From the NCBI RefSeq assembly GCF_006345805.1, contig NW_021831966.1, forward strand, positions 1 to 33,725: a stretch of DNA of 33,725 bases, written 5' to 3'. The DNA comes from Octopus sinensis (Eukaryota). The notes beneath the pieces are model-generated. The model did no database searches and was not told the DNA's origin. It saw nothing but the letters and a program-made list of their open reading frames with translations. A program made the position numbers and the translations under genes. Of the stretch, positions 1-33,725 are shown in pieces; within the stretch, counting starts at the first letter, position 1, and the number at the start of each line of letters is the position of its first letter.

Positions 1-307
1 TTATTATTTTTAATTATACACACAAAACACCACAAACAAAACAACACACACACAACAACACACACACACACACACACATATAATTATATATATTATATAT
101 ATATATATATACATCCATATAGGATAATCAGAGATCTTGAAACTCAATGTTTTTTGAGAACGTGCTAGCTAATATAATCTCCAGTCCCTCATCAGTAATA
201 AGCTCACAACAAGCGTCTACACCGGAGGTACAGCATATTATAGTCCTACACAGGCCGTTTCAGTCTCTAGTTGGTCTAAATCTCCCACCGATCTCTGGTA
301 CATATAA

Positions 308-360
308 GGTCCTGAGGAGTAATTTCAGAAGACCCACGGAGTGAAACTTGAGCAACGACT
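308..360 (+). ncRNA. Decayed hammerhead-like motif
   Basis: GGTC-CTGAGGA-gta-ATTTC...GGAGT-GAAAC-TTG(AG)CAA-C-GACT. Helices I and III pair, helix II relies on wobbles, and the GT of the cleavage triplet is missing. Confidence 0.4.
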
Positions 361-724
361 GCCTACATACAAACGTAATCTATGAATGTGTAGGGACTTC
401 TTAAAAACAGTTTGCAAATATTAGACGGGCAATAAGGCTATCCCTGTTACGGAAAGCATATCTATTCCTACGTAGTTCCAAGAATTTCGTCCTTGAGATG
501 GTGTATCAAGTGCCAGTGAAGAACAAAGAGACACCTACTGTGTCTGATTTAAGTACAAAAATATATACTTTTGAATCTTTGTAAATTCATGAATGTATTA
601 ATATTTATCTCTTCTGAGAGATTTAATTTTTAATTTGATGGATAGCATACACAAAATAACTACATGTTGCATGCTGTAGCTGTGCGTATATATAAATACA
701 TAATATACGTGTATATATAAATGT

Positions 725-1044
725 ACGTGTATACATATGTATGTATGTATGTATTATGTATGTATGTATGTATGTATGTATGTATGTGTATGTAGTATGT
801 ATGTACGTAGACACGCATGTATGCATATGTGAGTATATTCGTATTTTTAATAATGTTCACATATATGCGCGTATGATTTGAATGAGACAAACTTCTCTTA
901 CACTCACGTATAGCGACAGTTTCATCGGAGAAAGAAAATCGACGCCATGCATATATATATATATATATATATATAAACTCTATGATGCCATGATTCTATA
1001 TACACACTACAAGATCTTCAATTCCTATATAAGTATATGTTATG

Positions 1045-1109
<65 letters not shown>

Positions 1110-1183
1110 TATCTTAATATACCTGTATATATATCTAAATGTATTCATACATGCAATCGTACATATATGCATACATACATACA

Positions 1184-1216
<33 letters not shown>

Positions 1217-1615
1217 GTAAATGAGTGTGTGTGTGTGATTATATTAAATATATATATAATAATATGTATATATATATATAAAATATGGTATATATACATA
1301 TATATATATAAATATTATTATATATATATATTATATACGTATATATATATATATTATATATATATACCCATAGGAATTTGTCTGTCAGTATGTAGTATGT
1401 GTTTTTTCGGCTGCTGTTCTTTATGGCTGTTTTGTTTTTATGGACTGATAAATATGTTTATATATCAAAATATAACACGGTCGAATGATATTTTTACTTT
1501 GTATAAGTTTCGCATATACATATATACATACAACCATATATACAAACCTATATATATATATATATATATATAATCTAATAAATATATATATATATTAATA
1601 TATATAAATACATTA

Positions 1616-1685
<70 letters not shown>

Positions 1686-1810
1686 TGTACATACAATATA
1701 TATATATATATATACATATATATATACATATATATGTATATGTGTATGTTTGTGTGATTGTATATTTACGTATAATATTAATATATATATATATATATAT
1801 ACATATATAC
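725..1810. repeat. Compound microsatellite cluster (TATG)n/(TA)n/(CATA)n
   Basis: Read directly from the sequence. Explains the YIYI and HTYI ORFs. Confidence 0.95.
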
Positions 1811-2445
1811 ATGTGTTTGTGTTTTTATGTGTATGTCTCTATATTTGGATATTGTTTTCTATGATTTCTTGTAAAGCTTTAGCGTTTCTGCTTATATTTT
1901 CTTTTAAATTCTTTTGAAGATAATTTTCTACAAATATTCTTCTTTCAAACATTTTCTTGAATACACGAAAATTTATTTATTTATCACAGATATATATGAA
2001 TATTTCCAAGCATTAGTGTTTCTCTGGTAATTTTTTTTTTAATAAATTTAGTATTCTATTCAATAAAATATTCTATTTCAAGTGCCTTTCTATGCATTAA
2101 CTAGTAGATAGCGTTTCGGAAAATTAACACCTGGTTGCTCCCCAAAAATACTATGTAATTTAGGTAGACAACGGCAATAAATTTCTATTCTTGGTTGGTA
2201 TTGTATTCTGCACCCAGAAGAGATAGAAATCGAAGTTAATTAAATCGTAAAGAACCGCCAGTAATTTCGCAAGGTATTTTTTGAAACAGCGAATCACTAA
2301 TTCGCTGTTTCTATTTTGTATGGCAATTAACTCCTAAAACGAAGATAATTTTTTCATTTAGAGTGTTACATTTTAGAGTGATCATTTATATTAATACACA
2401 TTAAGTGTACTTCAGGCGTGTGCAGCCATTAGAGCGTGAGCCTTA

Positions 2446-2538
2446 AACAAGGCTGTTCAAATGTGTTTACAAGGCTGTTCAGATGTGTTTACAAGGCTCT
2501 TCAGATGTTTTTACAAAGATGTTCAGATGTGTTTACAC
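2446..2538. repeat. 22-bp minisatellite, about 4 units
   Basis: TGTTCAGATGTGTTTACAAGGC variants in tandem. Confidence 0.9.
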
Positions 2539-2603
<65 letters not shown>

Positions 2604-2634
2604 CAGAAGATTTGGAGATGATGCACAGGTATTT

Positions 2635-2889
2635 TATATTAGAAGAAATGAGGTACTCAGAAATTCGGATGGTTTTATATTTACAGATATTTATTTGTAT
2701 ATTACATGTTTTTATACATCATATAACTTATATCATGTATTAGCGCTTTCTCCATTCGAGCGGGGTTTTCAAATTTGAAAACCCCACTAGAATGGGAGAA
2801 AGCGCTAATACGTGATGTATAAAAACGTGTAATATACAAATAAATATCTGTAAATATAAAACCATCCGAATTTCTGAGTACCTCATTTC

Positions 2890-2899
<10 letters not shown>
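2635..2899. repeat. Loopless foldback palindrome, about 265 bp
   Basis: Centre GGGGTTTTCAAA|TTTGAAAACCCC at 2773/2774. Arms are near-perfect apart from a 14-nt insertion in the left arm and a few mismatches. Confidence 0.93.
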
Positions 2900-2927
<28 letters not shown>

Positions 2928-2949
2928 TATAAACACACATGCATATATA

Positions 2950-3112
2950 TATAGATGTGATGGACTTCCTCAGAGTTTCCGTCGACCAAATACACTCCCA
3001 AGGCACAAGTCGCCCCGAGGCTAGAAAGAAACAGTTGACCAAGGTGCCACGTATTGGGAGTGAACCGAAAACCACGCAGCTGCAAAGCGTGCTTCTTCAC
3101 TACAGCCTGCGT
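2950..3112 (-). mobile_element. SINE S1, old diverged 5' half
   Basis: CCAAGGTGCCACG, CCGAGGCTA and GTTTCCGTC motifs in S1 order. Confidence 0.65.
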
Positions 3113-3669
3113 GCGACTACGCATAAAGGGCATGTTCTCGCTTTGCATTATATATAGCTTACAGCCCAACACGTATTTTAATTACACTTATGTTCCTACA
3201 AACCCACTAACAACGACCGAAAATACGGACGCCATCACAATTATATTTTCCCTCTGTTTTTCCCTTAGATGTGATTAGCTCATTGCTTTCGCTCAATCGA
3301 TATCTATTGGGTTAGTATTCTTCATCGACTTCAACTTTGGCACAGTTCTGGGGAAACCTGATGTTATATCTGATGTTTAATGCAATTTCGTGTACGAGTT
3401 TTTTGTATTTTTTTTTCTTGTAAGCTAGTGTCAAATTAGTATATGCCTTGATTGGAGAAATCGTGTATAGAAGTTTTTCTTTGATCATGGGAATAATATA
3501 AAATCGCGAGCAACAGACAGAACAATATTTTATTATGGCGGTGTGAAATATAACGATTAAAAAAATATACGATCATGTTATGAAACATATACATACATAC
3601 ATCGATCTATGCATCCATTCATACATATAATATATATATATATATATACACACATTTGAGTACACATAT

Positions 3670-3905
3670 TCTTTTCTTTTATTCTTATATTTGTTTCAGT
3701 CATTTTAGCAGAAACAATCGACCCCAGGACTTATTGTTCGTAAGCCTAGTACATATTCTATTGGTCTATTTTGTCGAACCGCTAGTTAAGGTCCCGTAAA
3801 CACACTAACATCGATTGACAAGCGATGGTGGGGGGGATAAATACAGACACAAAAAACATACACACACACACACATATATATACGACGGGCTTCTTCCAGT
3901 TTTGT
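3670..3905 (-). mobile_element. SINE S1, 3' half
   Basis: TGTTTCAGTCATTT...CGACCCCAGGACTTATT...TACGACGGGCTTC matches the S1 tail and body. Confidence 0.75.
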
Positions 3906-3953
3906 GTCTCTCCTTACTAACCCTCAGTAACGGTTAGTAAGAAGAAAACAAAG

Positions 3954-3997
3954 GACCACTGATGCGGTCACAGGAGTGTGACGAAAGAACTCTGGTC
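3954..3997 (+). ncRNA. Minimal type I hammerhead motif with A9 altered
   Basis: GACCA-CTGATG(CG)-GTCAC(aggagt)GTGAC-GAAA-G(AA)C-TC-TGGTC. Helix I 5 bp, helix II 5 bp, 2-bp helix III, triplet CTC. Confidence 0.65.
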
Positions 3998-4169
3998 GAA
4001 ATAAGATTAAGATTAATGTAAAAAATAAATAACACTGAAGCAAAATAACACCAAATATATAGTGCGTGTGTTTTTATTGGCTAAACTGGCAAAATGACCA
4101 TTCCGAAATATAACAATATCTGTTTCAACAACGAATTCACATAAAAAATCTTGCACAACAAAAAACGTA

Positions 4170-4712
<543 letters not shown>

Positions 4713-4714
4713 AC

Positions 4715-4934
4715 ACACGTACCGTTGGCGATTTTTTTCCCTCTGTCTTCCCTTCCTTTTCCTATGTTTCCGACGAAGAGCTCCACTCGAAGCGTTCAAG
4801 CCCTCCTTGTTTCCTTCTTTCCTGAGCGTCCAGTAATACTATATTTGTTCCACGTCCTCGCGCTGTTGTGTTTTTTTGTGCTTTCTTGTTTGGATTAACT
4901 TTCAAAATGTGACCTCGTGTGTACCGTTTGCGAT
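4715..4934 (+). mobile_element. (TA)n-flanked short repeat, copy 1, with terminal direct repeat and minimal hammerhead
   Basis: Clearly homologous to 16611-16815. Terminal direct repeat GTACCGTT(G/T)GCGAT near 4719 and 4921. Flanked by TA tracts. Confidence 0.75.
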
Positions 4935-5544
4935 ATATATGCGTGTTTCTGTGTGTGTGTGCACGCATTTGTGCGAGTCTATGTGCCTTCGCGTTTACTT
5001 TTGACATCTCTGCATATATTTCAACGATTGAAACCAGTAAATGAAGAAGTGATATTTTAACTATTGCTAACATTCCAAAGATAAACTTTAAGCCTTGAAT
5101 CCATTGTTATTTCGTTCTGCTTTATCCTCTTCCGTTACTTAGGGGACATTAAACATATATATTCAGTTTGTTACGTACGTGTCATAACCTTGTAAATAAT
5201 GTACAAAGTATTCTAAGAGTTTCGTAGAGATGCGACACCGCTTCCTTCTTCTGATCAATTAGGAACTCTATATCTTCATATATTTCAATCTAAAATATTA
5301 TCAGACTCAGGGAGATAAAATATTAAAGCTGGTTTTCAGAAATCTTAAGAATGTTAAAGTTCTGATTCACTTATATCGATCTACTAAACCTTTAGAAGAT
5401 GTTTCCAGTACATCGCAGGAGCTAAAATATGTAACGCATATATCATCTAAGTGTTCTGTGGTTAAGAGGAAAGTGTTTCGCGCCAGTTCTGTATTTGATC
5501 ACATGGCGCAGCGACTACTTCAAGAGCCTTATTATATAATATAT

Positions 5545-5596
<52 letters not shown>

Positions 5597-5632
5597 TGTA
5601 AATATAATATGTGACAATTATTCGGTAGCCAT

Positions 5633-5693
5633 GATAAAGCTCCGAGTTTCGGATGCCGAGGTAGAAATCCACACCGCCATCTCTTCAGTTATC
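5633..5693 (-). ncRNA. Degenerate type I hammerhead motif
   Basis: Minus strand GATAA-CTGAAGA-GATG...CATC-C-GAAAC-TCGGAG-CT-TTATC. Helix I 5 bp and core intact, but the cleavage dinucleotide reads CT rather than TC. Confidence 0.5.
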
Positions 5694-5966
5694 CGGCCAT
5701 CGAAAAAAATGCTATGAAAAATGTCCGTTATACAAAGGGAAATTACTGTGTGATTGACCGGTATTAAGACAAAAGAGCTATTCGAATGACCGCTAAGTGA
5801 GGGGAGGGGGTAAAAGTAAGGGGGTAAAAATGTTCATAGTATTCGCGTAAGCACACATGTTCATACCTACACATGTGCGCCCACACACCCACGTGCATGC
5901 GCCTAAAAGTATACACTCATCTGCCCTCACTTGAAACGCATACAAACTCACCCGCACCATTCGCCA

Positions 5967-5999
<33 letters not shown>

Positions 6000-6269
6000 T
6001 ACAAACCCACACATATACGCACCAAAAAGGTTTCATACATATGTCTATATACTCACAAACAATTGAAAACAGGGCTAAGGGTACTAAATAAGAACATTTA
6101 TATGCTGTATAGGAAGCCCAATAATGTACTTAGTTATATTATTAAGGTTCCTGCCATCCTCCTATTGTGTTTAAATAACCTATACACCTGTCACCAGCCC
6201 AATGATAAAGAAGAGGAAACATAGGAATAGGAAAACCATCTGGTTCACAACCCCCTACTCACCCGAGGT

Positions 6270-6420
6270 GACCTTCAATATATACAACATGAAATACGAA
6301 AACATGGAATACGAACGTTTTTTGCGAACAGCGATAGAAACAAATGGAAAACAGGACAATTGACAAAGTGAACCACCCTTCATCAGTTGTAGGCTGTTCT
6401 ACGTACTCCGCATTTCGAGT
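6270..6420. mobile_element. Interspersed repeat containing CCCTTCATCAGTTGT...TACTCCGC, copy 1
   Basis: Aligns by eye with 33430-33570 (GAAAACAT...CGAAC-TTTTTT-CGAA...CCCTTCATCAGTTGT...TACTCCGC). Confidence 0.55.
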
Positions 6421-8510
6421 AATTATGTACATACACAACAAATTTCTTGCAGTTTCCGTCTACCACATCAATTGATATCCTTCTAAGCAAACACTAGAGT
6501 GTGCATATGATTTAAAATGCATTCAACCTTTCTAGACTACGGTACAAGAAGTCACATATATGTACGTGTGCTTGTGTTTGTGTAAACTGTTACTTTAAGA
6601 TAAGGTTATCCGTAATAGGATGAGTTTATGCATCTGGATAGCAAAAGTTGCATTATATTTATGTATAGCATAATAACTATACTGGTCATTGAGTATAGAT
6701 ATTATACTTTTCATAATCTCTATACGCTTCGTTATGTAGCTCAGTGTAATGCGGCTTATGCATAAATGATAAGTTACAAGCGTTAATCCTTATGTGGGTA
6801 ATTAAGGTAACATAACCTCCGCAAGGAATAGCTGAATGAAATGCATCAGTAGACCACGGAAGTCAACGAAATTCAACTATTTTCGGTACAGTTTCCAACC
6901 AAAATTCGTCGGTGTTACACTAATATAAATACGAAAATACAATAACAATAACAGGACATTAATATAGTGTTGTATAGTTTATAAATTGTATTCTTATTAC
7001 AACAATGTTGCTTGTTACTTCTGAAACTATTGGTAGGTTTTGGATATGCACTATGTATCGTCCCTCAATTCGTAAATAATAATATTGCTTAGCTCATCGA
7101 GAACAATAATTAATACTTGTTTTCTTTATATTAATGATTTCTATCGATTCACTAGATTCTCCCTCCCATAATATGCGAGTAACTATCATTATTTAACTTC
7201 AAATCTGGATGCCCCTAAAAAATTAGTAACTAGTAATATAAACTTAAGGCTGCAAATGCGATAACCAAAATACCCCATAGATATCTATTTAGGCTATAGT
7301 AATGGAAATCAAATTTACAATTTTTTAAAAAATTTTAGTGGTAACGAGATTGAACTGTAAAATATGTATTCATTCAACAGCCAAGTTGATTTAATTTCTT
7401 AAAAGTATTCTAAGACATTCTGAAAATGCCTATTTTGAAACAACTTGCCTACATTGAAACAGCACCTCTCTCACTAGAAAATAGGTTTGTAGTTGCTAAC
7501 GATTTCATTTGAAACAATGCGACTGTGGTTGACTTTCAATTAGTAAAAATAGCAAGCTAGTTGGTACACAAATTAGTTGTAAGATTGTAATGTAATTTCA
7601 TTATAACATTGTAGTGTGGTTTAATCATTTAATTGATGATAGCAATCAATAGCTTCTCTCTCCAATCGGGAATTCATCTTTAATGAGAATGTATTTGTGT
7701 CCGATTCTATACCAAGAATATTCCACTAATATTCAACCCTCTTCTTGGTTCAACATAATATTTCTTGTGAAAAATAAAATACAGTAATAAATCTCCACCA
7801 CTATCGAGTTTCGCAAACACGAATGCTTTTAATACTTGTGGGGAAAATCAAACATACACTCGTAACAAACTGGAAGAAAGTTACAGAAATACTTTTCATT
7901 ATTGGAAATAATATGAGTGTTTTGGCAAAACCGTTAGAATGACAGATGAAATTCCTTGGGGTATTGCTTCCTATTTCTCTTATTATGGATTGGTACAATT
8001 TTATCGATACAAATAGATAAAAGGAAGCGAAGCTGACCTCAACAAGGTTTTATCTTGAACTACCGATGTTCGAAAGCGATATCTTGGGGCATCCTGTCCA
8101 TCACTTTGACGATTTTACCAATTTATCTTTGTATTTGTGTTATGGAAATCGTGAAATCAAATATATATTTCAAGCATTCGAATACCAGTTATTGTAATAC
8201 AACGAAACACACTTCAATCTCTCTGTCACTTGTTCCTCAAATAGAAATAATACATACATATATAAATACATATATGCATACATAAAAGCATATATACATG
8301 CATGCATGCATACATACATACATACATACATACATACAAAACGCAAATTCTTTATTCATATGCTACAAATGATCAGGATATTTGGGATTATACAAAACTG
8401 CAAGACCTTGAGGTCTAAAGGACATTGGATAGAAGAAGATGCTTTCTTTCACAACCTTGCTACGAAGAGGTAACCGGTCAAAATGTACTCTAAATTAAAA
8501 ATAGGACTTT

Positions 8511-8511
<1 letters not shown>

Positions 8512-8591
<80 letters not shown>

Positions 8592-8734
8592 TTATCTACC
8601 TATCTATCTATCTATCCATTTACATATATTCCTGTGTCCGTGTGTGTATTTATATGTATATATACATAGATATAAATATACACTCATATATATACATGTA
8701 AATTTATATATATGTGTGTATGCGTGTATGTGTA

Positions 8735-8783
<49 letters not shown>

Positions 8784-8795
8784 TATATATATACA
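8512..8795. repeat. (TATC)n and (TA)n microsatellites
   Basis: Read directly from the sequence. Confidence 0.95.
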
Positions 8796-8959
8796 TATGT
8801 AAACCTAGATGGCCTGAGTACCTTTCATATCGTGAGTGTTCATGTGTGTGTGTCTCCCATGTCAAACGGTATGTCATAAAAGAAAGAAAAAAAGACAACA
8901 ATTTTTTCGGATATTGAGTTAAGTGGATCCGATAAAGATCGTGACCCAATGAATTGATG

Positions 8960-10330
8960 AATGCGGCAGTAGTAAAAGACAAGAAGATTACTGCACCAAT
9001 TGCTAATGTACTAGATATTTGAAAAGTATTTGAAGACGAGAGTGTATCATGAATTTTTCAGAGCACAATATGAAGCATTTGCGAAGGTTATTTGTGAAAG
9101 TATACGTTCGGAGCAATTTCGATCCTTTACTACATGAATGTGGAAAGAAAATAGCTTAGAGCAGTAGAATGAAAGGTAATAATAAATTGAAAGAAAATAT
9201 CAAGTCTACTTGAGGTAGCATTTCTCAAAATATCTGCTCAGTAATCAGTATTTCCAGTTCCGACAGCAGAGGCAACACAAAAGAGAAACATTTTGAAATA
9301 TGGCCGTCGCAATGGAAGAGTTACAGAGGCAAAAAGTAAAAGAAATTTTTATGTATTCGAAATGTGGAAGCTTGATAAAGGACATTGAAAGGAGTTATGA
9401 CTGATATGTTACAATCAAAGTATGGCAGGCTGCGTATGGGCTTTGTTGTTAAGTGAAAGAAATATTCAATATGTATCATGAAGAACGAAGAAAAAAGTTA
9501 GTGATTGATGGAGAGAAAAATTCATTTTCTGAGCTGGATTCGAAAACATTATTCCTTCAAAATACAGAGAGCTTTCCTAGAGTGAATAATGGAAATGGGA
9601 AATACTTCATTCAAGAATATAAATAAAGCCTTAAAACCACCAGATCAGAAAGCGAACGGTGTAGTTGATTATATACTCCTTATTATGTATTATTTATCTG
9701 GGATGTTAGTGTCTCACAATTTTGATATGCGGTGATTAAATGCTACAGTCGGTTGTCGTTTTACTATACAATTATATCTTCCAACTGCATTACAGTTCGT
9801 TTTAAGCACATATAAGAGGGACATTCGTATAGTGTTACTGATAAAAATGTCGTGTTTTATTTTTCACCATGGCTTTCCATTCACTTCATGTAATGCATGC
9901 ATGTTGACAACTCAACATACGGAAGTACACAACACACATGATTTTCAGCCATTTCATCATACAATTTTTAAATGGTTGTGCAAAGGAAATTAATCTTCAC
10001 ATCTGCGCACAAAACCTGTGTTAAATTTTAAAGAAAAGTCACTAATAGAATATTGGAACCGCAAAAGGGAATATCAGATACACATAATAATGGATTAGAA
10101 AAGGAAATTTGAAGTAACGTATTACAGAGATAAAAAGAGGCGACTTGGTTTTATGGCGAGATAGTTTCATGTTATGAAAGAGTTTATGCAGAATACACAA
10201 AGATGGGAAAAGCCATGGTTTTGGAAACTAAATTAATTCAGTTATAATAGCATTGTATTCTGTCGCTCAATCATGTATCAACTGTGGTGGAACACACATA
10301 AATAGAAAGAGTTTTCGTGGTGTTCTGAAG
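8960..10330 (+). pseudogene. Heavily decayed RTE-like LINE ORF2 (end of endonuclease to start of RT)
   Basis: Colinear motif remnants across frameshifts: VKDKKI..HQLLMY (~VKDCKV..QHRLL), INKALKPPDQKANGVVDYI (~KALK..GKA.G.DGI), LGFMAR (~FGFM.GR), ALYSVA..LWW (~KAFDSV..IWW). May resume at about 11050-11430 (IFGKEKIIIAYET ~ LFADD.V.IAE) beyond the SINE insertions. Confidence 0.6.
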
Positions 10331-10424
10331 CTTTCTGCGTAACATTTCCCAACCACTGCTTAAACACATATATGTATCTGTGTGTGTGTGTGTGGTGTGT
10401 GTGTGTGTGTGTGTTCATTTGCAA

Positions 10425-10803
10425 CTGGTTTCAGATTTCGAGGGAAGGGTTAGGTCAAGTCGATTACATTAAGTGCTTGGCTGGTTCTTATTTTATCGAA
10501 CCCGAAAATATGAGTGGCAAAGTACAGACGGAAGAAATATCCGTTTCTACTCTAGTCACAAGGCCCGAAATTTTTGGGGAGAGGGGCAGTCGATTAGAGC
10601 GACCCCAGTACTGGTACTGGCAACTGGTACTTAATTTATCAACCCCGAAAGGATGAAAGGCAAAGTCGACCTCGGCGGAATTTGAACTCAGAACGTAAAG
10701 ACAGACGAAATACCTATTTCTTTATTACCCTCAAGGGGCTAAACACGGAAGGGACAAACAAAGACAGACAAACGGATTAAGTCGATTACATCGACCCCAG
10801 TGC
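10425..10803 (-). mobile_element. SINE S2 headless composite of two to three bodies
   Basis: CCCGAAAGGATGAAAGGCAAAGTCGACCTCGGCGGAATTTGAACTCAGAACG plus flanking partial bodies with different tails. Confidence 0.8.
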
Positions 10804-10811
10804 GCAACAGG

Positions 10812-10952
10812 GTTCGTTATCATCCCCTGCCAGTCTCGTGGGTATTTAGGTATTTTCGCTCAATAAACACTCACAATGACCGGTCTGGGAATCGAAGCAG
10901 ATATTCTAGGACTGCAAATCGGCTGCTCTAACCAGTATGTTATTGTGCCTCC
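10812..10952 (-). mobile_element. SINE S3, diverged 5' fragment
   Basis: TCGCTCAATAAACACTCACAATGACCGGTCTGGGAATCGAA. Confidence 0.75.
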
Positions 10953-11485
10953 ACACACACATACACGCACACATATAAACTCAAAAACGTGATAAACAAG
11001 GGAGGTAATTAAAATGAGAGAAGGCAGTGGCTGTAGAATAATCAATAAAAATGTATTTTACAGAATGTTGTACAAAATAATTTTTTAATGAAAAGAGAAC
11101 TAAGAAATTTGAATAAAAAATTACGCATGCCTCGCTTGAGGTGCACTTCAGTTACACAATATTTTCTGCCTACACCACAGGAGAATTATATTCAGCTAAT
11201 TGTACTGCATTCTTTATATCAGTCTTGTATATTTGGCAAAGAGAAAATCATCATAGCGTATGAAACGTACCAAAGTATATTACACATTCTATGTAAATTA
11301 CTGAAGTTGCCAGCGAAGATAAAACCGTTATGTGTTTGAAGATCTGGAATTATGATATTTTCAAAGTCTATTGTCTTCTCTTGAATACGGCTATATGAAG
11401 TATTTCTACAAAGATGAATAATATTAAGAAATTACTCTAGTGTCCATGTTCTTTACGGTTTTTATGATATTCTATATGACTAGTA

Positions 11486-12069
11486 TATTTCTTTCTGCCA
11501 TAGACACAAAGTCTGAAATTTTTGGGGAGGAGGATAATGAATTATATCGACCCCCGTGTTCGACTGATACTTATTTCATGAACCCTAAAAGAACGAAAGA
11601 CAAAGTCAACCGCAGTAGTATATGAATTCAGAACGTAAAACCGGATGAAATACCTGTTTCTTTATTACCCACAAGGGGCTAAACATAGAGGGAACAAACA
11701 AGGACAGACAGAATGATTAAGTTGATTACATCGACCCCAGTGCGTAACTGGTACTTAATTTATCGACCCCGAAAGGATGAAAGGCAAAGTCGACCTCGGC
11801 AGAATTAGAACTCAGAAGGTAGCGGCAGACGAAATACCTGTTTCTTTATTACCCACAAGGAGCTAAACACAGAGGGGACAAACAAGGACAGACAGACGGA
11901 TTAAGTCGATTACATCGACCCCAGTGCGTAACTGGTACTTAATTTATCGACCCCGAAAGGATGAAAGGCAAAGTCGACCTCGGCGGTATTTGAACTCCGA
12001 ACGTTGCGGCAGACGAAATACCGCTAAGCATTTTATCCGGCGTGCAGACGATTCCGTCAAATCACCGCC
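11486..12069 (-). mobile_element. SINE S2, head plus three bodies
   Basis: GAAATAC junctions at 12015, 11831 and 11647 (184-bp spacing). The last body has a different tail. Confidence 0.88.
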
Positions 12070-12887
12070 TCATAGAGCTTGTATAATAATACCCCTTAAA
12101 AGTGGTATCATTTTTTTTTAGTTGTTAATCTTATGATATAAGAATGTGTTATTTGATATCTTCATTCACCTTTCTGTGTCAGCATGAGATGGTGACTTGA
12201 GGAAACCTGCGAAAATTAGACGATTTCAAAACCTTTATTTTAATGATTTAAAATGGCGAAAATCATTTTTCTTTTCATAATGGAACCTAACATTTTGGTT
12301 TGGATCTTCGAAGGCTTCCTTGCATTATTTTCAAATGTCTTGTCACACAACAATCACTAGAACTCTCTCATTACTGACTGGAGAAATAAAATTAATTCTC
12401 TTCAAATAATTTTGTAAATCTTGCCTACATATTTCTCATTAGCTCCGCGAGCTCATTTACAGAAAATTAATGAGCTCTACTCCAAATTCCAAATCGCTAT
12501 AACATGACAACAATATCGCATAAAACGATATCTTCAAAGTCATGCTAATGAGCTTAAATAATTCAAAAATGTAATTGCATTACAATATTGTACTAATCCC
12601 AGTATTGCAGTATTCCCTTTCATTTCCCCCATCGATAAGAAAGATATCGCAAAGAAATATACGAAAGAAAAAAACGTTAGGAAAAACGAAAGAAAAAGTT
12701 TCCTTTATAAATCACGATAGATCTATTGAAGAGGTAGTAAGTGAAAAAAAAACGCTTCATTTCGATCAAGGACCCACCTCTCAAGAATTATCAATCAAAA
12801 TGGTACGCACCATTTTATTGAAAATAGTGTTATATACATACATATATGCATAAATATATACAGATATACATCCATCCATATTATATA

Positions 12888-12918
<31 letters not shown>

Positions 12919-13639
12919 TAGAATAGGTGTGGGAGACGGTATCTGGCTAGTTTGAATACAAAACACGTAGAGTATTTTGCCCGTGGATACCCAATATAAA
13001 TGCTAATGGGTTAAAAAGTTCGAGCACAAAATGAAATTAGAGTTCAACCGACACATTAATCTAACTTGACGTTTCATTTAACCTAAACACTTCTAAAAAT
13101 TATGCATTCAGAAAATCCACGAATTCCTGTGATGAAACAGCTTGAATAAGATTAACAGATAAATCTTACATCAATATGCAAATTAAAAACACATATCCTT
13201 TAATAAATGAAGAAGTAGGAGAATAACAACAAACAATTTCAATGATAGGCAAACCAACTATCCCATATATAAGACAAAACATACACCATCTAATATGTCA
13301 TAAAAGCCGATTTGTCACAGTTCTCGCCTCGACAGCGCAGAAGCATGAAACGTGAGTCACGAATTCAGAAATTCGGGTTAATTAAACCATATGATGTTTT
13401 GAAATTGAATATAAATATTTAAACAAAAAAGAAAGCATCATTTAAATGAGGGTGAAAAAGTGGTAACATGCTGCATAGGCGCCCAGCTCTGAGAGAATAT
13501 TTCCTGATAGAATAAGCAACTGTATGATGCTGCATATAGTTACATAATTTCTATTCTTTGCCATTTATTAAATGTTATAATGCCCTTGATGTGATAAAGT
13601 ATAAATATATCGAGTTTTAATACTTATTTATTAGTATCG

Positions 13640-13680
13640 CTATACCTAGCGGAATCACTATACCTAGCGGAATCACTATA
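13640..13680. repeat. 18-bp tandem duplication
   Basis: CTATACCTAGCGGAATCA x2 plus CTATA. Confidence 0.9.
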
Positions 13681-13707
13681 TTTGTAAGTATGCATGTATG
13701 TATATGA

Positions 13708-14016
13708 GGAGGCGCAATGGCCTAGTGGTTAGAGCAGCGGACTCGCGGTCGCAGGATCGCGGTTTCGATTCCCAGACCGAGCATTGTGAGTGTTTATTGA
13801 GAGAAAAAACACCTAAAAAAGCTTCACGAGGCTCCGGCAGGGGGTGGTGATCCCTGCTGTACTCTTCCACCACTCTTTTTCCCACTCTTTCTTCTGTTGG
13901 CCTGCTCGCCTAGCCAGCGGGGTGGCGTCATTCGAAGGCTAAAACAATGCGAACGCATTGTGACCAGCGATGTGTAACAACATCTGAGGGTCTGGTCGGT
14001 CACGTGATCACGTGAT
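13708..14016 (+). mobile_element. SINE S3 head and body with an alternative tail ending GTCACGTGATCACGTGAT
   Basis: First ~190 bp match S3. The 3' part differs from the 21455 copy. Confidence 0.85.
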
Positions 14017-14072
14017 GTATGTATATATATTTATAATGATAATGTATGTGTATGTATGCATTTATATGTATG

Positions 14073-14112
<40 letters not shown>

Positions 14113-14572
14113 TATATTCAGAGATACATGCTCATATATATCTACTTGTGTGTGTATATCTGTGCGTGGGTTATTCGTGTAATTGTGCCTGTCTCTAGGT
14201 ATGTGTATCCGTGTGCATAATAGCGTACGCCGTCTGTTTCTTACAGACAATTGATTCAATGGCACGAGAAATATTTCGAAAAATAAATGCAAAACAGCAT
14301 AATGTTCAACACAATGTCAACAGTAAAAATAAACTGTTAGTAATATTGCTACACGAGTGAAAAATTGCACCAATTAACTAACAGATATGTCGAGACAGAT
14401 ATTTTGGAAATGTTCCCAACATATAAATTTATGAGTTCGACTATTACATATGTATATTTAACGCTCATATTTTGCTCCTATTTTATATTTGACAAGTTAA
14501 ACGTCTTCAGTCTGGGAGAAAAATGTCTTGAAAGAAATGCAGATGATTAATGAGGTGTACATTATTTATGGT

Positions 14573-14668
14573 GGAGGCGCGTGGCTTAGTGGTTAGGGTG
14601 TCAGCATGATGGTCGTAAGATTGTGTTTTCGATTCTTCGAGCGGGCGACGCGTTGTGTTCTTGAGCAA
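14573..14668 (+). mobile_element. tRNA-headed SINE fragment with CORE-like TGTGTTCTTGAGCAA
   Basis: A-box-like TGGCTTAGTGG and B-box-like TTTTCGATTC. Interrupted by the structured repeat at 14670. Confidence 0.7.
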
Positions 14669-14669
14669 T

Positions 14670-14955
14670 AATACAAAATGGGACAAGAACGCAAAACATC
14701 CGGACAGCCAGGTGATACAAAAAGGGACAACAAAACATCCAGGTAGATGATACAAAGAAAACAAGGATGGGTTATTCGAGGTTTTCTTTCCTCAGTCAAG
14801 CACCAGATTATCCTCGCAATTTCGGCTCATTATTCTTGAGATTGCTCCAATCTGGCCAACCCCAAGGAAAAACTAAGCTAAGAGCATTAGATTCCTTGGA
14901 AGAAAGCAGCAAATGCATACAAAAACAATGTTACACAAATATAAATACAATAAAA
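14670..14955. mobile_element. Structured interspersed repeat, copy 1
   Basis: The segment TCAAG-CCAGAT-CGCAATTTCGGCT-TCTTGAGATTGCTCC-ATCTGG-CCAAGGAAA-CTAAG-TAGAT-CCTTGGAAGAAAGC is shared with 30870-31270. Sits between two SINE fragments. Confidence 0.7.
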
Positions 14956-15231
14956 GTGTACCCTTAACGTAGTTCTCGAGGAGATTCAGCGTGACACAGA
15001 GTGTGACAAGGCTGGCCCTTTGAAATACAGGTACAAGAGAAACAAGAAGAAAGAGTGAGAGAAAGTTGTGGTGAAAGAGTACAGCAGGGTTCACCACCAC
15101 CCCCTGCAGAAGCCTCGTGGAGCTTTAGGTGTTTTCGCTCAATAAACACTCACAGTGCCCGGTCTGGGAATCGAAACCGCGATCTTACGACCGCGAGTCC
15201 TCTGCCCTAACCACTGGGCCATTGCGCCTCC
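14956..15231 (-). mobile_element. SINE S3, 3'-truncated
   Basis: Near-identical to 21570-21825. Confidence 0.88.
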
Positions 15232-15792
15232 ACAATCAACGTATATAAGATGAAAGATAAGTATCGACACGATTGTCACTTGTTATGTAATGTTCACCAC
15301 GTTGGATCCCTATTTAGGTCCGTCACATCAAAGACACATGGTACTTCTGTGAGACATACAAGATACATAAAGATACAGAAAGTGAGAGAGATAGAGTGTG
15401 CGAGTGAGAGAGACAAAGAGACAGAGAGAGAAGGATATACAGAGAAGTAGGAAGGCAAGATGAACGGGGGGTGGGGTGGGGGTGGAGAGATATAATGTCT
15501 AGAACTCTGATTGATCATGTGTGTCCTAAGAATATTCGTTTCATTGCACACAGAATGAAACTGTAAAGAACAGTAGAAGACCCACAATCTCTCGAATGAA
15601 TAATTTAGATTTTGTTGCAATATTTTAATTCAAATGATATTATTTCGCTTTAAATTAAAAATTTTAAAATACAATCAATATTTTGTAAACACCATTTTAC
15701 ATTTAAGTGCGTGTAATTTTAATGTGAGAGGGCCATTAACTCTGTTATATTTTCTTCAATTTATTCATGCTGTATTCCTGCCAAATCACTAA

Positions 15793-15794
<2 letters not shown>

Positions 15795-15853
<59 letters not shown>
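15795..15853. repeat. (TTA)n microsatellite
   Basis: Read directly from the sequence. Confidence 0.95.
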
Positions 15854-15856
<3 letters not shown>

Positions 15857-16349
15857 TTTTTCTGAAATAGATTAACGAAGTCAAATTTTAAGTCGATATA
15901 AACCAAGATTTATTGGCAATAATTTCACGAAAAATTTATGTAACGGTGCAGTAGAAAAGCCAGTAAAGACTTATTATAAATAAAACTTTATATATTGAGA
16001 GAGATTTGAGTGATAATAAAAGTTCCTTAACATAACAGCTATTAAACAGGATCAAAAAAACAATAACAAAAGAGATAATATATTTAATTGACCGGAATAT
16101 ATTTCCTAAGAGCCCAATTAAATTCATTGCTAATAGTGGTGATGGTTGCAGAGAAAGCTGAGTGTGACAAGTCATCCGTTGTTAATCCTTGTTGAACTGT
16201 ATGCTGTATCGTATAAATACTTCCGAAGTAATCACATTAACGTAACTCAAATATTTTTTCTTACCAGTTTCCTGTAAATTTATCTCTCGCTGTCTTCAAT
16301 ATATCAAAACTAGAATATATAATTATGCCCAAAATATTTGTATTTACAC

Positions 16350-16389
<40 letters not shown>

Positions 16390-16404
16390 TTCTCTTTCTG
16401 CTAT

Positions 16405-16444
<40 letters not shown>

Positions 16445-16610
16445 GTATATATATATATAATTCATAGCTATTTAATGCTATTGTGCATGCGATCTACCTA
16501 AGTCACTGCTGGTGGTACCATCAATTTTAAAATTTATCCACAGATGATACGAACAGTAGTGACATCTGATTTGGAACCTCAGTGTTTGAATCTTTTACTT
16601 ATATATATAT

Positions 16611-16815
16611 GTGACCTCGTGTGTACCGTTGTCGCTTTTTTTTCCTCTGTCTTCCCTTCTCTGGATCTTTCTTTCTCCTATGTTTCCGACGAAGAGCTCC
16701 GCTCGAAACGTTAGACCCTCCTTCTTTCCTTCTTTCCTAAGCGTCCAATAATACTATATTTGTTCCACGTCCTCGCGTTGTTGTGTTTTTTTTGTGCTTT
16801 CTTGTTTGGATTAAC
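16611..16815 (+). mobile_element. (TA)n-flanked short repeat, copy 2
   Basis: Same sequence as 4715-4934 but starts at GTGACCTCGTGTGTACC and ends at GGATTAAC. TA tracts on both sides. Confidence 0.75.
16682..16716 (+). ncRNA. Minimal hammerhead motif of the Penelope/retrozyme type (U4>C variant)
   Basis: GTTT-CCGACGA-A-GAGC(TCC)GCTC-GAAAC-GTT-AGAC, with palindromic AACGTT in place of helix III. A more decayed paralog lies at 4766-4800. Confidence 0.55.
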
Positions 16816-16867
16816 TATATATATATATATATATATGTATGTATATATAGATTGATAGATATATATG

Positions 16868-16911
<44 letters not shown>

Positions 16912-17129
16912 AATATACTCGTTTCTGTGTATCTATTTATATATAGGTATATGTATATATAAATGTTTATATACGTATTTATATGTGTAATATATGTGTG
17001 TGTGTGTTTGTATGTGCGTGTGTATCTATGTATATATCAATACATGCATGTATGTATGTATACATTATAACCATAAACACGAATACGTATGAATGTCTAT
17101 TTATTCGGTGTGTGGCTTTGTGGAATCTT

Positions 17130-17660
17130 TAATTTTGTATGAAGGAGTTAGGGCCTTCAGGGTCTTTATTTCTATATCTTCATGTCGTCCTTCACTGCCC
17201 CTAAGAGATAAATCAATTCACTACATTAGCATTTTCTTTCGTCTATTATACTTGCGTCTTTGCTGATGATATCGATGTAACACTAAGCTATCACCGTCAC
17301 TTTTCAAAGCTTACGACTTTGTGTTCCATCAGAGGTAGCAAATAAGTAGATATTTACACGGAGATAAAGACAGCTGATTAGCCTTCTCTGTTGCATATAG
17401 GATAATTCATTTTTCTCCTCGTTTTACATATTAAAAAGCTATTATTTCGTAAGTTAATCCTCGATATTTAAAAGGTGTCATTTTATTCGTCATCCTGCAT
17501 ATTTAAATGCTATATCACCCGTCACTCTATTTATTTTAAATACCACAAGTGACAACTAACTGTCTAAACACCTCAACACCAGCTTCCTAATTCGCTTCAT
17601 ATTTCTAAATGTCTTTGCTGATGCCAATAACGAATTTTCCATGATTATCTAAGAAAAAAA
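17130..17660 (-). pseudogene. Possible second decayed RTE-like LINE fragment
   Basis: Minus-strand remnants EVFR...NRVTGD and AVKDDMKI resemble the linker upstream of RTE RT. Many stops. Confidence 0.3.
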
Positions 17661-17685
17661 AATTGACAGGCACCTGAGTGGCTGT

Positions 17686-17740
17686 GTGGTAAGAAGCTTA
17701 ATTCCCAACCACATGGCTCCCAGTTTAGTCCCACTGCATA
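17686..17740 (+). mobile_element. SINE S1 head fragment, interrupted by an S2 copy
   Basis: GAGTGGCTGTGTGGTAAGAAGCTT...AGTCCCACTGC. Confidence 0.7.
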
Positions 17741-17937
17741 GCCCGAAATTTTTTTTTTGGGGGGGGGGGCCAGTCGATTACATTGGCCCCAGTACGTAAC
17801 TGGTACTTAATTTATCGACCCCGAAAGGATGAAAGGCTAAGTTGATCTCAGCGGAATTTGAACTCAAAACATAAAGACAGACGAAATAGCGCTAAGCATT
17901 TCGCTCGGCGTGCTAACGGTTCTGCCAGCTCGCCGCC
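17741..17937 (-). mobile_element. SINE S2, single copy
   Basis: Reverse complement of head GGCGGCGAGCTGGCAGAA plus body. Confidence 0.88.
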
Positions 17938-18355
17938 TGAACGATCGATGATAATTACTTCCAAAATTTACGACATGTTACGTGTCTATATATTTGAGTT
18001 AGAAGAATCAACGAGCTAGCAGAACCATTAACGGTAGAATAAAGCACCAGGTTAGTACAAGAGTCGATGTAATCTACTTACCCACTCTACATAAAATCTC
18101 TGGTTCTGTGCCAAAATTTCAAAGGATATATTTGGATCAGACTTTTCCTTACATAAACAAGCATTTGCATTTATACAATCTATTAATACAGATTATAAAC
18201 ACTAAAGTCTGTTAAGTAAATCACCAACGTTTTGTGAGTCTCGTTCAACAGTATGTCACCCGTTCAACCACAGTTGCTGCATTATTGTTTAGCTAATTGA
18301 CTGATAAACACAAACTGAGGATGTAGTTAGAGCGTTTGATGGAGTAGCTGAGAGA

Positions 18356-18570
18356 AGGGCGGCGTGCTGGCAGAAACGTTAGCACGCCGGGCGAAATATT
18401 TAGCAGTATTTCGTCTGCCGCTACGTTCTGAGTTCAAATTCCCCCGAGGTCGACTTTGCCGTTCATCCTTTCCGGGTCGATAAATCAAGTACCAGTTGCG
18501 TATTGGGGTCGATCTAATCGACTGGACCCCTGCCACCCAAATTTCAGGCCTTGTGCCTGGAGTAGAAAAG
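18356..18570 (+). mobile_element. SINE S2 with 18-bp TSD, inserted in an older S2-like copy that continues to about 18720
   Basis: GATGGAGTAGCTGAGAGA (18338-55) and GATGGAATAGCTGAGAGA (18571-88) flank the copy. Confidence 0.88.
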
Positions 18571-18817
18571 GATGGAATAGCTGAGAGACTGTTTCCAAGC
18601 ACCTGCACTCTGAGTTCAAATACAGGTGAGGTTAAATCTACAGCTCATCCATTTGAGGTCGATAAAAAATATATCCATCTGGGGCAGTGATTTAATGGAA
18701 CTGTCGGAAACCCTCAGCTTGATACCATACGGCATTTGATCTAGCGACTTAATTTCTGAGATCAAATCCCGTTTTTTACCTACTTTATTGGGAGACTTAA
18801 TCTATTTAAATGCCTCG

Positions 18818-19053
18818 AAAGCGGCGAGCTGGCAGAAACGTTAGCACGCCGGGCGAAATGCGTAGCCGTATTTCGTGTGCCGTTACGTTCTGAGTTCAAA
18901 TTCTGCCGAGGTCGACTTTGCCTTTCATCCTTTCGGGGTCGATTAAATAAGTAGCAGTTACGCATTGGGGTCGATATAATCGACTTAATCCTTTTGTCTG
19001 CTGTCCTTGTTTGTCCCCTCTACGTTTAGCCCCTTGTGGGCAGTAAAGAAATA
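18818..19053 (+). mobile_element. SINE S2 with 21-bp TSD
   Basis: TTAATCTATTTAA(A/G)TGCCTCG at 18797-18817 and 19054-19074. Confidence 0.92.
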
Positions 19054-19074
19054 TTAATCTATTTAAGTGCCTCG

Positions 19075-19259
19075 GCGATGGCTTATTGTTGTGTCGCTAA
19101 CAAGTTGGTTTCGCAACCGCATGGTTTCGGGTTCGGTTCCATTGCACGGCACCCCGGGCGAATTCTACTACAGCCTCCCTCTGACAAATGTGTTGGAAAT
19201 AAATTAAGTCGATGGAAAGCACGTGGAAGACCATGTGTGTATGATTGGGTGTGCGTATG

Positions 19260-19290
<31 letters not shown>

Positions 19291-19300
19291 TGTGTGTGTT
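19075..19300 (+). mobile_element. SINE S1-like, old diverged copy
   Basis: CAACCGCATGGTTTCGGGTTCGGTTCCATTGCACGGCACC followed by (GT)n. Confidence 0.55.
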
Positions 19301-20269
19301 ACAAATTTGTAACCGTCTCTCAAATCTTGACAACTCTGTTGATTTGTTTACGTTCCGGAAATTTATTAGTTCCCACAAAAAAGAAGAGAGAATTCGTCAG
19401 AGTAATTATCTGACTTCAAAGCAAGTAGCACCAGCATGGCCGCAGCTCTAATTACTCGAGCACAGAAAAAAAAACCCCAGTACAAATAGATAGATAAATA
19501 AATAAGTAAATACTAAATGAGAAATAAAGGAGAATTTGCTCATCAGAAGAAGAGAAAAAGAATTGCGAAGCTACCAGGAAAACTTATATTATATATATAT
19601 ATATATCCACACACACACACACATACACACACACACACACATCCTTTTAACATTAAAGCTATTGCGTATAGGACTTAATTTACACCGAAATGTGAAATAT
19701 AAGTAATAACAGAAATGAGAAAAATAAAGTAGAAAAAATAAAGATATAATTAAAAAAAGAAATAACACCTAAAAACAAAACGGTAAACAAGCTGAAATAC
19801 AGAAAAATACAGATATACAGAAAAAGGCAGATAATCATCCAGACCTGGTTAACACTTGTATTTAACTTCGTCTTACAAATTGGCGCCAGTAATCTGAAGG
19901 TAAAAAAAGTACCTGGGTGGGAGCGGCCCAATAATTTGCTCAGGGAACGCAGCTAATAGAATTTTATTAGTTATGACACTAAGAAGATTTAAAACATACC
20001 TCTTAGCATCTGTACCTGCCTGGAGGTAAATAACTTCATAAGTATCTTGTATTTCCTTATTGTGGGTTTTTCTTCGTGTTTTTTTTTTTAGCACTTCTAA
20101 AATGTCTGTTCTCGACGATCTACGAGTTGTTTATGTTGTTGCAATTATTGGAGAGGTGAATTTTTGTTGCCGTTGGGCGTTATAATGAGAAACTCCGGTT
20201 AACATGATGCTTAAAATGAAGCGGTTTGTACGTTCATAATCGTAAAAATACAAAGATCATAAAGAAAAA

Positions 20270-21240
20270 GGCGACGGGCTGGCAGAGACGTTAGCACGCC
20301 GGGCGAAATGCTTAGCAGTATTTCGTCTGCCGCTACGTTCTGAGTTCAAATTCCGCCGAGGTCGACTTTGCCTTTCATCCTTTCGGGGTCGATTAAGTAA
20401 GTACCAGTGACGCACTGGTGTCGATGTAATCGACTTAATGAGTTTGTCTGTCCTTGTTTGTCCTCTCTGTGTTTAGCCCCTTGCGGGTAGTAAAGAAATA
20501 GGTATTTCGTCTGCCGCTACGTTCTGAGTTCAAATTCCGCCGAGGTCGACTTTGCCTTTCATCCTTTCGGGGTCGATTAAGTAAGTACCAGTGACGCACT
20601 GGTGTCGATGTAATCGACTTAATGAGTTTCTCTGTCCTTGTTTGTCCTCTCTGTGTTTAGCCCCTTGCGGGTAGTAAAGAAATAGGTATTTCGTCTGCCG
20701 CTACGTTCTGAGTTCAAATTCCGCCGAGGTCGACTTTGCCTTTCATCCTTTCGGGGTCGATTAAGTAAGTACCAGTGACGCACTGGTGTCGATGTAATCG
20801 ACTTAATGAGTTTCTCTGTCCTTGTTTGTCCTCTCTGTGTTTAGCCCCTTGCGGGTAGTAAAGAAATAGGTATTTCGTCTGCCGCTACGTTCTGAGTTCA
20901 AATTCCGCCGAGGTCGACTTTGCCTTTCATCCTTTCGGGGTCGATTAAGTAAGTACCAGTGACGCACTGGTGTCGATGTAATCGACTTAATGAGTTTGTC
21001 TGTCCTTGTTTGTCCTCTCTGTGTTTAGCCCCTTGCGGGTAGTAAAGAAATAGGTATTTCGTCTGCCGCTACGTTCTGAGTTCAAATTCCGCCGAGGTCG
21101 ACTTTGCCTTTCATCCTTCCAGGGTCGATTAAATAAGTACCAGTTACGTACTGGGGTCGATATAATCGACTTAATCCGGTTGTCCGTCCTTGTTTGTCCC
21201 CTCCGTGTGTAGCCTCTGGTGGGCAGTAAAGAAAGAAGAA
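20270..21240 (+). mobile_element. SINE S2 (Meta-domain-like) with one head and five tandem 184-bp bodies
   Basis: GTATTTCGTCTGCCGCTACG recurs at 20318, 20502, 20686, 20870 and 21054. Body contains GCCTTTCATCCTTTCGGGGTCGAT..AAGTACCAG, which resembles the MetaSINE domain (from memory). Confidence 0.92.
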
Positions 21241-21454
21241 ACGTTATGCGGTAGACAGTCCTAACACTTGGCTCTAGTTTACAAATCGCAACTTCACTTA
21301 ATTCAATTCATAGATCAGAATATATCTACCGGTTATATAAGCTAATTAATTTAGTCAAATCTAGTTCCGTTTTCTGAAGTTGATTTTCCATATAATCTAA
21401 ACGAAATCATTATTATTCAATATCGAGAAATTTACTATGGTTTTCATTGATTAT

Positions 21455-21827
21455 GTGGTGGAAGCACTCCGTCGGTTACGACGACGAGGGTTCCGGTTGA
21501 TCCGAATCAACGGAACAGCCTGCTCGTGAAATTAACGTGTAAGTGGCTGAGCACTCCACAGACACGTGTACCCTTAACGTAGTTCTCGGGGATATTCAGC
21601 GTGACACAGAGAGTGACAAGGCCGGCCCTTTGAAATACAGGTACAAGAGTGAGAGAAAGTTGTGGTGAAAGAGTACAACAGGGATCACCACCATCCCCTG
21701 CCGGAGCCTCGAGGAGCTTTAGGTGCTTTCGCTCAATAAACACTCACAACGCCCGGTCTGGGAATCGAAACCGCGATCCTATGACCGCGAGTCCGCTGCC
21801 CTAACCACTGGGCCATTGCGCCTCCAC
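21455..21827 (-). mobile_element. SINE S3 (tRNA head), full length with 11-bp TSD
   Basis: Head GGAGGCGCAATGGCCCAGTGGTTAG with B-box GGTTTCGATTCC. TSD TCATTGATTAT at 21444-54 and 21828-38. Confidence 0.92.
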
Positions 21828-22147
21828 TCATTGATTATACAGTTTTGCTATATCACTAGTTGTTTTTGTTTTTGTTGCTTATCTTCTGTTGCTTATCTGT
21901 CCAGTGAATCGAGTTTTTCTATGTGTGATGCGTGGTGAGATAGGAAAAGGTATTCTTAAGAATTCAGCATATTTTGAAGATTTATTCCATAACACAGAAT
22001 AGAGAACATTCCGACTATTTTCATCAAATGTACTTTTTAGGTATTGTATTACTGGTATCAGTGTTTGGACTACTTTTATTCTGGGGTTCCGTGTTTTATA
22101 GTAGAACTTCTTACATTGACACTGTTTTGCTTCACCAACACCAGAAA

Positions 22148-22539
22148 TCTCTCTATATATAAAGCTGAAGTTGTCTGTGTATGGCAGGTTTGGTAGCCTT
22201 CAACTAACACTATCTCCACCGAGACCCTGCGGCGCAAGTTGACCAAAATTCAGAGTATGATAGAAGGAGGCTTGCTCTTCCTTCCGTAAAAGAAAAAAGT
22301 CAAATCGAACCATGTTAACACCAAAAATTAGTTACATCAAAAAGGTGCTTTTTTTCTATGAAAATCCCCATTTTTTACGATTTTTTGACTGCTGTGTCGC
22401 CATTTTTCGGTGTATTTCAACCAGAAAAATGTTCACTTAAAGAGAATAACAAGCTACATAATGCAAAAGTTTTACTTTTCAAAAATTCCAATTCTAAAGG
22501 GTCGGAACAAACCCGAGCAACGCCGGGTGATACTGCTAG
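22148..22539 (+). mobile_element. Non-autonomous Helitron
   Basis: A|TC 5' end (TCTCTCTATATATAAAGCTGAAGTTGTCTGT), subterminal hairpin CCCGAGCAACGCCGGG 22512-22527, and CTAG|T 3' end at 22536-22540. Confidence 0.8.
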
Positions 22540-23380
22540 TATGAAATAAAACTAAAAGCTGGACAAAATTGTAAATCAGAACATAAAGTTACGCAACGAA
22601 TACGAACATGTCTTATTTTTGAAACTCAACCGATGTTACCATGGAATCGAAATTTCTTCAGAATATGAAAGAACTACCGTATAAGTTAATGTAATCGAAA
22701 GCAAGTTATACTCATTATATTCGCCCAGCCAATTATCAAAACCAACGATGTTACATGACATGAACTATTCAATATACAATCTTATTCGAAGACAATTTAT
22801 GGCCGACAATATTCAAAATTTAGTGATAGTTTTACCGCCGATGTTGCTGTTATTTCGTGGCCACAAATAAATTCTGATCGAACAGAGATTGTCGATCCAC
22901 CAATGACGGTAAAACCCGATATACCTCTTTGACAAATATCACATGAATCAATGACTGAAGAATATTATGCGCAGCTCCATATAAAGTGATGAACTAAACT
23001 TCCGGGGTGAAACCATATGCATGTTGTAACTACACGACTTCGACATCGCGACAAAGTTATTCTGAAAATCAATCAACCATAAGAAATTTAAAACAAAAAA
23101 ATTTTTCTTCCACAAATGCAACAATCTGTTCAGCAACCAAATATTTCATTCGTCTGTTTTCTGTTGTATTATCGTACATTCATTCCTTAGCGTCAAATGA
23201 CAGCAGATTCTACTGCTGCTTGTTCCACATAAAATACGTTATATGTAGAAGAGCATTGCAAACAAGGCGATGGTTTTTCTTTTTAACCAACTATAGAAAG
23301 ATTTCTACTTCGGAAAAATCCAGTAAATATTTTGAGCTTGCCCCTTCAAGAAGCACATTTTTACTGATACTTACTAGATA

Positions 23381-23815
23381 GGCGCAGGAGTGGCTGTGTG
23401 GTAAGTAGCTTGTTTACCAACCACATGGTTACGGGTTCAGTCCCACTGCGTGGCACCAGGGCAAGTGTCTTCTACTATAGCCTCGGGCCGACCAAAGCCT
23501 TCTGAGTGGATTTGGTAGACGGAAACTGAAAGAAGCCCGTCGTATATATGTGTATATATATAAGTATATACGTGTGCGTGTATGTTTGTGTGTCTGTGTT
23601 TGTCCCCCCTAGCATTGCTTGACAACCGATGCTGGTGTGTTTATGCCCCCGTCACTTAGCGGTTCGGTAAAAGAGACCGATAGAATAAGTACTGGGCTTA
23701 CAAAGAGTAAGTCCCGGGGTCGAGTTGCTCGATTAAAGGCGGTGCTCCAGCATGGCCGCAGTCAAAAGACTGAAACAAGTAAAAGAGTAAAAGAGTAAAA
23801 GAGTAAAAGAGTAAA
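23381..23815 (+). mobile_element. SINE family S1 (tRNA head, CORE-like domain, internal microsatellite, GAGTAAAA tail), full length
   Basis: Head GGCGCAGGAGTGGCTGTGTGGTAAG, B-box-like GGGTTCAGTCCC, CORE-like GGCACC..GGGCAAGTGTCTT, tail (GAGTAAAA)n. Confidence 0.9.
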
Positions 23816-24152
23816 TTACCTAACATTACATATAGAAATACATAAATAAATACATGCATAGGTACGCAGATACATGCATACATACACACTAATACACACT
23901 AATACACACATATGTATGAATGGATGCACCCATGAGCCTGGCTAGGCTTCAAAAGGGCGCATAACATAACATAACATTGTTCAAGCACGTCATGGTTTAC
24001 TCTGAGTTAGTTCCCTTCACACCTTTTCATTTCGCATACATATACACATACATAGATACGTAATACTTAACCACATACATGAGCACTACAAGCATACGTA
24101 CATATATACATACTTCATGCATGCACGCATACATACATGCATACATACATAT

Positions 24153-24190
<38 letters not shown>

Positions 24191-24192
24191 AT

Positions 24193-24570
24193 CTTTTACT
24201 CTTTTACTTGTTTCAGTCATTTGACTGCGGCTATGCTGGAGCACCGCCTTTAGTCAAGCAACTCGACCCCGGGACTTATTCTTTGTAAGCCCAGTACTTA
24301 TTCCATCGGTCTCTTATGCCGAACCGCTAGGTGACGGGGACATAAACACACCAGCATCTGTTGCCAAGCAATGCTAGGGGGACAAACACAGACACACACA
24401 CATATATATATACATATATACGACGGGCTTCTTTTCCGCCTACCAAATCCATTCACACGGCTTTGGTCGGCCCGAGGCTATTGTAGAAGACACTTGCCCA
24501 AGGTGCCACGCAGTGGGACTGAACCCGGAACCATGTGGCTGGTAAGCAAGCTACTTACCACACAGCCACT
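24193..24570 (-). mobile_element. SINE S1, near full length
   Basis: Reverse complement of the 23381-23815 copy. Confidence 0.9.
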
Positions 24571-24716
24571 GGTTAATTCCGTAATGGAATCGGCGGCTTA
24601 TATTTATTTGCTGCCGATAAATTTGGCGCGAGTGCGATGATTTGAAAATTTTAGGTCAGATATTGCCGAGGCAGGGACGGGAATGCCTCGTGAAAAATAT
24701 CTGTTCCGACTTGGCT

Positions 24717-24823
24717 ATTTCTTACTGATGAATCTAAGGGCCTATGGTGGATTGGCTTGATTTAATTTAATCAGGTTAGTTTACCATTAAACAGTAGATG
24801 AAACGGTGCATCGTATAAGAAAT
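24717..24823 (+). ncRNA. Intact type I hammerhead ribozyme motif
   Basis: Helix I ATTTCTTA (24717-24724)/TAAGAAAT (24816-24823), 8 bp. Core CTGATGA 24725-24731. Helix II ATCTA (24732-36)/TAGAT (24795-99) closes a long G.U-rich hairpin. GAAAC 24800-04, near-palindromic helix III ACGGTGCATCGT, cleavage triplet GTA 24813-15. All conserved core nucleotides are present. Confidence 0.85.
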
Positions 24824-25033
24824 TACAGGGTAAATGTTTTTTAATTTTCTCCTGGTTTACGGAATTGATGTTATTTTGCGGTTAAAGCTTTTGGCTGTTA
24901 TTTCTAGTGGGTGAATGGCCTATTATGGCCGTTCCTTGATTGTGATATATATATATATATATATACAAAGGAGAATATTGTAGTTCGCTTAAAGCAGTTT
25001 GATTGTTTGCAAACAATAGTAATGAATAGTAAT

Positions 25034-25114
25034 ATAACAACAATGGACTATAATAACTGGTTGTAATTTAATTTAATCATCCATACACCTGTTATTATAG
25101 TCCATTGTTGTTAT
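25034..25114. repeat. Perfect 24-bp inverted repeat with 33-nt spacer
   Basis: ATAACAACAATGGACTATAATAAC / GTTATTATAGTCCATTGTTGTTAT. Confidence 0.9.
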
Positions 25115-25239
25115 TATAGTGCATTGTGTGCCATTCAAAACACATTACTATATATATATATATATATATATATAGATATATATATATATATATATTAATT
25201 ATATTATATTATATTATATTATATTATATTATATTATAT

Positions 25240-25848
25240 TATATAGAGGGCATTATTACACATAAATGCCGCACGCGAGGAGGGACTCTTAAAATCAAAA
25301 CTACTAAAATATTTAAAACATCGTCCTAAATGCAACGCTCGAAGCAAGCCATTTAAAAACAGAATTCAGCTGCAGATCACTGTGATTCGTAATCAGTGTA
25401 GTGGTGCACTCTTTACTCATCAGTGCAAGCATAATTTAAGATTTATAATAAATGAACAAAATCAACATACCAAACGAATAGCCATCGTATCCGACGTAGT
25501 GTATAGAAATGTTCACCCCTTATACATCTATGTAAATGGCGGGCGTTTTCGAATTACATTTCGGTAACAACGTGCTGATTCTGAATAAAAATTCAGTACT
25601 CAATATAAACTGGTTAAATTTACAATTTAAAAATAGGATAAAATCTTTATAAGAATTTATCAAGTATTCAGCGTGAAAAACCTCATAAGAGAAAAAAAAT
25701 CCACCAATTTTTTCACTTAAGTATATTTATTTATATTATATAGAGAACATTATTACACATAAATGCCACATGCTAGGAGGGACTTATGAGGTTTTTAATG
25801 CTGACTACTTGATAGATTCTTATAAAGATTTTATCCTATTTTTAAATT
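25240..25848. repeat. Direct repeat pair (25240-25287, 25735-25785) and 66-bp inverted repeat pair (25624-25689, 25783-25848)
   Basis: CATTATTACACATAAATGCC..AGGAGGGACT occurs twice. AAAAATAGGATAAAATCTTTATAAGAAT..AAAAACCTCATAAG occurs in both orientations. Confidence 0.85.
25371..25427 (-). ncRNA. Type I hammerhead motif, one A missing from GAAA
   Basis: Minus strand reads TGCA-CTGATGA-GTAA-AG-AGTG(caccacta)CACT-GA-TTAC-GAA-TCAC-A-GTGA-TC-TGCA. Helices I, II and III all pair and the triplet is ATC. Only the GAAA run is one A short. Confidence 0.7.
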
Positions 25849-26066
25849 TGGTTATCATCTGTAGTGGATGGTCTGCCTGATCGCTCTTTATCAATAAGGA
25901 TACAATCTCCATCTCGGAACCTTATGAACCACTTCCGTACGGTTCTTTCGGATAAAGAAACGTCGCTATTAACTGCGCATATTTCTTTGGTTGCTTGTGA
26001 GGCATTTTTCCCTTTACGGAAAAAGAAAAGCATCAAGTGCCAGAAATGAACTTTCTTATCTTCCAT
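25842..26066 (-). pseudogene. Mariner transposase N-terminal HTH fragment, 74 aa
   Basis: MEDKKVHFWHLMLFFFRKGKNASQATKEICAV...LSERTVRKWFIRFRDGD...DKERSGRP matches the mariner HTH domain and the RSGRP motif. It ends where another repeat begins; no DD34D domain. Confidence 0.88.
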
Positions 26067-26250
26067 TTTAAAGGGTTACAGAATTAACACAGGTTATAGG
26101 AACATAAACCTTCATCCACTAAAAGATAGCTTAAACTGTGCTCTAAATGGAGGTGTAGTCAAATCCTATTTTATGGATTCAACCATGCTCTAAAATAAGA
26201 CGAAACGTAAGCTACTATAAATCGGCACGAACTTTCCAGACAATCCAATA
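25842..26250 (-). mobile_element. Truncated mariner transposon (5' TIR plus N-terminal transposase)
   Basis: Minus strand starts TA-TTGGATTGTCTGGAAAGTTCGTGCCGATTT, a mariner-type TIR at 26219-26248 with TA at 26249-50. The downstream ORF is mariner-like. No right TIR seen. Confidence 0.88.
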
Positions 26251-26769
26251 TATATATTTATTTATATATATTTATGTGTGAGTCTGTGTGCGTGTGTGTG
26301 TGTCTGTGTGTGTGTGTATTTGTGTGCTTTTTGTGTTTGTGTGTGTATGTGTGTGCGACTGTGTACGTGTGAGGACGCGTGCTTATACTTTTAGTCGGAG
26401 AGAGACGAAGACAAATACAAAGACAAAGATATGTAGAAACACGTACAAGTAATTTTATATTGTTGTATGTGTATGTTGTCTAGGTTAATCTCCTATTCAG
26501 AGAACTGGCCTCGCATCTATGTCTTACATCTCATCAAAATCTCTGAAGAACAAAAGCGCTGATAACAAAATCTAGTTCCGAAAACAATATACAATGGATT
26601 TCATAAGAGGTGTTGATAGAAATGTCGACACTCCTACAGGTATTTTACTTGTGAACAGGTATCGCTTACAGACGGTTGATATTTACATAATGAGCTAAGA
26701 ATTGGTTTAGTTATTTGAACATCAAAGAAACAATACACCGATTGTCTGGTAGCAACACGTTAAACCTCG

Positions 26770-26778
26770 TATATGTAT

Positions 26779-26856
<78 letters not shown>

Positions 26857-26932
26857 GCATATATATATATGTATGTAATTGTATATATATATATAATAAT
26901 ATATATATATATGTATGTATATATATATATAT

Positions 26933-26967
<35 letters not shown>

Positions 26968-27055
26968 TGGATATATATATATATATACATATATATATAT
27001 TATATATCCATATCTATCTATCTATCTCTCTCTATATATATACATACATATATAC

Positions 27056-27096
<41 letters not shown>

Positions 27097-27114
27097 GATA
27101 GATAGTAGATAGAG

Positions 27115-27174
<60 letters not shown>

Positions 27175-27181
27175 TGATAGG

Positions 27182-27261
<80 letters not shown>

Positions 27262-27270
27262 GCTATATAT
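26770..27270. repeat. Compound (TA)n/(GATA)n/(TATC)n/(GATA)n with strand switches
   Basis: Read directly from the sequence. GATA and TATC blocks alternate. Confidence 0.95.
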
Positions 27271-27645
27271 GCGCGTGTGTGTGTTTATGTATCCATGTAA
27301 GAAGGTAGGTAGGTATGGTCTATTGTTAATCGTTTGGAGTCTTCCCAGAATGAAAGAGAACTCTTACAACAATGATGCAAAGCTCCTTCATCGCCATAAT
27401 TATAGCAGAAACAAATTCACTTTTTCCACGTAAGCAAACTCTTGCATATTCTTATTCCACCAATTTGATATTGTGTTTCTATTGTCCTAATTAATTGGTG
27501 GATTACTATCTCTGAAAAGCCTAGCTTTTCCAGTTTACCTTCTACGCAATTACAACTAGAAGTGGGACACCAATTATCAGTATAATTGTGAATTGATAAT
27601 CTGTGTAATTAGAGAAGCTGAAATGTTCGTAATTGTTACCCCACC

Positions 27646-27700
<55 letters not shown>

Positions 27701-27897
27701 ATAATATATATATCTATATATCTGTCTATCTATCTTTATCTCTCTCAGTGATTTTCGAAGAATTATTCATATGTGCAAGGCTGATGACCTCTGTGACGGT
27801 ACCTACTTTTCCATGGCTGCGCCAAACAACGACGCTCGTACTACTGCGTTTGCACTTTTGTTTCAAGTGATGATGTATGCATGTATGAAATATCTAT

Positions 27898-27991
27898 ACA
27901 GGAGTGGCTGTGTGGTAAGTAGCTTGCTTACCAGCCACATGGTTCCGGGTTCAGTCCCACTGCGTGGCACCTTGGGCAAGTGTCTTCTACA
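27898..27991 (+). mobile_element. SINE S1, 5' fragment
   Basis: CAGGAGTGGCTGTGTGGTAAG...GGCACCTTGGGCAAGTGTCTTCTAC, then (GT)n. Confidence 0.85.
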
Positions 27992-28874
27992 TTCTGTGTG
28001 CATATCTGAGTGTGTGTGTGTATGTGTGTGTGTGTATGTGTGTGTGTGTATGAAATGAAACCCCAAAATATATACAGAATTTCATGAACGGCATGAAATT
28101 CTCCCGATATCATCAGAAAGATAGGTTTCGAGAATACAGGTTTGCTAGAAAGAAATTAGATAACATTATAAGTAATGATACAAGCGGCACCTGACCTAGC
28201 TGTAGAATCAAAGACTAGAATAGGATACAAAGAACTTGTGACAAAGCAAACAGTGCGAACACGTTGTATAAAACTGACAAATATCAAAGAGTGACGTTTG
28301 TAGTCCACAGCCCATGGAGAACTGGCCCCTAGATTTAGAAACGGTCTGAAGGTGACCGAACTCAACATAACGATTATTGAAAAGCCAGGGAACTCCATGA
28401 TATCAGAATTATGTAGGACGTATCCCTTAGAGAATACCATATGCATCAATTATAACTGCATGGTATATACAGAACGCGTCGAAACATGCACGCATAACCA
28501 ACTTTGATCTCTTTACATATTTTAATTCACGATTACATACCCATCACTGTACATATTTCTCCCCACTATTCTAGTTTTTGAATTTTTGTATATATATATT
28601 ACCGAAAGCTGAACAATTATCTCCCCTGGATGCAATAATAACGATAACCAATTATTTCCCTTTAGATTTTCCTACTTGTGGAATTATTCACTCATAAATA
28701 TCACGCACAACACGGACCTAAAAATGTCTTTTTAAGAAAATACGTATTTAAATAAACTTCTATGTCATGAATAGCGAAAGCGAAACCAGTCGACAAACAC
28801 AATGCAAGATATATTAAAAACTATATTAGAACTATGTAAATTGTGTGCATTTTCCTTCTTTAATTTCTTATATC

Positions 28875-28907
28875 TACCTCTCCATCTATCTATCTATCCA
28901 TCCATCC

Positions 28908-28983
<76 letters not shown>

Positions 28984-29017
28984 CTTCTATCTATCTATCT
29001 ATATATCTATCTATCTC

Positions 29018-29048
<31 letters not shown>

Positions 29049-29237
29049 CTATATATATATACTATTACATATATGTGAATGATTTGATTATTGTTTGAAG
29101 CCAAGTATCTAAATTATGAAAATATAATAAACCACGTCAATTATTATTACTATCACTTGGAATTTTCTATTTTGAAGTTCAGGAAACACTTCTTGAGAAG
29201 CTCCATAAAAGATAGGTGTTTGCTAGCTTATTATATA

Positions 29238-29332
<95 letters not shown>

Positions 29333-29345
29333 ATACATACATACA

Positions 29346-29414
<69 letters not shown>

Positions 29415-29450
29415 ATGCATACATACACACATACATATATATATACACAT
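28875..29450. repeat. (TATC)n and long (TA)n tracts
   Basis: Read directly from the sequence. Confidence 0.95.
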
Positions 29451-29583
29451 ATGCATGTCCAATGTAGTGCATAGCACGGTTAAAACCATAATAAGAAAAA
29501 GTATATATATATATGGTGTTTTGTGTGTCGTATGTGCGCATGTACGATTATATCTATGATATATATATATATATATATAGTAG

Positions 29584-29882
29584 ATACTCGTGTGTAGACA
29601 CATACATGGACATACACGCAGAAATATACGCATATATACATGCATATAGCTGTATACATACATACATACATACACACATATATATGTTTATATATATATA
29701 TGTAATATAATAATATGTATATTATATATATATATATATTATATATAATACATATATATACATATATAATAAACATATATATGTGTGTATGTATGTATGT
29801 ATGTATGTATACAGCTATATGGATGTATATATGCGTATATTTCTGCATGTGTATGTCCATGTATGTGTCTACACACGAGTAT
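29584..29882. repeat. Foldback palindrome, about 300 bp, centred on a TA-rich tract
   Basis: ATACTCGTGTGTAGACACATACATGGACATACAC... is mirrored by ...GTGTATGTCCATGTATGTGTCTACACACGAGTAT. Confidence 0.9.
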
Positions 29883-30869
29883 TACTTGCCTTTCACCTTC
29901 TATTAATATCTATCTATTCTACTAATACATTTCGTGATGCGCCAGAAGAGTAAAAACAAAACGATCACATGAAGTATAGTACATTCAGCTAAATATATTC
30001 CCCAAATTTCAAAGGCCTACAATTCAGAATAAATTCTGAACAACAGCATGACCCCAGTGTTAATTCAGAAAAATTCTTCATTACAACGCGCTCTACAACC
30101 TAAGAACTATTCATATGAACCCATCATACCCAGGAAAAGTTTTTACGTCAACAGAGACCAGATACAACCAAGATTAATTTCAACCCATTGCAGTCTGGAG
30201 ATGGTGTCGCTGGCCAAATCTTCGAGGTCACTATCAATACTCTTCCCAATAAGGAATAGTAAACTTGTGCTCTACAACAGTATGGAGTAAAGCATAATGT
30301 AAAATTTCTTTATTATAACTCGCGATGGAAAGAAACATGAATAGTAATAAATATATATATAATAACGGATTACACACAAGCACTATACGTCTTTATTATA
30401 TATATATAATATATATATATATATATTATATATATATATATTATATATGTTTGTGTGTGCGTGTATTAGTGTGTATATGTGTGCGCATTATATATGTATA
30501 TGTTCCACACGCTATATGAACTATGGATATTTCTCTCTGCATTCAATGGTTTTCATTTCTTCATTTCCTATGATTGTATTAATGTTTTCGCTTTTGCGTT
30601 TGTCCTCAACCAACGGATATCAACGTCATTGATGACATATGGAAATATTCTGATTTGAAAGAACCGACGTTCCGTGGTACCCTACCAAGTTAACTAGTTA
30701 CCTTTACTTCACGCAGACGTTTACATACACATACCAAGCCACCCATTAAATAAATAAACAAATAAATATATATATATATATAATATATATATATAGATAG
30801 ATAGATAGATAGCACGCACACACCACACACACACACACCACACACACATATATATATATATATATATGT

Positions 30870-31270
30870 AAACAGTAAAAAATAAATACAGACATGGACA
30901 AGAACATGAAACACCAAGAGACGACACAAGAACCACAGGACGGGACATTCGAAGCCCTCAGTCATCAGTCAAGAACCAGATCATCTTCGCAATTTCGGCT
31001 GATAATCTTGAGATTGCTCCGATCTGGGCAGCCCCCAAAGGAAATCTAAGCCAAGCGCATAGATCCCTTGGAAGAAAGCTTCGAATGTATACAACACGAG
31101 GACGGAAACGAACAGAGTACACGAACAAACAGAATACGTGACACCAATAAGAATACAAAAACGTAAAAACAATAACGGTAAAGATAAAAAACAAGACAAA
31201 ACCAGGACGTAGGACAAGGGTCTTTCGACAGGACGAGTTGAGTTGAGGCTGGCTTATGAAGTAGTGCCTA
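30870..31270. mobile_element. Structured interspersed repeat, copy 2
   Basis: Homologous to 14670-14955. Inverted repeat ACATTCGAAGC (30945-55)/GCTTCGAATGT (31078-88) encloses two hairpins. TA tracts on both flanks. Confidence 0.7.
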
Positions 31271-31280
31271 ATTATATATA

Positions 31281-31453
31281 GGCGTAGGAGTGGCTGTGTA
31301 GTAAGTAACTTGCTTACCAACCACATGGCTCCTGGGTCAGTGCCACTTTGTGGCATCTTGAGCAAGTGTCTTCCGCTATAGCCTCGGGCCGACCAAAACC
31401 TTGTGAGTGGATTTGGTAGACGGAAACTCAAAGAAGCCCGTCGTATATAAGTA

Positions 31454-31488
<35 letters not shown>

Positions 31489-31499
31489 GTGTGTGTGTG

Positions 31500-31532
<33 letters not shown>

Positions 31533-31735
31533 TTGTTTGTTTGTTTGTGTGTTTGTCCTCCTAGCATTGCTTGACAACCGATGCTGGTGTGTTTACGTCC
31601 CCGTAACTTAGCGCAAAAGAGCCTGATAGAATAAGTACTAGGGTTACAAAGAATAAGTCCTGGGGTCGATTTGCTCGACTAAAGGCGGTGCTCCAGCATG
31701 GTTACAGTCAAATGACTGAAACTAGTAAAAGAGAA
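31281..31735 (+). mobile_element. SINE S1, full length
   Basis: Same head, body and tail as 23381-23815. Confidence 0.9.
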
Positions 31736-32641
31736 ATAGAGAGTATACCTACACACACACACCCATATATATGCGTGTATACGCAAATATATCATTATAT
31801 ATATGGAATGTTTATCTTACCACTCGAAATCCAATGTACCGTATACGTTACACCATCATACACATATACACACACATACACACACCCACAGACACACACA
31901 GACACAGACACACACACACACACACAAACACACATATATATATATATGCATGCACAGTCATATTCCCTTCCGCTCAATTTCTCTATCTACAAGCTCACAT
32001 CTGTTCATTAAAATATATTAAAATTTCCAAATGGAATTTCCAGATCACCATCAATAAATGATAATTAATTACTGTATAAATGTATCAAATTACACATGAT
32101 ATGTTATCCAACTGACTACAACATGCTTAGCGATTAACGCGTTGTGAATATAGTTTCTTTACTTCTATATAACGTAAAATTTACCAACATTATTTTATTG
32201 ACTGAAGTTACACTGCTAAATTATACTCAGGGTATATATTATAGTTAGGATTGATTTCCAAAGAAGCCTTTAGCAAATTCATATATTCTTATCGAAAGTT
32301 TTCAGCTCATATACTTCTTAACAATGATTTTATTAAAAATTATGTAAATATTCTTATCGTTTTCTTCACACCTTATTTTAGTCTACTTAACTTCGGTGAA
32401 CGATATCTGTAACACAATTTTTTGAAATGTTAGATAAACGACGCAAGTAGACTTGTTTCTTCAACCAGACCAAAAATATCTGTTTTTAACACTTGATGGA
32501 TGAAAAATCAATATGGACTTAGCCTCGGGGAGAAGCTAATCGTAGTGAGAATAACGAAAGTCTGTGTATCTTTGTGACAATATGTGTACGTGTATATGTG
32601 AGCCGCTACATGCAAAAATTTTGTGCAGTTAGAGAAAGAAG

Positions 32642-32674
<33 letters not shown>

Positions 32675-33164
32675 GTACAGAGCGAGATAGAAAAATAGAG
32701 AATGAGACAAAGAAAGAAAGAGAAAGACAAGTGGGTACAGTTTACAGTTTTTATATTTCTTTCCGATATTATACGAAAAAAATTCTGACTGTTATAATAG
32801 TTAACTTCTATATTTATTAAACAAACATATTACGTTTATATGAGATGTATTTGAAAGTTTAAATCTAAGAAGCTATCAAGCTTTTCTGATCTAAAATCAC
32901 TAATTCCTTATCATAATTTTGTAATAATGACGAACCATCATTGAGGTTGCTATCGTGGGATCTGCTATAGGAAGTAAACAACGTGGGAAGTTTAGTAAAA
33001 CAGTATATGAATGCGGTAGGAACAGGTTGACATAGTTGATGTTTACTAAAGTTGTGAAAATAATAAGCGATAATGTAAACAAACAGGGTAAACAAGTGAA
33101 TGCTTTGAAAACCCTTCTAATGTAAGAAAGCTATTGCATTAGGAATACACTGGCCAATGGAAAA

Positions 33165-33240
33165 TAATATGTATGCATATATTTATATATATATATAAAA
33201 TATATATACGTATATATATATATTTATTATATATATATAG

Positions 33241-33277
<37 letters not shown>

Positions 33278-33400
33278 ATATATATATATAAACATATATA
33301 TATATAACATATATATATATATATAATATATATCAATATATGCATATATGCAAACATATATGTACATAGCTACATATATATGTATATATATATATGCATA
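33165..33400. repeat. (TA)n-rich tract
   Basis: Read directly from the sequence. Confidence 0.95.
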
Positions 33401-33409
33401 TATGGGTAC

Positions 33410-33725
33410 AGCACATCAAAAAAAAACGTTTAACACAATGAGAAACGAAAACATAAACAAAAACATAGAAAGCGAACTTTTTTTTCGAAGAACGAAAAAT
33501 ACAAACAGAGAAACGAGACAATCACATAAAGAACATCCCCTTCATCAGTTGTCCTTGTTTCATATACTCCGCGTGATGAAAGCAAGGACAATACGCAACT
33601 TAGTGAAACAGACCTTCCCGCAAAGCAAATTAAATAAAATTAGTGATTTTTTGGCGGAGAGTGAAAGTGGTAACAAGAAAGGACAGTGAGAACAAAACAG
33701 TAGAAACAAACGGTGAGGGCTGTTA
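33410..33725. mobile_element. Interspersed repeat containing CCCTTCATCAGTTGT...TACTCCGC, copy 2 (runs off the window)
   Basis: Homologous to 6270-6420. Follows a (TA)n tract. Confidence 0.55.

What the first reader, a model, noticed from the sequence alone, without database searches (positions are those of the whole stretch)
24717..24823. Fully intact hammerhead with an extended G.U-rich helix II
Seen: every conserved core nucleotide, an 8-bp helix I, a GTA cleavage site (predicted cut after 24815), and a helix II extended by ATGGT/ACCAT, GGATTGGC/GTTAGTTT (pairs only if G.U is allowed) and TTGATT/AATCAG. Wobble-dependent pairing points to structure at the RNA level on the + strand rather than a DNA palindrome. 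Inference: this is the best candidate in the window for an active ribozyme.
Basis: partly seen in the sequence, partly recalled or inferred. Interest (0 to 1): 0.85.

Follow-up and report, generated by a model that had tools for sequence, protein, structure and literature searches.

The report
Lone hammerhead ribozyme motif, unproven
The plus strand at 24717-24823 does spell out a complete type I hammerhead self-cleaving RNA motif with a long wobble-paired hairpin grafted onto one arm, but it is a single unconfirmed copy of a kind of element already known in thousands of copies in animal genomes.

Summary
24717-24823 (+) contains both core boxes (CUGAUGA, GAAA), the A15.1-U16.1 pair and a GUA cleavage site (cut after 24815). 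Helix I has 8 bp, helix II has 5 bp plus a 19-bp distal hairpin with six G.U pairs, and helix III has 4 bp with a palindromic UGCA loop. It is the only hammerhead-like site in the window.

Chance expectation per window is 2e-5 (iid null) to 2e-4 (order-3 Markov null). That still means roughly 1-20 chance sites in a multi-gigabase genome.

Weaknesses:
- The most conserved helix pair, G10.1-C11.1, is A-U here.
- Rfam models do not reach threshold.
- The monomer's lowest-energy fold sequesters the core, and helix III alone is marginal (-0.2 kcal/mol).
- There is no tandem partner, no second copy and no Penelope-type reverse transcriptase or endonuclease nearby.
- No relatives could be retrieved, because the accessible collections do not cover this genome.

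Two copies fold into a textbook double hammerhead (-80.3 versus -66.8 kcal/mol), as in newt, Penelope-like-element and retrozyme hammerheads.

Best reading: a solitary type I hammerhead descended from retroelement-borne ribozymes, with unproven and probably weak activity. Chance remains a serious rival. It is a new member of a known kind, of modest interest.

The parts
24717..24724 (+). Helix I, 5' strand (AUUUCUUA). Helix I is the open helix, which makes this a type I topology.
   Evidence: 8 contiguous Watson-Crick pairs with 24816-24823. The pairing is kept in every predicted fold.
24725..24731 (+). Core box C3 U4 G5 A6 U7 G8 A9 (CUGAUGA).
   Evidence: It is the only CTGANGA site in the window that is followed by helices fitting the descriptor.
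24732..24736 (+). Helix II, proximal 5' strand (AUCUA). Position 10.1 is A.
   Evidence: pairs with UAGAU 24795-24799. The 10.1-11.1 pair is A-U rather than the usual G-C.
24737..24743 (+). 5' side of the 7x7 internal loop in helix II (AGGGCCU).
   Evidence: It lies 5 bp from the core, roughly where loop 2 sits in canonical type I hammerheads. Any tertiary role is untested.
24744..24787 (+). Distal extension of helix II: a 19-bp hairpin (24744-62 / 24769-87) with loop UAAUUU, made of 13 WC + 6 G.U pairs and no mismatch.
   Evidence: It is the only complex-sequence, wobble-rich hairpin in the window. On the - strand the six wobbles become C.A mismatches.
24788..24794 (+). 3' side of the helix II internal loop (UAAACAG).
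24795..24799 (+). Helix II, proximal 3' strand (UAGAU). Position 11.1 is U.
24800..24803 (+). Core box G12 A13 A14 plus A15.1 (GAAA).
24803..24814 (+). Helix III: ACGG / UCGU (A15.1-U16.1, C-G, G-C, G.U) closed by the palindromic loop UGCA. The whole 12-mer is self-complementary.
   Evidence: the hairpin is worth -0.2 kcal/mol and the self-duplex -17.5 kcal/mol.
24815..24816 (+). Predicted scissile bond: A17 (24815) | U1.1 (24816). The cleavage triplet is GUA.
   Evidence: Follows from the position of the helices and the standard hammerhead numbering. No experimental evidence.
24816..24823 (+). Helix I, 3' strand (UAAGAAAU).

Best explanation
This is a solitary type I hammerhead ribozyme motif on the + strand of repeat-rich, non-coding DNA that looks like an animal genome. 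It most likely descends from the type I hammerheads carried by metazoan retroelements (non-LTR retrozymes or Penelope-like elements). Its helix II has been enlarged by a 19-bp hairpin that pairs only at the RNA level.

If the + strand is transcribed, helices I-III would bring C3-A9 and G12-A14 around the GUA site. The RNA would then cleave itself by internal transesterification between A24815 and U24816, leaving a 2',3'-cyclic phosphate and a 5'-OH.

Helix III is weak and fully self-complementary. The efficient form is therefore predicted to be a double hammerhead made from two copies of the RNA, as in newt satellite, PLE and retrozyme hammerheads. The lone monomer is expected to cleave slowly, if at all.

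Shown here: the motif, its strand specificity, its rarity by chance, and the monomer and dimer energetics. Inferred: the descent from retroelements, transcription, and any catalysis.
For: - All core nucleotides, A15.1-U16.1, an H17 cleavage site and three helices of 8, 5(+19) and 4 bp are present.
- It is the only hit in the window, even with relaxed helices or one core mismatch.
- Chance expectation per window is 1.7e-5 (iid) to 2.4e-4 (order-3 Markov).
- The structure is strand-specific: z = -5.2 on + and -2.3 on -.
- The distal hairpin has 6 G.U, 0 A.C and 0 other mismatches in 19 pairs, on the same strand as the core. If it were a DNA palindrome decaying by symmetric transitions, the chance of this is (1/2)^6 = 0.016. 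The neighbouring palindrome 25034-25114 is Watson-Crick with one T.T mismatch.
- Helix III with its loop is a self-complementary 12-mer. The MFE of two copies is exactly a double hammerhead with both cores unpaired, at -80.3 versus 2 x -33.4 kcal/mol.
- That matches published metazoan type I hammerheads: a short helix III, a palindromic 2-4 nt loop, and activity as dimers (PMC4209133; PMC7229834).
- The same papers report thousands of such motifs per invertebrate genome, low G+C, and many scattered single copies.
- The window fits that setting: 34% G+C, SINEs, microsatellites and a mariner remnant.
Against: - 10.1-11.1 is A-U, whereas G-C is highly conserved in canonical and PLE hammerheads.
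- Helix II carries a 58-nt insertion not described for those families.
- Rfam hammerhead models score far below threshold.
- The monomer MFE pairs UGAUG of the core with CAUCG of helix III. The hammerhead fold is 2.9 kcal/mol above the MFE.
- No tandem repeat, second copy or partial copy exists in 33.7 kb.
- No RT or GIY-YIG remnant lies within about 2.3 kb on either side.
- No conserved loop-loop contact can be recognised.
- No homologue was retrieved, so there is no covariation or conservation evidence.
- At genome scale, roughly 1-20 sites this good are expected by chance. Experts discard singletons that fit no family.
Confidence: 0.55

Rival explanations
1. This is a chance match. An AT-rich stretch that already contained an inverted repeat happens to carry CTGATGA and GAAA at the right places, with short complementary flanks. 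It has no ribozyme history and no function.
For: - The motif is simple. The order-3 Markov null gives about 19 sites at the observed helix lengths per 5.4e9 positions, and about 250 at helix lengths 6, 4 and 3 bp. The iid null gives 1.4 and 93.
- Perreault et al. warn that consensus matches arise by chance in large databases.
- The copy is single and has no retroelement context.
- 10.1-11.1 is atypical.
- Rfam scores are sub-threshold.
- Helix I is almost pure A/U, which is cheap in 34% G+C DNA.
- Inverted repeats are common nearby.
Against: - The expectation for this one window is only 2e-5 to 2e-4.
- Three features outside the descriptor also fit real metazoan hammerheads: the palindromic loop 3 with a self-complementary helix III, the double-hammerhead MFE, and a wobble-only hairpin on the same strand as the core (6 G.U, 0 A.C, no transversion mismatch).
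Confidence: 0.3
2. This is a host-domesticated, single-copy hammerhead inside a host transcript (intron, UTR or lncRNA) that processes that RNA. It would be analogous to the isolated intronic hammerheads of amniotes. The long helix II hairpin would act as a regulatory or protein-binding module.
For: - Isolated, non-tandem type I hammerheads with roles in mRNA biogenesis are known in amniotes (cited in PMC7229834).
- The copy is solitary and lies in sequence unique within the window.
- The wobble-only hairpin suggests RNA-level constraint.
Against: - No exon or gene was detected anywhere near. No ORF in the window has protein-like features, and Pfam finds only a mariner remnant.
- No conservation data are available.
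- The flanks show no significant extra structure.
- The weak monomer fold argues against an efficient cis-acting ribozyme.
Confidence: 0.1
3. The functional unit is the hairpin 24744-24787 alone, for example a small-RNA precursor or a relic of a foldback or MITE element. The hammerhead-like boxes around it would be incidental.
For: - The hairpin supplies most of the folding signal.
- A second hairpin 300 nt downstream (25034-25114) shares the apical 14-mer ATTTAATTTAATCA.
Against: - A 19-bp stem is too short for a canonical animal miRNA precursor (established knowledge).
- Rfam miRNA hits there are noise: mir-577 at 13.7 bits, E = 6.8.
- The 14-mer match scores only marginally above the window background (28 versus 25).
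- This reading does not explain the 8-bp helix I, helix III or the exact core spacing.
Confidence: 0.05

Closest known systems
Canonical type I hammerheads of metazoan non-LTR retrozymes and satellite repeats (newt satellite 2, Schistosoma, coral, mussel, axolotl; PMC7229834)
   Same: - Type I topology.
- Full catalytic core.
- Short helix III capped by a palindromic tetraloop, so two copies can form a double hammerhead.
- AT-rich surroundings.
- Invertebrate-like repeat landscape.
   Different: - Those sit in tandem repeats of 150-450 bp with one ribozyme per unit. Here there is one copy and no tandem array.
- They have a helix II of about 4 bp closed by a small loop that contacts loop 1, and G10.1-C11.1. 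Here helix II is 5 bp, then a 7x7 loop, then 19 bp, and it starts with A-U.
- Helix I here is an uninterrupted 8 bp with no recognisable loop 1.
Minimal hammerheads in the pseudo-LTRs of Penelope-like elements (Cervera and de la Pena 2014, PMC4209133)
   Same: - Type I topology.
- Often found as scattered single motifs from truncated elements.
- Helix II longer than usual.
- Palindromic 15.2-16.2 and loop 3.
- Low monomer activity, with dimers proposed.
   Different: - PLE motifs usually have almost no helix III, an extra unpaired base between A9 and 10.1, and a conserved G10.1-C11.1. None of these is seen here.
- No RT or GIY-YIG remnant lies beside it.
Isolated intronic hammerheads of amniotes (Rfam HH9/HH10)
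   Same: A single-copy type I motif that is not in a tandem array.
   Different: - Those are ultraconserved and sit in known introns.
- They pass their Rfam models. This one passes no Rfam model.
- This one has no known gene context.

Membership tests
Hammerhead ribozyme (any type) | Unpaired core C3 U4 G5 A6 N7 G8 A9 and G12 A13 A14. | tested here: met
   CUGAUGA at 24725-31 and GAA at 24800-02.
Hammerhead ribozyme (any type) | An A15.1-U16.1 pair followed by H17 (not G) at the cleavage site. | tested here: met
   A24803-U24814 pair, and A24815 as H17. The triplet is GUA.
Hammerhead ribozyme (any type) | Three helices radiating from the core with correct connectivity. | tested here: met
   Helix I has 8 bp, helix II has 5 bp (+19), helix III has 4 bp.
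Hammerhead ribozyme (any type) | A G10.1-C11.1 pair at the base of helix II. This is near-invariant but not absolute. | tested here: not met
   A24732-U24799. Conservation is stated in PMC3088659 and PMC4209133. Natural compensatory changes at this pair exist in cave-cricket satellites (PMC2837043).
Hammerhead ribozyme (any type) | Reaches the curated Rfam gathering score of a hammerhead covariance model. | tested here: not met
   No hit at gathering thresholds. Hammerhead_3 scores 12.4 bits against 48.5, with E = 8.2, in a wrong (type III) register. The 58-nt helix II insertion is a likely cause, but that was not tested.
Hammerhead ribozyme (any type) | Tertiary contact between helices I and II (loop-loop or pseudoknot) for activity at physiological Mg2+. 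| tested here: inconclusive
   No recognisable loop 1. A possible 4-bp pairing joins GGCU 24713-16 with GGCC 24739-42 in the helix II internal loop (read), but it is no better than chance.
Hammerhead ribozyme (any type) | Site-specific self-cleavage. | not testable with these tools
   Needs in vitro transcription or RNA-end mapping.
Hammerhead ribozyme (any type) | Homologues showing a conserved core and covarying helices. | tested here: inconclusive
   Nothing related was found. The controls show the collections do not cover this genome.
Metazoan non-LTR retrozyme | Head-to-tail tandem repeats of about 150-450 bp, each carrying a type I hammerhead. | tested here: not met
   No tandem array covers 24571-24944. 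There is no second copy in the window and no second hammerhead.
Metazoan non-LTR retrozyme | Low G+C content and a highly self-paired monomer RNA. | tested here: inconclusive
   The window is 34% G+C. Outside the ribozyme, the flanks fold only modestly better than shuffles, with z about -2 on both strands and no long-range closure.
Penelope-like element (pLTR hammerhead) | An adjacent ORF with a telomerase-like RT and a GIY-YIG endonuclease, flanked by direct repeats that carry the ribozyme. | tested here: not met
   Pfam on six frames of about 22400-26880 finds only HTH_48 of a mariner remnant. No protein-like ORF exists elsewhere in the window. No direct repeat of the ribozyme region was found.

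The most novel reading that the evidence does not exclude
The locus is a single-copy hammerhead whose helix II has been rebuilt into a 19-bp hairpin that pairs only in RNA.

Two versions of this reading remain open:
- It is a host-retained ribozyme with a regulatory arm.
- It is a retrotransposed ribozyme RNA carrying the footprint of A-to-I hyper-editing of its double-stranded arm. All six wobble G's would restore A-U pairs if read as former A's, and each would then have had a 5' U or A neighbour (read).

Either version would tie self-cleaving RNAs to RNA editing or to host RNA processing in an invertebrate.
Probability: 0.07. Interest if true: 0.65.

Novelty: new member of a known kind. Interest (0 to 1): 0.3.

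Why it matters
If it cleaves, it adds one more type I hammerhead to the many thousands already catalogued in animal genomes. It has two unusual traits: an A-U pair at 10.1-11.1 and a very long, wobble-rich helix II. Together these would slightly widen the descriptors used to search for such ribozymes.

It would matter more only if it proved to be conserved or expressed as a single-copy host element. As it stands, it mainly illustrates that a perfect consensus match in a large AT-rich genome is not by itself proof of a ribozyme.

Tried and rejected
1. Rfam at gathering and E-value thresholds. There was no usable hammerhead hit. The many miRNA 'hits' are TA/TG microsatellites.
2. tRNA scan. Nothing found.
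3. Exact and gapped DNA patterns in the metagenome, prokaryotic-genome and viral collections. The 17 loci returned are chance matches, mostly inside what look like bacterial coding sequences, with no helix I or III.
4. Six-frame translation of 24575-24943 against 5.8e9 protein clusters. Nothing found. The positive control with the window's abundant SINE-derived ORF was also empty, and window ORFs are not on record. These negatives therefore say nothing about copy number in the source genome.
5. Literature search for strings of the SINE and the 184-bp repeat, to identify the organism. Nothing found. My recollection that the SINE resembles a cephalopod SINE stays unverified.
6. PLE body next to the ribozyme. 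Rejected.
7. Retrozyme tandem array. Rejected.
8. A long-range stem closing helix I (24654-24708 with 24860-24896), predicted in larger folds. It is not better than shuffled flanks (z = -1.1).
9. Homology between the helix II hairpin and the palindrome at 25034-25114. Only a shared 14-mer, marginal.
10. The type III register proposed by the Rfam Hammerhead_3 alignment. It has many non-canonical pairs and is rejected in favour of the type I register.

Full report
**What is there.**

- Helix I: AUUUCUUA (24717-24724) pairs with UAAGAAAU (24816-24823), 8 Watson-Crick pairs.
- Core box: CUGAUGA (24725-24731).
- Helix II: starts with AUCUA/UAGAU (24732-36 / 24795-99) and opens into a 7x7 internal loop (AGGGCCU / UAAACAG).
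- Distal hairpin: 19 contiguous pairs (24744-62 / 24769-87, loop UAAUUU), of which six are G.U.
- Core box: GAAA (24800-03).
- Helix III: ACGG/UCGU closed by UGCA (24803-14).
- A17 is 24815, so the scissile bond is 24815|24816.

Helices II and III are closed and helix I is open, so this is a type I hammerhead.

One qualification applies to 'every conserved core nucleotide'. The first pair of helix II (10.1-11.1) is A-U. G-C at this position is described as the most conserved pair after A15.1-U16.1 (PMC3088659) and as a hallmark of genuine metazoan motifs (PMC4209133).

**Is it more than chance?**

I wrote a hammerhead descriptor requiring CUGANGA, a helix II closing up to 130 nt, GAAA, a helix III beginning with A-U, H17, and a helix I. 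It finds this site and nothing else on either strand at relaxed limits of 4, 3 and 2 bp. Allowing one core mismatch changes nothing.

| Null model | Sequence simulated | Per window, helices ≥8, 5, 4 bp | Per window, helices ≥6, 4, 3 bp |
|---|---|---|---|
| iid, window composition | 4 Gb | 1.7e-5 | 1.2e-3 |
| Order-3 Markov trained on the window | 1.1 Gb effective | 2.4e-4 | 3.1e-3 |

The site is therefore very unlikely to be accidental in this particular window. Scaled to a multi-gigabase genome of this composition, though, about 1-20 equally good sites, and about a hundred or more looser ones, would arise by chance. That is the caveat Perreault et al. raise.

**Strand and RNA-level structure.**

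The + strand folds to -33.4 kcal/mol (z = -5.2). The - strand folds to -17.4 (z = -2.3).

The distal hairpin has 13 WC and 6 G.U pairs, with no A.C and no transversion mismatch. It is the only hairpin of that kind in the window outside microsatellites. The palindrome 300 nt downstream (25034-25114) contrasts with it: it is 27/28 Watson-Crick with a T.T mismatch, which is a DNA-level repeat.

Suppose the hairpin were a decaying DNA palindrome. The chance that all six transitions give wobbles on the strand that also carries the core is (1/2)^6, about 0.016. This is modest but independent support for an RNA-level history on the + strand.

**Would it fold and cut?**

- The nearest-neighbour MFE of the monomer keeps helices I and II. 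However, it pairs UGAUG of the core with CAUCG of helix III.
- The hammerhead secondary structure lies 2.9 kcal/mol higher. States with the core unpaired are about 2% of the ensemble. These models ignore the tertiary energy of the core.
- Helix III alone is worth only -0.2 kcal/mol, but its 12-mer ACGGUGCAUCGU is fully self-complementary (duplex -17.5 kcal/mol).
- The MFE of two copies is precisely the classical double hammerhead: exchanged helix I strands, a 12-bp helix III and both cores free. It scores -80.3 against -66.8 kcal/mol for two monomers.

This matches what is described for most metazoan type I hammerheads, which have a short helix III, a palindromic 2-4 nt loop and activity as dimers. 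Here no second copy is available in cis.

**Context.**

The window has 34% G+C and is full of microsatellites, SINE copies and two 184-bp tandem arrays. It has no protein-like ORF, which looks like non-coding animal DNA.

The ribozyme lies in a 374-bp stretch (24571-24944) between the head of a minus-strand SINE and a (TA)n tract. That stretch has no other copy in the window by blastn with 7-mers or by nhmmer.

Pfam on all six frames of about 22400-26880 finds only the HTH_48 domain of a mariner remnant (25845-26075, minus strand). It finds no reverse transcriptase and no GIY-YIG nuclease.

The flanks show no significant pairing that would close helix I or build a rod-like RNA.

The site is therefore neither a tandem retrozyme nor part of an intact Penelope-like element. 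At best it is a stray single copy. The literature says this is how most PLE-type motifs occur.

**Relatives.**

None could be obtained:
- Exact and gapped patterns in the metagenome, prokaryotic and viral collections returned only chance hits, mostly inside what look like bacterial coding sequences.
- A six-frame protein query of the 374-bp unit found nothing.
- A control with the window's abundant SINE-derived ORF also found nothing, and window ORFs are not on record.

The collections evidently do not contain this genome's non-coding DNA, so these negatives are uninformative. Conservation, copy number and covariation remain untested. They are the decisive missing evidence.

**Verdict.**

| Reading | Probability |
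|---|---|
| Genuine but solitary type I hammerhead of the retroelement-borne metazoan kind, with an unusually long, RNA-specific helix II; predicted to work best as a dimer and only weakly alone | about 0.55 |
| Chance match around a pre-existing hairpin | about 0.3 |
| Domesticated single-copy ribozyme | about 0.1 |
| Hairpin as the real unit | about 0.05 |

Even if it is real, it is a new member of a well-known class. Interest is modest.

Noticed in passing
window 24189-24570 (-), 23389-23797 (+), 31289-31740, 27903-27991, 17677-17737; diverged copies at 2933-3107 and 3589-3895: There are several copies of a tRNA-related SINE of about 380 bp with microsatellite tails. One copy's head ends 147 nt upstream of the ribozyme, on the opposite strand. 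From memory it resembles a cephalopod SINE, but I could not verify this.
   Followed up: partly
window 11541-12022 and 20318-21234 (opposite orientation); scattered units near 10598-10928, 17846-18016, 18330-18644, 18783-19019: A 184-bp unit forms tandem arrays of 2.6 and 5.0 copies (85% and 97% matches). It contains a tRNA T-arm-like motif (GAGTTCAAATTCC) and recurs across the window. ARAGORN calls no tRNA, and no hammerhead core is present.
   Followed up: partly
window 25845-26075 (-), with repeats 25624-25689 / 25783-25848 (inverted) and 25225-25287 / 25722-25784 (direct): This is a remnant of a mariner/Mos1-type transposase N-terminus (Pfam HTH_48, E = 9e-18). It is truncated by stops and surrounded by short inverted and direct repeats.
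   Followed up: partly
window 25034-25114: This is a near-perfect 28-bp inverted repeat (27/28 WC, z = -7.6). Its apical region shares the exact 14-mer ATTTAATTTAATCA with the apex of the ribozyme's helix II hairpin (24760-24773). The match is only marginally above the window background.
   Followed up: partly
window 24837-24842: A run of six T's lies 14 nt downstream of the 3' end of helix I. It would act as a Pol III terminator if the motif were in a Pol III transcript. No convincing A or B box was seen upstream (read).
   Followed up: no
window 24713-24716 with 24739-24742: GGCU, immediately 5' of helix I, could pair with GGCC in the helix II internal loop (3 WC + 1 G.U). That would be a possible helix I / helix II pseudoknot of the kind described for some hammerheads, but four pairs are expected by chance (read).
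   Followed up: no
whole window, e.g. 8255-8331, 14044-14112, 26947-27031: Dozens of sub-threshold Rfam 'miRNA' matches (mir-297, mir-3149, mir-1277, mir-466) all fall on TA/TG/TATG microsatellites. They are low-complexity artefacts.
   Followed up: yes
minus strand at about 33548 and 6386; also about 30968 and 14795: Two pairs of CTGATGA/CTGAGGA-containing segments have similar flanks (for example ACAACTGATGAAGGG..GTTC.CTTT). They look like copies of other repeats. None has helices fitting a hammerhead.
   Followed up: partly
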